Source of the DNA: an uncultured Reyranella sp.
GTDB taxonomy: Bacteria > Pseudomonadota > Alphaproteobacteria > Reyranellales > Reyranellaceae
Assembly: GCA_937915145.1 (NCBI GenBank)
Contig: CALDNT010000059.1
Location: forward strand, 3,474 to 67,473
Direction of reading: 5' to 3'
DNA: 64,000 nt
Shown here: positions 1 to 64,000 of the stretch, one piece after another
How the letters are laid out: every line of letters begins with the position of its first letter
Numbering within the stretch: position 1 is the stretch's first letter
Notes under the pieces: generated by a model
Databases searched by the model: none
What the model was told of the DNA's origin: nothing
The model's input: only the letters and a program-made list of their open reading frames with translations
Translations under genes and position numbers: made by a program

Positions 1-2
1 GC

Positions 3-632
3 TACCGCCTCGCCGGGAGAATTTTCATTGATGGCCTGCCCAGCCACATTGCGTTTGACGCGGAGTCGAAGACCGTTTTCGTGACGTTGCAGCAGAGCGG
101 CCGGCTTGCGGCATTCGACCTGCAGACGCAAACTTTGAAGTGGAACGTTCCCGTCGGCAACGCGCCGGCCGGTATCGTCATGCTGCCCGACAATAAACGT
201 TTGCTGGTGGCGCTGACCGGCGAGGACGGTATCGTCGTTGTCGACCCGAAGGATGGCGGCGTACAGAGCACGCTGCAGACCGGCAAGGGTGCACACAACT
301 TCTGGCCCCAGGGTGATGGTCGTCTCTACTTCCTGAGCAATCGCGTCGAGGGCACGATATCGTTGATCGACACGACTGAGATGAAGGTGGTCGGCAACGT
401 CCGCGTTCCGGGCGGCCCGGACTGTATGGCCATCACGCCGGACGGCAAGGAGCTGTGGGTGACGCAGCGTTTCCTGCGCCGGGTGGCGGTGATCGATATC
501 GAGCAGTTGCGGGTCGTCGCCAGCATCCCGGTGGGCAAATCCCCGCATGGCGTGTTCATGCTGCAGTCGGGAGCGGCGGGACCGGCGCGCGGGCCGGTGC
601 GCGCGGCGTCGACGGCGGAAGATCAGAAGTAA
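3..632 (+). CDS. YVTN-type beta-propeller repeat protein (5' end outside window)
   Basis: The frame is open from base 3 (YRLAGRIFIDGLPSHIAFDAESKTVFV precedes the listed GTG at 81). It shows repeated propeller-blade-like segments (PDNKRLLVAL, PDGKELWVT, GKSPHGV). Stop TAA at 630-632. Confidence 0.6.
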   Translation, partial: YRLAGRIFIDGLPSHIAFDAESKTVFVTLQQSGRLAAFDLQTQTLKWNVPVGNAPAGIVMLPDNKRLLVALTGEDGIVVVDPKDGGVQSTLQTGKGAHNFWPQGDGRLYFLSNRVEGTISLIDTTEMKVVGNVRVPGGPDCMAITPDGKELWVTQRFLRRVAVIDIEQLRVVASIPVGKSPHGVFMLQSGAAGPARGPVRAASTAEDQK

Positions 633-644
633 TTGGGCGCATCG

Positions 645-1619
645 ATGCGCGACCTTATTGATATCTGGGTCGGCCTCCAAACCTGGATCTTCGAGACCGC
701 CGTCGGCCCTGTCCTGTTCGAGTTCGGGCTGATGGCCTGGTACGAGCCGGGCTACAACGCCGTCGAGTTTGTCATGCTGGGTGTGGTCCAGATCGTGGTC
801 ATTGCCGTCGGTATGCGCTTCTTCGAACGGCGCTGGCCGCTGGAGAAATCCGGCAAGGACGACCGCCTGATCCTGGTCGACCAGATATATACGCTACTGA
901 ACAAGCTGGGCATCGTGCCGCTGGCGATCTTTGTCGTTACCTATCCGCTGGTCCAGGAGATCGAATTGGCGGTACGGGCCTGGGGTTTTGCGCCGCCACG
1001 GCTGGAGCGGATACTGCCATGGCTCGGTGACAATGCACTGGCCTCGTTTCTGCTCTACTTCGTTCTCTACGATTTTGCCGCCTACTGGCTGCATCGCGCG
1101 CAGCACGCATTCCCGTGGTGGTGGGCACTGCACAGCCTGCATCACAGCCAGCGCCGAATGACAGTGTGGACGGACGACCGCAATCACGTCGTTGACGATT
1201 TGCTGATCACCCTGGCGCTGGTCCTGTTCTCCCAACTCGTCGGTGTCCAGCCCGGCGAGTATGTCATCATCCTGATGATCGGCCGCCTCGTCGAGAGCTG
1301 GTCTCACGCCAACGTCGACATGAACTTCGGCTGGCTTGGCAATCGGCTGCTGGTCGGGCCGCGATTCCACAGGCTGCATCATGCGCTTGCGAGCCCTGAA
1401 GAGCGCCACATCCAAGATCACAACTTCGCACCGGTATTTCCGATTTGGGACATTCTGTTCGGAACCGCGATCTACGATACGCGAAACCGGCCGACGGGCG
1501 TGGCCGATCCGGCGGTCGACAACGACAACGACCGTGGCTGGATTGCCCAGCAGATCACTGTGTTCTGGCGTTTTGCACGAGCGCTGACACCAAAGATCAG
1601 GCGCGCGACAGCACTTTGA
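645..1619 (+). CDS. fatty acid hydroxylase / sterol desaturase family membrane protein
   Basis: Histidine boxes HRAQH, HSLHHS and HRLHH lie within a hydrophobic protein. ATG at 645 (MRDLID); a TTG at 633 directly after the upstream stop is an alternative start. Confidence 0.8.
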   Translation: MRDLIDIWVGLQTWIFETAVGPVLFEFGLMAWYEPGYNAVEFVMLGVVQIVVIAVGMRFFERRWPLEKSGKDDRLILVDQIYTLLNKLGIVPLAIFVVTYPLVQEIELAVRAWGFAPPRLERILPWLGDNALASFLLYFVLYDFAAYWLHRAQHAFPWWWALHSLHHSQRRMTVWTDDRNHVVDDLLITLALVLFSQLVGVQPGEYVIILMIGRLVESWSHANVDMNFGWLGNRLLVGPRFHRLHHALASPEERHIQDHNFAPVFPIWDILFGTAIYDTRNRPTGVADPAVDNDNDRGWIAQQITVFWRFARALTPKIRRATAL

Positions 1620-2526
1620 GGACATCGGCCGGTCGGGGTATGGCGGCGATGGCGCCATACCCCGTCGTCGACAGCGCGGCGGCGACATTGGCATAGCGTC
1701 CGGCGGATTGCAGTTCGTCGCCGGCCAGCAGGCGGGCCAGGAAGGCACCGTCGAACGTGTCGCCGGCACCGGTCGCGTCGACCGCCTGGACCTGATGGGC
1801 TGGCACACGGAAGCGTTTCTGCGGGGTGGCGAGCAGTGACCCCTCGGCCCCCATTTTCAGGGCCACCAATGGAGCGCCAAGTTCGAGATAGTAATCGACG
1901 ATGGCGTCGGGGGCGGAAAGCCCGGTGAGCTGCTGCGAATCATCAAGACTGGGGAGTGCCACATCGCAGCGGGCGATCGTGGCATCGATCGTTTGGCGGG
2001 CGGCCTCGAGGCCCCAGAGTCGGAGGCGGAGATTGGTGTCGTAGGAAACCTTCACACCGGACGCGCGAGCCGCGGTGATGGCGGCGTCGCAGGTCTGCCG
2101 GGCACTGTCACTGATCGCCTGACCGATGGCCGAGAGGTGAAGAAATCGCGCCCCGGCAATATAGTCCACGGGAAGCCCTTCCGGAGTCATCAGGGATGCT
2201 GCGGAGTTCTTGCGCAGATAATCGAACTTGTGGCCGGCTTCGCTGTGGGTGACGAAACTGACGCCGGTTGGGGCACTTGGGTGGCGGGTGACCCTCGAGG
2301 CATCGACGCCTTCCGACTTCCAAAGGGCGAGAAAGGCGTCGCCCATCCAGTCCGCACCGAGCCCCGTGATGTAGCCGCTCGGCACCCCCTGACGAGCGGC
2401 AGCTATCGCGACGTTCTGTGAATCGCCGCCAAAGCCCTGCAGCCAGGTTCGGCCGTCGCCTTCGCGCGGCCGGTTGAACTCGATCAGTGGTTCGCCGAGG
2501 CAGACGATGGCGGGAGAGGTTTTCAT
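1597..2526 (-). CDS. kdgK: PfkB-family sugar kinase, 2-dehydro-3-deoxygluconokinase-like
   Basis: N-terminus [18 protein letters not shown] and the C-terminal PfkB signature [18 protein letters not shown]. Start moved to the internal ATG (2526..2524). Divergent from a sugar-acid dehydratase. Confidence 0.7.
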
Positions 2527-2627
2527 TTCAAACCATTTGTCACGGCACCGGGTCAACCTCAAGCGGGACACTGGACTTCCCGGGCTCGTTCTCCCAGGGT
2601 TGTCTCAACAAATCTGGAGAAAATCGG

Positions 2628-4442
2628 ATGGCCAAGAAGACAGGCGCCAACGCAAAAAATGATGGTACCGGCAAGCGCCGGCTGCGCAGCCGCGAATGGT
2701 TCGACGCCCCGGGCGATCCGACGATGGCAGCGCTGTATCTAGAACGCTACATGAACTTCGGCTTGACGCTTGCCGAGCTGCGCAGCGGCCGGCCGATCAT
2801 CGGGATCGCCCAGACCGGTAGCGACCTGTCGCCGTGCAACCGGCACCATCTTGATCTGGCGAGCCGTGTGCGCGACGGCATCCGTGACGCCGGCGGCATC
2901 CCCATCGAATTCCCGGTCCATCCGATCCAGGAAACCGGCAAGCGGCCGACCGCGGCGCTCGACCGCAATCTTGCCTACCTCAGTCTGGTCGAATGCCTAT
3001 ACGGCTATTTCTTCGACGGTGTCGTGCTGACCACGGGCTGCGATAAGACCACTCCCGCCATGATCATGGGAGCCGCTACGGTCAATATTCCGGCGATCGT
3101 GCTGTCGGGTGGTCCGATGCTGGACGGGCATTTTGCCGGCGGCCTTGCAGGTTCCGGCACCATCGTCTGGTATGCCCGCCAGGAGCTTGCGGCAGGCCGC
3201 ATCGACATGGAGAAATTCGTCGAGATGGTGGCTTCGAGCGCGCCCAGCGTCGGCCACTGCAACACCATGGGCACGGCGCTTTCGATGAACAGCATGGCCG
3301 AGGCACTCGGCATGTCGCTCACCGGCTGTGCGGCGATTCCCGGACCTTATAGGGAGCGTGGCCAGATTGCCTACGAGACCGGCAAACGCATCGTCGACAT
3401 GGTGTGGGAGGATTTGAAACCTTCGGACATTCTGACCCGCAAGGCTTTCGAGAACGCCATCGTCGCGGCGAGTGCGCTCGGCGCCTCGACCAATTGTCCG
3501 CCGCACATCAACGCGATTGCCCGGCATATCGGCGTTGAGCTGGTCAACGCCGACTGGGACAAGATCGGCTACGATATTCCTCTGCTCGTGAATTGCATGC
3601 CTGCCGGCAAGTATCTCGGCGAAGCGTTCCATCGCGCCGGCGGCGTGCCGACCGTCATGGCCGAACTTCTGGCCAGGAAGAAAATCCACGGCGACGCTCT
3701 TACCGTCACCGGCAGGACCATGGCGCAGAATCTCAACGGGGCAACGCCGGCCGATGGCGAGGTGATCAAGACCTACGACAAGCCGATGCTCGACACTGCT
3801 GGCTTCGCCGTCATGACCGGCAATATTTTCGACTCGGCGATCATGAAGACCTCGGTCATCTCGCCGGAGTTCCGCAAGAAGTACCTGGAGCGCAAGGGCG
3901 ACAAGGATGCCTTTGAAGGTATCGCAATCGTGTTCGAGGGGCCGGAGGATTATCACCACCGGATCAACGACCCCAAGCTGCCGATCGACGAAAACAGCAT
4001 CCTGTTCATCCGCAACGCCGGACCCGTTGGCTATCCGGGTGCGGCGGAAGTGGTGAACATGCTGCCGCCGGACCGGCTGGTAAAGGGTGGCGTGCTGCTG
4101 CTGCCCTGCGTCGGCGACGGCCGGCAAAGCGGGACGTCGGCCAGTCCGTCGATCCTGAATGCGTCGCCCGAGTCGGCGGTCGGCGGCGGACTTGCCCTTC
4201 TCAAGACAGGAGACAAGGTACGCATCGACATCGGCAAGCGTCGTGCCGACATTCTGATTTCGGATACCGAGTACGCCGAGCGCAAGGCGGCGTGGAAGCC
4301 CGACCTCAGGGAGAGCCAGACACCGTGGCAGGAGTTGCAGCGGAAATTCGTTGGCCAGCTCGCCAGTGGCGCTTGCCTGGATTTCGCCGTGAACTACCAG
4401 AAGATCGCGCAAACGAAGGGAGTGCCGAGGCACTCCCATTAG
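2628..4442 (+). CDS. IlvD/Edd-family dehydratase (sugar-acid dehydratase type, e.g. arabonate/xylonate)
   Basis: RSREWFD...[20 protein letters not shown]...[10 protein letters not shown]...GHCNTMGTA are IlvD/Edd hallmarks. ATG at 2628 is preceded by GGAGAAAA. The listed ORF start at 2487 overlaps the kdgK start region. Confidence 0.85.
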
Positions 4443-4450
4443 CGCCGCGG

Positions 4451-5068
4451 TCAGCGGAAAAGGCGCTGCTCGACGGTGACCGGCAGGTCGCCGCGATGGA
4501 CCAAAATGATCGCCCAAGGTGACGTGGGATGACCCACGGGCCCGCCTGCTGCCGGTGGCAGGTTGGTGATGGCAGGTGCGCTTGGCGCCGCGAAACCGGC
4601 CATGGCGCCGGGCCTGGCTGGCGGGGATGGGGGAGGGCTGGCGACCGGCCGCGGTGCCGTGCGCTGTGCCAGCATGATTTCAGGTGGCATGCGTTCCTCG
4701 AACACGACGACAACGCGGTTACGCCGCCAACTGGTCGACAGGACATTGACTGCGTATCCCTCGCCGGCACGACGGCCGAGGAAAATGCCGACCGCTCTCA
4801 TCCGGCCCTGCTCGAACATATCAGGCGCCGGAAGGCCGACCCGGCTCCACAGGCCACGCCATTCAGCCATCGTGCCGGCGATGACCTGCTCCGGTTGGCG
4901 GGTCATTGCAGTGACCCCGTGCCAGTGGCGGAATTCGACCGACTGAGCCATGGCCGTACCACCGCCAGTCGCGAGCAGCAGCACCGCGAGCAGCACACCA
5001 ACACGCACATCAAACGATGGCGCCATGGACCTCAATGCTTGGGATGCTGATTTACTGCTCAACCGCAC
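4451..5068 (-). CDS. hypothetical secreted protein with Pro/Ala-rich C-terminal half
   Basis: Signal-like segment VGVLLAVLLLATGGGTAMAQS followed by a low-complexity PRPVASPPPSPPARPG region. No family recognised. The start codon is uncertain. Confidence 0.45.
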   Translation of the reverse strand: MRLSSKSASQALRSMAPSFDVRVGVLLAVLLLATGGGTAMAQSVEFRHWHGVTAMTRQPEQVIAGTMAEWRGLWSRVGLPAPDMFEQGRMRAVGIFLGRRAGEGYAVNVLSTSWRRNRVVVVFEERMPPEIMLAQRTAPRPVASPPPSPPARPGAMAGFAAPSAPAITNLPPAAGGPVGHPTSPWAIILVHRGDLPVTVEQRLFR

Positions 5069-5255
5069 GACAGGATCTCATAGGGGACCCGGAATTGGAT
5101 AATTGGGATGAACAAATGACCACGACACTTTGGCTCAATTGAGGCCGGGCGTGGCTCGTCCGAACGGCCACTTGCATCAATCGTTCCCGCGTGTTGCATT
5201 CGGGCAACACATCCAGCCGACGTGATGCCCGCCTGCCAACATTGCTCGACAGGTC

Positions 5256-6134
5256 CTAGCTGCGTTTTGCCTTGTCGCTGGCGTTGGCCGACTGGATCTG
5301 CTCGCGGATGCGCTGCCAGTCGGCTTCACTGTAGGCCATCATACTGGAGAAGGTGCCGTTGCCCATGAGTCCCATGGCGCCGTCGATCGCGATCACCTCG
5401 CCGTTGATGTACTCGACCTCCTCGCTCATCAGGAAGGCGGCCATGTTGGCAAGTTCGCTTGGCCGCCCGACACGGCCCATCGGGTTGCGGGTGCTGTAGC
5501 GGTTGTCGTCATCTTCTTTCAGTGGATTGAGCCTGGCCCAGGCGCCTTCGGTGGGGAAGGGGCCGGGAGCGATGGCGTTGAGGCGAATTCCGTGGCGGGC
5601 CCATTCGACAGCGAGGCTCTGTGTCATGACGGCGACGCCGGCCTTTGACATGGCCGACGGCACGACGAAGGGGCTGCCGGTCCACACCCAGGTCGTCAGA
5701 ATGCTGAGCACGCTTGCCTTGCGCTTCTCGGCGATCCAGCGTTTGCCGCAGGCATTGGTCATGTAGAATGTGCCATGAAGGACGATGTTGGCGATCGCGT
5801 CGAAGGCGCGAGGACTGAGGTCCTTGGTCTGGGAAATGAAGTTGCCGGCGGCGTTGTTCACCAACCCATCGAGCGGCCCCGTGGCCCATATCCGTTCGAT
5901 CATTTCCTCGACGGCCGTGGCGACCCGGATATCGACGCTGTGAACGTCGACGCGGCGCCCGGGGTTCTTGGCCATGACCTGTGCGGCGGTCTCTTCAAGG
6001 ACACCGCCGCGGCGGCCGCAGATAACGCAATCGGCGCCCAGCTCGACGAACTTTTCCATCATCATCCGGCCGAGCCCTGTGCCGCCTCCAGTGACGAGGA
6101 AGCGCTTGCCTTTGAACAGATCGGGCTTGAACAT
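5256..6134 (-). CDS. SDR-family oxidoreductase (2,4-dienoyl-CoA reductase-like)
   Basis: MFKPDLFKGKRFLVTGGGTGLGR Rossmann motif and SDR core (NNAG, S...K). Start set at the internal ATG 6134..6132. Confidence 0.8.
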   Translation of the reverse strand: MFKPDLFKGKRFLVTGGGTGLGRMMMEKFVELGADCVICGRRGGVLEETAAQVMAKNPGRRVDVHSVDIRVATAVEEMIERIWATGPLDGLVNNAAGNFISQTKDLSPRAFDAIANIVLHGTFYMTNACGKRWIAEKRKASVLSILTTWVWTGSPFVVPSAMSKAGVAVMTQSLAVEWARHGIRLNAIAPGPFPTEGAWARLNPLKEDDDNRYSTRNPMGRVGRPSELANMAAFLMSEEVEYINGEVIAIDGAMGLMGNGTFSSMMAYSEADWQRIREQIQSANASDKAKRS

Positions 6135-6257
6135 CGAACGGCGCCTCCTTGTTGGCTGTGCGGTGTCGCCTAACGGGTCTCGATACTTTGTCACAAGGAC
6201 AGTTGCGTCCGCGCCCCGGGATGATAGGATTTCCGCATAACAACACGGGATCGTTGA

Positions 6258-6776
6258 ATGACGACCCACCAGGGGGAAGCGAGCGGGGACGCGGGTTCAG
6301 TTGAGCTGCGTGGTAAAGTAAAGTGGTTCAACGCGGTCAAAGGGTACGGATTTCTTGCCCTCGACATCGACAATAGCGACGCGTTCTTGCATGTGACGAC
6401 ACTTCGGCAAGCCGGGCATGAGGACATCAAGCCCGGTGCGACTGTCGTTTGCGCCGGTGTCCGTGGCCCCAAGGGCTGGCAGGTCATGAAGGTGCTCGAG
6501 GTCGATTCGTCGACGGCAGTCGCCGTGCCGCCCAAGCCGCCGCCGATACCGGACGGCGTTGCGATGGGAGAATACATCGTGGCGCTGGTCAAATGGTACA
6601 ACAACGAACGTGGCTATGGCTTTGTCACCCGCGAAGCCACCGATGGCGATATCTTTGTCCACGCCGCCGTTTTGCGCCGCCATGGACTCGAATCCCTCGT
6701 GCTGGGCCAGAAGGTGATGATCCGCATCGGCGAAGGCGAGAAGGGCCTTCAGGTCATCGAGATCAGGGCCGCCTGA
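6258..6776 (+). CDS. cold-shock protein with two cold-shock domains
   Basis: Two CSD/RNP-1-like units: [16 protein letters not shown]...DAFLHV and [16 protein letters not shown]...DIFVHA. Confidence 0.85.
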
Positions 6777-6783
6777 ACCCGAT

Positions 6784-7725
6784 TCACCGGACGTCGCGCA
6801 GGTAACTGTCCGCTGCCGGCGCCTGCTTTATCAGTCCGCGCTTCACCAGGAACGCCGCGAAGGCGTCATAGCGCGCCCGGTCGAGCGCCGCCGGGTCGTT
6901 TGCCAGCAGGGGCACCGTGTCCCGCCACGCCATCCGGTTGAGGTCGTTGTCGAGTTCCTTGCCATACTTTGAGAAAATGGCCCAGGCCTCGGACGAGTTG
7001 GCCTTGAGCCATGCCGTAGCTTCCGTGATAGCAGCGAGAAACTTCTTGGTCCGTGCAGCATCGTGCGTTTCGCGTTTGGCGACCAGAATGAGTTCGTCGT
7101 AGACCGGCACGCCGTTCTCCTCGACCAGCCAGAGACGACCCTTGGCCTTGTTCAGTTCAAGGTCGTTCAGTTCGAAATTGCGGAAGGCGCCGATCACGCC
7201 ATCGACCTGCCGGCTCATCAGGGCGGTGGTGAGGGCGAAGTTGATGTTGATGAGGGTGACGTCCTTGAGCGTGAGGTCGGCGCTTTCGAGGATCGCGCCC
7301 AGCAGTGCTTCGTCGAAGCCCGCGATCGAATAGCCGATCTTGCGCCCTTTGAAGTCGGCGATGGATTTGATCGGTCCGTCATCGAGGGCGACCAGCGCAT
7401 TGAGCGGCTGGGCAACGAGGACACCGACCCTTACCAGGGGCAGCCCTTCGGCCACCAGCATCTGCAGCGTCGGCTGGTATGACACGGCATAGTCGGCCTG
7501 GCCCGCCGCCACCAGCTTGGGCGGCGCATTGGGATCGGCCGGCGCGATCAGCTCGACGTCGAGGCCGTGCTTGGCAAAGAAGCCCTTCTGCTTGGCGATG
7601 ACCAGCGCGGCATGGTCGGGGTTCACGAACCAATCGAGCAGGACTCGGACCTTGTCCTGCGCGGCGGCCGGCAAAGCCGTGCACGCAATCGTCAACGCCA
7701 TCATCGCCTGAACCAGTAGACGCAT
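6784..7725 (-). CDS. ABC transporter substrate-binding protein, NMT1/THI5-like (ThiY-like pyrimidine-precursor binding protein)
   Basis: Signal peptide MRLLVQAMMALTIACTALPAAAQ followed by an NMT1/THI5-like SBP body. Last gene of the TPP-riboswitch-controlled operon. Start re-set to ATG 7725..7723, because the listed 481-aa ORF runs into the permease gene. Confidence 0.8.
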   Translation of the reverse strand: MRLLVQAMMALTIACTALPAAAQDKVRVLLDWFVNPDHAALVIAKQKGFFAKHGLDVELIAPADPNAPPKLVAAGQADYAVSYQPTLQMLVAEGLPLVRVGVLVAQPLNALVALDDGPIKSIADFKGRKIGYSIAGFDEALLGAILESADLTLKDVTLININFALTTALMSRQVDGVIGAFRNFELNDLELNKAKGRLWLVEENGVPVYDELILVAKRETHDAARTKKFLAAITEATAWLKANSSEAWAIFSKYGKELDNDLNRMAWRDTVPLLANDPAALDRARYDAFAAFLVKRGLIKQAPAADSYLRDVR

Positions 7726-7727
7726 CG

Positions 7728-8465
7728 TCAGTCTCCTTGAGAAATTTGCCACGGCACCAGGCGGCGGGCAGCCCAGTCCGTTGAGTAGTAGAGAGCGAGG
7801 CCGAGCAGGCAGAGCAGGAAGAGAGCAGCGAAGGCCAGCGGCGTCTGTCCGCGCGCCAATGCCTGGGTCATCAGATAGCCGAGCCCGGCGCTTGCGCCGA
7901 CCCATTCGCCGATCACCGCGCCAATCGGCGCCACGGCCGCCGCGATGCGCGCCCCGGAAGCGAAGGCGGGAAGGGCCGCGGGCAGCCGAATCTGGAAGAG
8001 CATCGCGGGCGAGCCTGCATCCATCGTGCGCGCGAGATCGAGCCAGCCCGGATCGGTCCGGCGCAGGCCATCGTAAAGAGTGCTGACGACCGGGAAAAAG
8101 ATCACCAGCGCTGCCATCGCGACCTTGGAGGCCATGCCGTAACCCAGCCACAACACGAGCAGGGGCGCGATGGCGATCACCGGCACCGCCTGTGAGACGA
8201 TGACGAGCGGCAGGGCCCAACGGCGCCATCCCGCCGACACGGCAAACACCACGGCCAGGCCCGCCCCGAGCGTCAAGCCGAGGACGAGCCCGAGTGTCAT
8301 CTCGGCCGCAGTCCAGAAGCCCTGTTCGATCAGCAGGTCGAAGCGCTCGGCCAGCACCACCGCGACGCGTGACGGCGGCGGCAGGATGTAGGGCGGCACG
8401 CCGGTCAGCCAGGTCAAAACCTCCCAGGCGGCGAGCAATCCGAGCGCGGTGATCAACGGTCTCAC
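7728..8465 (-). CDS. ABC transporter permease (nitrate/sulfonate/taurine-type, ThiX-like)
   Basis: Polytopic hydrophobic protein of the BPD-transporter type. It overlaps the ATPase stop by 4 nt. Confidence 0.8.
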   Translation of the reverse strand: MRPLITALGLLAAWEVLTWLTGVPPYILPPPSRVAVVLAERFDLLIEQGFWTAAEMTLGLVLGLTLGAGLAVVFAVSAGWRRWALPLVIVSQAVPVIAIAPLLVLWLGYGMASKVAMAALVIFFPVVSTLYDGLRRTDPGWLDLARTMDAGSPAMLFQIRLPAALPAFASGARIAAAVAPIGAVIGEWVGASAGLGYLMTQALARGQTPLAFAALFLLCLLGLALYYSTDWAARRLVPWQISQGD

Positions 8466-9181
8466 GCCACGCTCCGGAGCTCGGAAATCAACCGCGCCTG
8501 CAAGGCGAGCAGCGCCGGGTCGGCTGGATCGCGCGGTATCGGCCCCGGCGGCTCGAGGATCGGCCCCGCCGCGAGAGGTGTTCCCGACAGAACGCGGATC
8601 TGATCGCCGATGCGGAGTGCTTCCAGGGGATCGTGGGTTACCAGCACCACTGTCCGGCCGGCGAGCAGTCGTGCGGCAAGGTCCTGCAGTTCCAGGCGCG
8701 TCACCGCATCGAGGTGGGCAAAAGGCTCATCCATCAGGACAACGACGCGGTCCTCGCAAAGAGTGCGGGCAAGCGCCACGCGCTGGCGCATGCCTCCGGA
8801 CAGGGCACCGGGTCGGTCCGTCAGACGATCGCCGAGTCCTACCTCTGCAAGCAAAGCGCGCGCCCGGGGTTCGGCGGCCCGCAACGCTTCTCGGTCGTGG
8901 CGCAGGCGATAACCCAGCATCACGTTGCCGAGCACATCCAGCCACGGCAGCAGCAGGTCGCGTTGCGCCATATAGGCTACGGGGTGTGCACGCTCGGTGT
9001 CGGGCAACAGACCCGCCAGCCAGCGCAGCAGTGAGGTCTTGCCGACACCGCTGCGTCCCAGCAGGCAGGTCGTCCGGCCTGCGGGAAATTCGAGGGTGAG
9101 CTTGTCGGCCACCACGCGATCGCCGAAGGCGATGCGCGCGTTGCGCACGATAAGGGAAGGGGAGGTCGTCACAGAATTCAC
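8462..9181 (-). CDS. ABC transporter ATP-binding protein (ThiZ-like)
   Basis: Walker A GRSGVGKTS, signature LSGGMRQRVALART and Walker B VVLMDEP. GTG start directly abuts the 3' end of the TPP aptamer. Confidence 0.85.
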   Translation of the reverse strand: MNSVTTSPSLIVRNARIAFGDRVVADKLTLEFPAGRTTCLLGRSGVGKTSLLRWLAGLLPDTERAHPVAYMAQRDLLLPWLDVLGNVMLGYRLRHDREALRAAEPRARALLAEVGLGDRLTDRPGALSGGMRQRVALARTLCEDRVVVLMDEPFAHLDAVTRLELQDLAARLLAGRTVVLVTHDPLEALRIGDQIRVLSGTPLAAGPILEPPGPIPRDPADPALLALQARLISELRSVA

Positions 9182-9262
9182 CAGTCCCTACGCCGGCATT
9201 AACCGGATCAGGTTCCCGGGGTCGTTCTTGCGAACCTCTCAGCCGCGGCGCGGCTCCCCCCG
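9182..9262 (-). promoter_or_regulatory. TPP (THI-box) riboswitch
   Basis: The minus strand reads GGGGAGCCGCGCCGCGGCUGAGAGGUUCGCAAGAACGACCCCGGGAACCUGAUCCGGUUAAUGCCGGCGUAGGGACUGG. It contains the invariant CUGAGA, ACC-N-GAACCUGAUCCGGUUAAUGCCGGCGUAGGGA core, immediately 5' of the transporter operon. Confidence 0.9.
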
Positions 9263-9293
9263 ATGATTGGCCTGCACTATGAGAACAGACCCA

Positions 9294-9842
9294 ATGTCAC
9301 GCAAGCGTCTTCAGTTTGACGAAATCGGCCTGCAGGCTCTATCCATGGGCATGGCTTTCGCAGGGTTCAATCGACGGCTCGGCCGCCGTATCTTTTTTGC
9401 GGCCCCCTTTGTCCTGGTGGCCGGCGCCGCTGCCGGGCAGGGTGCCGACGTCAAGTTCAGGCGCTCGTCTCTGGTCATCGATAGCGCCGGGCGAGAGCTC
9501 AAGTTCGAGGTCGATATGGCCACGAACGACGCCGAGCGCTCGCACGGCCTGATGTTTCGCAAGAGCCTTGGGCCCTATGAAGGCATGCTGTTCGACTTTT
9601 ATCGAGAGCAGCCGGTCAGCTTCTGGATGAAAAACACGCTGATCCCGCTCGACATGATCTTCATCGCAGCCGATGGCACGGTCCGGCACGTTCATTCGAA
9701 CGCCGTGCCATTGTCGACCGAAGCGATCCCCAGCACGGCCCCGGTGCGCGGCGTACTCGAGATCAATGGCGGCAGTGCCAAGCTGCTCGGCGTCAAGCCG
9801 GGCGACAAGGTCCGGCACGAGATCTTCGGCAACGCGAAATAG
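9294..9842 (+). CDS. DUF192 domain-containing protein
   Basis: HGLMFR...GMLFDF...FWMKNTLIPLDMIF...VLEINGG is the DUF192 pattern. The start is ambiguous: ATG at 9294 or ATG at 9345, which precedes the hydrophobic segment. Confidence 0.7.
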   Translation: MSRKRLQFDEIGLQALSMGMAFAGFNRRLGRRIFFAAPFVLVAGAAAGQGADVKFRRSSLVIDSAGRELKFEVDMATNDAERSHGLMFRKSLGPYEGMLFDFYREQPVSFWMKNTLIPLDMIFIAADGTVRHVHSNAVPLSTEAIPSTAPVRGVLEINGGSAKLLGVKPGDKVRHEIFGNAK

Positions 9843-9845
9843 CCA

Positions 9846-10495
9846 TCAACGCTTCAGCGCGCAGGTCATGCCGTCACCCACCGTGAACAGGGCAAGATCC
9901 ACGCGTTCGTCGGATTTAAGCTTGGCATTCAGCACCCGAATTGCCTTGGTGTCCCTGTCGTCGATCGCGAGATTCGCCACCGACCCACCCCATAGCACGT
10001 TGTCGATCAGGACCAGCCCGCCCGGTCGCACGAGCTTCAGGCAGCGCTCGTAGTAGGCGTCATAGTCGTCCTTGTTGGCGTCTATGAAGGCGAGGTCGAG
10101 TTGCCCGGCAAGGCCTTCCAGTCGAGCGTGCCCAGCGCCGGTCCGATGGTGAGTTCGATGCGGCTGTCGACGCCGGCCTCTTTCCAGGCGCGCCGGGCGG
10201 TTCTCGTCCATTCCTCGCTCACGTCGCAACACCAGAGCTTGCCGTCGGCCGGCAGCGCCTCGGCGATACAGAGTGAGGAGTAACCGGTAAAGGTGCCGAC
10301 CTCGACGGCACGCCGGGCACCAATGGCGCGGGCGAGCAGGACGATTTGCTGGCCCTGGTGGGCGGCGATCTGCATGCCGCCTGCCGACAGCTTGGCCGTC
10401 TCCTCGCGTAACCGGCGTTTGACGGCGCTGTCACGCAGCCAGTTGTCGTCGACATAGTCGGCCAATGCGCAGTCGATTTTTGCCCACGCCTTCAT
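9846..10495 (-). pseudogene. class I SAM-dependent O-methyltransferase (caffeoyl-CoA OMT-like), disrupted by a 1-nt frameshift
   Basis: The N-terminal part (10495..~10125: ...VEVGTFTGYSSLCIAEALP...RIELTIGPALGTLD) and the C-terminal part (~10120..9846: LEGLAGQLDLAFIDANKDDYDAYYE...LIDNVLWGG) are consecutive OMT_3 segments in different frames. The switch lies near 10112-10126. Confidence 0.7.
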
Positions 10496-10570
10496 GGTCT
10501 CTCCTGTTGGCTCGGTAGCGTCGTCTCGCTAGGGTCGCGCCCATCGAAAGACGGGGTTTGGGGAACGTGA

Positions 10571-12238
10571 ATGTCAGATATTGAGATCGCCCGGCGCGCA
10601 ATCAAGAAGCCGATGACCGATGTTGCCGCGCGGCTGGGCATACCGGGCGATGCGCTGGAGCCCTATGGCCGGGATAAGGCGAAGCTCGATGCCGCGTTCG
10701 TCAACTCCCTGGAGGGCCGCAAGCCGGGCAGGCTCATCCTGGTGACGGCGATCAGCCCGACCAAGGCTGGCGAGGGCAAGACCACAACGACGATCGGCCT
10801 GGGCGATGCTCTCAACCGCCTTGGCAAGAAGACGGCGATCGCGCTCCGCGAGCCCAGTCTCGGACCGTGCTTTGGCCAGAAGGGCGGCGCCACCGGTGGC
10901 GGCCAGGCGCAGATCGTGCCGATGGCCGACATCAACCTGCATTTCACCGGCGACTTCCACGCCATCACCACGGCCCACAATCTGCTGGCCGCAATGCTCG
11001 ACAACCACATCTACTGGGGCAATGCGCTGGGCATCGATGCCCGGCGCGTGTTCTGGCCGCGTGTACTCGACATGAACGACCGGGCGCTGCGCGACCTGGT
11101 GACCAACCTTGGTGGCGTGGCCAACGGCTTTCCCCGCCAGACGCGCTTCGACATCACCACGGCATCGGAAGTGATGGCGATCCTCTGCTTGGCGCGTGAC
11201 CTTGCGGACCTCGAGGATCGGCTGGCGCGGATCGTCGTGGCCGAAACCCGCGACGGCAAGCCGGTGACGGCAGGCGATCTCAAGGCGGCGCCGGCCATGG
11301 CCGCGGTGCTGAAGGATGCGGCCAAGCCCAACCTGGTGCAGACGCTCGAGAACAATCCGGTGCTGATTCACGGCGGGCCGTTCGCCAACATCGCGCACGG
11401 CTGCAACTCGGTGATCGCCACGCGGGCGGCGCTGGCGCTGGCCGACTATGTCGTGACCGAAGCCGGCTTCGGCGCCGACCTCGGAGCCGAGAAGTTCCTC
11501 GATATCAAGTGCCGTCAGGCAGGATTGACGCCCGGCCTGGCCGTGGTCGTGGCCACGGTACGGGCGCTCAAGCTGCATGGTGGCGCCGACGAGAAGGCGC
11601 TCGGCAAGGAGGATCTCGGCGCGGTCGAACGCGGCCTGCCCAATCTGCTGCGGCATGTCGAGAACCTCGCGAAGTTCGGGCTGCCGGTTCTGGTTGCCAT
11701 CAATCGTTTCGTGAGCGACACGCCGGCCGAACTGCAGCTGGTCGAGGAAAAGTGCGCCGCCGCTGGCGCCAAGGCATATCTTTGCGAGCATTGGGCGAAG
11801 GGCGGAGCGGGGGCGGAAGCCCTGGCCCGGGCCGCGGTCGAGACGCTCGACGAGGGCAAGGCGGCCTTCAGGACTCTCTACCCCGACGGTCTGCCGCTCG
11901 CGCAGAAGATCGAGACCGTGGCGAAGGAAATCTACCGCGCGTCAGGAGTTGCCTTTGCGGGCACGGCGCAGCGCCGGCTTAAAGCGCTCGAGGCGGCGGG
12001 CTACGGCAAGCTGCCGGTCTGCATCGCCAAGACCCAGTACAGTTTCGCCGCCGATCCCGAGCTGCGCGGTGCGCCGACCGGGCATACCCTGCCGGTCCGA
12101 GAAGTCCGGCTATCGGCCGGCGCCGGCTTCGTGGTCGCCATGGCCGGTGACATCATGAGTATGCCTGGTCTGCCCCGAGTTCCCGCAGCCGAGAGCATCC
12201 GCCTGACCGCCGAGGGCGAAGTCGACGGGATATTCTAG
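10571..12238 (+). CDS. fhs: formate--tetrahydrofolate ligase
   Basis: Full-length match to FTHFS features ([35 protein letters not shown]). Confidence 0.95.
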
Positions 12239-12642
12239 TTCGGACGGAAGGCGTATTTCTTCAGATCGTCGAGTCGCACGACGCGCAGCGTCGCGGCATG
12301 CGTGGCCTCAAGAACGACCCGGGGCGCTGCGTCGCCGTCGAGCGCTTCCTGCCAACGTGCCGCGCACAGGCACCAGCGGTCGCCGGGCACGAGGCCTGGA
12401 AAGCCATATTGAGGCATGGGCGTGCTGAGATCGTTGCCGCGGGCCTTGGAGAAGGCCAGAAACGCCGCCGTCGTCACGACGCAGACCGTGTGCAGGCCGA
12501 TATCCTCGGGGCCGGTATTGCAGCAGCCATCGCGATAGAAGCCGGTTACTGGCTCGACCGAGCAGGGTTGCAGGGCGCCGCCCAGGACATTGACCGACGG
12601 CGCGCGGCCGGGACGGCCTTCCTCGGGCGTTTGATCGAACAT
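12235..12642 (-). CDS. DUF2237 family protein
   Basis: [35 protein letters not shown]...[11 protein letters not shown] pattern. Overlaps the fhs stop by 4 nt (convergent). Confidence 0.75.
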
Positions 12643-12722
12643 GACGCACTATAGCACCCGGAATTTGCGCTTTCGAGGTGCCCCTGCCACTGCTAGAAGT
12701 GCCGGCCTGCAAAGCCATGCGG

Positions 12723-12799
12723 CGGGGCGTAGCGCAGTCTGGTAGCGCGTCTGCCTTGGGCGCAGAAGGTCGTCGGTTCGAATCCGGCCGCCCCGACCA
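12723..12799 (+). tRNA. tRNA-Pro (anticodon UGG)
   Basis: CGGGGCGUAGCGCAGUCUGGUAGCGCGUCUGCCUUGGGCGCAGAAGGUCGUCGGUUCGAAUCCGGCCGCCCCGACCA folds into a cloverleaf. Anticodon loop is CUUGGGC; CCA is encoded. Confidence 0.9.
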
Positions 12800-12828
12800 C
12801 GCCCCCGTCAGTTGGAGTATCGGAGTTC

Positions 12829-13131
12829 ATGAAGGTTCGTATCTTCAAGCCGGCCAAGACCGCCATGCAGGCCGGCATGCGCAACACCCACGAATGGGTG
12901 CTCGAGCCCGAGCCGTCGCCCAAGCAGGTCGATCCGCTGATGGGCTGGACCAGTTCGCGTGACACCATGGAACAGGTGAAGTTGCGCTTCGCCAGCCTCG
13001 ACGAAGCCAAGGCCCACGCCGAGAAGAATGGCTGGCAATACACGGTCGAGCAGCCGCATACGCGCGTGGTGAGACCCAAGGCCTATGCCGACAATTTCGC
13101 CTATACCCGCGTCGGCCGCTGGACGCACTGA
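12829..13131 (+). CDS. ETC complex I subunit conserved-region protein (NDUFS4-like)
   Basis: MKVRIFKPAKTAMQAG...EWVLE...DPLMGWTSS.D...F.S.EEA..YAEKNGW.Y is the typical alphaproteobacterial NDUFS4 homologue. Confidence 0.8.
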   Translation: MKVRIFKPAKTAMQAGMRNTHEWVLEPEPSPKQVDPLMGWTSSRDTMEQVKLRFASLDEAKAHAEKNGWQYTVEQPHTRVVRPKAYADNFAYTRVGRWTH

Positions 13132-13168
13132 CGGCACGCCATTGCGGCGTATGCTATCCTAGGCATTC

Positions 13169-13244
13169 GGGCCCGTAGCTCAGTGGATAGAGCACCTGCC
13201 TTCTAAGCTGGTGGTCGCTGGTTCGAATCCAGCCGGGCTCGCCA
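13169..13244 (+). tRNA. tRNA-Arg (anticodon UCU)
   Basis: GGGCCCGUAGCUCAGUGGAUAGAGCACCUGCCUUCUAAGCUGGUGGUCGCUGGUUCGAAUCCAGCCGGGCUCGCCA. The cloverleaf folds with a U29-U41 mismatch in the anticodon stem and a G2-U71 wobble. Confidence 0.85.
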
Positions 13245-13404
13245 CTAATTCTTCCTTGCCGATGCGCCGCATTCGCCACGGCGGTTCACGCAACCGTGGA
13301 CTGACGTGATGAAGCGGGCCGGCCATCGCCTCGTACACTCAGGCGTGGCCCGGGGTGCTCGCCCCCGAAATTCGGGCTGCCTCGCCAGGAAACGGGAGGG
13401 TCCC

Positions 13405-13857
13405 ATGAAGCGCCTGCTGGCTTTCGCTCTGTCATTGTTGCTGTTGATCGCCGGCCCCGTGGCAGCGGCTGACGGTCTCGTCGCGTTGAAGAGCCCTCAT
13501 TCCGCCAAGGAAACCATGGATCGCTTCGAGGCAGTGTCCAAGGAGCGAGGGCTGGTGATTTTCGCCCGCATCGATCACGCTGCAGGCGCTGCCAAGATCG
13601 GCAAGACCTTGCTCCCGGCCGAGGTCCTGATCTTCGGCAATCCGCAAGGCGGCACGCCCTTCATGGAATGCGCCCAGTCGGTTGGCATCGACTTGCCGCT
13701 GAAGGCGCTCGTCTGGAAGGATGCTCGGGACCAGGTCTGGCTTGGCTACAACGACCCGGCCTTCATCGCGCAGCGCCATGGCGTCGCTCAGTGTCCGGCG
13801 GTGACGGGATTGAGCAAGGCGCTGGCCGGGCTGGCGCAGGCGGCCGTCGCCCCCTGA
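13405..13857 (+). CDS. DUF302 domain-containing protein (secreted)
   Basis: Signal peptide MKRLLAFALSLLLLIAGPVAAA followed by the DUF302 core (FARIDHAAGA...VLIFGNPQGGTPFM...IDLPLKALVW). Confidence 0.75.
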   Translation: MKRLLAFALSLLLLIAGPVAAADGLVALKSPHSAKETMDRFEAVSKERGLVIFARIDHAAGAAKIGKTLLPAEVLIFGNPQGGTPFMECAQSVGIDLPLKALVWKDARDQVWLGYNDPAFIAQRHGVAQCPAVTGLSKALAGLAQAAVAP

Positions 13858-13872
13858 CGGTCGGCAGTTTGG

Positions 13873-14499
13873 TTAGCTCCGCGCGCCGCCGAAGCTGACG
13901 GTCGCTACGCCGGCGCTGACCAGAAGGCCGCCGCCCACCTTATTGACGACACCGATCGCCCGCGGGCTTGCCGCGAGGCGCCGTGCCTTGGTGGCCACCA
14001 GGGCGTAGCCGAAGGCGTTGGCGAAGGCGAGCATCAGGAAGGTCGTCTCGAACACCAGCATCTGGGGCAGGAAGGCCGCGGCCGGGTCGAGGAAAACGGG
14101 CAGGAACGCCACGAAAAAGGTGAGGCTCTTGGGGTTGAGGGCAGTCACCAGCCAGGCGTGACCGAGCATCCGGCCAGCCGACACCGCATCGGCTCGGGGC
14201 GCTGCATCCAGCGTACCGCCGGCCCGCCAGAGCTTTATGCCGAGATAGACCAGGTAGGCGGCGCCCACCCACTTCAGTACGGTGAACAGCGTGGCAGAGG
14301 CGGCAAGCAGGGCGCCCAGTCCCAGCATGGAAAGTGTCATGGCGGTGAAGTCGCCGAGGGCAACGCCCACGGCCATGGGGAGCGCGGTCCGCCAGCCCTG
14401 GCCCAAGGCATAGGACACGACAAGCAGCACGGTCGGCCCTGGAATGAGGAGCAGGATTGTCGATGCCGCCGCGAAGGCCGCCCAGGCTTCAAACGCCAT
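13873..14499 (-). CDS. LysE/RhtB-family amino-acid exporter
   Basis: Roughly 208-aa six-TM-type protein with N-terminus ...ILLLIPGPTVLLVVSYAL (the PGP motif of the LysE family). Start at ATG 14499..14497. Confidence 0.8.
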   Translation of the reverse strand: MAFEAWAAFAAASTILLLIPGPTVLLVVSYALGQGWRTALPMAVGVALGDFTAMTLSMLGLGALLAASATLFTVLKWVGAAYLVYLGIKLWRAGGTLDAAPRADAVSAGRMLGHAWLVTALNPKSLTFFVAFLPVFLDPAAAFLPQMLVFETTFLMLAFANAFGYALVATKARRLAASPRAIGVVNKVGGGLLVSAGVATVSFGGARS

Positions 14500-14584
14500 T
14501 TTCTGCTCTCTTTCCCTGCTATGGACCAAAGTCAGCCACAGCAGCGGTGTGGTGTCAGCCGGATTTTCGCCTCTTTCCAGCGTA

Positions 14585-14606
14585 AAGATTAGAATAGTAG
14601 AATCTT
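14585..14606. promoter_or_regulatory. candidate TetR operator (AT-rich palindrome)
   Basis: AAGATT-N10-AATCTT is a perfect 6-bp inverted repeat in an unusually AT-rich patch, 13 nt upstream of the TetR start, in the divergent LysE/TetR intergenic region. Confidence 0.3.
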
Positions 14607-14618
14607 GCTGGAGGCAAA

Positions 14619-15233
14619 ATGTCCCGCCAAAAGAGCCAGCCCTATCATCATGGCCAACTTCGGGAGGCGCTGGCGACGTCGGGCCGGACGCTTCTCGAGG
14701 AGAAGGGCATCCGCGGCTTCACCTTGCGCGAATGTGCCCGGCGGGCAGGCGTTTCCCATGCCGCGCCGGCCTATCATTTCGCTTCGATCGACGATCTGCT
14801 GGCCGAGTTGGCAACCCGTGGTTTCGACGAGTTGGCGGCTGCCATGACAGCTGAGGCCGCGCGGGCCGACGGCAGCGCCACCGGACAGCTGGTTGCCCAG
14901 GGGATTGGCTATATGGCTTTCGCCGCCGGCAATCCGGCGCTGTTCCAGCTCATGTTCAGTCGTGAGGCCAATCGGCTGGAAGCCGGACCTCTTGCTGCCG
15001 CGTCGGAGGCGGTTCGGGCGCTTCATGGCGCTGCTGTCGAAGCCGCCATTCCGCACGCGTCAGGCGAGATCAAGCAGCGCATGACCGACTTCGCCGGAGC
15101 CTCGATGCACGGTTTTATCGCTCTGGTGCTGGAGGGCGAAATCGGCGGCAAGGACTCGTCGCGGGCGCTTAAAGCCCGTGGTCTCGCGCTCCTTTCGGCG
15201 ATGGCCGAAACCGTCGTACGGGTCGGCGCCTAA
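14619..15233 (+). CDS. TetR/AcrR-family transcriptional regulator
   Basis: N-terminal HTH GFTLRECARRAGVSHAAPAYHF. Confidence 0.85.
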   Translation: MSRQKSQPYHHGQLREALATSGRTLLEEKGIRGFTLRECARRAGVSHAAPAYHFASIDDLLAELATRGFDELAAAMTAEAARADGSATGQLVAQGIGYMAFAAGNPALFQLMFSREANRLEAGPLAAASEAVRALHGAAVEAAIPHASGEIKQRMTDFAGASMHGFIALVLEGEIGGKDSSRALKARGLALLSAMAETVVRVGA

Positions 15234-15796
15234 AGCGCGATCCGGAACAGCAGGGCCTCGGCCCCGCCCTGGCCCGCCGCCTTGGTAAAGCGGCGGACAA
15301 GGGTGCCGCCGTTTGCAGTGATGACCTTCTGCGAGGGAAAATTGTCGTGATCGGTCGTCAGGTCGATGTATTCGAGGCCGAGCTTGCGTGCCTCCGGCAG
15401 CATCAATGCCACGGCGCGCGTGGCATAACCCCGGCGGCGCTTCCATGGCACGACGCCGTAGCCGAGATGGCCAAGGCTATAGGGCGGAAGCTCCGACGTG
15501 CCAGGCTGCCAGCGGAAATTCACCGAACCGCAGAACCCGCCGTCCCACATCCAGCGGCGGTAGCCGGGCAGGCGCTCAACCGTGCTGCCATCCGGCAGCG
15601 GGATGGGCGGGCCCTTGGCCTCTGGGTCGTCGAGCGAGGCCACGAAAGCGGCCGGATCGGCTACGATCTTCTCCAGTTCCTCGCGGGCGGAGGCTTCGCG
15701 GCGGAGATTGTCCGACCAGAATCCGTTTCGCAGCGAATCGGCATAGGCGTCGAGTTGGGCCAGCGAGGGGACGAGCAGTTCCATCGTGTTTCCCAT
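15230..15796 (-). CDS. GNAT-family N-acetyltransferase
   Basis: GYGVVPWKRRRGYATRAVALMLPEARKLGL matches the acetyl-CoA binding motif A. Start chosen downstream of the MCO stop; ATG 15784 is also possible. Confidence 0.7.
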   Translation of the reverse strand: MGNTMELLVPSLAQLDAYADSLRNGFWSDNLRREASAREELEKIVADPAAFVASLDDPEAKGPPIPLPDGSTVERLPGYRRWMWDGGFCGSVNFRWQPGTSELPPYSLGHLGYGVVPWKRRRGYATRAVALMLPEARKLGLEYIDLTTDHDNFPSQKVITANGGTLVRRFTKAAGQGGAEALLFRIAL

Positions 15797-15800
15797 GGTG

Positions 15801-17198
15801 TCAGGCGAAGCCTTCATAAACGACCGTCGTGAACATGCCGGCCGCCATGTGATAGAGGTTGTGGCAGTGATAGGCCCACAGGCCGGGATTGTCGGCGTCG
15901 AAGACGACTTTCACGGTGGTCCCCGGCATCACCACCACGACATCGCGCACTGCCCCGGAAAATTTCTGTCCGTCGATTTCGGTCACCTGGAAGGAGTGGC
16001 CGTGAAGATGCATGGGATGGTCCATCATCGTGCGGTTGCGCATCACCAGTTCGACCCGTTCGCCGCGGACGACCCTTACCGGCAGTCCGCCCATGCCGTT
16101 GACCGGCATCTGCCAGACGTAGCCCTCCATGGTGCCGATGAGATCGATCGGGATCGAACGATCGACCGGCCGGACGGCAAGCGGCTGGCTGGCACGTAGC
16201 GATTTCTCCATTTCCAGGCCGACGATGGGGCCGGCCGCATCGGCGTTGTCGGAAATCCTCGCGACCGAAGCCCGCGGCGGTCGGAGCACCACGCCGGTCC
16301 GCAGCGTGCGGCCTTCGCCGAGCGCCAGCACGGCTGCGGAATGGCCGTCGGCGGGCATGCGCATGATGATGTCGGCACGTTGGGCGGTACCGAGCGGGAA
16401 ACGGCTCGCCTTCAGCGGCACGACCGGGTTGCCGTCGACAGTCACCAGCGCCCCTTCGATCGCGCCGAGGTCGATGGTGAAGTTGCTCGACGCCGATCCG
16501 TTGATGATCCGCAGGCGTACCTCGGCGCCGCGCTCGACGTCGATGACCTGCGGATCGGCCAGCGTCCGGTCGTTGGCGAGATAGGCGTCGTACTGGATGT
16601 CGTTGAGGTCCGGCGCAGACATGTTCGTCTTCATGTTCATGCCGCCATCATCGGGCTTGGCCTTGCGCAGATCGTCGTACAGCTTCCGCGGGTTGGTCCA
16701 CGAGAAGTCTTCGAGCAGAACGACCACCTCCTGCAGACCGCTGCGGATTGCGCTGGTCTCGCGCACGATCAGCGGTGCCGCCAGGAGATTTTGTTCCTGC
16801 AGGCCAAAATGCGAGTGCATCCAACGCGTGCCCGCAGGCCTGGCCGGGAACTTGTAGTCGAGGCTCTGCGCCGGACCGATCGGCAGCTGGCTCACATAGG
16901 GCACGCCGTCCTGGCGCCAGGGTGGATTGAGGCCGTGCCAATGCACGCCCGATGATACCGCCAACGCATTGTCGAGGCGGACGTCGAACATGTCGCCCTC
17001 GTCGAGCGTGAGCCCGTAGGCTCCCGACGGCTGGACGACGCCATAGCGGGTCGCCAGTTTGCCACCGACCTCGATCTGCCGTGTCTGCAGGCGCAGGATC
17101 TTCTGCCGTCCGGCCGCCGGCTGAGCGTTCGGCGTGGCGGGGATCGTCAATGCGGCAGCTGTGGCCGCGAGCAGAACGGATCGGCGCGATGGTTGCAT
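15801..17198 (-). CDS. multicopper oxidase family protein (Tat-exported)
   Basis: Twin-arginine leader MQPSRRSVLLAATAAA. Copper-binding motifs HWHG, HSH, HPMHLHGH and HCHNLYHMAAGM. Confidence 0.9.
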   Translation of the reverse strand: MQPSRRSVLLAATAAALTIPATPNAQPAAGRQKILRLQTRQIEVGGKLATRYGVVQPSGAYGLTLDEGDMFDVRLDNALAVSSGVHWHGLNPPWRQDGVPYVSQLPIGPAQSLDYKFPARPAGTRWMHSHFGLQEQNLLAAPLIVRETSAIRSGLQEVVVLLEDFSWTNPRKLYDDLRKAKPDDGGMNMKTNMSAPDLNDIQYDAYLANDRTLADPQVIDVERGAEVRLRIINGSASSNFTIDLGAIEGALVTVDGNPVVPLKASRFPLGTAQRADIIMRMPADGHSAAVLALGEGRTLRTGVVLRPPRASVARISDNADAAGPIVGLEMEKSLRASQPLAVRPVDRSIPIDLIGTMEGYVWQMPVNGMGGLPVRVVRGERVELVMRNRTMMDHPMHLHGHSFQVTEIDGQKFSGAVRDVVVVMPGTTVKVVFDADNPGLWAYHCHNLYHMAAGMFTTVVYEGFA

Positions 17199-17394
17199 CA
17201 GACACTCCGCCTCCAGATGATCGGCATGCTAGGCCGTCGGAGAATCACCGGCAATCGCGCACGATGTTGCAATGCCGCGTTCGATTGACATCCGACTCCC
17301 CGCGAGGCCAGCTTGCGCTTCCGGTATGCGCTGTTCGGGAGTCGTTCGTGACGAAGCATCTGGCGGCGAAGACCGCAGCGGGACCAATGACGCC

Positions 17395-18012
17395 ATGAGT
17401 TCCAACCCTGTCCTCGTTCTCGACATTGACGGCGTCGTCTCGCTCGCCCAGCCGGGTTCGGCACGGCCGTGGTCTGCGACCTTGAAGGCCGACTGGGGCT
17501 TCGACCAAGAGGAAATCGCCCGCGACTTCTTCCGGCGTGAGTTCATGGAAGTACTGCGCGGGCGGCTCGATCTCTACGTCGCCTTGCAGGCGTACTTCCA
17601 GAGCAAAGGCCTGGCCGACCGGCTCGACGAGTTCGTCGCCTATTGGTTCGAGAAGGACTGTGTGATCGACCGCGGTGTGCTGGCCCAGGCCGACGCGTGG
17701 CGTACGCGCACTGGTGGCCGTTGCTTCGCGGCCACCAACCAGGAGCATCACCGCGTCACCTATCTGCGCGACCATGCCGGACTTGGGGCGCATTTCGACG
17801 AGATCGTCTATTCGGCGGCGCTGGGTGTCTGCAAGCCGGAACGGGTTTTCTACACCAGTGCCCAGGCGCGCATGGGCGTGACGGTGGCGCAATCGATCCT
17901 GTTCGTCGACGATCGCGCGGAAAACGTCGACGCCGCGCGCGCCGCCGGTTGGCGCGCGATGCTTTATCGTGGGCAGGAGAGCCTGGAGAAGGCACTGGCG
18001 GAGTGGGGGTGA
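17395..18012 (+). CDS. HAD-family hydrolase
   Basis: MSSNPVLVLDIDGVV (DxDG motif I) and late FVDDRAENVDAA motif. Start set at ATG 17395. Confidence 0.7.
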   Translation: MSSNPVLVLDIDGVVSLAQPGSARPWSATLKADWGFDQEEIARDFFRREFMEVLRGRLDLYVALQAYFQSKGLADRLDEFVAYWFEKDCVIDRGVLAQADAWRTRTGGRCFAATNQEHHRVTYLRDHAGLGAHFDEIVYSAALGVCKPERVFYTSAQARMGVTVAQSILFVDDRAENVDAARAAGWRAMLYRGQESLEKALAEWG

Positions 18013-18039
18013 AGGCGGGTTCCGTGCTAGACACTCGCC

Positions 18040-18369
18040 ATGCTGATGTTCGACATACCTTTCGGCACGACCGACTGGACCGACGTGGAGCGCACGGAAC
18101 ACCCCGGCGAGACCGGCAAGGCGTTCTGGCGCACCCGCACTTTCAACAACATCCGGGTGCGCATGGTTGAATATACGCCCGGCTATCTCGCCGACCATTG
18201 GTGCCAGAAAGGCCACGTGCTGCTGGTACTGGAAGGCGAGTTGCACACCGAACTGGCGGACGGCCGCACCGTCGTGCTGAAGCCCGGCCAGAGCTACCAG
18301 GTGGCCGACGGCGATCTGGCCCACCGTTCGCGCACCGCGGGCGGTGCCAAACTCTTCATAGTGGACTGA
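18040..18369 (+). CDS. DHCW-motif cupin fold protein
   Basis: ...YLADHWCQKGHVLLVLEGEL... on a small cupin scaffold. Confidence 0.7.
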   Translation: MLMFDIPFGTTDWTDVERTEHPGETGKAFWRTRTFNNIRVRMVEYTPGYLADHWCQKGHVLLVLEGELHTELADGRTVVLKPGQSYQVADGDLAHRSRTAGGAKLFIVD

Positions 18370-18370
18370 C

Positions 18371-19258
18371 ATGACGGACATGATCGGATTTATCGGCGTC
18401 GGCACGATGGGTGAGCCGATGTGTGCCAACCTGGCGCGCAAGAGCGGGATGACGGTGCTGGCAAGCGACCGCGACCGCGCACCGCTGGAGCGGCTTGCGG
18501 CCGCCGGCGTGAAGAGCGCCGCGCTCGACGAGATCGCGGCAGGCTGCCGGACGATCTTCCTCTCCCTGCCCGGCGGCAGGGAAGTGGAGCAGATCTGCCT
18601 GGGCGAGGGCGGGTTGCTGTCGAAGGTCAAGCCGGGCGCGACCGTGGTCGACCTCAGCACGGCGCCGGTGGCGCTCGCCCGCCGGCTGTTTGCCGCATTC
18701 GAGGGCCAAGCCGTGGCTTTCGCCGACGCGCCTGTCGCCCGCACGCGCCAGGCCGCGATCGACGGCACGTTGTCGATCATGGTCGGTGCCACGGCGGAGA
18801 CTTTTGCCCGTATCGCGCCGCTGCTGCGCCACATGGCGAGCGAGGTGACGCACTGCGGCGACGCCGGCGCGGGGCAGACGGTCAAGATCCTGAACAACAT
18901 GATCCTGTTCCAGACCGTGGTGGCGTTGGGCGAGGCGCTGTCGATCGCCCGTGCCCACGGCGTCGACGGCAAGGTGCTGTACGAGACCCTGACCAAAGGC
19001 TCGGCCGATTCCTTCGCGCTGCGCAATCACGGCATGAAGGCGATGCTGCCGGGCGTCTTTCCCGAACGCGCCTTCTCGACGGAATACGCGCTAAAAGATC
19101 TCGGCTACGCCATCGAGATGGCCGGGGAAAAAGGCGTGCCGGCGCTGGGTGCCGATGTCGCCCGCGAGTTGATGGAGCGGGCGGTCGAACTCGGCCACGG
19201 CAAGGAATACTGGCCGGTGCTGCTGCGCGCCATCGAGGATGCGACAGGCAATGGCTGA
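18371..19258 (+). CDS. NAD(P)-dependent oxidoreductase, 3-hydroxyisobutyrate dehydrogenase family
   Basis: IGFIGVGTMGEPM dinucleotide fold, ...DAPV.R......G.L.IMVGA, and GAGQTVKILNN. Confidence 0.85.
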   Translation: MTDMIGFIGVGTMGEPMCANLARKSGMTVLASDRDRAPLERLAAAGVKSAALDEIAAGCRTIFLSLPGGREVEQICLGEGGLLSKVKPGATVVDLSTAPVALARRLFAAFEGQAVAFADAPVARTRQAAIDGTLSIMVGATAETFARIAPLLRHMASEVTHCGDAGAGQTVKILNNMILFQTVVALGEALSIARAHGVDGKVLYETLTKGSADSFALRNHGMKAMLPGVFPERAFSTEYALKDLGYAIEMAGEKGVPALGADVARELMERAVELGHGKEYWPVLLRAIEDATGNG

Positions 19259-19263
19259 GCGCG

Positions 19264-19605
19264 TCAGAGGCTGCCAGACGCCCGCGGTGAGGTCCGTTGG
19301 TAACCCTTGTCGCGCATGCAGTCGGCCGTGAACCGCCCCTCGGCAAATTCCCGGTCGGCTTCCACGCTGCGGTTCCATCGGTCGCGGCTCGGCTGCCACG
19401 ATCCGGCCCAGAAGGGCGGACTGTTGAACGGAAAGTTGAGCTGCGACGCGTAGGCTCTGAGCGACTGCTGCTGTCCGGCATGACGGCATTGCAGGAGGTC
19501 GCTGTCGAGTGCTGCCCGCTCGACGTCCGGCTTTTGCCATTGCGCCGGCACGTTGCAGGCCGCGAGGAAAAGCATCGCCACAACGGGAAGGAATTTGTGC
19601 GCCAC
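19264..19605 (-). CDS. hypothetical lipoprotein
   Basis: Lipobox MLFLAAC near the N-terminus. No family recognised. Confidence 0.5.
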   Translation of the reverse strand: MAHKFLPVVAMLFLAACNVPAQWQKPDVERAALDSDLLQCRHAGQQQSLRAYASQLNFPFNSPPFWAGSWQPSRDRWNRSVEADREFAEGRFTADCMRDKGYQRTSPRASGSL

Positions 19606-19655
19606 GATGATATGGTCGCCGCGGCCGGTGGGATTGTGAAGAGGGAGAACTTGGT

Positions 19656-21185
19656 ATGGCGCGTATTGCTGTGGGCGGATTCCAGCATGAGACCAACACT
19701 TTCGCGCCGCAGCAGGCTACCTGGGAGGAGTTCGTCCGTGCCGATGCCTGGCCGCCGCTGCTGCGCGGACCGGAGATGATCGCCGGCGTCGAGGGCTTCA
19801 ACATTCCGATCGCCGGGGCGGTCAAGCGCCTGGCCGAACTCGGCCACGAGATCGTGCCGCTGGCCTGGGCGGCGGCGGCGCCGGCGTCGTACGTGACGGA
19901 GGATGCCTACGAGAAGATGTGGGCGCTGTTCGACGAGGATTTGCGCGAGCAGGGACCGTTCGACGCCGTCTATCTCGACCTGCACGGCGCCATGGTGGCC
20001 GAGAACACCGAGGACGGCGAGGGCGAGCTGCTGGCCCGGATCCGCGCCGTCGTTGGCGACGATCTGCCGGTGGTGGCGAGCCTCGACTATCACGCCAACC
20101 TGACGCCCGAGATGGCGCGGCTTGCAACGGCGCTGGTCGGCTATCGCACCTATCCGCACATCGACATGGCGGCTACAGGCAAGCGCGCTGTCGAACTGCT
20201 CGACAAGCTCTTGCGGGAGAAGCGGCCGGTCTATCGCGCCTATCGCCAGCTCGATTTCCTGATCCCGCTGGTCTGGCAGTGCACCTTCATCGAACCGGCC
20301 AAGGCGATCTTCGATCTCGTGGGCGAGATGGAGGCGGGCGAAAAGAGCCATAACCAGGGCATCGTGAGCGTGACGCACACGCCGGGCTTCCCGCCGGCCG
20401 ACATCGCCCAATGCGGGCCGGCGCTAGTGGTCTATGGCCACGACAGGGAGGCGGTCGAGGCCGCCGCCGACCGGCTCGCCGCCACGGTGAAGGCACAGGA
20501 GAAATCCTTTGACGGCGAGTTGCTGGATCCCGACCAGGCGGCCTTGCGCGCCATCGAACTGTCGAAGACGGCCAGCAAGCCGATCGTGCTGGCCGACGTG
20601 CAGGACAATCCCGGCGCCGGCGGCACGTCCGATACAGTGGGGCTGCTGGCTGCCCTGATGCGTCACAAGGCCCGGGGTGCTGTGATCGGCATGATCGTCG
20701 ACGAGGGCGCGGCAAAGGAGGCGGCGGCGACCGGCGAAGGCAATATCATGCGCCGCGGCATCGGCGCCGTGGTGGGCTATGGCGGCGAAAAGCCTGTGGT
20801 CGCCGACTGGCGGGTGGTGAAACTGGGCGACGGCATCTTCACCGGCACCGGCCCGTTCTACGGCGGCGCCAAGTTCCAGATCGGGCCGATGGCGCTGGTC
20901 ACCGACGAGGCATCGGGCGTGTCCGCGGTGCTGGCGGCCAAGCGGGTCCAGGCGGCCGACCAGGAGATGTTCCGTGCCGTCGGCGTCGAGCCGAGCCAGG
21001 TCCCCATCATCGCGCTGAAATCGACGGTGCATTTCCGCGCCGATTTCCAGCCGATCGCCGAGACCATCCTGGTGGTCCGTTCGCCCGGCGCCCACATCAC
21101 CGACCCGGTCGAGATGCCCTACAAGTTCCTGCGCAAGGGCATGCGGTTGAGACCGATGGGGCCGGTCTGGGACGGCGTGCGTTAA
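19656..21185 (+). CDS. M81-family metallopeptidase (MlrC-like)
   Basis: MARIAVGGFQHETNTFAP N-terminus and a length of about 500 aa are typical of MlrC-like proteins. Confidence 0.8.
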   Translation: MARIAVGGFQHETNTFAPQQATWEEFVRADAWPPLLRGPEMIAGVEGFNIPIAGAVKRLAELGHEIVPLAWAAAAPASYVTEDAYEKMWALFDEDLREQGPFDAVYLDLHGAMVAENTEDGEGELLARIRAVVGDDLPVVASLDYHANLTPEMARLATALVGYRTYPHIDMAATGKRAVELLDKLLREKRPVYRAYRQLDFLIPLVWQCTFIEPAKAIFDLVGEMEAGEKSHNQGIVSVTHTPGFPPADIAQCGPALVVYGHDREAVEAAADRLAATVKAQEKSFDGELLDPDQAALRAIELSKTASKPIVLADVQDNPGAGGTSDTVGLLAALMRHKARGAVIGMIVDEGAAKEAAATGEGNIMRRGIGAVVGYGGEKPVVADWRVVKLGDGIFTGTGPFYGGAKFQIGPMALVTDEASGVSAVLAAKRVQAADQEMFRAVGVEPSQVPIIALKSTVHFRADFQPIAETILVVRSPGAHITDPVEMPYKFLRKGMRLRPMGPVWDGVR

Positions 21186-21219
21186 GCGCGTGGGACAGGG
21201 GGCCACGTCGTCCCCCACC

Positions 21220-22035
21220 TCACGCTGCCTCGTCCAAGTCCTTGTTTATGTTGGCTGAATCCGATGTCTCCGGGGCCGCTTCGTGGGACACCGGATGACT
21301 CGTTTCACGTCGCCGTTCCATCAGGACGAGCAGCCGTTCGGCCAATGCTTCCTCGTCGACCGGCGTGGCGCGCAGCAGCGCCAGCTCGCGGCGTTCGGCG
21401 CGGTCCTCGGCGCGGCGGCGGTCGGCATCCAGGCGCTTCTGCACATGCATCAGGAGTTGTGCGTTGATCTTGCGCCGCTGGCCCACCGTCTTGCCGGCGA
21501 ACAGCACCGGCTGGAACTCGATCTGGCTGGCCAGCAGGACGATGTCGTCGCCGACCACGCGCTGGCGTCGGGCGATGGCTTCGTCCCAGCGCTCGGCGAA
21601 CCTGGGCAGATCGTCCCGCCAGCGATAGAGCGTACTGCGGCCGATCTGGGCGCGCGCCGCCGCTTCGGCCACGCAACCGCAGACCGCGAGATGATAGAGG
21701 AAAGAGGCCCGTCTCCGGCCGGGCGTGCGCAACCGCACGGGATTTGTGAGTGCCTTGTCGCGCAAGGTCTTGGGCGCCTGCGGCAGTGGTCTGTCCACCG
21801 TTGCCGCAACCGGCGGGGCGGGGTCGGGCGGCGTTTCACGTCCCAGCGCCCGGTCAAGCGGATTGTAGTTGAGCCGCGGGATCGGCATGCGGTCTATGGC
21901 GCTCCGCTGCGGCGGCTTGGACTCCTCGGCGACCAGGATGCGCAGGCGCGTCAGGCCCATCTCACGGTAGATCTGCGGCAGACTGACGGCATCTCCGTAG
22001 GCCTCCCAAAGGTCGAGGGCTTCGCGTGCGGTCAT
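21220..22035 (-). CDS. hypothetical HTH protein, phage terminase small-subunit-like
   Basis: FLYHLAVCGCVAEAAARAQIGRSTLYRWRDDLPRFAERWDEAIA...VLFAGKTVGQRRKINAQLLMHVQKRL resembles the HTH plus following region of small-terminase-like proteins. Strong AGGAGG SD lies 7 nt upstream. The plus-strand ORF 21283..22041 is judged a shadow. Confidence 0.55.
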   Translation of the reverse strand: MTAREALDLWEAYGDAVSLPQIYREMGLTRLRILVAEESKPPQRSAIDRMPIPRLNYNPLDRALGRETPPDPAPPVAATVDRPLPQAPKTLRDKALTNPVRLRTPGRRRASFLYHLAVCGCVAEAAARAQIGRSTLYRWRDDLPRFAERWDEAIARRQRVVGDDIVLLASQIEFQPVLFAGKTVGQRRKINAQLLMHVQKRLDADRRRAEDRAERRELALLRATPVDEEALAERLLVLMERRRETSHPVSHEAAPETSDSANINKDLDEAA

Positions 22036-22179
22036 GTTTGAGGTCCTCCTGTTCGCCTCGCTTTGCGTGACAGGAATATCAAACGGATAGGATAAGTCAA
22101 TAGGCCGATCTAGGGGCTGATCGCATCGCGTGCCAGCGTTTTGACGGCACTTGATTTTGACGCCGCTCCCGCCCGCCGC

Positions 22180-23022
22180 TCATTTTCCGGAGATGATGAA
22201 CGAGGCCACCTGATCGAAATACTTGTTGTCGCTCCTGGTCGGCCGCCAATGTCCGGCATCCGGCACGACGATCAGCCGTTTGGGCAAGGGCGCGGCCTGA
22301 TAGATTTCCTCCGCCTGAAAGAGCGGAAATATCTTGTCGGATTCACCGTGAACGAGCAGCACCGGACAGTTCACGCCGGCGACCTTGCCGACGGTGTCGA
22401 ACGGGCTTTCAAGGTGATCGAGCAGAAAATCCGGGATCCAGGGCCTGGCATACTTGGCGGCCTGTTTGAGAGAGGCGAAGGCACCGATCAATACCACAGC
22501 CCGGCAGGGCGAAGACGTGGCAAGGTCCACCGCGACCGCCGCGCCAAGAGAAATGCCAACCAAGGCGATCGAACCCGGGGCGATCCCGCGTTCTTCCGTC
22601 AAATAGCGCAGTGCGGCCCTGCCATCGAGGACAAGCGTCGCTTCGCTGAGCGTGGTGCCTTCGCTCTTCCCGTAGCCGCGGTAGTTGTACAGCAGCAGGT
22701 CAAACCCGCGCCTCTGCATGGCGTCGATTTCATACTTGAAGGTCGGAAGCTTGCCGGTCCTGCCAAGCATCAGCAGGACGGTGACACCGTTGCGCGGCGC
22801 CTGGCCTGGCCGGAACCAGCCATGGAGACGGACGCCGTCGGAGGTCGGAAATGAAACCTCCGCCACACCGGCCGGTATCTCCCACGGTGCCCCGGGGTCG
22901 TATTTATCAGGAATGAATGTCCAACGATGCTCGAGGTATCGAAGGCCAAACCATCCACCAACGGCGCCGCCGATCATGGCCAGGACCACGACGATTGCGA
23001 AGACGCGAGCAAAAGAAGACAT
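22180..23022 (-). CDS. alpha/beta hydrolase
   Basis: N-terminal TM segment, nucleophile elbow GISLGAAVA, and late HGESD / H of the catalytic triad. Confidence 0.75.
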   Translation of the reverse strand: MSSFARVFAIVVVLAMIGGAVGGWFGLRYLEHRWTFIPDKYDPGAPWEIPAGVAEVSFPTSDGVRLHGWFRPGQAPRNGVTVLLMLGRTGKLPTFKYEIDAMQRRGFDLLLYNYRGYGKSEGTTLSEATLVLDGRAALRYLTEERGIAPGSIALVGISLGAAVAVDLATSSPCRAVVLIGAFASLKQAAKYARPWIPDFLLDHLESPFDTVGKVAGVNCPVLLVHGESDKIFPLFQAEEIYQAAPLPKRLIVVPDAGHWRPTRSDNKYFDQVASFIISGK

Positions 23023-23136
23023 GTCCTCGCAAGCGTAGCACATGTGCCGCCGGGCACATCACCCGGTCGTCGCGGCGCACGATTCCGACCACCGCGAACA
23101 CGAAGCAGCAGCTGGCAGCAGGCTTGCGGCCCGCAG

Positions 23137-24546
23137 TTATGGAGCCGCTGCCGCCCGGCCGTTCCGTATGTTGATCGCGACGTTCACGGCGACGACAGCC
23201 AGGAGGATGAGGAAGCCTGTTTGTGCCATGGCAACCAGGCTGGTCGGCGCGGAACTCGGCGCGGCGAGAAAGAACACGCTCAGAACGGCGATACTCGTGC
23301 ATCCACCAAGCTGGCGCATGGTCTGGACGAGCCCCACCGTGGCAGCCCGTCGTGACGCGTCGCCGGCAGTCACCGCTGCGGTATTGGCGGGGAGGATGCT
23401 GAGGCCGATGCCGACGCCAGTGAGCGCCATGAATGGGATCTGAAGGGCGACCGTCAGTTCGGTCAGACTCCAGGTCCATGCGGCGAGGCTGACCATGGCG
23501 ACGAGCGCGCCGATCGCAATCGGCCGCCGGGGGCCGAATCGATCGTGAAGAATGCCCGCGACCGGCACCATGGCGGCCCAACCGCCGATGAACGCCAGCA
23601 TCACGATTCCAGCTGTGGACGGGGTCAGTCCAAACCCTCTCTGAAGCAGCAGGGGCGCGAAGGTGATCAATCCGACAGTCGCCACCTGCAGGAGAAACAA
23701 GGTGGCGGCGTAGCGCCGAAACGCGTCATCGCGAAACAACTCGAGCGGCAGCAAGGGCCGGGCGGCGCCGCGCTCGGACGCTACGAACCACGCCATGGCC
23801 GCGAGGCCGGCGGCCAGCAGGACGACCGGATGGCCTTCACGCCAGCCGGAATGCCCCGCTTGCTGTAGGCCGAGCATGGCGAGCGCCATGCCGGCGACCA
23901 TAGCAAGGGTGCCACTGCGGACGGTGGCCGCGCCACGTGGCCGAGCCGCCACCGCAGATCGCATCACGGCCACGAGCAACGCTGCCCCAGCCGCCGCCAC
24001 CGGCACGGCGACAAAGAAAATCGCGCGCCACGAGATATGCTGCGTGAGAAACCCTCCAGCCACCGGACCGAGAACGAAGAAAACCTGGCCGCCACCTATG
24101 TAGACCGACATCGCCCGGCCACGCGCTTCTGCCGGCACGGAGGAAATGACGATGGCCAGTGCAGCCGGAACCATCAGGGCGCCGCCCATGCCCTGCAACG
24201 CCCGGAACGCGATAATCCATGGTTCCGACAGGAAGGTGCCCGATGGCGTCAGGCCGCAGGCCGCGGAACCCATTACGAAGAGCAGCACGCCGAGCAGGAA
24301 CACCCGATAACGCTGCCACTCGTCGGCGAGGCGGCCGCCGAGCGCGACGAGCGCTGTGTAGGAGACCAGGTAGGCATTGACCAGCCAGGCGGCTCCCGAG
24401 GGAGACAGGTCGAGGTCCACGGTCATGTTCGGCAAAGCGACGCCGACGGCGGTGATGTCGAACAACACCAGAGCCTGACAGGTGGTCATGGCCGCGACGA
24501 TCAGCCATCCCTGGAGAGGAGACGCGCCGGACTCGGTCGGATTCAC
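23137..24546 (-). CDS. MFS transporter, DHA2/EmrB-like (14-TMS type)
   Basis: ...LFDITAVGVALPNM...AWLVNAYLV.YTALVALGGRLAD is typical of DHA2. The start is uncertain: GTG 24546 avoids overlap with the upstream gene, while ATG 24603 and 24624 would overlap it. Confidence 0.75.
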   Translation of the reverse strand: MNPTESGASPLQGWLIVAAMTTCQALVLFDITAVGVALPNMTVDLDLSPSGAAWLVNAYLVSYTALVALGGRLADEWQRYRVFLLGVLLFVMGSAACGLTPSGTFLSEPWIIAFRALQGMGGALMVPAALAIVISSVPAEARGRAMSVYIGGGQVFFVLGPVAGGFLTQHISWRAIFFVAVPVAAAGAALLVAVMRSAVAARPRGAATVRSGTLAMVAGMALAMLGLQQAGHSGWREGHPVVLLAAGLAAMAWFVASERGAARPLLPLELFRDDAFRRYAATLFLLQVATVGLITFAPLLLQRGFGLTPSTAGIVMLAFIGGWAAMVPVAGILHDRFGPRRPIAIGALVAMVSLAAWTWSLTELTVALQIPFMALTGVGIGLSILPANTAAVTAGDASRRAATVGLVQTMRQLGGCTSIAVLSVFFLAAPSSAPTSLVAMAQTGFLILLAVVAVNVAINIRNGRAAAAP

Positions 24547-24562
24547 GGGGAGAAGGCCGCGT

Positions 24563-25933
24563 TCAGCCGGCCGCGCCGGGTATCTCCATGTCCGGCAAGA
24601 CATATGCCTTGCCTGAGCTGACATTGGCGATCTCCGACGGCGAAACCCGGGCGACGATGCCGGAAGCGCTGAGATGCCGGTAATAGAGGCCGCCCAGAAT
24701 GCGCACCTCTTCCCGCCTGACGACGGCTTCCTCGGCAACGGCGATCCGGAACATGTGGGCGTCGACACGGCGCTGCGCGAGATACGGGGTCTCTTGTGCA
24801 GCCACGGTGTCGAGCAGAGACTTCCATCCCTCAGCGTCGTAGTCGCGGCCGCTATAGGCGCCGCCGCCGCGATAGTCGTTGCGTGGCTTCAGGATCCACT
24901 CGCCGCGATTGACCCGCATGTCGGCCAGCAGTTGCGTGCCCTCGAGCGTCATCATGCCGGGTGAGAACGGATAGGAGTCGGGTGTATGCCTGCGGATGAA
25001 CTTCTTCTGCTCGGGCGTCAGGGCCGCCTGGACTGCCTCGCTTCGCATCGCGGCGAAGATCGCCTTGTCCTCGGCGATCGTCAGGCAGGCAAAATTATTG
25101 ATCGACAGGAACGCATTGTTTCGAATGCCCTCGAGAAAAGTGTGGTGGCGCGCCGGCGCCGCCGCCGACCAATGATGCTGCGAGCCGAACAGCCGGAACT
25201 TGTTGAATGTCGCGATTATCTCAGGGCCGTCGTGGCCAAGCCGGTAGCCGTGGTCATAAACCAGATCGGCAACGTCACCGACGACGACCTCGAGGCCGGC
25301 ACGGCGCAAGCTGGCCGCAATCATTTCCACTTCGTGCATCTTGTGGTTTTCGTCAACGAGCACCGCGACGGCGCCGTCGTCGCTGGTAAACGTCCTGACC
25401 ATGCGGGCAATCGAGCTGCCGAAGACCTCGTCGCGCTTGGGATGTTCCGTCTGCATGCCCGCGACGCGCAGAAATTCCGGAGCCGTCTTCGCAAACTCTT
25501 CCTGAACGGTCATCAGAGGCAGGTAGCCGCTGGCCATCGCCGCATTCGTTTCGATGAAGACCGGATCTCCGGCGCGATCGACGATAAAGTCGTAGCGCCC
25601 GTATTCCTGGTAGGAGATCAGCTGCCGCTCCATGAGCGGCTTGAACAGGATGTATTGCGGGAATTCGTCGAGGAGCTTGTGTACGCCATTGATGTACATC
25701 TGAATGACGATTTCGACGATCTGATGCAATTGCAGGCCAAGCTGTGACAGGGCAGCGCGCTGCTCGGGCGTGTAGGCCAGCACGCAAGGCTGCACATCCA
25801 TCTTGCCGAAGAACGGGTCCTTGGATTTCAGGGATTCGTTGAATGTCTTCTTGTAGGCGGCGTATTCAGCCGGCTTGGCCAGCGCACGATCAGCTGCTCG
25901 TTCGGTTTCTGAAAAAAGGGAACGATAGTCCAT
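24563..25933 (-). CDS. ATP-grasp-superfamily ligase-like protein (glutathionylspermidine synthase / eukaryotic-type glutathione synthetase-like fold), function unknown
   Basis: YGRYDFIVDRAGDPVFIETNAAMASG and WILKPRNDYRGGGAYSG resemble the pre-ATP-grasp and ATP-binding segments of GSP-synthetase/eu-GSH-synthetase-type ligases. This is a motif-level assignment only. Confidence 0.5.
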   Translation of the reverse strand: MDYRSLFSETERAADRALAKPAEYAAYKKTFNESLKSKDPFFGKMDVQPCVLAYTPEQRAALSQLGLQLHQIVEIVIQMYINGVHKLLDEFPQYILFKPLMERQLISYQEYGRYDFIVDRAGDPVFIETNAAMASGYLPLMTVQEEFAKTAPEFLRVAGMQTEHPKRDEVFGSSIARMVRTFTSDDGAVAVLVDENHKMHEVEMIAASLRRAGLEVVVGDVADLVYDHGYRLGHDGPEIIATFNKFRLFGSQHHWSAAAPARHHTFLEGIRNNAFLSINNFACLTIAEDKAIFAAMRSEAVQAALTPEQKKFIRRHTPDSYPFSPGMMTLEGTQLLADMRVNRGEWILKPRNDYRGGGAYSGRDYDAEGWKSLLDTVAAQETPYLAQRRVDAHMFRIAVAEEAVVRREEVRILGGLYYRHLSASGIVARVSPSEIANVSSGKAYVLPDMEIPGAAG

Positions 25934-26086
25934 TGGTCTACGACCTTTCCTGTCTCAAGCCACCGCATCGAGTCGCGGCGCTGTTGCGATTTGGGTTGGA
26001 AATAGGCGGACAATCGCCGGCGCGGCGAAGGTATCGAGTCGGACAGCGAGGTCAAGCGACGAAGCCTGACCGACAATCCGGGAGAT

Positions 26087-27259
26087 TTAAGAGCGGAAGG
26101 CCGGCCGCAGCGCCCACACCATCGGCACTGTTGCGAGTGCCACTGAGGCCACGACGGCAAGCACCATCGTGAGGCCGATGGCGTCGCCCAGCAGGCCGAA
26201 CAGGAAGGGGCCGGTGGCCCCGGCCACCGAACCTCCGGTGTAGAAAACCGCGAAGGCATGGGTTCGTTTCGCAGTGCTCACGAACTCGGGAATGGTGCCG
26301 TAGAGTACCGACGAGGTGCCGTTCAGCATCAGGCCGACGACCGGCAACGCCACCAGCGCGAGCGGCAGCGACAGCGGCAGAAGGGCGAGGATGAGCGCCG
26401 TCGTGGCCAGTTCGGTCAGGATAACCGACGGCACGACACCCAGCCGCGCGCCGATCCAGCCCATCACCAGCTTTCCGGTGGCGCCGCCGGCGAACAGCAG
26501 CGAGAGGCCAAGCCCGATGGTCGGCAGGTCGGCTCCCTTGTCTCTCAGGAGAAACGGCAGGAAAATCAGAAAGCCGCTGCGCACCAGGGCGTCGGCGACG
26601 TGGATCGCGAACAGCAGACGGTAAGCCCATGGACGGTCCTGGCCGGTCATGGTGGCCTTAGAACTGATTTCCGGGTCGTGCAGCGGGATGGGCCTCAACG
26701 TGGCCAGGATGATCCCGGCGCCCGCCACGGCGAGTGCCGCCATGACCACCAGTGCCTGTTGCCAGCCGAGCGCGGCCGCCGCGACGGCGAACAGGGCAGG
26801 CAGCGCCACCTTGCCGAGGTCTCCGGTGAAATTGTAGGTGCCCAGAGCGGTACGCGAACGCAGGCCCGGATAGGCCGCCGACACCAGGCTCGAGGCGATG
26901 GGATGCTGGGTGCTGCCGCCCAGCCCGGCCAGCAGGAGCCCTGCGACGACGCCGTAGAGCGATCCGCCGAGGCCGGCCAGGGCGTATCCGACGGCGACCA
27001 GCGTCGTGCCCACGGCCAGCACGCGCACACCGCCCAGCCGCACCGCCAGCTTGCCCGAGGGGATCTGGCCGCTGGCCATGGCGCCGGAATAGACCGTCTT
27101 CAGCGCGCCGATCGCGGCGTAGCTCAGGCCGAACTGGGCCTGCAGCAGGGGATAGAGGACGTTCAGGAGATCGGTGAAGCCGTCGTGCAGGGCATGCGCG
27201 CCGCCGCAGATCGTGAGGGTCCGGCGGGCCGAAGCGGGAGGAGAGACGGCGACTGTCAT
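26087..27259 (-). CDS. MFS transporter (12-TMS type)
   Basis: Hydrophobic 390-aa protein with MFS-like repeats (G....L.DR.G motif region LAVRLGG). Confidence 0.75.
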   Translation of the reverse strand: MTVAVSPPASARRTLTICGGAHALHDGFTDLLNVLYPLLQAQFGLSYAAIGALKTVYSGAMASGQIPSGKLAVRLGGVRVLAVGTTLVAVGYALAGLGGSLYGVVAGLLLAGLGGSTQHPIASSLVSAAYPGLRSRTALGTYNFTGDLGKVALPALFAVAAAALGWQQALVVMAALAVAGAGIILATLRPIPLHDPEISSKATMTGQDRPWAYRLLFAIHVADALVRSGFLIFLPFLLRDKGADLPTIGLGLSLLFAGGATGKLVMGWIGARLGVVPSVILTELATTALILALLPLSLPLALVALPVVGLMLNGTSSVLYGTIPEFVSTAKRTHAFAVFYTGGSVAGATGPFLFGLLGDAIGLTMVLAVVASVALATVPMVWALRPAFRS

Positions 27260-27274
27260 CGCGCCGTCACATTA

Positions 27275-27763
27275 CTACCGGCCCGGTATGCGGTCGAACC
27301 AAAAGGCGATCTGCTGCTGGAAGTCGCTCTCGGCGAAAGCCACGTCGGTGATCACCGACGGCTTGCCGTCGCGCGGATAGCGCACGCTCCGCAGTCGCGC
27401 GAACGCGGTATCGCTCAGGTGCAGAATGAGCACGTCGCCCTGGCGGCGGTGGAAGATGAACTCGTGGATCTTGCGGATGTTGACCAGGCTGACGACGAAG
27501 CGCCCGCCGGTGCCCTCTCCGGCCAGTTGCCGGACCGGAATGTCGCGCCCCTCGTTGGTGATCCCCATGAGCGCGGGGACCTCCGGCGCCATCATGTTGT
27601 CCTTGCCGGTGTTCTGGATCAGGCGCACCAGGCGATCGCCGCGCGGCGACAGTGTCGTCCGGCGCCCTCCGAACAGGTCGGAGGTCTGGCAGGCACCCAG
27701 CGGGAGGAGAAGGCCGGCGCCAAGGAAGGCGCGCCGCAAGAACACGCCGCGGGGCAAGCTCAA
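27275..27763 (-). CDS. hypothetical lipoprotein
   Basis: Lipobox LLLPLGAC. TTG start overlaps the hisI stop (TTGA). Confidence 0.5.
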   Translation of the reverse strand: MSLPRGVFLRRAFLGAGLLLPLGACQTSDLFGGRRTTLSPRGDRLVRLIQNTGKDNMMAPEVPALMGITNEGRDIPVRQLAGEGTGGRFVVSLVNIRKIHEFIFHRRQGDVLILHLSDTAFARLRSVRYPRDGKPSVITDVAFAESDFQQQIAFWFDRIPGR

Positions 27764-28182
27764 TCCTTTCCGATCCGGCTCATGTCGACGACGATCGGGG
27801 CGATGGTCTGCAGGGCGCCGTCACGGACCGCCTGGAAAAAGCAATTATGCCGGCCAGTGTGGCAGGCCACACCGGTCTGATCGACGAGCACCAGCAAGGT
27901 ATCGCCGTCGCAGTCGATGCGCAGTTCGACCAGGGTCTGGATGTGGCCGGACGTGTCGCCCTTGCGCCACGGGACCTGGCGAGAGCGCGACCAGTAGCAG
28001 ACCCGGCCGCTGCGCATCGTCTCGGCGACCGCGTCGCGGTCCATCCAGGCCATCATCAGGATTTCGCCCGAATCGTGCTGCTGGGCGATTGCCGGCACGA
28101 GGCCCTCGTCATTGAACTGAATGACCGTGAGGGCGGCGGCGATCTCGGCCGGTTGGTAGGTGGTCAGTGTTGCAGGGTACAT
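27760..28182 (-). CDS. hisI: phosphoribosyl-AMP cyclohydrolase
   Basis: GLVPAIAQQHDSGEILMMAWMDRDA...YWSRSR...W.KG.TSGH.Q....L..DCDGD.LL..V.Q.G.ACHTG..(S/N)CF. Start set at ATG 28182..28180; the remainder of the listed 353-aa ORF is a shadow of zur. Confidence 0.9.
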   Translation of the reverse strand: MYPATLTTYQPAEIAAALTVIQFNDEGLVPAIAQQHDSGEILMMAWMDRDAVAETMRSGRVCYWSRSRQVPWRKGDTSGHIQTLVELRIDCDGDTLLVLVDQTGVACHTGRHNCFFQAVRDGALQTIAPIVVDMSRIGKD

Positions 28183-28191
28183 CGGGCAGCC

Positions 28192-28221
28192 TTGGCCTCC
28201 GAAAGGAACGGGGCGTATAAT
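28192..28221 (+). promoter_or_regulatory. candidate sigma70-type promoter for zur
   Basis: TTGGCC-N18-TATAAT, with the -10 ending 33 nt before the GTG start at 28255. Confidence 0.3.
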
Positions 28222-28254
28222 CGCCGAACACCTGCTTGGCAAATCGGAAACCTC

Positions 28255-28737
28255 GTGAAGAAACCGGCTGCAGCCCCTGGCCATGCCCACGACCACAGGC
28301 ACTGCGTCGAGGATGCGCTTGCCGCGGCGGAGAAGCTGTGCGCCGCCAAAAGCCTGCGCTTTACGCCGCTGCGGCGGCGGGTTCTCGAACTGATCTGGTC
28401 CGGGCACAAGCCGGTCGGCGCCTACGCCCTGCTCGACAGCCTGCGCAGCGAGGAACTCGGCTCGGCGCCGCCGACGATCTACCGGGCGCTCGACTTCCTG
28501 ATCGAGAACGGCCTGATCCACCGTATCGAGCGCATGAATGCCTTTGTCGGCTGCAACCATCCCGGCGAGGCCCACCGCGGCTTCTTCCTGATCTGCGCCG
28601 ACTGCGGCAACGCCGAGGAAATGGAGGCGGCCGATCTCGGCGAGGCGATTGCCGCCGGCGCGGCGCGGCGCGGCTTCACCGCCCGCGAAATGACCCTCGA
28701 AGTCACCGGCATCTGCGCCGATTGCCGGAAGTCTTAA
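28255..28737 (+). CDS. zur: Fur-family transcriptional regulator, Zur-like
   Basis: His-rich N-terminus (GHAHDHRHC), winged-helix region (LRFTPLRRRVLELIW....VGAYALLD) and C-terminal CxxC pairs (CADCG...CADC). GTG start at 28255; the upstream part of the listed ORF is antisense to hisI. Confidence 0.75.
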   Translation: MKKPAAAPGHAHDHRHCVEDALAAAEKLCAAKSLRFTPLRRRVLELIWSGHKPVGAYALLDSLRSEELGSAPPTIYRALDFLIENGLIHRIERMNAFVGCNHPGEAHRGFFLICADCGNAEEMEAADLGEAIAAGAARRGFTAREMTLEVTGICADCRKS

Positions 28738-28764
28738 CCTCTTCCGAGCGGCGCTGAGACCAAA

Positions 28765-28895
28765 CCCACACCCCTCATCCTGAGGAGCCGCGCGAAGCGC
28801 GGCGTCTCGAAGAATGGGCAACGGACGAGGTGCGTGCGGCCCATGCTTCGAGACACTCGCTGCACTCGTTCCTCAGCATGAGGTTTCGTTGTGGG
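28765..28895. repeat. palindromic REP/MITE-like intergenic element
   Basis: Long imperfect hairpin. Left arm: CCCACACCCCTCATCCTGAGGAGCCGCGCGAAGCGCGGCGTCTCGAAGAATGGGC. Right arm: GCCCATGCTTCGAGACACTCGCTGCACTCGTTCCTCAGCATGAGGTTTCGTTGTGGG. It sits between convergent zur and metC. Confidence 0.65.
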
Positions 28896-28912
28896 CTCTG
28901 CCGAGAAGAAGA

Positions 28913-30106
28913 TTAGGCGTTGTGGGCGCGGTTGAGGCGTTCGAAGCCCTCGGCGAGATCGGTCTTGAGGTCTTCGACATCCTCCAGGCCGATATGGACG
29001 CGCAACAGCTGCTTGCCCTGCGGCCACGGAACGGCGGTGCGGTACTGGTCGGGGTGGGCCGGGATCATCAGGCTTTCGTAGCCGCCCCAACTCGCGCCCA
29101 TGCCGAAGATATCCATGCCGTCCAGCATCGCGGCCATCGCATTCTTGCTGAAACCGTCGCGCAGCGTGAAGGAGAAAAGGCCGGACGAGCCCTTGAACTG
29201 TTTCTTCCAGTTCTCGTGACCGGGGCAGTCGGGCAGGGCGGGGTGCAGCACCTTGTCGACTTCGGGCCGGCCCTTCAGCCACTGGGCGATGGCCAGGCCG
29301 CTCACTTCGTGATGGCGTAGCCGCACGCCCATGGTGCGCAGGCCGCGAAGCGCCAGGTAGCAATCGTCGGGTGCTGCATGGAAGCCGAACGACTGGCAGG
29401 CGGTCTTCGCCGTCTCGAACAGCGGACGCGTCGCGCAGGAGATGATGCCCATCATCGCATCGGAATGGCCGACGATGTACTTGGTGCCGGCATGCACGGA
29501 GATGTCGCAGCCGTGCTCGAACGGCTTGAAGTACAGCGGCGTCGCCCAGGTATTGTCGATGATCACCGTGGCGCCATGCTTCTTGGCAATCGCCGCGATG
29601 GTGTCGACGTCCTGGACCTCGAAGGTCTGCGAGCCGGGCGCTTCGAGGTAGACGATTTTGGTATTGGGCCGGATCATCTTCTCGATGCCGGCGCCGATCA
29701 TCGGATCGAAGTAGGTGGTCTCGACGCCGAAATTCTTGAGCGTGGTGTTGGAGAAACGCCGGGCCGGGCCGTAGGCATTGTCGGTGACCAGCATATGATC
29801 GCCCGATTTGAGGAAGCCGACGATGGCACCGGTGACCGCGCCGAGGCCGGACTGCACGGCGATGGAGCGGTGGGCACCCTCGATAGCGGCAACAGCGTCT
29901 TCCAGGGCTTTCTGGGTCGGGGTGCCGTTACGGCCGTAGCCGAAGCCTTCGAACGGGATCCGGTTCTCGAACTTCTCCATCGTCGGCGAGAGGATGGTCG
30001 AGGCGTGATAGACGGGTGGATTGACGATGCCGAAATTGTTCGCGGGATCGCGGCCGGCGACGGCCAAAACGGTGTCGGGGCGGGTATAAGTTTTCTTGCT
30101 GGTCAT
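28913..30106 (-). CDS. metC: cystathionine beta-lyase
   Basis: Cys/Met-metabolism PLP enzyme: N-terminus ...TVLAVAGRDP....G.VNPPVYHASTI, and the PLP lysine region HAGTKYIVGHSD. Confidence 0.85.
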   Translation of the reverse strand: MTSKKTYTRPDTVLAVAGRDPANNFGIVNPPVYHASTILSPTMEKFENRIPFEGFGYGRNGTPTQKALEDAVAAIEGAHRSIAVQSGLGAVTGAIVGFLKSGDHMLVTDNAYGPARRFSNTTLKNFGVETTYFDPMIGAGIEKMIRPNTKIVYLEAPGSQTFEVQDVDTIAAIAKKHGATVIIDNTWATPLYFKPFEHGCDISVHAGTKYIVGHSDAMMGIISCATRPLFETAKTACQSFGFHAAPDDCYLALRGLRTMGVRLRHHEVSGLAIAQWLKGRPEVDKVLHPALPDCPGHENWKKQFKGSSGLFSFTLRDGFSKNAMAAMLDGMDIFGMGASWGGYESLMIPAHPDQYRTAVPWPQGKQLLRVHIGLEDVEDLKTDLAEGFERLNRAHNA

Positions 30107-30128
30107 GTTGCCAACTATGGCACAGGCC

Positions 30129-30725
30129 TCACGCCGGCGGCCAGCGGTAGACCTCCGGCCACAGCACCCGTGGGTCCTGCAGCTCCTTGTTTTCGCTACG
30201 CAGTGTCCGAAAGCCAGCCTTGCGATAGGTGTCGAGCGCCCTGGGATGATCCAGGGTGTTGGTGTTCAGGATCACCCGAGCCGAACCGCGGGCGATTGCC
30301 CGTTCGACTGCCCGGTCGAGCAGCCAGGGGCCGATCCGCCGGCCGATGTAGTCGAGCGTGAGACCGAAGAAGACGATCTCATCGTCCTGCAGTTCGAAAT
30401 AACCGACCAGCGCGCCGCCGTTGGGAGTGGCGTGGCGGGCGACATGCAACTCGTGCCCAGGCGTCGACAGCACCCCGGCCAGAGTTGCATCGGAGAGCAG
30501 GCGACGCTCGTACCACAGCCACGCACGGCCAACGCGGTCGTAGAGATCGCGATAGAGACTGGCGGTCGGCGCATCGACCCTGACGAGCGAAAGATCGAGA
30601 TCGGGCTTCCGCCCGCGCCGCGTCCACGTGGCCGGCGTCAGTTCGAGGTAGGTGATGCGAACCGGCAGGCGGCCGTCACCACGTGGCGGCGGCTGATGCG
30701 CGAAGAGATCAGGTACCGGTGACAA
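30129..30725 (-). CDS. GNAT-family N-acetyltransferase
   Basis: YIGRRIGPWLLDRAVERAI...RVILNTNTLDHPRALDTYRKAGF (motifs A and B). Confidence 0.7.
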   Translation of the reverse strand: MSPVPDLFAHQPPPRGDGRLPVRITYLELTPATWTRRGRKPDLDLSLVRVDAPTASLYRDLYDRVGRAWLWYERRLLSDATLAGVLSTPGHELHVARHATPNGGALVGYFELQDDEIVFFGLTLDYIGRRIGPWLLDRAVERAIARGSARVILNTNTLDHPRALDTYRKAGFRTLRSENKELQDPRVLWPEVYRWPPA

Positions 30726-31566
30726 TGGGTGTGTCGGCGCGGCCGCCCCATTCGGTCCACGAACCGTCGTAGATCGCAGCCTCAGGCGCGCCCGTCAGGT
30801 AGAGGCCGAGCCCGACGACACAGGCGGTAACGCCCGAGCCGCAGCTTGCGGTAACCTTCTTCGCCGGATCGATGCCGGATGCCTTGATGCGGGCCGCGAG
30901 CGTGTCGGCCGGCAGCATGGTGCCGGTCACGGCATCGAGCAGCTCGTTGTAGGGCAGGTTGTAGGCGCCCGGCATGTGACCGCCGCGCAGGCCGGCACGC
31001 GGCTCCGGTGCCTCGCCGCGGAAACGGGCGGCGGCGCGGGCGTCGACGATCTGTTCGCGCTTGCTGTCGATCAGGCCGCGCACGTCGTCGACCGAGCGGA
31101 CCAGGGTATTGTCGAGGCGGGCGGTGAAGTGGCGGTCGCGCGGCGGCGTCGGATCGTCCGTCACCGGGCGGTCTTCGCGCAGCCACTTGGGCAGGCCGCC
31201 ATCGAGCACCGCGACATCCTTGTGGCCCATGGTGCGGAACATCCACCAGACGCGGCAGGCGCCGGTCATCGGCGTGGTGTCGTAGATGACGATCCTGCTG
31301 CCGTCGCCCAGTCCGAGCTTGCGTACCCGCGAGGCGAACTTCTCCGGCGAGGGCAGCATGTGCGGCAGGGGATTGGCGGTATCGGCGATCTCGTCGATGT
31401 CGAAGAACACCGCGCCGGGAATGTGCTGCTGGGCGAACTCCGCCCTGGGGTCGCGTTTTTGCGCCGGCAGGTAGAACGAGCCATCGACGATGCGGACATC
31501 GGGAGCATCGAGGCGGGCGGCGAGCCAGTCGGTGCTGACGAGCGCGTCGGGTCTTGCATAGTCCAT
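30709..31566 (-). CDS. sseA: 3-mercaptopyruvate sulfurtransferase (tandem rhodanese)
   Basis: LVSTDWLAARLD.PDV.IVD, HIPGA.FFDI, and active-site loop CGSGVTA. Start at ATG 31566. Confidence 0.85.
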   Translation of the reverse strand: MDYARPDALVSTDWLAARLDAPDVRIVDGSFYLPAQKRDPRAEFAQQHIPGAVFFDIDEIADTANPLPHMLPSPEKFASRVRKLGLGDGSRIVIYDTTPMTGACRVWWMFRTMGHKDVAVLDGGLPKWLREDRPVTDDPTPPRDRHFTARLDNTLVRSVDDVRGLIDSKREQIVDARAAARFRGEAPEPRAGLRGGHMPGAYNLPYNELLDAVTGTMLPADTLAARIKASGIDPAKKVTASCGSGVTACVVGLGLYLTGAPEAAIYDGSWTEWGGRADTPIVTGT

Positions 31567-31576
31567 TGGTGTTTCC

Positions 31577-32278
31577 TCAGGCGAGGGCAATGACGAACCG
31601 GCGGTTCATCTTGCCTTTGTTTTCGATTTTCGTGCATTCGACGCGGCCGATCTCGCCGGTGCGGGCGACGTGGGTGCCGCCGCAGGCCTGCAGGTCGATA
31701 CCCTCGATCGCGAGAAGGCGAACACGGCCAGCACCCATCGGCGGGCGCACGCTCATGGTCTTCACCAGTTCGGGTCGGGCATTCAGTTCATCGTCGGTGA
31801 TCCATTGCGGCGTCACCGGCCGGTCGAGCGCGATCAGCCTGTTGACCTCCCCGGTGACCCATTCCCTGGCCGGCACATCGCCCTCGAGATTGAAGTCGAG
31901 GCGACTCTTGTCGGCGCCGACCTGGCCACCGGTGACATTGCCCTTGATGACCGCTGACATGACATGCAGCGCGGTGTGCATGCGCATGTGGCGATAGCGG
32001 CGCTCCCAGTCGAGCAGGCCATGGACGGTGGCGCCGAGTGCCGGCCGTGGCGCATCGGGCGCCAGCACGTGCAACACGTCACCGCCGTCGGCCTTCAACG
32101 AGTCGACAATCCGGGCCTCGCCGCCGTCCCAGCGCAGAAGCCCGGTGTCGCCGGGTTGACCGCCGCCGGTCGGATAGAAGATGGACCTGTCCAGCCGCAC
32201 GCCGCGTTCGTCGAGCGCGGTGACGGTGGCTTCGGTTTCCTTGAGATAGGCGTCCTGACGGAAAAGTTCTTCAACCAT
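31577..32278 (-). CDS. alanyl-tRNA editing protein (AlaX-type)
   Basis: Zinc/editing motifs HTALHV and CGGTHV. Length about 230 aa. Confidence 0.8.
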   Translation of the reverse strand: MVEELFRQDAYLKETEATVTALDERGVRLDRSIFYPTGGGQPGDTGLLRWDGGEARIVDSLKADGGDVLHVLAPDAPRPALGATVHGLLDWERRYRHMRMHTALHVMSAVIKGNVTGGQVGADKSRLDFNLEGDVPAREWVTGEVNRLIALDRPVTPQWITDDELNARPELVKTMSVRPPMGAGRVRLLAIEGIDLQACGGTHVARTGEIGRVECTKIENKGKMNRRFVIALA

Positions 32279-32287
32279 GGTGGGGAT

Positions 32288-33205
32288 TTAGGCCCTCGCC
32301 AGGCGCGCTGCAACTTCCCTTGCCGTCGGCATGGACGGTGCCGCACCCAATCGCCCTACGGAACAGGCCGCTGCAGCGCTGGCATAGCGGGCGGCATCGA
32401 TGGGGGCAGCGCCCGCTGCGAGACGGGCAGCCAGCGCGCCGACGAAGCAGTCGCCGGCCCCGGTCGTGTCCACGACCTTGGCCTTGAGGGCAGGGATGCG
32501 GGTCGCGCCGTCGGCGGTCGCCACGACGGCGCCGTGCCGTCCCAGGGTCGCGACGACGATGCCGGCGCCCCGGCCGCGCAATTTCTCGCAGGCCGCGGCG
32601 ATCGCGCGGAGCGGGCTCGCCGCGGTGATTTTCATCCGCGCGGCCTGCGCCAGCTCGATCTCGTTCAGGACCGCGACGTCGACCGACTTCAGCAATCGGC
32701 CCGGATAGCGCACGAACGGCGCGAGGTTGAGGATGGTGCGCGCGCCGGCCACCCGGGCCAGCCTCAGCACGGCTTCGGTCGTGACAAGTGGCGTCTCGAA
32801 CTGGGCAACCCAGACGTCGCCGCGACGCGGCGCCTGACGGACCATCGCCGTCGTCAGCTCCAGGTTGGCGCCCGAGGCGACAGTGATGGAATTGTCGCCG
32901 CCGGCGACCTGGATCAGCGCCATGCCGGTCGCGTGCCCCTCGATCTCCCGGACGCCGGCCCGGTCGACACCGCTGTCGGCGAGGAAGCTGCGCAGAGCCG
33001 TCGCAAAGGCGTCCTTGCCGACCGCACCGACCATGGCGGTTGCGGCGCCGAGGCGGGCCGCCGCGATGGCCTGGTTGAGGCCCTTGCCGCCGGGCAGGAG
33101 AGAGACCTTGCCGCCAAGCAGCGTTTCGCCGGTTGCCGGCCGCCGTGCGCTTTGCACGACGACATCCATGTTGAGGCTGCCGCAGACGACGACGCGGCTC
33201 ATCAC
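32288..33205 (-). CDS. rbsK: ribokinase
   Basis: VVCGSLNMDVVV, GGKGLNQA and DTTGAGDCFVGALAARLA. Confidence 0.75.
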   Translation of the reverse strand: MMSRVVVCGSLNMDVVVQSARRPATGETLLGGKVSLLPGGKGLNQAIAAARLGAATAMVGAVGKDAFATALRSFLADSGVDRAGVREIEGHATGMALIQVAGGDNSITVASGANLELTTAMVRQAPRRGDVWVAQFETPLVTTEAVLRLARVAGARTILNLAPFVRYPGRLLKSVDVAVLNEIELAQAARMKITAASPLRAIAAACEKLRGRGAGIVVATLGRHGAVVATADGATRIPALKAKVVDTTGAGDCFVGALAARLAAGAAPIDAARYASAAAACSVGRLGAAPSMPTAREVAARLARA

Positions 33206-33212
33206 AGGGGGC

Positions 33213-34214
33213 TCATGTCATCCACGGCGGCAGTGGCAGGTTCTTCTCGCGCAGGAAGGCGGGATTGAACAGCTTGGACTGATAACGCGAGCCGCCGTCG
33301 GCCAGGATGGTGACGATCGTCTTGCCCGGCCCGAGTTCCTTGGCGAGCTTCATCGCGCCCACGATGTTGATGGCGGTCGAGCCGCCCAGTACGAGGCCCT
33401 CGTGCTGAATGAGATCGAACAGCAGCGGCAGAGCTTCCTCGTCGGTGATGCGCAGCGGCAGGTCGATCGGCGCGCCTTCGAGGTTCTTGGTGATGCGACC
33501 TTGGCCAATGCCTTCGGTGACTGAATTGCCCTCGGCCTTCAGCTCGCCCTTGGCGTACCAGTTGTAGAGCGCCGAGCCCATCGGATCGCTGATCGCGATC
33601 TTTACGCCGGCATTGCGTTCCTTCAGCGCCATCGCAACGCCAGCGAGCGTGCCGCCGCTGCCGCAGGAGCAGGTGAAACCGTCGACCTTGCCGTCGGTCT
33701 GGTCCCAGATCTCGGGACCGGTCGTACGATAATGCCCGTCGCGATTGGCGACATTGTCGAACTGGTTGGCCCAGATCGCGCCGTTCGGTTCCGTGGCGGC
33801 GATCTCCTTCGCCAGCGTTTCGGAATAACGGACGTAGTTGCCGGGATTGGCGTAGGGCAGGGCAGGCACGAGGCGGAGATCGGCGCCGCACAGGCGCAGC
33901 ATGTCCTTTTTCTCCTGGCTCTGGGTCTCAGGCATCACGATCACTGAGCGGTAGCCCAGCGCATTGGCGACCAGGGCGATGCCGATACCGGTGTTGCCGG
34001 CCGTGCCCTCAACCACCACGCCGCCTTTGCGCAGCGTGCCGCGATGCTCGGCGTCGCGGATCATCGCTAGTGCGGCGCGATCCTTTACCGAGCCGCCGGG
34101 ATTGAGGAATTCCGCCTTGCCGTAGATCTCGCAGCTCGTCGCCTCGGAGGCAGCGCGCAGTTTGATCAGCGGCGTGTTGCCGATGCTTTCGATAAAACCA
34201 GACCGGACCTTCAT
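33213..34214 (-). CDS. cysteine synthase / cystathionine beta-synthase-family PLP enzyme
   Basis: IGNTPLIKL...EFLNPGGSVKDRAA...GTAGNTGIG...ANQFDN..N...HY.TTGPEI...GSGGTLAG. Start at ATG 34214. Confidence 0.85.
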   Translation of the reverse strand: MKVRSGFIESIGNTPLIKLRAASEATSCEIYGKAEFLNPGGSVKDRAALAMIRDAEHRGTLRKGGVVVEGTAGNTGIGIALVANALGYRSVIVMPETQSQEKKDMLRLCGADLRLVPALPYANPGNYVRYSETLAKEIAATEPNGAIWANQFDNVANRDGHYRTTGPEIWDQTDGKVDGFTCSCGSGGTLAGVAMALKERNAGVKIAISDPMGSALYNWYAKGELKAEGNSVTEGIGQGRITKNLEGAPIDLPLRITDEEALPLLFDLIQHEGLVLGGSTAINIVGAMKLAKELGPGKTIVTILADGGSRYQSKLFNPAFLREKNLPLPPWMT

Positions 34215-34302
34215 GACGTACTCGCTGTGCTGGACCCTGCGCTCCCGAGCCGACGGTAGACAGGGAGGGGGCTCCCCCGCAAGCCGTTCGCGCAACCGCG
34301 GC

Positions 34303-34917
34303 CTAGCGCCAGCGGCCTCTTATCCCGTCGCGGTGCAGTGCCAGCCACTGCAGGCCGATAACGGCGACGGCATTGTCGATTTCGTCACGCTCCATCATTG
34401 CCCTTGCGTCGCCAAACGGCACCGCCTTGACCAGGATATTCTCGCCTTCGGATTCCAGCCCGAAGACACCGCCGGCATTCGCAGAATCGACCCGGCCGAG
34501 AAACACCGCACAGGACTCCGACATCGACCCGGGGCTCAGCATCACATCGTGAATCGGGACCAGGTCACCGATCCTGAGATCTGCTTCCTCGATTGCCTCG
34601 CGACGGACGAGCTGCTCCGGCGTTTCGCCTTCCTCGAATGTCCCGGCAACAAGCTCCCAGTTCCACGGATGCCGCCCGGCAACGTAGGATCCAGCACGGA
34701 ACTGGCGGATCAGTACGACCTCGTCGCGCCGCGGATCGTAGGGCAGGACCGCCGCGGCATGGCCGCGCTCGAAGACCTCGCGGCTGATCACGGCACTTTG
34801 GCCACCCTGGTACAGGCTGTGGCGGAAGAAGTAGCGCCCGACTTTGAAGTACCCCTGGAATGCCGCCACGTGGTCGGTCAATTCGACGGTTTCGTCGGGA
34901 AGCGAAGGCGTCGCCAT
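34303..34917 (-). CDS. NUDIX hydrolase, ADP-ribose pyrophosphatase-like
   Basis: Nudix box ELVAGTFEEGETPEQLVRREAIEEADL. Start at ATG 34917; the listed ORF extension runs through two tRNA genes and is rejected. Confidence 0.8.
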   Translation of the reverse strand: MATPSLPDETVELTDHVAAFQGYFKVGRYFFRHSLYQGGQSAVISREVFERGHAAAVLPYDPRRDEVVLIRQFRAGSYVAGRHPWNWELVAGTFEEGETPEQLVRREAIEEADLRIGDLVPIHDVMLSPGSMSESCAVFLGRVDSANAGGVFGLESEGENILVKAVPFGDARAMMERDEIDNAVAVIGLQWLALHRDGIRGRWR

Positions 34918-34970
34918 GCCAGGACTCCAAATGCAAAAAGGGGCCACTCTCGATCGAGAGTAGCCCCAAA

Positions 34971-35045
34971 TGGCTCCGGAGGTAGGACTCGAACCTACGA
35001 CCGGGCGATTAACAGTCGCCTGCTCTACCGCTGAGCTACTCCGGA
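34971..35045 (-). tRNA. tRNA-Asn (anticodon GUU)
   Basis: The reverse complement UCCGGAGUAGCUCAGCGGUAGAGCAGGCGACUGUUAAUCGCCCGGUCGUAGGUUCGAGUCCUACCUCCGGAGCCA folds as a cloverleaf. Confidence 0.9.
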
Positions 35046-35142
35046 ATGGAAATCGTCGCGGCGGCGGTATCCAGCCCGCGAATGCGCCGTGTTTTGACAG
35101 AGCGGTCCTGCCCACGCAAGGGCCGTTGAGCGTCCCAGTTTG

Positions 35143-35216
35143 TGGAGGCCTGGGCCGGAATCGAACCGGCATACGCGGATTTGCAGTCCGCTGCATCACC
35201 ACTCTGCCACCAGGCC
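35143..35216 (-). tRNA. tRNA-Cys (anticodon GCA)
   Basis: The reverse complement GGCCUGGUGGCAGAGUGGUGAUGCAGCGGACUGCAAAUCCGCGUAUGCCGGUUCGAUUCCGGCCCAGGCCUCCA folds as a cloverleaf. Confidence 0.9.
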
Positions 35217-35350
35217 GCGCGAGGAACGGCGGTGCTATACTCATGCCGCGACAGACGGGTCAAGCCGGACGGACGGGGCCGCGACGCGGCGCCCTTTGAC
35301 GCTGTTGCCGCCTGCCGCCTATAAACACCGCTGCATATAGAGGTCGGCTT

Positions 35351-36010
35351 ATGACGGATTTTGCGCTCGCGCGCCGCAACATGATCGATGGCCAATTGAG
35401 GCCGAATCGAGTGACCAATACCGCACTTCTGGCGGCCATCGGCGACCTGCCGCGGGAGCGCTTCCTGCCCGAAAACCTTCGGTCCGTTGCCTATGCCGAT
35501 GAGGATGTCCCGCTCGGCGGCGGGCGCTACCTGATGGAACCCATGGTTCTGGCCCGACTGATCCAGACGCTGCAGCCGCAAGCCGACGACCGCGCCCTGG
35601 TGATCGGGGCGGGGCGGGGCTATGGCGCCGCACTGTTGGCACGGTTGGTGAAGGCGGTGACGGCGGTCGAGAGCGATCCGGCTTTGGCGGCCGCCGGCGG
35701 ACAAATTGCCAGGGAATTGGGATTGGGCGCCATCGAGTGGCTTGTCGGCAGGCTGGAGCACGGAGCACCGGGGGCGGCCCCTTTTGACGTCATTCTGGTC
35801 GAAGGTGGGGTTCGGGAGATTCCACAGACGATCCTCGATCAATTGGCCGAAGGCGGGCGACTTGCCGCGACCTTGGCCGGCGCTGCCGGCGTGATGGGCG
35901 TGGCCCAGCTCTTCGTCAAGAAGGGAGGGGTGACGTCGGGGCGCCCGTTGTTCGAGACCAGCGCAGCGCTCCTTCCGGGCTTCGTTCCGGCACCCAGTTT
36001 TACCTTTTGA
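35351..36010 (+). CDS. protein-L-isoaspartate O-methyltransferase family protein
   Basis: R.NM.D.QLR...V....LL.A....PRE.F.P and SAM-binding VIGAGRGYGAALLARL. Conserved position upstream of tolC. Confidence 0.75.
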   Translation: MTDFALARRNMIDGQLRPNRVTNTALLAAIGDLPRERFLPENLRSVAYADEDVPLGGGRYLMEPMVLARLIQTLQPQADDRALVIGAGRGYGAALLARLVKAVTAVESDPALAAAGGQIARELGLGAIEWLVGRLEHGAPGAAPFDVILVEGGVREIPQTILDQLAEGGRLAATLAGAAGVMGVAQLFVKKGGVTSGRPLFETSAALLPGFVPAPSFTF

Positions 36011-36104
36011 TTTTGGCGCAAGCGGTTTTTCGCAACCACGTCGGGGGGCTACCAATACCCAATCCAGCAGTGGTAGGGTCGCCTTCAATCATGAGAGTAG
36101 GCCA

Positions 36105-37568
36105 ATGCGTATCCCGCCCTGTTTGAATCGTGCCTGCGCAGCAGCCGGTCTTGCGCTTGCGGCTGGATTCGCCGCGGCGCCGGATGCGCGAGCCCAGAGT
36201 CTGATCCAGGCCCTGTCGACGACTTACAATTCCAACCCCGACCTTCTGGCCAGCCGGGCGCTGCTGCGGCAGACCGACGAATCGCTGGCACAGGCGGTCG
36301 CCAACTGGCGGCCGCGGGTAACGGTGTCGCTTAACTACAACAAGAACCTCGACTCCAACTACCCGTTCATCTCGCCAGGCGTGCCTCAGGCGCCCACGTT
36401 CTATACCTTGAACGGCAAGGCGACGACGCTTCAGATAACCCAGCCGATCTTTCTCGGTGGCCAGACCGTCGCCAACACCAAGCAGGCACAGGCCAATATC
36501 CAGGCACAGCGCGCGTCGCTCGCCGATACCGAACAGAACGTGCTTTTGTCGGCGGTGACGGCCTACGCGGACCTGGTCCAGAACATCGCCATCGCCGATG
36601 CACGAGTGAACAACGTCAATGTGCTCGTGCAGCAGCTCGACGCGACGCGCGAGCGTTTCCGCGTCGGCGAACTCACGATCACCGACGTGTCGCAAGCCGA
36701 GGCGCGCCTGGAACTGGCCAAGGCCGACCTCGTGTCGGCCGACACCCAGGTTCGGATCGCTGAGGCGGCCTTCCAGCGCACGGTCGGGGTGAAGCCCGGC
36801 AAGCTGGGCGAGATCCCGCTGGTGGGCGGCTTGCCGGCCAGCGAGGAAGAGGCCGTGGCGCTCGCCATGGATGGCGGTCCCCGTTCGGTCAGCGCGCAAT
36901 ACCGCATCACGGCGGCATCATACGGGGTCAACAGTGCAATCGGCGCTCTGCTGCCCCAGATCAATCTCGTCGGAACCGTCCAGCAGCAGCAGGACGTCCA
37001 GGTCCCCGGTGACCAGTTCAATAACTTCATTCTCGGCTTTCAGGCCACGATCCCGATCTATCAGGGGGGCGGCGAATGGTCGAGGATCAGGCAGGCAAAG
37101 GAGCTGGTCGGCCAGCGGCGCAACGAACTCGACAGTGCACGCCGGACAGTGGCGGAGAACGTCATCCGCGCCTGGCGCCAGCTCGACTCGTCACGTTCGC
37201 GGGTGACATCATTCGAAGCCCAGGTACGGGCCAACGAAGTGGCCTTGAACGGCGTACGCCAGGAGGCGCTGGTCGGGTCCCGCACCACCCTCGACGTGCT
37301 GAATGCCGAACAGGAACTGCTCAATTCCCAGGTCAACCTCATCCAGGCGCGCCATGACGTGCAGGTCTCGTATTACGGCGTCCTGAGCGGTATCGGGCGC
37401 CTGACGGCGCGGACCCTCAGTCTTCCGGTCGAGTACTACGACGAGGAGAGGTACTATAACGAAGTGGGCTCCCGTTGGATCGGCTGGGGCAATGGCGACA
37501 CCGCCAACCCCGCTGCGACGGAAACCGTTTCCACGGGCAGTCCCGCCGCCAAGGGCAGCACCAAATGA
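36105..37568 (+). CDS. tolC: TolC-family outer membrane efflux protein
   Basis: Signal peptide, then ...LIQALSTTYNSNPDLLASRA... and tandem OEP repeats. Length about 487 aa. Confidence 0.85.
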   Translation: MRIPPCLNRACAAAGLALAAGFAAAPDARAQSLIQALSTTYNSNPDLLASRALLRQTDESLAQAVANWRPRVTVSLNYNKNLDSNYPFISPGVPQAPTFYTLNGKATTLQITQPIFLGGQTVANTKQAQANIQAQRASLADTEQNVLLSAVTAYADLVQNIAIADARVNNVNVLVQQLDATRERFRVGELTITDVSQAEARLELAKADLVSADTQVRIAEAAFQRTVGVKPGKLGEIPLVGGLPASEEEAVALAMDGGPRSVSAQYRITAASYGVNSAIGALLPQINLVGTVQQQQDVQVPGDQFNNFILGFQATIPIYQGGGEWSRIRQAKELVGQRRNELDSARRTVAENVIRAWRQLDSSRSRVTSFEAQVRANEVALNGVRQEALVGSRTTLDVLNAEQELLNSQVNLIQARHDVQVSYYGVLSGIGRLTARTLSLPVEYYDEERYYNEVGSRWIGWGNGDTANPAATETVSTGSPAAKGSTK

Positions 37569-38149
37569 GCGATGCCAGGAACGCGACCAACGATCCGTCG
37601 ATGGACGATATCCTTGCCTCGATCCGCAAGATCATTTCGGATGACGAGGCGCGCGCCCAGGTCGGCAACCAGCAGGCGTTGAGCCAGTCTGCCCGTCCGA
37701 CCGTCGTTCCGCCCGGAGAGCCCCGCCTCGTGTCGGTACCGCGCGATGCCGGTCGCGACGATGTGCTTGTGCTGACCGACCTTGTCGAGGAACCTGCTGT
37801 TGGCCCCGTCGATTCGAGGCCGATTCCCTTGCCGCGGATCGATCCGGTCCGTGCGGCCGAGATGCCGCAACCGTCGGCCGATCAATCGCCCGACGGCATG
37901 CTTATCGGCTCGAACGTCGTCGGCGTCGCGAATTCGGCGTTTGCCCGCCTCAACCAGGTCGTCCAGGAGAGCGTGCCGCCGCCGGCCGCCCCGGAGCCGG
38001 GGCCGGCCATGGACGGCAACGGCAAGACTATCGAGGATCTGGTCAAGGAAATGTTGCGGCCGATGCTAAAGGACTGGCTCGATCGTAACCTGCCGCCGAT
38101 GGTCGAGCGCTATGTCGAACGCGAGATTACCCGGCTGACACGCCGCTGA
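37565..38149 (+). CDS. popZ: DUF2497 / PopZ-like polar organizing protein
   Basis: N-terminus ...DPSMDDILASIRKIISDDE, a Pro-rich middle, and C-terminus IEDLVKEMLRPMLKDWLDRNLPPMVERYVEREI. ATG 37565 overlaps the tolC stop (ATGA). Confidence 0.7.
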   Translation: MSDARNATNDPSMDDILASIRKIISDDEARAQVGNQQALSQSARPTVVPPGEPRLVSVPRDAGRDDVLVLTDLVEEPAVGPVDSRPIPLPRIDPVRAAEMPQPSADQSPDGMLIGSNVVGVANSAFARLNQVVQESVPPPAAPEPGPAMDGNGKTIEDLVKEMLRPMLKDWLDRNLPPMVERYVEREITRLTRR

Positions 38150-38172
38150 CCCCAGGCGCCCTGACCTTCGAA

Positions 38173-38206
38173 CGCCACGGCGCCAATCCCGTGGCGTTTT
38201 TCGTTT
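38173..38206 (+). terminator. Rho-independent terminator after popZ
   Basis: Perfect 8-bp stem CGCCACGG / CCGTGGCG with an 8-nt loop, followed by TTTTTCGTTT. Confidence 0.75.
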
Positions 38207-38218
38207 ATTAGGCAAGAG

Positions 38219-40900
<2,682 letters not shown>

Positions 40901-41734
40901 CTACGAAGCCTTTCTCAGATCGGGCACGTAGGGCTTGCTGGTGAAGTGCTCCTGGCCGTCGCCTGCGGCGAAGCGCAGGCCGGCCCGGCGGATCGCCTCG
41001 TCGTCGACCGGCTCGAGTGGCACGAAGTAGCGGTCATCCACCCTGGTGAAAGTGTCGTTGTCGACACGGTTGTAGCAGATCAGCAGGGTCCAGCGCCGGT
41101 TGGCCGAGCGGTTGGCGTCGGAACGGTGGATGGCGTTGCAATGGAAGATCAGCGCGTCGCCGGCCTCGAGTTCACCGTACTCGACCGGGCACTTCTCCAG
41201 GATGTGCGGCAGGCGCTTGGGGTCGACCTCGTTCTGGGTCGGCGACAGCGGCGTGTGGTCGATGCGGCCCAGCCTATGCGAGCCGGTGGCGATCTGCAGG
41301 CAGCCATTGTTCCTGTCGGTTTTGTCGAGGGCGATCATCACCGAGAGCAGGTCGGGGCGGAGACAGCCGTTGTAGTACCAGTAGCCATAATCCTGGTGCC
41401 ATTCCCAGGCGCCGCCAACCTCGGGTTCCTTGGCCGTCAATTTCGATTGATAGTGATAGACCGGTCCTCCCAGAAGGGCGGCCGATGTGTCGACCATGCG
41501 ATGGGTGCGGGCGGCCAGGCCGTAGACGCTGTCGCCGGCACGGTTCCACAGCGCGATGCGCGTCGAACGGCCCTCGCCATCGCGGCGATCGAGGATGGAG
41601 TCGCGGACGGCGGGATCTTCCTCCATCGCGCGGGTCAAAAGCTTCACCTCGTCGGGCGCGAACAGGCCGCGGGCGTAGGTGAAACCCTTTTCGTTGAATT
41701 CGGCCATCTGGGCCGCGTTGAGGATGTTGGACAT
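40901..41734 (-). CDS. phytanoyl-CoA dioxygenase (PhyH) family protein
   Basis: WHQDYGYWY..., ...GDALIFHCNAIHRSDAN.S...R (2-His-1-carboxylate, Fe(II)/2OG type). Start at ATG 41734. Confidence 0.8.
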   Translation of the reverse strand: MSNILNAAQMAEFNEKGFTYARGLFAPDEVKLLTRAMEEDPAVRDSILDRRDGEGRSTRIALWNRAGDSVYGLAARTHRMVDTSAALLGGPVYHYQSKLTAKEPEVGGAWEWHQDYGYWYYNGCLRPDLLSVMIALDKTDRNNGCLQIATGSHRLGRIDHTPLSPTQNEVDPKRLPHILEKCPVEYGELEAGDALIFHCNAIHRSDANRSANRRWTLLICYNRVDNDTFTRVDDRYFVPLEPVDDEAIRRAGLRFAAGDGQEHFTSKPYVPDLRKAS

Positions 41735-41756
41735 CGGTTCCTCGCCTGAATCGGGG

Positions 41757-43301
41757 CTAGGCCGGGCGAAAGACGTTGCGGCCGCCCTCATCGGAGACCG
41801 ATACCTTACGCCCAAGCTGCTCGCGCGTCAGCATGTCGGCCAGGATCGCGGGCTCGTTGGGGGCCATGGCGACGAAACGGTCGCCCGAGGTATCGAGCCG
41901 GCCGAGAATATAGCCGCGTTCCGGCGCATCCTTGCCGTAGGTAACGCAGTAGGTCTCGATCGTGCCGCTACCGGAAGGGTTGGCCTCGACCTTGCGCCTG
42001 GGGCGGGCATCGAGTTCCGCCTGGAATTTCTTTGGATCCTCGCGCTTCCACGGCCCCTTCGTCGGCTCGGTCGAATAAAGGCCGGCCGAGTGCTTGGTGA
42101 GATAGTTGCCGTTGGCCGTCACCATGCCGAACGAGCCGGGCTTGCCGCGCACCACGTTCATCATTTCGGCGATGGAATGGGTGACGTAGTTGTTGCCCGG
42201 ACCACCGAAGAACGGCAGGCCGCCGGTGATGCTGATCGGCCGCGGATCGTCCTCGGCGATGCCGATTTCGGTCATCGCCACTTCGACGGCCGACGGGAAA
42301 CAGCTGTAGAGATCGAAGGCGGCGACGTCGGAGACCTTTTTGTTCGCCATGTCGAGCGCGATGCGTGCGCAGCCGCGGATCGCGGGTGAGGCGTCGAGCT
42401 TTTCGCGCTCCGAGACCACCCAGGTGTCCGTGCCGTCGGCGCAGCCGTGCAGGAACACCCAGCGGTCCTGCGGGATACCCCATTCCGTCGCCTTGCCGAC
42501 CGACGTCATGAGTACGGCGGCGGCCTGGTCGATGATGGCGTTGGCATTCATCAGCCGCGGATAGGGGAAGCAGATCCAGCGATTGTCGTCGGAAATCGTC
42601 GAAAGCTGCTCGGCGGTGTAACCGTCGCGCCGCGTCGCGAGAGGGTTGGCTTTTGCCACGGCCGCGAGGCGCTCGAACAGCCGGCCCATCGCCTTCATGT
42701 GGCCGTCGACATCGCGCTTCAGACCGCCACGGATGGCGTTTTCCAGCAACGGGTAGAAATGGATGGCGGCACGCAGTTCGTGACGGGCTTCCTCGTCGCT
42801 ATAACCCCAGCGTGGGTCGCCAATGCGGATGGGATCGCCGCCGGGAGCCTCGTTCCAGTCGATCTTCATGCCGGCCCGGCGCGCGATCTGCGTGCTGCGC
42901 AAAAGTTCGGCGCCGCAGATCAGGGCGAGCTCTGTCTCGCCGCGGGCGATCTCCTCGGCGAAGCGGTTGACCAGGTACTGGGGCATGTTGCCGCCGGAGT
43001 GGCTGTAGAGCAGTTGTCGCGGATCGGCATGCAACCGGTCGGCGACGCTCTTGGGCGGATTGCTCGAACGGCCGTAGGGCGAGGCGAAACGTGGGCTGAT
43101 GTCGCTGAAGAACTCCATCACGGCCAGCGCATCGATCTCGTGGCCGAGCGCATGGCCGCCGATCGCGGCTTTGGTGTCGGCAAGCGCCAGATTTGCCACC
43201 TCGGCGCAGAAGGCCACGCGTGAGCGTTCGCTCGATGGCTTGCCGGCAGTGTCGGTGATCTGACCACTGCCGACCAGGATCGGCGTCCGTGGGTCGATCA
43301 T
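41757..43301 (-). CDS. thiolase-like protein (annotated-type 'acetyl-CoA acetyltransferase') with C-terminal OB-fold-like extension
   Basis: Thiolase-like core (…LYSCFPSAVEVA…GGPGNNYVTHSIAEM). ATG 43301 overlaps the upstream stop (ATGA). Confidence 0.7.
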   Translation of the reverse strand: MIDPRTPILVGSGQITDTAGKPSSERSRVAFCAEVANLALADTKAAIGGHALGHEIDALAVMEFFSDISPRFASPYGRSSNPPKSVADRLHADPRQLLYSHSGGNMPQYLVNRFAEEIARGETELALICGAELLRSTQIARRAGMKIDWNEAPGGDPIRIGDPRWGYSDEEARHELRAAIHFYPLLENAIRGGLKRDVDGHMKAMGRLFERLAAVAKANPLATRRDGYTAEQLSTISDDNRWICFPYPRLMNANAIIDQAAAVLMTSVGKATEWGIPQDRWVFLHGCADGTDTWVVSEREKLDASPAIRGCARIALDMANKKVSDVAAFDLYSCFPSAVEVAMTEIGIAEDDPRPISITGGLPFFGGPGNNYVTHSIAEMMNVVRGKPGSFGMVTANGNYLTKHSAGLYSTEPTKGPWKREDPKKFQAELDARPRRKVEANPSGSGTIETYCVTYGKDAPERGYILGRLDTSGDRFVAMAPNEPAILADMLTREQLGRKVSVSDEGGRNVFRPA

Positions 43302-44461
43302 TTCAACAACGCCTCGATTTCGGCCGGCGCCAGACCGGCATCGGCAAGAACGCTCTTCGTATGTTCGCCCAGGCTGGCGACCTTGGGGCCACTCTGGAGA
43401 GGAGAGCCGGAGAAACGGAAGGGCGGGGCGGGCGACTTGAAGGCGCCGGCGCTGTCCTCGATTGTGCACAGCGAACCGCGATGGGCGACCTGCGGATCCT
43501 CCAGGGCCTCGGTGACCGTGAGATAGGGCGAGCACGGCACGCCGTGCTTCTCAAGGACGGCGATGCATTCCTTGACGGTCATGGTCTTGGACCAGGCCTC
43601 GAACTCGTCGACGAACTGGCCCCAGTTCATGCGCCGGTCGGCGTATTTCTCGAAACGCGGGTCAGCCAGCCAGTCGCGCCGGCCCGCCGCCGTCGCCATG
43701 TCCTGGAAGGTGCGCTCGCTCGCCGTGGCCAGCATGACATAGCCGTCTTTGGCCTCGACCGGGCCGTACATCGGCCGCGACGGCATCTCGAAATCGAACT
43801 GGGCGCGATTGACCTCGCCCAGCAACATGCCGACCAGGGTCTCGAACATCGAGACGTCGACCATCTGGCCCTTGCCGGTGACATGGCGCTGGTGAATCGC
43901 CGCCAGGATACCGCCCATTGCATAGGCGCCGCTGGCATAGTCGGCAACGAAGATGCCGCAGTTGTCCGGCCGCTCGCGGCCTTGCTGGTAGAAGGCATGG
44001 GCCATGTCGTAGCCGGTCGAGGCGTGGATGACCGGCGCATAAGCCGGCCGGCCGGCGCCGGGGCCGGTCTGGCCATAGCCCGAGATCGCGCAGTAAATGA
44101 TCCGCGGATTGACCTTCGCGAGTTCCGGGTAGTCGAGCCCCAGCCGCTTCATCACACCAGGCCGATAGTTCTCCACGACGATGTCAACGGCCGCTACCAA
44201 TTTCTTCACTGCGGCGATGGCCTCGGGACGCTTGAGGTCGAGCACGATCGACCGCTTGCCGGCGTTTAGCTGGCCGAACATCGTGCCGGCGCCGTTGCGC
44301 TGCACCGGCCGGCTGCGCATGAGGTCGCCTTCAGGCGATTCGATCTTGATCACATCGGCGCCCATGTCGGCCAGAAGGCGGCTGCAGTGAGGGCCGGCAA
44401 TGGTGGTCGAAAAATCGAGGACTCGCAGGCCGTCGAGTGGCCTTGCCATTACTTCGGTCAT
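43298..44461 (-). CDS. CaiB/BaiF-family (type III) CoA-transferase
   Basis: PLDGLRVLDFSTTIAGPHCSRLLADMGADVIKIE and GYGQTGP. Confidence 0.85.
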   Translation of the reverse strand: MTEVMARPLDGLRVLDFSTTIAGPHCSRLLADMGADVIKIESPEGDLMRSRPVQRNGAGTMFGQLNAGKRSIVLDLKRPEAIAAVKKLVAAVDIVVENYRPGVMKRLGLDYPELAKVNPRIIYCAISGYGQTGPGAGRPAYAPVIHASTGYDMAHAFYQQGRERPDNCGIFVADYASGAYAMGGILAAIHQRHVTGKGQMVDVSMFETLVGMLLGEVNRAQFDFEMPSRPMYGPVEAKDGYVMLATASERTFQDMATAAGRRDWLADPRFEKYADRRMNWGQFVDEFEAWSKTMTVKECIAVLEKHGVPCSPYLTVTEALEDPQVAHRGSLCTIEDSAGAFKSPAPPFRFSGSPLQSGPKVASLGEHTKSVLADAGLAPAEIEALLK

Positions 44462-44465
44462 CTGG

Positions 44466-45395
44466 TCACCGCACTATGAGGATGAGAACGACACCGCCTA
44501 CCACCAGAATACTGCCGATCCACTCACCAAGCGATGGCCGCTCCTTCAGGACGAGGCGTGAGGAAATGAAGGTGAACACCAGTTCGATCTGGCCGACGGC
44601 ACGCACGAGGGCCGCGTTCTCGAGCGTCATCGCAAGCGCCCAGCCGGCCGACCCGAGGACGCTGAACAACCCCACCCACATCGAGGAGCGCCAGTTCATG
44701 GCGACCTTGCCGAGCTGCGGGCGGTCGCGACGCGCAAGATAGATGGCCATCAACACCACCTGAATGGTGTTCATGCAGGCCAGCACTGTTATCCCGCGGA
44801 TCACGAAGTCGCCGTCGGGCAGAAGCTTGGAGGCTTCTCGAATGGTGCCGGCGGCGATCGCGAAGGTGGCGCCCGCCATGATGCCGTAAAGCGCGCCTTT
44901 GTGGGTGAGATCGGCCAGAAGGCTGCGCACATCCGAGAGCTTGCCGCGCACGCTCAAGATGGCGACGCCGCCGAGGCAAACCAGGATACCCATCCAGGCA
45001 CCGAAATTGAGCGGTTCGCCGGCGATGAAGGTCGCGAACAGTGCCACAAACACCGTCTCGGTCTTCGAATAGACAGTGCCGACCGTGAAATTGCGTAGCG
45101 AAAAAGAATGGATCATCAGCGAGGTCGCCACGATCTGGGCGACGCCGGCGATGGCAACCAGACCGAGAAAAGCCAGCGAGATTGCCGGAATCTGGCGGCC
45201 TGTGCCCCACACCAGAAATGCCAGCGCGCCCAGCGCCAGCGGTGCGCCATAGAGGTAGCGCACGAAATTCGCACCATCGACGCTCAGCAGGCCACGAATC
45301 TTCTGCTGCATCGTCGTGCGGATGTTTTGGCACAAGGCAGCAGCGACGGTGATCGGTATCCAGAGTGGCACTGTGTTTTGTCTCCCCCACGGCAC
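44466..45395 (-). CDS. DMT-superfamily (EamA-like) transporter
   Basis: Ten-TM-type hydrophobic protein with two EamA-like halves. Confidence 0.7.
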   Translation of the reverse strand: MPWGRQNTVPLWIPITVAAALCQNIRTTMQQKIRGLLSVDGANFVRYLYGAPLALGALAFLVWGTGRQIPAISLAFLGLVAIAGVAQIVATSLMIHSFSLRNFTVGTVYSKTETVFVALFATFIAGEPLNFGAWMGILVCLGGVAILSVRGKLSDVRSLLADLTHKGALYGIMAGATFAIAAGTIREASKLLPDGDFVIRGITVLACMNTIQVVLMAIYLARRDRPQLGKVAMNWRSSMWVGLFSVLGSAGWALAMTLENAALVRAVGQIELVFTFISSRLVLKERPSLGEWIGSILVVGGVVLILIVR

Positions 45396-45439
45396 TCTAT
45401 GGCCTCGACGGGCCGGCGTCTGCCGCGTAAATTTTCACA

Positions 45440-46507
45440 ATGCGACAGGGGTTGATGGCCGCCCTCGATACGGCCTGGCGCGGGATCGGCGCGCCGGGTG
45501 TGTGGTTGACGGGCGCAGAGCGGGTGATGATCGTCGAAGAAGCTCGCGCGGCACGTGCCTGCGAGCTTTGCCACGCGCGCAAAGCTGCATTGTCTCCGGC
45601 GGCAGTCGAGGGGCGGCATTCGGCGATAACAGGCCTGCCTCAGGCGTCGGTCGAGGCGGTTCACCGGATCGTCACCGACCCGGGGCGCCTGTCTGAAGCC
45701 TGGTACCGGCGGGTCATCGCAATGGGGATCAGCGACGAGGCCTATGTCGAATTGCTGAGCGTGGTGGCGATCACGACGGCGGTAGATACGTTCGACCGTG
45801 CCGCCGGAAGCGCCCGGCGTGCCATGCCGGTACCGCGCGAGGGCGAGCCGAGCCGGCGGCGTCCCCGAGGCGCCAAGCCGGGACTGGGCTGGATGCCGAT
45901 GCTCGCGCCAGAGGACGTGGCGTCAGACGATCCTCCGCTTTACGAAAGCGGCGGGCGGATCGGCGGCAACGTTCACCGCGCGCTGAGCTTGGTGCCCGAG
46001 GCAATGATGCAGTTCTGGGACATGTTCGAGACGATGTACCTGCCACAGGAGGCGATGCGGGATTTCGGCCGCGAGTACCGCGCGATCGATCACGCACAGA
46101 TCGAGATGCTGGCGGCGCGTGTCGCCGTCCAGAATCAGTGCGTCTATTGAACCACCAGCCATTTGGCCTTGCTCCGGGGGAGCGGCAAGCACAACGGGAC
46201 GGACTACAGCTTCGAGGGGATCGTTGATGGCGATGGCGGCAGCGGGGTTGCCGCCGAGGCCGAGTTGCTGGCTTTCGCCGACGCGGCGGTCGTCATGGAC
46301 GATCGGCTTGGCGAGTGTCGCGGCCATGTCGTCGACCGACTGGGCCACGGGGCGATGATCGATGCCGCGGCGGTGATTGCCGGCTTCGACGCCATCACCC
46401 GCGTGGCGGACGGATCGGGCATTCCATTGGAAGCGCCCAAGGCCGAAGCGACGGCGGAGTGGCGCAATCGCCTGGGGATCGATGCTTTCTGGACCATGAA
46501 GAGCTGA
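45440..46507 (+). CDS. AhpD/carboxymuconolactone-decarboxylase (CMD)-family protein with in-frame TGA at 46148-46150 (candidate selenocysteine; otherwise a nonsense-disrupted gene)
   Basis: ORFs 45440..46150 and 46163..46507 share one frame. Read through, the sequence gives ...VQNQCVY[TGA]TTSHLALLRG..., which is the N-x-C-x-Y-C-x-x-x-H CMD active-site motif with TGA at the second Cys. The downstream 119 codons complete the CMD fold (…FDAITRVADGSGIPLE). Confidence 0.55.
46165..46190 (+). promoter_or_regulatory. candidate bacterial SECIS-like hairpin
   Basis: GGCCUUGCUCC-GGG-GGAGCGGCAAGC forms an imperfect stem of about 9-10 bp with a G-rich apical loop. The stem starts about 15 nt after the TGA and the loop lies about 25 nt after it. 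Confidence 0.35.
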
Positions 46508-46558
46508 GCCGCCACACGACGGTCGGGCCGGAGAGGGCGCCGGGGCAGGGGAGGCAGC

Positions 46559-47749
46559 ATGAGCGCGACTACGGATGTTGGTTCAGCCTATGGCCTGAGG
46601 CCGCCGACTTATGATGCCAAGCTCACTGAAGTGGGCCGCGGCACACCGATGGGCGAGTTGTTGCGCCGCTACTGGCATCCAATCGGCGTGGTCGCGGATG
46701 CTGGCGCAGCGCCACGGCCGGTCCGGGTTCTCGGCGAGGATTTGATCCTGTTCCGCGACGGCCAGGGGCGGGCCGGGCTGGTCTACCCGCGCTGCTGCCA
46801 TCGTGGCACCACGCTCTACTACGGCAGGATCGAGGAGCGCGGCATTCGCTGCTGCTATCACGGCTGGCTGTTCGACGTCGAAGGCCATTGCCTCGAGATG
46901 CCATGCGAACCCAAACCGGCGGGCGCGCAATGCCAACGCGTGCGGCAGCCCTGGTATCCGATCGAGGAGCGCTACGGTCTGATTTTCGCCTATCTCGGTC
47001 CACCGGAACGCAAGCCGCTGCTGCCGCGCTACGAATGCCTGGAAGTGCTGCAGCCCGGGGAGTTCGTCGAGGCCGACGATTCCAGCATCGGCAGCGGCGG
47101 CATCGAGATCGCTCCCTGCAACTGGCTCCAGCATTTCGAGAACGTGGTCGATCCCTACCACGTGCCAATCCTGCACGGCTCGTTCAGTGGCCCGCAGTTT
47201 GTCGAGCAGATGAACGCCTTTCCCAAAGTGAGGTTCGAGTACAGCCGCCACGGAGTGAAGTCGACTTCGGTGCGGCCCGGCCCCGACGGCAAACGCTTCC
47301 GCCGCGTCACGGAGGCCGTGGTGCCGGCCCTGCGCGTGGTACCCAATCCGCAGGTTGCGCGGTACGGCATGGTCGAATCGATCGGCTGGACCTTGCCGAT
47401 CGACGACACGCACTACCGCATCTACGTCGCAGGACGGGTGCGGGAGAAGGGTGAGCTCACTAAATTCAGGTCACGCTACAATGGCAAGAGCTGGGCGGAG
47501 CTGACGCCGGAGGAGCATCAGAGATTTCCAGGCGACGTCGAAGCGCAGGTCGGCCAGGGGCCCATCACCTTCCATTCCGAAGAACATCTGATGTCATCGG
47601 ATCAGGGCATATCGATGCTGCGCATTCTGTTGCAGAAGCAGGCCGACATCGTAGCCGCAGGCGGAAATCCCGTCGGTGTCGCATTCGACGCGGAGAGTGC
47701 CTACGTCAGGTTCGACGCCGGGCAATATCTCGACGAGGCCTCAGCGTAG
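46559..47749 (+). CDS. Rieske-type aromatic ring-hydroxylating oxygenase, alpha subunit
   Basis: Rieske motif CCHRGTTL...CCYHGW, then a mononuclear-iron region (NWLQHFENVVDPYHVPILH). Confidence 0.85.
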   Translation: MSATTDVGSAYGLRPPTYDAKLTEVGRGTPMGELLRRYWHPIGVVADAGAAPRPVRVLGEDLILFRDGQGRAGLVYPRCCHRGTTLYYGRIEERGIRCCYHGWLFDVEGHCLEMPCEPKPAGAQCQRVRQPWYPIEERYGLIFAYLGPPERKPLLPRYECLEVLQPGEFVEADDSSIGSGGIEIAPCNWLQHFENVVDPYHVPILHGSFSGPQFVEQMNAFPKVRFEYSRHGVKSTSVRPGPDGKRFRRVTEAVVPALRVVPNPQVARYGMVESIGWTLPIDDTHYRIYVAGRVREKGELTKFRSRYNGKSWAELTPEEHQRFPGDVEAQVGQGPITFHSEEHLMSSDQGISMLRILLQKQADIVAAGGNPVGVAFDAESAYVRFDAGQYLDEASA

Positions 47750-48808
47750 ATCGACTCCGACCGCATCCGTCACGGATGCGAAGCCGTCGCGGGCGAGCAG
47801 CGTCGCCAGCTCGTCCTTGATGCGGCGAATGAGCGGCGGGCCCTCATAGACCATGGCCGAGTAAAGCTGAACCAGGCTGGCGCCGGCCCGGATCTTGGCA
47901 TAGGCGTCTGCCCCCGAGCCGACGCCGCCGCAACCGATCAACGGGAACTGGCCTTCGACGCGCCGCGCGGTGCGGCGCAGAACATCGGTCGACAATGCCG
48001 CAAGCGGGGCGCCGGAAAGCCCTCCGGTTTCGTCGCGCCGTACGGAGCGAAGCGAAGACGGGCGCGACAAGGTCGTATTGCCGACGATGATGCCGTCCAT
48101 CCTCAGTTCGCGGCAGACGGCCACGATGTCGTCGAGATCGTCATCCGTGGCGTCCGGTGCGATCTTCACCAGCAGCGGCACCGTTCCAGGGGCCGCGGAC
48201 GACCCCGAGGCGGTAACGGCTTCCTGGACGCGCATGAGCAGTTCCGTGAGCTGGGTGCGGCCCTGGAGATTGCGCAAGCCGGGTGTGTTGGGCGACGACA
48301 CATTGCACACGAGATAATCGGCGTGGCCAGCCAGGGCGGCGCTGCAGGCGACGTAGTCCGCCGCCCGATCGACACTGTCCTTGTTGGCCCCGACATTGAC
48401 GCCGACGAACCCACGGCGGGGACGAGCGGCAAGCCTGACACGGGCTGCTTCCAGCCCCTGTCCGGGGAAGCCCATACGGTTGATGACGCCGCGGTCCTCG
48501 GGCAGGCGGAACAGCCGCGGCCTTGGATTGCCCTCCTGCGGCCGGGGCGTGACACTGCCGATCTCGACGAAGCCGAACCCCAGTGCGAGCATGGCGTCGG
48601 GCACTTCGGCGTTCTTGTCGAAGCCCGCGGCCAGGCCGATCGGGTTGGCAAGATGGCGGCCCCAGACCGAAACACCAAGCGACGCCGGGTCGGGCTTCCT
48701 GTCGCCCGGCAGCAGTCCGCTTTTCAAGGCACGAAGGGCGAGCCCGTGCGCCGCTTCGGCATCGAGACGGGACAAGATCGAGTCGGCCAGGGAATACCAG
48801 AGCGCCAT
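47741..48808 (-). CDS. pyrD: dihydroorotate dehydrogenase (quinone), class 2
   Basis: …NPIGLAAGFDKNAE…GFGFVEIGSVTP…NVSSPNTPGLR…GGV.SG.DA..KI.AGASLVQLY. Confidence 0.9.
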   Translation of the reverse strand: MALWYSLADSILSRLDAEAAHGLALRALKSGLLPGDRKPDPASLGVSVWGRHLANPIGLAAGFDKNAEVPDAMLALGFGFVEIGSVTPRPQEGNPRPRLFRLPEDRGVINRMGFPGQGLEAARVRLAARPRRGFVGVNVGANKDSVDRAADYVACSAALAGHADYLVCNVSSPNTPGLRNLQGRTQLTELLMRVQEAVTASGSSAAPGTVPLLVKIAPDATDDDLDDIVAVCRELRMDGIIVGNTTLSRPSSLRSVRRDETGGLSGAPLAALSTDVLRRTARRVEGQFPLIGCGGVGSGADAYAKIRAGASLVQLYSAMVYEGPPLIRRIKDELATLLARDGFASVTDAVGVDLR

Positions 48809-48850
48809 AGAGCTCTGGTTAGCAGAGAGTCCCTGTGGAGCGCTTTGTCC

Positions 48851-49417
48851 CTAGCGGAAATCGAAGCCGTTCTGCCGGCGCTGCCCCTCAGCATCGCTGA
48901 ATACGACCATGAACAGCTCCCGGAACAGCCATTCGATCCGTGGGTCGGCCGGGCCGCTCGCCGGCGTCCAGGCAGTCGTTTGCGACATCGCCCTGTCGTT
49001 GCGGCAATAGATGGCAAAAACCTTGAAGAGGCCGGGCGTGTTGGGCCCGGTTCGACGCGTGCCCTCGCAGACCGCATCGGCGCGAAGATCGTTGGCATAG
49101 TCGAAGACCAGGACGAGCCGGTAGTCCGGACGCGGTTTCTCGACCGGCACGTCGTAGGTGAAGGTGAGGCGGGGCATCGGCTTGGCAGCCTGCATGGCCG
49201 GCAGAATCTGGCGCGCCACTTCGCCGGCGTCGAGGCCAGGGAAGGGATTGCCTTCGATGATGACCTGAAAGTTCTTGCCGTCGGTGGCGGCGAAGAACTC
49301 CCGGTAGTCGTATTGCACGGCGTAGTAGAACCCGCCGATGGTCGCCGCATAGGCGGCTGAAGCGAACACCACGGCAGCGCCGACCACAGCGGCGGCAATC
49401 TTGCTGGACAAACGCAT
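48851..49417 (-). CDS. hypothetical secreted protein
   Basis: Signal peptide MRLSSKIAAAVVGAAVVFASAAYA. No family recognised. Confidence 0.5.
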   Translation of the reverse strand: MRLSSKIAAAVVGAAVVFASAAYAATIGGFYYAVQYDYREFFAATDGKNFQVIIEGNPFPGLDAGEVARQILPAMQAAKPMPRLTFTYDVPVEKPRPDYRLVLVFDYANDLRADAVCEGTRRTGPNTPGLFKVFAIYCRNDRAMSQTTAWTPASGPADPRIEWLFRELFMVVFSDAEGQRRQNGFDFR

Positions 49418-49523
49418 GTGGATTTCCTCCCGGCAGCGGCGCCGATATTGCGGCACGACGATACGATGAGACCGGGCTCGAATCACGTCACATTGTCGCG
49501 CGATCGGCCGGTGGCCGGCCGGG

Positions 49524-51542
49524 TCAGACGTCCAGGTCGCGCGCGAATTTGGCGTTTTCCTGAATGAAGGCGTAGCGCTTCTCGGGCTTGCGGCCCATCA
49601 GGTCCTCGACCAGGGTCGACGTCCGCATGGCGTCGCGGCGGGCGTCGACATCGGCCGCAGTGGGAACATCGACCTTGAGCAGGACGCGCTTGGTGGGGTC
49701 CATCGTGGTCTCGCGCAGATGCGTCGACTGCATTTCGCCAAGCCCCTTGAAGCGCGTCATCTCGGCCTTGCCGCCGAATACGGTCCGCAGCAATTCGTCC
49801 TTCTGTTGCTCGTCGTGGGCATACTCGGTCCGGCCGCCCTTGCTCATGCGAAAGAGCGGCGGCTGGGCCAGGAAGAGATGGCCATTCTCGATGAGCTTCG
49901 GCGTCTCGCGATAGAAGAACGTCATCAGCAGCGCGGCGATGTGGGCGCCGTCTACGTCGGCGTCGGTCATGATGATGACGCGCTCGTAGCGCAGCCGGTC
50001 GTCGCTGTAGTGAGCGCCGGTGCCGCAGCCTAGCGCCTGGATGAGGTCCTGGATTTCCTGGTTCTCGCGCAGCTTGTCGGCGCTGGCGCTGGCGACATTC
50101 AGGATCTTGCCGCGCAACGGCAGGATCGCCTGGGTCTCGCGGTTGCGCGCGGCCTTGGCCGACCCGCCGGCCGAGTCGCCTTCGACCAGGAATATCTCGG
50201 TGCCGATCGATGCGGTGCTGCTGCAGTCGGCCAGTTTGCCGGGCAGGCGCAGCTTGCGCGTCGCGGTCTTGCGTTGCTGTTCGCGGTCCTGCTTGCGGCG
50301 CAGCCGTTCGTCGGCCTTGGCGATGACATGCTCGAGCAGGACGTTGCCGGCTTCCTTGTCGCCGGTCAGCCAGTGTTCGAAATTGTCGCCAACGATGGTT
50401 TCGACCAACTTGGTCGCCTCGACGCTGACCAGTTTTTCCTTGGTTTGTCCCTGGAACTGCGGCTGCTCGATGAACACCGACACCAGGCCGGCAGCGCCGT
50501 CGATCACGTCGTCAGCAGTGATGACCGATCCCTTGCGGTTGCCGGTAAGCTCGGCGTAGCGCCTGAGGCCACGCAGCAGGGCGCTGCGGAACCCCGACTC
50601 ATGGGTGCCGCCTTCGGCCGTCGGCACGGTGTTGCAGTAGGAGCGGACGAAGCCCTCCTCGTCGGTCGGCCACCAGACGGCCCATTCGACCTTGCCGCCG
50701 GCGGTACCGTTGGTTTCGCTCTTGGCCTCTCCGGCGAATGGCTGCGGCACGACGGTCGGTCGGTCGCCGATCTCGGATGTCAGGTAATCCTTCAAGCCGC
50801 CCGGAAAATGGAACGACTCCTCGGGCGACATCGTGCCACCCTTGGGCAACAGGGACGGTTCGCACTTCCAGCGGATTTCGACACCGCGGAACAGATACGC
50901 CTTGGAGCGCGCCATGCGATAGAGCCGCTCGGGAACGAAGAGCTGCTTGCCGAAAATTTCGGGGTCGGGATGGAACGTGACGGTCGTGCCGCGGCGGTTG
51001 GGCGCAGGCCCCGCCGACTTGAGCTTGGATGAGGGTTTGCCGCGGGAAAAAGTCTGTACCCAGGCTTGGCGGTCGCGCGCCACCTCGACGACAAGCTCGT
51101 CCGACAGGGCATTGACGACCGAAACGCCGACGCCGTGCAGGCCACCTGACGTGGCGTAGACCTTGCCGTTGAATTTGCCGCCCGAGTGCAGCGTCGTGAG
51201 AATGACCTCAAGTGCCGACTTGTTCTTGAATTTGGGATGCGGATCGACCGGAATGCCACGGCCGTTGTCGCGGACCAATATGCGATTGCCGGTGAGCAGT
51301 TCGAGATAGATCGTGTCGGCGTGACCCGCGACAGCTTCGTCCATCGCGTTGTCGAGCACCTCGGCCACGAGGTGATGCAGGGCGCGTTCGTCGGTGCCGC
51401 CGACATACATACCCGGGCGCTTGCGGACGGGTTCGAGGCCTTCCAGGACCTCGATGTCGCGGGCGGTGTAGGAGGTGTCCCTGGTCGCCGTGGCGCGCTT
51501 GCCGCCGCCCGACCGATCGAAAAGATCGCCGCTTTTTGCCAT
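49524..51542 (-). CDS. parE: DNA topoisomerase IV subunit B
   Basis: GHKL ATPase and Toprim motifs (LEGLEPVRKRPGMYVGG, LVEGDSAGGSAK, PLRGKILNV). At about 670 aa it lacks the GyrB-specific insertion. Start at ATG 51542. Confidence 0.85.
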   Translation of the reverse strand: MAKSGDLFDRSGGGKRATATRDTSYTARDIEVLEGLEPVRKRPGMYVGGTDERALHHLVAEVLDNAMDEAVAGHADTIYLELLTGNRILVRDNGRGIPVDPHPKFKNKSALEVILTTLHSGGKFNGKVYATSGGLHGVGVSVVNALSDELVVEVARDRQAWVQTFSRGKPSSKLKSAGPAPNRRGTTVTFHPDPEIFGKQLFVPERLYRMARSKAYLFRGVEIRWKCEPSLLPKGGTMSPEESFHFPGGLKDYLTSEIGDRPTVVPQPFAGEAKSETNGTAGGKVEWAVWWPTDEEGFVRSYCNTVPTAEGGTHESGFRSALLRGLRRYAELTGNRKGSVITADDVIDGAAGLVSVFIEQPQFQGQTKEKLVSVEATKLVETIVGDNFEHWLTGDKEAGNVLLEHVIAKADERLRRKQDREQQRKTATRKLRLPGKLADCSSTASIGTEIFLVEGDSAGGSAKAARNRETQAILPLRGKILNVASASADKLRENQEIQDLIQALGCGTGAHYSDDRLRYERVIIMTDADVDGAHIAALLMTFFYRETPKLIENGHLFLAQPPLFRMSKGGRTEYAHDEQQKDELLRTVFGGKAEMTRFKGLGEMQSTHLRETTMDPTKRVLLKVDVPTAADVDARRDAMRTSTLVEDLMGRKPEKRYAFIQENAKFARDLDV

Positions 51543-51649
51543 GGCCGCTTCTTGTCTTCCTGGCCGCGCGAGGGGATCGCTTGATGGCCGGTTCGTCATG
51601 GGTATGGTAGCAATAGCATGGAAAAGCAACCATATCCGGTGGTGAATTG

Positions 51650-52039
51650 ATGGCCGACATCCGCCGCGACCCGATCGTCCGAACGGTGCCGCACCCCGCC
51701 GACATGAACGGCAATGGCGACATTTTCGGCGGTTGGGTGCTGTCTCAAATGGATACGGCAGGCGGTGCAGTGGCCGCCCGTGTCGCCAAGGGCCGTGTCG
51801 CGACCGTGGCCATAACCGCGATGACCTTCGTTCAGCCGATCAAGGTCGGCGACCTCGTGTCGATCTATGGCGAGGTGACGAAAATCGGCCGAACATCGAT
51901 CACCGTCGCCCTGGAAACCGTCGTGCAACGGCGGCACGAAGCCATCGACATTCGTGTCACCCACGGCACCTACGTGTTCGTGGCGATCGACGACGACGGA
52001 AAACCGCGAGCGGTGCCGCCGCAGGTTGGCGCGGCATGA
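51650..52039 (+). CDS. acyl-CoA thioesterase (YciA-like hotdog fold)
   Basis: …P.D.N..G.IFGGW.LS.MD.AG...A.......V.TVA......F..P..VGD.V.…. Confidence 0.8.
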   Translation: MADIRRDPIVRTVPHPADMNGNGDIFGGWVLSQMDTAGGAVAARVAKGRVATVAITAMTFVQPIKVGDLVSIYGEVTKIGRTSITVALETVVQRRHEAIDIRVTHGTYVFVAIDDDGKPRAVPPQVGAA

Positions 52040-52710
52040 GGGCGCTTTGCGGACTGTTCCTGGTGCTTGCCGGGGCCCTGGTTCCCACCGTCGTGCTGGC
52101 GCATCCGCACATTTGGATCCAGGAAGTCGTGCGGATGGTGGCAAAGGACGGAAAATACACGCACGTCGAGATCGAGTGGCGCTTCGACCCGTTCTCCAGC
52201 GAGATCGAAATTCCGTTGATCGATGAGGACAAGGACGGAAAATTCTCGGCGCGCGAGACCAAGGTTCTCGCCGATGAAATGATGCCGGAACTGAAGAAGT
52301 ACGGATATCTGAGCTGGCTGAACACCGGCGGCAAGGATTTCCGCCCGCCCAAGCGGCCGGCCTTCTCGGCGAGGATCGACGATCCGGCGAGCTTCATCCC
52401 GCCGGAATGGGATCGCTCGGCCGGCGACAGCGCCGGAATGGCAATGCCGCAAAACAAGAAGGCTGCCCAGTCCGACGGACCACGCAAGAAGGGGCCGCGT
52501 AACCTGGTCTACGTCATGCGCTTCGAGCTGCCGGAGCCGAGCAAGTCGGTCTCCGTCGTGACCTACGATCCGGAGGATTTCATGCGGCTTGAGGTCGACA
52601 AGACGTCGGTGCCCGCCGGCTGCAGCCTGTCCACAAGCCAGGCGCACAAGACCGAGTTCATACGCGGGTATCCAGTCTTTGCGGATGTGGTGACATGCCG
52701 GCTTCCGTGA
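52036..52710 (+). CDS. DUF1007 family periplasmic protein (partner of NicO-type metal transporter)
   Basis: Signal peptide then AHPHIWI... typical of the DUF1007 N-terminus. ATG 52036 overlaps the thioesterase stop (ATGA). Confidence 0.7.
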   Translation: MRALCGLFLVLAGALVPTVVLAHPHIWIQEVVRMVAKDGKYTHVEIEWRFDPFSSEIEIPLIDEDKDGKFSARETKVLADEMMPELKKYGYLSWLNTGGKDFRPPKRPAFSARIDDPASFIPPEWDRSAGDSAGMAMPQNKKAAQSDGPRKKGPRNLVYVMRFELPEPSKSVSVVTYDPEDFMRLEVDKTSVPAGCSLSTSQAHKTEFIRGYPVFADVVTCRLP

Positions 52711-53627
52711 AGACGGCTGTTCTTCGTTCGCCTTTCCTCTGGATCGGCCTGCTGCTCCTGCTGGCGCTGATCGGCGCGTTGGTGTTCAGCGACGGCGTTG
52801 CCGATCTGGCGCGGTATTCGGCGGAGTACCAGCGCCGGATCCAGCACGCGCTGTCGACATCGCTGCGCGACGTTCAGTCCGGCTCGGGGTCGCTGGCCCT
52901 GTGGACCCTCACGAGCGTCTGCTTCGGATACGGTGTGGTCCATACGCTGGGGCCGGGACATGGCAAGGCGGTCGTCGTGGCGTATTTCCTCGACAGCACC
53001 AAGCCGCGGGCCTGGATCGAAGGCATTTTCGCCGGCGCCTGGATCGCCTTTACCCACACGCTTGCCGCGCTTCTGCTCGCGGCGGCGCTCAAGTTTTTCT
53101 ACAGTGTCGGCCTGCTGGGAGCATTGCGCGAAGTGCGCAATGTCGAAGTCGTCTCGTACGTTCTTATTCTGCTGGTTGGCTTCTGGAGATTGTGGGCCGG
53201 GCTGACCGGGCGCCTGCACGAACATTCCCACGGCAAGGGACATGACCACGCCCATCACGATCACAGCCATGGCGGGCACGACCACCATCATGGCGACCAC
53301 GATGCGCTGCCCCGCCGCACAATCGCCGGCTGGCTGCTGCTGACGGCCGCCGGCATCGCCCCCTGTGCAGGGGCGTTGGTCGTGATCCTGCTCTCGGTGG
53401 CACTCGGCGTCTTGTGGGCTGGCGTGATCGGCGTCCTGGCTATCGCCCTCGGCATGGCGATTACCCTGGCGGCCATCGGTATGGCGTCGATGGTCGCGCA
53501 CCGACTGATCATCGGCGACGGCCGTTCGCAAGCGATCGGCCGTGCCACCTCGATCGTCGCCTCGCTGATCGTGATCGCGACAGCGGGAACGCTGTTGCTG
53601 GGCGCCCTCGAACGCTTCATCCGCTGA
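52695..53627 (+). CDS. nickel/cobalt transporter, NicO/RcnA family
   Basis: Signature HTLGPGHGKAVV in TM2 and a His-rich loop HEHSHGKGHDHAHHDHSHGGHDHHHGDHD. Confidence 0.8.
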   Translation: MPASVKTAVLRSPFLWIGLLLLLALIGALVFSDGVADLARYSAEYQRRIQHALSTSLRDVQSGSGSLALWTLTSVCFGYGVVHTLGPGHGKAVVVAYFLDSTKPRAWIEGIFAGAWIAFTHTLAALLLAAALKFFYSVGLLGALREVRNVEVVSYVLILLVGFWRLWAGLTGRLHEHSHGKGHDHAHHDHSHGGHDHHHGDHDALPRRTIAGWLLLTAAGIAPCAGALVVILLSVALGVLWAGVIGVLAIALGMAITLAAIGMASMVAHRLIIGDGRSQAIGRATSIVASLIVIATAGTLLLGALERFIR

Positions 53628-53636
53628 AGATCGTCG

Positions 53637-54527
53637 ATGGCTGGAATTACGGCACCGAGCCGGTCATCCCGGCCCATGCTCGGCGTACTCTTCATGTGCG
53701 CGGCCTGCGCCCTGTTTCCGGTCATGAACGGGATCGTCAAGCTCCTGGCCGAGACCTATGACCCCAAGCAGATCGTCTGGTTTCGCATCGTTTCGCACCT
53801 GGTGCTGGTAGCCGCGGTATTCGGGCCGCACATGGGACTGGGCCTGTTGCGCACGCGGCGGATCGGCACGCAGTTCGTGAGTTCTGTGATGATGCTGCTC
53901 TCGACGCTGTTCTTTTTTTCGGCGGTCAAATACGTGCCGGTCGCCGAGGCGATCGCCGTTACCTTCGTGGCACCACTCGCCGTCGTGCTGCTTGCCTGGC
54001 CGCTGCTCGGCGAGCGCATCACCTTGTTCCGTCTGGCCGTCGTGGTCATCGGATTCTGCGGCGTTCTGATCGTGATCCGTCCGGGCAGCGCGGTCTTTCA
54101 GTGGGCGTCAGTGCTGCTGCTGTGCAGTGCCATGTGCTACGCGACCTACCAGATCCTGATCCGGCGCCTGGCCGGGATCGATCAGCCCGCGACGTCGATT
54201 TTCTACAGCGTTCTGCTGGGTGCGATCCTGATGTCTCTTTGGCTGCCGTTTGTCTGGAAAATGCCCACCGCCTGGAGCGACTGGGCATTGCTCTGTTCCC
54301 TGGGGCTTTTCGGGGCGCTGGGTCACTACTGCGTAGCCAAAGCCATGACCTACGCCTCGGCAAATTTCGTGGCGCCATTCAACTACACGCAGATGATAGG
54401 CTCGGTCATCGTAGGCTACTTCATGTTCGCCGAGGTGCCGGACTTCTACACCTGGCTCGGCACGGCGGTCGTTGTCGGTGCAGGCCTCATGGTCGGCTGG
54501 CAAGGCAGGCGGACGTCCAAGGTCTGA
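53637..54527 (+). CDS. DMT-superfamily (EamA-like) transporter
   Basis: Ten-TM-type protein with duplicated EamA halves. Confidence 0.75.
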   Translation: MAGITAPSRSSRPMLGVLFMCAACALFPVMNGIVKLLAETYDPKQIVWFRIVSHLVLVAAVFGPHMGLGLLRTRRIGTQFVSSVMMLLSTLFFFSAVKYVPVAEAIAVTFVAPLAVVLLAWPLLGERITLFRLAVVVIGFCGVLIVIRPGSAVFQWASVLLLCSAMCYATYQILIRRLAGIDQPATSIFYSVLLGAILMSLWLPFVWKMPTAWSDWALLCSLGLFGALGHYCVAKAMTYASANFVAPFNYTQMIGSVIVGYFMFAEVPDFYTWLGTAVVVGAGLMVGWQGRRTSKV

Positions 54528-54537
54528 GGAGAGCTCC

Positions 54538-55461
54538 ATGCCTTATCTCGTCGCCGCCGATTTGCCGGCGATATCAGCCGGTACGCGATTCCGGACCCTG
54601 CTCGACCGACCGGGCATCGTGCAGATGCCGGGTGCCCACAATGGCATGGCAGCACTGCAGGCCCGGGCCACCGGCTTCGAAGCGCTCTATCTGTCCGGGG
54701 CGGCGATGTCGGCGTCCATGGGCCTGCCCGACCTCGGCGTCATCACGGTCGACGAGGTCTGCTTCTTCATCCGCCAGATCGTCCGCGCATCGGGCTTGCC
54801 GTTGCTGGTCGATGGCGACACCGGCTACGGCGAGGCGCTGAACGTCATGCATATGGTTCGTGCCTTCGAGGAAGCCGGTGCGGCCGCGGTCCATATCGAA
54901 GACCAGATCCTTCCCAAGAAGTGCGGTCATCTCAACAACAAGAAGCTTGCCGATCCAGACGACATGGCCGCCAAGGTTCATGCCGCGTCACGTGCGCGCC
55001 GCGATCTGTTCATCATCGCCCGCACCGATGCAGCGGCAAGTGAAGGAATCGACGGTGCCGTGGTGCGCGCCCGGAAATACGTCGAAGCCGGCGCCGATGC
55101 GATTTTCCCCGAGGCGCTGGACAACGCAGAGATGTTTCGCGCCTTTGCCTCGGCGATGCCCGGCGTGAAGCTGCTGGCCAACATGACCGAGTTTGGCCGC
55201 ACGCCGTTCTTCACGGCCAGCGAGTTCGAGGCGATGGGCTACCGGATGGTGATCTGGCCGGTCTCCTCGCTCCGGGTAGCGAACAAGGCACAGGAAAAAC
55301 TGTTCACCGCGCTCATACGCGACGGTGGCACGCAGAACGTCGTCGACCAGATGCAGACGCGCCAGGAACTCTACGACACGATCGGCTATCACGACTACGA
55401 GGCGCTCGACGCCTCGATCGTCGAGACGATCGTGCCGCAAGGCATGCCGCAGCGCGACTGA
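54538..55461 (+). CDS. prpB: methylisocitrate lyase (isocitrate lyase/PEP mutase family)
   Basis: LLVDGDTGYG, HIEDQ..PKKCGH, ARTDA, ANMTEFG.TP.F and MQTRQELYDTIGYHDYE follow the PrpB pattern closely. ATG 54538 is preceded by GAGGAGAG. Confidence 0.8.
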   Translation: MPYLVAADLPAISAGTRFRTLLDRPGIVQMPGAHNGMAALQARATGFEALYLSGAAMSASMGLPDLGVITVDEVCFFIRQIVRASGLPLLVDGDTGYGEALNVMHMVRAFEEAGAAAVHIEDQILPKKCGHLNNKKLADPDDMAAKVHAASRARRDLFIIARTDAAASEGIDGAVVRARKYVEAGADAIFPEALDNAEMFRAFASAMPGVKLLANMTEFGRTPFFTASEFEAMGYRMVIWPVSSLRVANKAQEKLFTALIRDGGTQNVVDQMQTRQELYDTIGYHDYEALDASIVETIVPQGMPQRD

Positions 55462-55464
55462 CGC

Positions 55465-56871
55465 TCAGAGCCCCAGCGTGGAGAGATCGGGTGCCTGGCG
55501 GTGATGATCCGTCGCATCCTGGAAAGCCTTGCCCAATCTCAGAACGTCGCGCTCGGCAAACGGCTTGCCGACGATCTGAATGCCGAGCGGCAGGCCAGCC
55601 GACTGACCGCTCGGCATGGCGAGGCTGCAGAGGCCGAGGTAGTTCGCCGGACGTGTCAGATAACCCGGGATTGGCGAGGTCTCATCGACCTCGGAGAGCG
55701 GAATCGCCGGCAAGGCCATGGTCGGCATCAGGATGGCGTCGTGAGGTCGGAACCACTCGGCGAACGCCTGGCGGCGTTCGGCCATATTGCGCAACTCCTC
55801 GGCATAGGCACCGGGAAGCAGGGTCTTGGCCTGCAGTGCTCGCGCCCGCACGCCGGGCCCGATCGCCTTGCGGGCGTCTTCGATATAGTCGCGATGAAGC
55901 GAATAGGCCTCAGAGGCGATGATCGTCCCGGCCGGCCGCGAGAGGTCGAAGAACCAGTCGGGGAGCCGCACCGCCTCGACCGTGGCGCCGAGGCTCTCGA
56001 ATGTCCGTCCCGCGGCTTGCCAGGACTTGACCACGTCGGCGTGCATGAAGTTCGGCAGCTGCCGGGTATCCGGCATGGCGATCCGTAGCCCCTCGATAGA
56101 GCCCGGCCGGGTGGCGAGCGTAAAATCCTCCAGTGGCTGGCCGAGTGTCGTCGGGTCGCGCGGGTCGGGGGCGGCGAGGGCATTCAGTAGGAGCGCGCAG
56201 TCCTCGACGCAGCGCGCCAGCGGACCGATCGAATCGAGCGTCCAGCTCAACAGTATGGTGCCGGACAATCCAATACGGCCGAACGTGGCCTTGAGGCCGA
56301 CCAGGCCGTTGAAGGCCGACGGAATACGCACCGAACCTCCGGTGTCACTTCCGATGCCGGCAGGCGTCAGCCGAGCTGCGACTGCAACGCCGGTGCCGCT
56401 CGAAGAGCCACCCGCGATGCGATGGGTCTCGAGGTCCCATGGATTCCAGGGTGCTCCCATCAGCGGATTGGTACCCCAGCCGCCGAAGGCGAATTCCACC
56501 ATATGCAGCTTGCCGAGCGGCACCATGCCGGCTGCGGTGAGGCGTTCCACCGTGTTGGAGGTCTCGGTCGCGACCCGCGCCTCGAACATCTTCGAGCCGC
56601 CGGTGCCGACTTTGCCGGCGATGTCGCAGAGGTCCTTGTAGGCAATCGGCAGGCCATGGAGTGGCCCGAGCGGGAACCCCGAAGCACGGGCCTGATCGGC
56701 AGCATCGGCCAAAGCCTGGGCCTCGGCGGCGTAGACCTCGATGAAGGCATGAAGCTTGTCGTTGGCCTTGGCGATGCGACCGAGCAGAGCGTCGGCGATC
56801 TCGCGCGATGAAAAGCGCTTCGCGGCCAGGCCGGCCGAAAGTTCGGTCAGTGTCAGTGTATGCAGGGTCAT
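55465..56871 (-). CDS. amidase (amidase-signature family)
   Basis: AS-family motif GGSSSGTGVAVAARL...GSDTGGSVRIPSAFNG. Confidence 0.85.
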   Translation of the reverse strand: MTLHTLTLTELSAGLAAKRFSSREIADALLGRIAKANDKLHAFIEVYAAEAQALADAADQARASGFPLGPLHGLPIAYKDLCDIAGKVGTGGSKMFEARVATETSNTVERLTAAGMVPLGKLHMVEFAFGGWGTNPLMGAPWNPWDLETHRIAGGSSSGTGVAVAARLTPAGIGSDTGGSVRIPSAFNGLVGLKATFGRIGLSGTILLSWTLDSIGPLARCVEDCALLLNALAAPDPRDPTTLGQPLEDFTLATRPGSIEGLRIAMPDTRQLPNFMHADVVKSWQAAGRTFESLGATVEAVRLPDWFFDLSRPAGTIIASEAYSLHRDYIEDARKAIGPGVRARALQAKTLLPGAYAEELRNMAERRQAFAEWFRPHDAILMPTMALPAIPLSEVDETSPIPGYLTRPANYLGLCSLAMPSGQSAGLPLGIQIVGKPFAERDVLRLGKAFQDATDHHRQAPDLSTLGL

Positions 56872-56886
56872 TTCAATAGGCCGCCG

Positions 56887-57630
56887 TTAGTAGGTTGCTC
56901 GCCCGCCGGAGAGATCGAAGGTTGCACCGGTTGCGAAAGTGCAGAGGCCGGAAGCCAGCCACGCGACCATCTCGGCCACTTCGTCCACTTCGCCGAAGCG
57001 GTTCATCGGAATCTTCGACAGCATGTATTGGATGTGCTGCTCAGTCATCTGGCTGAACAGCTCGGTCTTGACCACTGCTGGTGCCACGCAATTCACCAGC
57101 ACGCCGGTGGTCGCAAGTTCCTTGCCAAGAGACTTGGTGAAGCCGATGACACCCGCCTTGGAGGCGGAATAGGCTGAGGCGTTGGGGTTACCTTCCTTGC
57201 CGGCGACCGAAGCGATGTTGACGATCCGGCCCCAGCCGCGCTTGGCCATTCCGCCCGCCACGGCCCGGTTGCAGAGGAACACCCCGGTGAGGTTGATGTC
57301 GATCACCTGCCGCCACGCATCGACGGGGTAGGCGGCGACGGCGGTATTTGGACCTGTGATGCCGGCACTTGCCACCAGCACATCGGGCGGTGCCAGCTGC
57401 TTCTCGGTGGCGGCCAGTGCGTCGTTGATCGAGTCCTCGCTGGTCACATCGACCTGGATGGCAACCGCGCCCGCCAAGGCAGCCGCTGATTTCTCGGCCT
57501 GTGCCAGGTCGCGGTCCCAAAGCGCGACGCGGCCACCGCCGGCGGTGATTTTCGCCGCGCAGGCAAGACCGATCCCACGTGCGCCGCCGGTGACGACCGC
57601 CGTCCGGCCCTTGAACAACTCCGCCTGCAT
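56887..57630 (-). CDS. SDR-family oxidoreductase (FabG-like)
   Basis: TGGARGIG, NASAYSASKAG, 247 aa. Confidence 0.85.
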   Translation of the reverse strand: MQAELFKGRTAVVTGGARGIGLACAAKITAGGGRVALWDRDLAQAEKSAAALAGAVAIQVDVTSEDSINDALAATEKQLAPPDVLVASAGITGPNTAVAAYPVDAWRQVIDINLTGVFLCNRAVAGGMAKRGWGRIVNIASVAGKEGNPNASAYSASKAGVIGFTKSLGKELATTGVLVNCVAPAVVKTELFSQMTEQHIQYMLSKIPMNRFGEVDEVAEMVAWLASGLCTFATGATFDLSGGRATY

Positions 57631-57740
57631 ACCAGCCTCCCAGATGCCCGAATTTCCGGGCGATTCCTACCATATCGGCGCACGGCTCCATCCGCTACAC
57701 TGGCGGCTCACCATCCCTCCAGCGTATCTCCAGGAGTTGC

Positions 57741-58664
57741 ATGTCCTCCGCCACGCCGGCATCGATCGACGCCACCCTCGATCTTCTGAAGAGCGGCGAC
57801 TACATCGCCGACCGCAGCCTCGCCACGGTTCTGTACCTCGCCTTGAAACTTGGCCGTCCGCTGTTCTGCGAAGGCGAAGCGGGCGTCGGCAAGACCGAGA
57901 TTGCCAAGGTGCTGGCGACGGCACTCAAGCGTCCTCTGATTCGCCTGCAGTGCTATGAAGGGCTCGACGTCTCGTCGGCGGTCTATGAGTGGAACTACGC
58001 ACGGCAGATGATCGAGATCCGGCTTGCCGAAGCGCAGGGTGTGCATGATCGCGGTCAGCTGGCAGCCGATATTTTCGACGAACGGTTCCTGATTCGCCGC
58101 CCGCTGCTCGAGGCCCTCAGCCCGCACGCGGAAGGAGCGCCGATCCTTCTGATCGACGAACTGGACCGCACCGATGAGCCCTTCGAGGCTTACCTGCTCG
58201 AAATCCTGTCCGACTTCCAGGTGACGATCCCCGAACTCGGAACGATCAAGGCTGCACAAACGCCAATCGTGATCGTGACTTCCAATCGCACACGCGAAAT
58301 CCACGACGCGCTGAAGCGCCGCTGCTTCTATCACTGGGTCGACTATCCCGACCTCAAACGCGAACTCGAGATCCTCAAGGTCAAGGCGCCGGGTGCGGGT
58401 GAGCGTTTGTCGCGTCAGGTCGTCGGCTTCGTGCAGGAGTTGCGCAAGCTCGACCTCTTCAAGGCACCAGGCGTTGCCGAGTCGATCGATTGGGCCACGG
58501 CGCTGTCGGAATTGAACACGCTCGACCTCGATCCCCGGACGATCAACGATACCCTGGGCGTGCTGCTGAAGTACCAGGACGACATCCAGCGCCTGCAGGG
58601 TTCGGAAGCGGCCGAAATCCTGCGCAAGGTGAAGTCCGACATCGCCGCCCAGCCGCTGGTCTGA
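57741..58664 (+). CDS. MoxR-family AAA+ ATPase (CoxD-like)
   Basis: Walker A CEGEAGVGKTE and Walker B ILLIDELDR. Length about 300 aa. Followed by a CoxE-like VWA gene. Confidence 0.85.
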   Translation: MSSATPASIDATLDLLKSGDYIADRSLATVLYLALKLGRPLFCEGEAGVGKTEIAKVLATALKRPLIRLQCYEGLDVSSAVYEWNYARQMIEIRLAEAQGVHDRGQLAADIFDERFLIRRPLLEALSPHAEGAPILLIDELDRTDEPFEAYLLEILSDFQVTIPELGTIKAAQTPIVIVTSNRTREIHDALKRRCFYHWVDYPDLKRELEILKVKAPGAGERLSRQVVGFVQELRKLDLFKAPGVAESIDWATALSELNTLDLDPRTINDTLGVLLKYQDDIQRLQGSEAAEILRKVKSDIAAQPLV

Positions 58665-58673
58665 CGCCAGGCG

Positions 58674-59918
58674 ATGGACTCGCTGCCCGATCCCGCCCCC
58701 GATCCACGCGGAGGCAAGCTCGCCACCAACATCGTGCATTTCGCCCGCACGCTGCGGACAGCGGGGTTGCGTGTCGGTCCGGGGCAGATCCTGCGGGCAA
58801 TCGAAGCCGTGGAAGCGGCGGGCCTGCGCAAGCGCGACGATTTTTACTGGACCCTTCATTCGGTGTTCGTGAACCGCCGGGACCAGCGCGAGATCTTCGA
58901 CCAGGCGTTCCATGTCTACTGGCGCAATCCGCGGCTACTGGAAAAGATGATGGAGATGCTGCTGCCGCAGGTCGGGTTGCCGGCCGATCAGGACGACCGC
59001 AAGCAACTGAGCCGCCGACTTCAGGAGGCGCTGCAGCCGGGCCGGGGAGAGGCACCGGTCGATGAAGACGAGCCGCCGGAGGTCGAAGTCGAGGCGACCT
59101 TCACCGTATCCGATCGCGAAGTCCTGCAGCACAAGGACTTCGAGCAAATGTCGCAGGCCGAGATCGACGATGCGCTGCGCGCGATCTCGCGACTGCGACT
59201 GCCGGTACCGGAGCGGCGAACCCGCCGATACCGGGCAGCGCGACGCGGACCCCGGGTGGACTTTCGTGCCTCGCTGCGCCGGGCGCTGCGGCCGGAAGGC
59301 CTGACCGAACTGCGCCGCCGCGAGCCGCGCCGGCGGCCGCCGCCACTGGTGATCCTGTGCGATATTTCCGGTTCGATGGCGCGCTACACCCGCATGTTTT
59401 TGCATTTCATGCACACCATCACCAACGACCGTGACCGGGTTTACTGCTTTACCTTCGGCACGCGCCTGACCAACGTGACCCGATCGTTGCGCAACCGCGA
59501 CATCGATATCGCACTTCAAAAGGCATCGGGACAGGTCGAGGATTGGTCGGGCGGCACGCGCATCGGCCAGTCGCTGCACGATTTCAACAACAAGTGGTCG
59601 CGCCGGGTGCTGGGGCAGGGCGCCGTGGTCGTGCTGATAACCGACGGCCTCGACCGCGACGGCGGCAGCGGGCTCAAGACGGAAATGGAGCGGCTGCATA
59701 AATCCTGCTCCCGCCTGGTTTGGCTGAACCCGCTCTTGCGCTACGGTGCCTACGAACCCAAGTCTCAGGGCAACAAGGCCATGTTGCCCCATGTCGATGA
59801 ATTTCGTCCGGTGCACAATCTCGAGAGTCTGGCCGGACTGATCGCGGCGCTCGGGGCGGTTACCCCCGGCGCCGACAGGCGGTTGGCCACGTGGCAAACG
59901 GAACTGCGCAAGGAGTAG
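58674..59918 (+). CDS. VWA domain-containing CoxE-like protein
   Basis: MIDAS-type LVILCDISGSM, with a CoxE-like N-terminal region. Confidence 0.8.
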   Translation: MDSLPDPAPDPRGGKLATNIVHFARTLRTAGLRVGPGQILRAIEAVEAAGLRKRDDFYWTLHSVFVNRRDQREIFDQAFHVYWRNPRLLEKMMEMLLPQVGLPADQDDRKQLSRRLQEALQPGRGEAPVDEDEPPEVEVEATFTVSDREVLQHKDFEQMSQAEIDDALRAISRLRLPVPERRTRRYRAARRGPRVDFRASLRRALRPEGLTELRRREPRRRPPPLVILCDISGSMARYTRMFLHFMHTITNDRDRVYCFTFGTRLTNVTRSLRNRDIDIALQKASGQVEDWSGGTRIGQSLHDFNNKWSRRVLGQGAVVVLITDGLDRDGGSGLKTEMERLHKSCSRLVWLNPLLRYGAYEPKSQGNKAMLPHVDEFRPVHNLESLAGLIAALGAVTPGADRRLATWQTELRKE

Positions 59919-59923
59919 GGACC

Positions 59924-60244
59924 ATGAGTGACGCGCTCGATGTGCTGGACCAGGTCGGCAAATGGAAAAATTCGGGCAAGGGGGTCGCGGTGGCCACGGT
60001 GATCACCACCTGGGGGTCGTCGCCACGTCCGGTGGGCAGCCAGCTCGGCGTTGACGAGTCGGGAGCGATGGTCGGCTCCGTCTCCGGCGGCTGCATCGAA
60101 GGGGCCGTCGTCAAGGAAGCCCTGGCGGCGATTGCCGATGGCAAGCCGCGGCTGCTCGATTTCGGCGTCACCGACGAGCAAGCCTGGGATGTCGGCCTTG
60201 CCTGCGGCGGCAAGGTCCAGGTGTTCGTCGAGAAAGTGAGTTGA
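59924..60244 (+). CDS. XdhC/CoxI-family protein (N-terminal-domain-only)
   Basis: …VAVATVITTWGSSPRPVGSQL.V...G...GSVSGGCIE… is the XdhC_CoxI domain. ATG at 59924. Confidence 0.8.
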   Translation: MSDALDVLDQVGKWKNSGKGVAVATVITTWGSSPRPVGSQLGVDESGAMVGSVSGGCIEGAVVKEALAAIADGKPRLLDFGVTDEQAWDVGLACGGKVQVFVEKVS

Positions 60245-60248
60245 TCCG

Positions 60249-60977
60249 ATGAAAGCCGAAACAGTCACCGCCCTGCAGGCGGCCCGCGTCGAGCGCCGTG
60301 CTGTGGTGCTGGCGACGCGCCTCAGCGACGCCAGCGAAACCCTGATCTATCCGGACCGAGCGGAGGGCGCGCTTGCCAGCGATGCAACGCTGCTGGCTGC
60401 GGCGCATCGGGCGATGGAGATCGGCCGCAGCGAGACGGTCGATCTCGGTGGCCAGAAGATCTTCCTGAATGTCTACGTCCCGCCGGCGCGACTGATCATC
60501 GTCGGCGCCGTGCATATCGCCCAGTCGCTGGCGCCGATGGCGTCGCTGATGGATTTCGACGTGACCGTGATCGATCCACGCCGCGCCTTCGCCACCGACA
60601 GCCGATTCCCCGGTGTAAAAGTGATGCAGGAATGGGCCGACGAAGCGTTCGAGAAAATGGGCCTCGATTCCTCGACCGCCGTTGTCACGCTGACCCATGA
60701 CCCCAAGCTCGACGACCCGGCGCTGGAATACGCGCTGAGATCCGACGTCTTCTATGTCGGTGCGCTCGGCAGTCGCAGAACCCACGCCAAGCGCCAGGAA
60801 CGGCTGACCGAAGCAGGCATCTCCGCCGAGCAATTCGCCCGCATCCACGGCCCGGTCGGGCTGAACATCGGCGCCAAGTCACCGGCCGAGATCGCGGTGT
60901 CCATCCTGGGCCAGATCGTCGAGGTGCGGGCGCGCCGGCTCGAGGCTCTGGCCGGCCCGAAGGTGGTCGCGGCGTGA
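60249..60977 (+). CDS. XdhC-family protein (with Rossmann-like C-terminal domain)
   Basis: RLIIVGAVHIAQSLAPMA...VTVIDPR..F......F......THD.KLD..AL...L.S...YVGALGSRRTH. Confidence 0.8.
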   Translation: MKAETVTALQAARVERRAVVLATRLSDASETLIYPDRAEGALASDATLLAAAHRAMEIGRSETVDLGGQKIFLNVYVPPARLIIVGAVHIAQSLAPMASLMDFDVTVIDPRRAFATDSRFPGVKVMQEWADEAFEKMGLDSSTAVVTLTHDPKLDDPALEYALRSDVFYVGALGSRRTHAKRQERLTEAGISAEQFARIHGPVGLNIGAKSPAEIAVSILGQIVEVRARRLEALAGPKVVAA

Positions 60978-62626
60978 GATTCGGCGAGACGCCCATCGAC
61001 GAAGCAACAGGCGCCATTCTGGGCCATAGCTGGCGCTCGAGCGGGGTCAATTTCGCCAAAGGCCGGACGCTGTCTGCCGGCGACGTCGCGAGACTCAAGG
61101 CCGCCGGTGCCGCGACGATCGTGGCCGCAAGACTTGATCGCGACGACATCCATGAAGACGAGGCGGCGGCGACGGTTGCCAAGGCTCTGGCCGGCGAAGG
61201 CATTGAAGTCACGGCACCTTTCACTGGGCGGTGCAATCATTTTGCCAGCTCGGCGGGTTTGGCGGTCGTCGATCATGAACGTATCGACGCGCTGAACGAA
61301 CTCGACGAGTCGGTCACCGTGGCCACGGTGCCGCCTTTCGCGCGCGTCGAGCCGCGCCAGATGGTGGCGACGGTGAAGATCATTCCCTATGGAGCACCAC
61401 GCGCCGCGGTGGATCGTGCGGTCGAAGTCGCACATTCCGCCAATCGACCGCTCATCTCGGTGGCGCCGTTCCGGGCGATGCGGGCCGGATTGGTGCAGAC
61501 AAAGCTGCCGGGCACGCGCGACAAGGTACTCGACAAGGCGGTCGGCACGACGACCAAGCGCCTGACTTCCCTTGGCAGCAGCTTGAATGGCGAACGCCGC
61601 GTCGCGCACGACGCCAAAGCCATCGCGGGGGCGTTGAAGGAATTGAAGGCGGAAGGTTGCGATCTCTTCCTGATCGCCGGCGCGTCGGCGATCGTGGATC
61701 GTCACGACGTCGTGCCGCTCGGCATCGCCGAGGCCGGCGGCGAGATCCATCATTTCGGCATGCCGGTGGATCCCGGCAATCTGCTGCTGACGGCCGAACT
61801 CGACGGCAAGCCTGTGCTTGGCCTTCCGGGGTGCGCGAAGTCACCGAAATACAACGGCTTCGACATGGTGCTGGAACGGCTCGCCGCGGGGTTGACCGTC
61901 GGCCGGGCAGAGATCGTCAGGATGGGCGCCGGTGGCCTGTTGGCCGAGATCGCGAGCCGGCCGCAGCCGCGCGACGATGAACCGTCGGAAAGCGAGGGTC
62001 CGCAGCAGGCGCCGCGCGTCGCGGTCCTTGTGCTGGCGGCCGGCCGGTCGACACGGATGGGCGGCCCCAACAAGATGCTGGCCGATGCCAAGGGCGAGGC
62101 TTTGGTTGTCCATGCCGTGAAGGCCGCGCTCGAGTCGCAAGCCGTCGAGATCACGGTGGTTTTGGGCCACATGGCAGGCGAGGTGAGAGCCGCAATAGAG
62201 AGCGCCATTCCCGGTCGGTCGCGCCTGCGCTTCGTCACCAATCCCGATTTTGCCGAAGGTCTCAGCACGTCGGTGCGAACCGGCATTGCGGCACTCAGCA
62301 CCAACATCGACGCAGCCGTTGTTCAGCTCGGCGACATGCCTGGCGTCGGATCCGGCCTGCTCAACCGGCTGATCGCAGCCTTCAGTCCTGTCGAAGGGCG
62401 CGCCATTTGCGTGCCCACGGTCGGCGGCAAGCGCGGCAACCCGGTACTGTGGGCGCGGCGGTTTTTTCCTGAAATGGCCGTCCTGTCCGGCGACAGCGGT
62501 GCCAAGCACCTGATTGGCGAGCATGCCGATCTGGTTTGCGAGGTCGAGATGGCCGGCGAGGCGGCGATCACCGATATCGATACACCCGAGGCGCTGACGG
62601 CCTGGCGGGCGCGGAGCCCGGCATGA
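60974..62626 (+). CDS. fusion protein: molybdopterin-binding (MoCF-biosynthesis) domain + MobA/MocA-like nucleotidyltransferase domain
   Basis: The central part has an MoCF_BD-like region (DLFLIAGASAIVDRHDVV...PVDPGNLLL...LPG). The C-terminus reads VLVLAAGRSTRMGGPNKML...LGDMP, like MobA/MocA. GTG start overlaps the upstream stop. Confidence 0.7.
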   Translation: MRFGETPIDEATGAILGHSWRSSGVNFAKGRTLSAGDVARLKAAGAATIVAARLDRDDIHEDEAAATVAKALAGEGIEVTAPFTGRCNHFASSAGLAVVDHERIDALNELDESVTVATVPPFARVEPRQMVATVKIIPYGAPRAAVDRAVEVAHSANRPLISVAPFRAMRAGLVQTKLPGTRDKVLDKAVGTTTKRLTSLGSSLNGERRVAHDAKAIAGALKELKAEGCDLFLIAGASAIVDRHDVVPLGIAEAGGEIHHFGMPVDPGNLLLTAELDGKPVLGLPGCAKSPKYNGFDMVLERLAAGLTVGRAEIVRMGAGGLLAEIASRPQPRDDEPSESEGPQQAPRVAVLVLAAGRSTRMGGPNKMLADAKGEALVVHAVKAALESQAVEITVVLGHMAGEVRAAIESAIPGRSRLRFVTNPDFAEGLSTSVRTGIAALSTNIDAAVVQLGDMPGVGSGLLNRLIAAFSPVEGRAICVPTVGGKRGNPVLWARRFFPEMAVLSGDSGAKHLIGEHADLVCEVEMAGEAAITDIDTPEALTAWRARSPA

Positions 62627-63843
62627 GTTTCGACGGTGCCGCTGTTCGCGGACAATTCCCGATTCTGGCAGAGATGATCGACGGCAAGCCGGTCCATTAT
62701 CTCGACAATGGCGCATCGGCGCAGACGCCTGACGCCGTGCTCGATGCCGTGCGGACCTACGAGACCACCGGCCGTGCCAACGTACTACGGGGTGTGCATC
62801 GCCTCGCCGAGCGGGCGACGGACGCCTACGAGAACGCACGCGTCGACGTCGCGGCGTTCCTGGGCGTTCCGCCGCTGGAGGTCGTGTTCACCGGCGGCTG
62901 CACCGCGGCGATCAATCTCGTGGCCTATTCCTACGGTTCCCTCCTGAAGCCCGGCGATCGCATCCTGCTGTCGGAACTGGAGCACCATTCCAACATCGTG
63001 CCGTGGCAGATGTTGCGTTCCCGCGCCGGCATCGAGCTCGACATGATCCCGGTGACGCTGGATGGCCGTATCGACCTCGACAAATTGCCGGGGCTTCTTT
63101 CACCCAGGACCAAGCTGATCTCTCTCGCTCACGTCTCCAATGTGACCGGGGCGATGGTCGATGTCGGCGCCGTCGTTGCTGCCGCCAGGACTGTCGGCGC
63201 CAGGGTCATGCTCGACGGCGCGCAGCGTGCACCCCACGGCCCGATCGACCTGGCCGCGCTTGGCGTCGATTTCTATGTCTTCGCCGGGCACAAATCCTAT
63301 GGGCCCAACGGCATCGGCGTGCTGTGGGCCAAGGCCGAGCTGCTGGAGGCCATGCCGCCCTTCATGGGCGGCGGTTCGATGATCGGCCGCGTTACGCTGG
63401 CGGAGACGACCTGGGCGCCGCCGCCGCGCCGCTTCGAGGCCGGCACGCCGCCGATCGGGCCTGCGATCGGCCTCGGTGCCGCCTGCAAGTGGATGATGGC
63501 GCTGGACTGGACGGGGGCGCATGCCCACGAAATGACGATGGTCCAGCAGCTGATGGATGGCTTGCAGAAGATCGATGGCACCCGGATCTTCGGCCCGGCC
63601 GGGCTGCAGAACCGCTATCCCGTCGTGTCGTTCATGCTGGATGGCGTGCACCCACACGACGTCGCCCAGACGCTGGATTCCTTCGGCGTTGCCGTGCGTG
63701 CCGGCCATCATTGCGCCCAGCCGCTGATGGACCGCTTCGATCTCGACGGCACGACCCGGGTCTCGATGGCACCGTACAACGACCGGACCGACATCGACGC
63801 CCTGCTGACCGGCGTGCGCCACGCCGCCCGGACCCTGCGATGA
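62623..63843 (+). CDS. sufS: cysteine desulfurase, SufS-like (class V aminotransferase, group II)
   Basis: HYLDNGASAQTP, LEHHSNIVPWQ, FAGHKSYGPNGIG (PLP Lys) and RAGHHCAQPLM (active-site Cys loop). ATG 62623 overlaps the upstream stop (ATGA). Confidence 0.85.
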   Translation: MSFDGAAVRGQFPILAEMIDGKPVHYLDNGASAQTPDAVLDAVRTYETTGRANVLRGVHRLAERATDAYENARVDVAAFLGVPPLEVVFTGGCTAAINLVAYSYGSLLKPGDRILLSELEHHSNIVPWQMLRSRAGIELDMIPVTLDGRIDLDKLPGLLSPRTKLISLAHVSNVTGAMVDVGAVVAAARTVGARVMLDGAQRAPHGPIDLAALGVDFYVFAGHKSYGPNGIGVLWAKAELLEAMPPFMGGGSMIGRVTLAETTWAPPPRRFEAGTPPIGPAIGLGAACKWMMALDWTGAHAHEMTMVQQLMDGLQKIDGTRIFGPAGLQNRYPVVSFMLDGVHPHDVAQTLDSFGVAVRAGHHCAQPLMDRFDLDGTTRVSMAPYNDRTDIDALLTGVRHAARTLR

Positions 63844-64000
63844 GCGACCAGCTCTACCAGGACCGGATCGTGGCACTTGCAAAGGCCAGGACCGGGGCAG
63901 GCAAACTGGCGGCGCCGACCAAGTCGGTACGCCGCGACAATCCGTTGTGCGGCGACAGGGTGACCATCGATGTCCTCCTCGACGGCCAGGGACGGATCGC
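63840..64000 (+). CDS. SufU/IscU-type Fe-S scaffold / sulfur acceptor (3' end outside window)
   Basis: MSDQLYQDRIVALAKAR..GKL.....SVRRDNPLCGDRVTIDV. ATGA overlap with sufS. Confidence 0.7.
   Translation, partial: MSDQLYQDRIVALAKARTGAGKLAAPTKSVRRDNPLCGDRVTIDVLLDGQGRI

What the first reader, a model, noticed from the sequence alone, without database searches (positions are those of the whole stretch)
45440..46507. In-frame TGA exactly at the second Cys of the CxxCxxxH motif of an AhpD/CMD-family gene: candidate selenoprotein
Seen directly: the two listed ORFs (45440..46150 and 46163..46507) share one reading frame and are separated only by TGA (46148-46150) plus four sense codons. The joined translation reads ...MLAARVAVQNQCVY-[TGA]-TTSHLALLRGSGK.... 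Established knowledge: the AhpD/carboxymuconolactone-decarboxylase fold has an active site C-x-x-C-x-x-x-H, usually embedded in N-x-C-x-Y-C-x-x-x-H. Here every conserved position is present and the stop codon replaces the resolving Cys. The 119 codons after the TGA stay open and continue the CMD fold to its usual C-terminal ...A.FN..NR.ADG.G. segment (here FDAITRVADGSGIPLE). This argues against an old pseudogene. Cys/Sec interchange at redox CxxC sites is the classical signature of bacterial selenoproteins. From memory, AhpD-like selenoproteins and an 'alkylhydroperoxidase-related (seleno)protein' product name exist. The N-terminal half carries a second CxxCH (ACELCHARK). The gene is immediately upstream of a Rieske oxygenase.
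Basis: partly seen in the sequence, partly recalled or inferred. Interest (0 to 1): 0.75.

Follow-up and report, generated by a model that had tools for sequence, protein, structure and literature searches.

The report
Known AhpD-like selenoprotein gene (CxxU)
The in-frame TGA is almost certainly a real selenocysteine codon in a redox protein of the AhpD family, but this exact family is already curated as a selenoprotein, so it is a correct call and not a discovery.

Summary
Window 45440..46507 (+) is one 355-codon reading frame with a single internal TGA at 46148-46150, in the motif N-Q-C-V-Y-[TGA]-T-T-S-H.

With Cys placed at the TGA, the protein matches NCBIfam NF041238 'AhpD_rel_CFYUT, alkylhydroperoxidase-related (seleno)protein' end to end (433 bits, cutoff 175).

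All 33 genome loci from other species and 7 more divergent copies carry TGA at this column. About 118 open codons follow it in intact copies. Rare full-length relatives carry TGT or TGC there.

The segment after the TGA is under purifying selection (dN/dS 0.077 against the closest relative).

A hairpin 21 nt after the UGA (46169-46185) fits the published bacterial SECIS consensus. It is held in place by synonymous-codon constraint, and it is broken or absent in the three Cys-form genes examined.

TGA is otherwise the normal stop codon in this window, including for this gene itself.

One relative has selA, selB and tRNA-Sec just upstream. The Sec machinery of the window's own genome could not be examined.

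Verdict: a real selenoprotein gene of an already known kind; biochemical function still unknown.

The parts
45440..46507 (+). Complete selenoprotein coding sequence: 355 residues, consisting of 236 codons, then UGA read as Sec237, then 118 codons, then a TGA terminator.
   Evidence: Searches give the frame. NF041238 at 433 bits, covering residues 2-351 of the protein and positions 2-356 of the 357-position profile; orthologues start at the same Met (MRQ-L...).
46148..46150 (+). UGA codon read as selenocysteine (Sec237), at the second position of the C-x-x-U motif (C234-V-Y-U237).
   Evidence: TGA at this column in 33 of 33 genome loci and in 7 of 7 divergent copies. Cys-form family members have TGT or TGC here.
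46169..46185 (+). Putative bacterial SECIS hairpin: 5' arm UUGCUC (46169-46174), loop CGGGG (46175-46179), 3' arm GAGCGG (46180-46185). There are 24 nt between the UGA and the apical loop.
   Evidence: fold; 6 pairs, 99.5% of cells paired in 34 sequences; synonymous-site constraint; same register in distant members; it fits the consensus published in PMC13188914. No compensatory covariation was seen.
46103..46162 (+). AhpD-type active-site segment: E222 (46103-46105), C234 (46139-46141), Y236, U237 and H241 (46160-46162), giving the pattern E-x11-C-x-Y-U-x3-H.
   Evidence: Spacing is identical to the Glu118/Cys130/His132/Cys133/His137 proton relay of M. tuberculosis AhpD, with Tyr in place of His132 as in PA0269 (PMC3141380). 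E222, C234 and Y236 are invariant, and H241 is present in all loci. Pfam CMD matches residues 214-249. PDB 6k40 and 2oyo align here.
45560..45571 (+). Second, N-terminal C41-x-x-C44 motif, followed by invariant R47 and K48, in a partial AhpD-like repeat.
   Evidence: C41, L43, C44, R47 and K48 are invariant in 18 sequences, while H45 is not; residues 54-123 align with the C-terminal half of the 197-residue AhpD-like proteins 6k40 and 2oyo.
46505..46507 (+). True terminator of the gene, also TGA.
   Evidence: TGA ends 7 of the 10 confidently identified genes in the window, so recoding at 46148 depends on context and is not a change of genetic code.

Best explanation
Window 45440-46507 is a single gene for a 355-residue AhpD-like thiol/selenol oxidoreductase of NCBIfam family NF041238. 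The UGA at 46148 is decoded as selenocysteine.

Inferred mechanism of decoding: during translation, SelB carrying Sec-tRNA(Sec) binds the hairpin at 46169-46185, which lies inside the coding sequence. This delivers Sec to the UGA 21 nt upstream, and translation continues for 118 more codons to the real TGA stop.

Inferred mechanism of the protein: Sec237 sits where the exposed, attacking Cys133 sits in M. tuberculosis AhpD. Cys234 is its partner and forms a selenenylsulfide. Glu222, Tyr236 and His241 form the proton relay. The conserved N-terminal Cys41-x-x-Cys44 may act as a second redox centre.

What is shown: family membership, conservation of the TGA, the Sec/Cys pair, selection on the downstream frame, and a conserved hairpin of SECIS geometry.

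What is inferred: SelB-dependent insertion in this particular organism, the redox chemistry, and the substrate, which is unknown.
For: Family: NF041238 equivalog hit at 433 bits against a cutoff of 175, full length.

Split gene calls: the 120 best homologues of the joined protein are nearly all 236 aa long, covering about 66% of the query, so gene callers stopped at the same codon. Of the 150 best relatives of the C-terminal piece, about 147 are 95-150 aa orphan ORFs starting just after that codon.

TGA conservation: 33 of 33 genome loci spanning 47-90% identity have TGA at the column. In 30 of the 31 intact loci 118-122 open codons follow it; L004 ends at 110. Seven of seven further divergent copies also have TGA.

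Sec/Cys pair: the Cys forms P0252, P0265 and P0176 carry TGT or TGC there. The two full-length ones score 415 and 427 bits on the same model.

Selection: dN/dS of the post-TGA segment against the closest relative is 0.077, from 18 synonymous and 5 non-synonymous changes.

Hairpin: 6 bp, 5-nt loop, 99.5% of cells paired in 34 sequences, against 35-65% in slid controls. Leu245 is CTC in 31 of 31, Leu244 is CTG or TTG, Ser248 is only AGC or AGT, and Arg246 is never CGC; these are the least variable of 25 invariant six-fold-degenerate columns. The loop reads x-G-[G/U]-x-x and the spacing is 24 nt, which meets the bSECIS consensus in PMC13188914. The hairpin is absent from Cys-form genes L034 and L035 and is broken by synonymous Leu changes in L036.

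Genetic code: TGA is the normal stop in this window.

Sec machinery in a relative: L031 has selA (579 bits), selB and tRNA-SeC 3-7 kb upstream of its copy.

Literature: AhpD-like CxxU selenoproteins are documented (PMC2398784).
Against: - No selA, selB, selC or selD lies in the 64-kb window or in 32 of the 33 fetched loci. The rest of this genome could not be searched, so Sec competence of this organism is inferred.
- The hairpin shows no compensatory base changes, only one-sided ones that keep pairing (GC to GU, UG to UA, CG to UG).
- Its folding energy is no better than that of shuffled sequence (z = 0.13).
- No Rfam SECIS model matches it.
- LLRxS is also partly conserved as protein sequence, so some of the nucleotide conservation could reflect protein constraint.
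- There are no experimental data on selenium incorporation or activity for any family member.
Confidence: 0.93

Rival explanations
1. A recent nonsense mutation or pseudogene: the TGA truncates an AhpD-like gene and the downstream frame is decaying.
For: Public gene callers annotate a 236-aa 'hypothetical protein' ending at this codon. No Sec machinery is visible in the window.
Against: The same TGA is present in 33 of 33 species and in 7 of 7 distant copies. In 30 of the 31 intact loci the downstream frame is 118-122 codons long (L004 ends at 110). dN/dS of that frame is 0.077-0.40 across the eight pairwise comparisons made, similar to the N-terminal part.
Confidence: 0.01
2. Two separate genes: a 236-aa protein and an independently initiated protein of about 114 aa that together form a split AhpD-like enzyme.
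For: A TTG lies at 46163 and gene callers often start an ORF there.
Against: The start is not conserved. The codon for Leu242 is CTC, which is not a start codon, in 12 of 26 sequences. The split would fall inside the catalytic C-x-x-[C/U]-x3-H helix and separate Cys234 from His241. Cys-form relatives are single polypeptides.
Confidence: 0.02
3. The UGA is read through without selenium, with Trp or Cys inserted by a near-cognate tRNA, and the hairpin only slows termination.
For: Sec machinery has not been demonstrated for this genome. The hairpin lacks covariation support.
Against: The column alternates only between UGA and Cys codons in a redox CxxC site. The hairpin's geometry and G-[G/U] loop match the SelB-binding consensus. 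A relative has selA-selB-selC next to the gene. The family is curated as a selenoprotein.
Confidence: 0.03

Closest known systems
NCBIfam NF041238 'AhpD_rel_CFYUT', alkylhydroperoxidase-related (seleno)protein (equivalog)
   Same: Full-length match at 433 bits (cutoff 175). Same length (355 against 357 profile positions). Same two-lobed architecture and the same C-x-Y-U-T motif with UGA at the U. Sec and Cys forms both score on the same model.
   Different: The motif here is C-V-Y-U-T rather than the name-giving C-F-Y-U-T. The Reyranella-clade loci have V, L, A, H or E at this position, while the distant members have F or I.
'AhpD-like 1' (COG2128, CxxU) and 'AhpD-like 2' (pfam02627, CxxU) selenoprotein families from the Sargasso Sea and GOS surveys (PMC1088965, PMC2398784)
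   Same: AhpD/CMD-type domain with Sec as the second residue of a CxxU redox motif. Cys homologues exist.
   Different: I could not test which of the two published families, if either, corresponds to NF041238. In GOS the Cys homologues outnumber the Sec forms (902 against 299 for AhpD-like 1). Here only about 3 of the 150 best cluster representatives carry Cys.
Mycobacterium tuberculosis AhpD (Cys130-x-x-Cys133, Glu118, His132, His137 proton relay)
   Same: Identical spacing, E-x11-C-x-(H/Y)-(C/U)-x3-H. Pfam CMD matches over the motif.
   Different: Sec replaces Cys133, the residue that attacks AhpC. Tyr replaces His132. There is an extra N-terminal lobe with its own CxxC. No ahpC gene or any other conserved partner gene is nearby. 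Sequence similarity is confined to the motif region.
PDB 6k40 (annotated AhpD, 197 aa) and 2oyo (uncharacterized peroxidase-related protein, TIGR01926-like)
   Same: These are the closest solved structures by sequence (E = 1.3e-6 and 1.9e-4). Query residues 176-247 align with their CxxC-bearing half, including N-x-C-x-Y-C-x-x-S-H.
   Different: They are single-domain proteins of about 197 residues with Cys. The query is about 355 residues, and its residues 54-123 resemble a second copy of their C-terminal half.
Escherichia coli fdhF-type bacterial SECIS and the general bSECIS model (PMC13188914)
   Same: A stem-loop inside the coding region just downstream of the UGA. It has a 6-bp upper stem, a 5-nt apical loop matching N1-G-[G|U]-N-N2, and 24 nt between UGA and loop, within the 16-37 nt range of the model.
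   Different: The hairpin starts 18 nt after the UGA, against 11 nt in fdhF (the fdhF figure is from my own memory). No bulged U is evident. No Rfam SECIS model matches it.

Membership tests
NCBIfam NF041238 AhpD_rel_CFYUT (alkylhydroperoxidase-related (seleno)protein) | HMM score above the curated cutoff over the full length of the profile | tested here: met
   433.3 bits against a cutoff of 175; protein residues 2-351 match profile positions 2-356 of 357.
NCBIfam NF041238 AhpD_rel_CFYUT (alkylhydroperoxidase-related (seleno)protein) | C-x-Y-U-T motif with Sec (UGA) or Cys at the fourth position | tested here: met
   the window has C-V-Y-[UGA]-T, and relatives have C-(V/I/L/F/...)-Y-[UGA]-T; the Cys forms P0252 and P0265 read C-F-Y-C-(T/C).
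Bacterial SelB/SECIS-dependent selenoprotein gene | In-frame UGA aligned with Cys in homologues, at a redox motif | tested here: met
   family members P0252, P0265 and P0176 carry TGT or TGC at the column.
Bacterial SelB/SECIS-dependent selenoprotein gene | The reading frame beyond the UGA is conserved and under purifying selection | tested here: met
   118-122 open codons in 30 of 31 intact loci (L004 ends at 110). dN/dS after the UGA is 0.077 against L001 and 0.09-0.40 against six of the seven more distant loci compared; against L016 it could not be computed because dS was saturated.
Bacterial SelB/SECIS-dependent selenoprotein gene | [quoted passage not shown] | tested here: met
   6-bp stem, loop C-G-(G/U)-G-(G/C), 24-nt spacing. 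It is conserved in 34 close and 7 distant sequences.
Bacterial SelB/SECIS-dependent selenoprotein gene | Evolutionary support for the RNA structure (compensatory changes or synonymous-site constraint) | tested here: inconclusive
   no compensatory pairs and four invariant pairs; strong synonymous constraint, with L245 as CTC in 31 of 31 and R246 never CGC; the stem is broken or absent in Cys forms, but the L036 comparison is one noisy sequence.
Bacterial SelB/SECIS-dependent selenoprotein gene | selA, selB, selC (tRNA-Sec) and selD present in the same genome | not testable with these tools
   None are in the 64-kb window and the source genome could not be retrieved. The only support is from a relative: L031 has selA, selB and tRNA-SeC 3-7 kb upstream of its copy.
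Bacterial SelB/SECIS-dependent selenoprotein gene | Selenium demonstrated in the protein (75Se labelling or mass spectrometry) | not testable with these tools
   This needs an experiment. No paper reporting it for this family turned up in the literature searches I ran.
AhpD / carboxymuconolactone decarboxylase fold (Pfam PF02627 CMD) | Pfam CMD match above the gathering score | tested here: met
   24.3 bits against 23, only just above threshold, over residues 214-249. PDB AhpD-like proteins 6k40 and 2oyo align over the same region.
AhpD / carboxymuconolactone decarboxylase fold (Pfam PF02627 CMD) | AhpD proton relay, E-x11-C-x-(H/Y)-C-x3-H | tested here: met
   E222, C234, Y236, U237 and H241 with the same spacing. 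All are conserved in the relatives.
Bona fide AhpD (reductant of the peroxiredoxin AhpC) | Functional or genomic link to ahpC; AhpC-reducing activity | not tested
   No gene is conserved next to the family across clades. I did not search specifically for ahpC, and the activity needs an experiment.

The most novel reading that the evidence does not exclude
This family may be almost obligately selenium-dependent. About 98% of the 150 best cluster representatives at 50% identity are split at the UGA, whereas Cys forms dominate in most selenoprotein families.

Its SECIS may be locked into a conserved L-L-R-x-S peptide. Together with the conserved N-terminal CxxC lobe, the protein could be a self-contained two-centre selenol/thiol relay acting on an unknown substrate.

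In Reyranella-like bacteria it could be one of the main reasons for keeping the Sec machinery.
Probability: 0.25. Interest if true: 0.35.

Novelty: already known. Interest (0 to 1): 0.15.

Why it matters
It shows that a reader working from raw sequence alone can recognise a genuine selenocysteine codon.

It also documents a practical problem. Most public gene calls split this gene into a 236-aa and a roughly 115-aa 'hypothetical protein'. As a result, the family and the selenium dependence of Reyranella-like soil and freshwater bacteria are largely invisible in uncurated databases.

Scientifically it adds nothing new in kind. AhpD-like CxxU selenoproteins have been known since 2005, and this exact family has a curated NCBIfam model. 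What remains open is the substrate and physiological role of the family, and this analysis does not resolve that.

Tried and rejected
- **Rfam SECIS models:** no meaningful hit. The only SECIS_3 match is 13 bits, E = 7.7, and lies 140 nt downstream.
- **Folding energy of the post-UGA RNA:** no better than shuffled sequence, z = 0.13 and 1.08. Thermodynamics alone cannot identify the element in 65% GC DNA.
- **Covariation test:** no compensatory pairs. I relied instead on synonymous-site constraint and the Cys-form controls.
- **Sec machinery:** The SelD probe is unverified, so its negative result is weak.
- **Source genome:** no exact match for the 236-aa product.
- **Plasmids:** no copies.
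- **Literature:** searches for Reyranella or Enhydrobacter with selenoproteins found nothing useful.
- **Structure prediction:** A model of the Cys-form relative P0252 built from unpaired fragment rows was poor, with mean pLDDT 59 and only residues 230-350 confident. I drew no structural conclusions from it and did not run a fold search.
- **Rieske oxygenase as a functional partner:** rejected. It is adjacent only in the window and L001, lies 1.5-4.8 kb away in 8 loci, and was not detected in the remaining loci.
- **Genetic-code reassignment of TGA:** rejected.

Full report
**1. Observation**

One reading frame runs from ATG 45440 to TGA 46505-46507 with a single internal stop, TGA at 46148-46150. 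The four codons that follow (T-T-S-H) precede the TTG at 46163 where the ORF lister restarts. The local translation is V-A-V-Q-N-Q-C-V-Y-[TGA]-T-T-S-H-L-A-L-L-R-G-S-G-K. The tail after the TGA has 118 sense codons, not 119.

I scanned the whole window for frames interrupted by one TGA with coding-type GC3 on both sides. Three turned up. The other two are ordinary neighbouring genes that share a frame, each with a Met shortly after the stop.

**2. What it is**

With Cys substituted at the TGA, the 355-residue protein matches the NCBIfam equivalog NF041238, 'AhpD_rel_CFYUT – alkylhydroperoxidase-related (seleno)protein'. The score is 433 bits against a cutoff of 175, covering protein residues 2-351 and profile positions 2-356 of 357. 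Pfam CMD (PF02627) matches only the motif region, residues 214-249, at 24.3 bits against a gathering score of 23.

The closest solved structures by sequence are the 197-residue AhpD-like proteins 6k40 and 2oyo. Query residues 176-247 align with their CxxC half. Query residues 54-123 align with their C-terminal half. The protein is therefore a partial AhpD-like repeat carrying its own C41-x-x-C44, followed by a linker and a complete AhpD-like lobe carrying C234-x-x-U237.

The catalytic pattern E222-x11-C234-x-Y236-U237-x3-H241 has the same spacing as the Glu118/Cys130/His132/Cys133/His137 proton relay of M. tuberculosis AhpD. Tyr replaces His132, as in PA0269 (PMC3141380).

**3. Comparative evidence that the TGA is decoded**

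*Split gene calls.* A search of 5.8 billion proteins with the joined sequence returned 120 best hits at 69-99% identity. Nearly all are 236 residues long, covering about 66% of the query. A search with the 118-residue tail alone found 657 relatives. Among the best 150, about 147 are 95-150-residue orphan ORFs starting a few residues after the TGA position. Gene callers have therefore split this gene at the same codon in hundreds of independent assemblies.

*DNA of relatives.* A scan of GTDB species representatives returned 33 loci. They come from Reyranella, Enhydrobacter aerosaccus ATCC 27094, Desertibaculum subflavum, Acetobacteraceae MAGs and one betaproteobacterial MAG. All 33 have TGA at this column. 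In 30 of the 31 intact ones the frame stays open for 118-122 further codons; L004 ends at 110. Three loci (L014, L029, L031) have frameshifts or a deletion elsewhere in the gene, probably from assembly. Seven more divergent copies, fetched through their C-terminal fragments, also have TGA. These carry the name-giving C-F-Y-U-T motif or C-I-Y-U-T.

*Sec/Cys pair.* The rare full-length relatives P0252 and P0265, and the fragment P0176, carry Cys at the column, encoded by TGT or TGC. The two full-length ones score 415 and 427 bits on NF041238. This gives the classical Sec/Cys pair.

*Selection.* Against the closest relative (L001), the post-TGA segment has 18 synonymous and 5 non-synonymous differences. 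That gives dN/dS of 0.077, compared with 0.186 for the N-terminal part. More distant comparisons that could be computed give 0.09-0.40 on both sides of the TGA. The tail is therefore translated and selected in the window's own lineage.

*Genetic code.* TGA terminates 7 of the 10 confidently identified genes in the window, including this gene itself. A reassigned code is excluded.

**4. The recoding signal**

Twenty-one nucleotides after the UGA lies a hairpin at 46169-46185, UUGCUC-CGGGG-GAGCGG.

*Conservation.* In 34 sequences the six pairs form in 99.5% of cells, against 35-65% when the partner columns are slid. There are no compensatory double changes. All changes are one-sided and keep pairing: G-C to G-U four times and C-G to U-G twice. 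In six of the seven distant copies the U·G wobble becomes U-A. The structure is therefore supported by conservation rather than by covariation.

*Synonymous-site constraint.* The conservation goes beyond what the protein sequence needs. Among 25 invariant Leu, Ser or Arg columns, Leu245 (CTC in 31 of 31) and Leu244 (CTG 29, TTG 2) are the least variable. Ser248 uses only AGC or AGT. Arg246 is the only Arg column with no CGC, although CGC is the family's preferred Arg codon at 52%. This keeps loop position 3 as G or U.

*Fit to the published model.* The loop reads x-G-(G/U)-x-x in all 41 sequences. With a 6-bp stem and 24 nt between the UGA and the loop, this satisfies the bacterial SECIS model: 4-16 bp stem, 3-9 nt loop matching N1-G-[G|U]-N-N2, and 16-37 nt spacing (PMC13188914).

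*Natural controls.* Cys-form genes L034 and L035 lack the hairpin. L036 keeps the peptide L-L-R-A-S-G but spells the leucines CTT CTG, which breaks two of the six pairs. L036 is a single, frameshift-ridden assembly.

*Negative results.* Folding energy is no better than that of shuffled sequence. Rfam has no matching SECIS model.

**5. Sec machinery**

The window has no tRNA-Sec and no selA or selB detectable by tblastn.

One relative supplies a physical link. In L031, selA (579 bits), a frameshift-broken selB and tRNA-SeC (7052-7146) lie 3-7 kb upstream of the orthologue.

**6.

(a) In M. tuberculosis AhpD, Cys133, the second Cys, is the exposed residue that forms the cross-link with AhpC Cys61. 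Cys130 is partly buried (PMC6626918). Sec therefore occupies the attacking position, as is usual for selenoenzymes, not the resolving one.

(b) The Rieske gene (46559-47749) is directly adjacent only in the window and L001. In eight Reyranella-clade loci it is 1.5-4.8 kb away. It was not detected in the remaining loci, and in L010 and L012 pyrD is the immediate neighbour. A census of flanking ORFs found no neighbour shared across clades. The synteny of CoA-transferase, DMT transporter, this gene and pyrD is confined to the Reyranella clade.

(c) The N-terminal motif is a conserved CxxC followed by R47 and K48. His45 is not conserved.

**7. Comparison with what is known, and novelty**

AhpD-like selenoproteins with a CxxU motif were described in the Sargasso Sea and GOS selenoproteome surveys. 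They are a browsable family in BSepDB (PMC1088965, PMC2398784, PMC13326102). NCBIfam has an equivalog model named after this very motif. The gene is therefore a routine member of an already known family.

One feature is mildly noteworthy. Sec forms are extremely predominant among the cluster representatives, with roughly 147 of 150 split at the UGA. In GOS, by contrast, 'AhpD-like 1' had 299 Sec forms against 902 Cys forms. The 150 are only the best-scoring hits, and only 7 copies were verified at the DNA level, so this ratio is indicative rather than measured.

The biochemical function of the family is unknown.

**8. Verdict**

I put the confidence that this is a genuine SelB/SECIS-decoded selenoprotein gene at about 0.93. 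The residual doubt is that this genome's Sec machinery has not been seen. Novelty: already known. Interest: low.

Noticed in passing
L031:3620-7146, and the orthologue at L031:10001-11049: In a betaproteobacterial MAG, selA (579 bits), a frameshift-broken selB and tRNA-SeC (7052-7146, at about the point where selB would end) lie just upstream of tryptophan 2,3-dioxygenase, a kynureninase-like gene and then the AhpD-like selenoprotein gene. This is the only locus where Sec machinery is linked to the family. A 2026 review (PMC13188914) mentions selC embedded in or overlapping selB in some lineages.
   Followed up: partly
L037:2272-3360 and L037:3670-4758: Two tandem paralogous copies of the selenoprotein gene on one metagenomic contig. 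Each has its own TGA (C-F-Y-U-T) and its own hairpin.
   Followed up: partly
L036:5408-6507: A Cys-form relative (TGC) keeps the peptide L-L-R-A-S-G, but its synonymous Leu codons break the hairpin. It looks like a recent Sec-to-Cys conversion followed by SECIS decay. The assembly has frameshifts in the N-terminal half, so this needs caution.
   Followed up: partly
public protein collections (hits to window 45440-46507): The family is systematically mis-annotated. The 120 best N-terminal hits are nearly all 236-aa proteins truncated at the UGA, and about 147 of the 150 best C-terminal hits are orphan 95-150-aa ORFs. Where a source gives a name, it is mostly 'hypothetical protein'.
   Followed up: yes
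window 46559-47749 (+) and 47741-48808 (-): A Rieske-type oxygenase gene (motif CHRG...CCYHGW) converges on pyrD, the quinone-dependent dihydroorotate dehydrogenase gene (493 bits), and overlaps its 3' end by 9 nt. The Rieske gene is present in some Reyranella-clade loci and missing from others. In 11 loci a periplasmic-binding-protein-like ORF sits between the selenoprotein gene and the next gene.
   Followed up: partly
window 9167-9270 (-): TPP (thiamine pyrophosphate) riboswitch, Rfam RF00059, 73 bits against a gathering score of 54.
   Followed up: no
window 12723-13244 (+) and 34971-35216 (-): Two tRNA pairs: tRNA-Pro(UGG) with tRNA-Arg(UCU), and tRNA-Asn(GUU) with tRNA-Cys(GCA). There is no tRNA-Sec in the window.
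   Followed up: no
window 40901-44461 (-): Upstream of the DMT transporter lie three genes on the minus strand: a family III CoA-transferase (formyl-CoA-transferase-like, below equivalog cutoffs), a thiolase-like protein (PRK08257-type, 538 bits, below cutoff) and a PhyH/ectoine-hydroxylase-like dioxygenase. The CoA-transferase and the DMT transporter are syntenic with the selenoprotein gene in 17 Reyranella-clade loci but not beyond them.
   Followed up: partly
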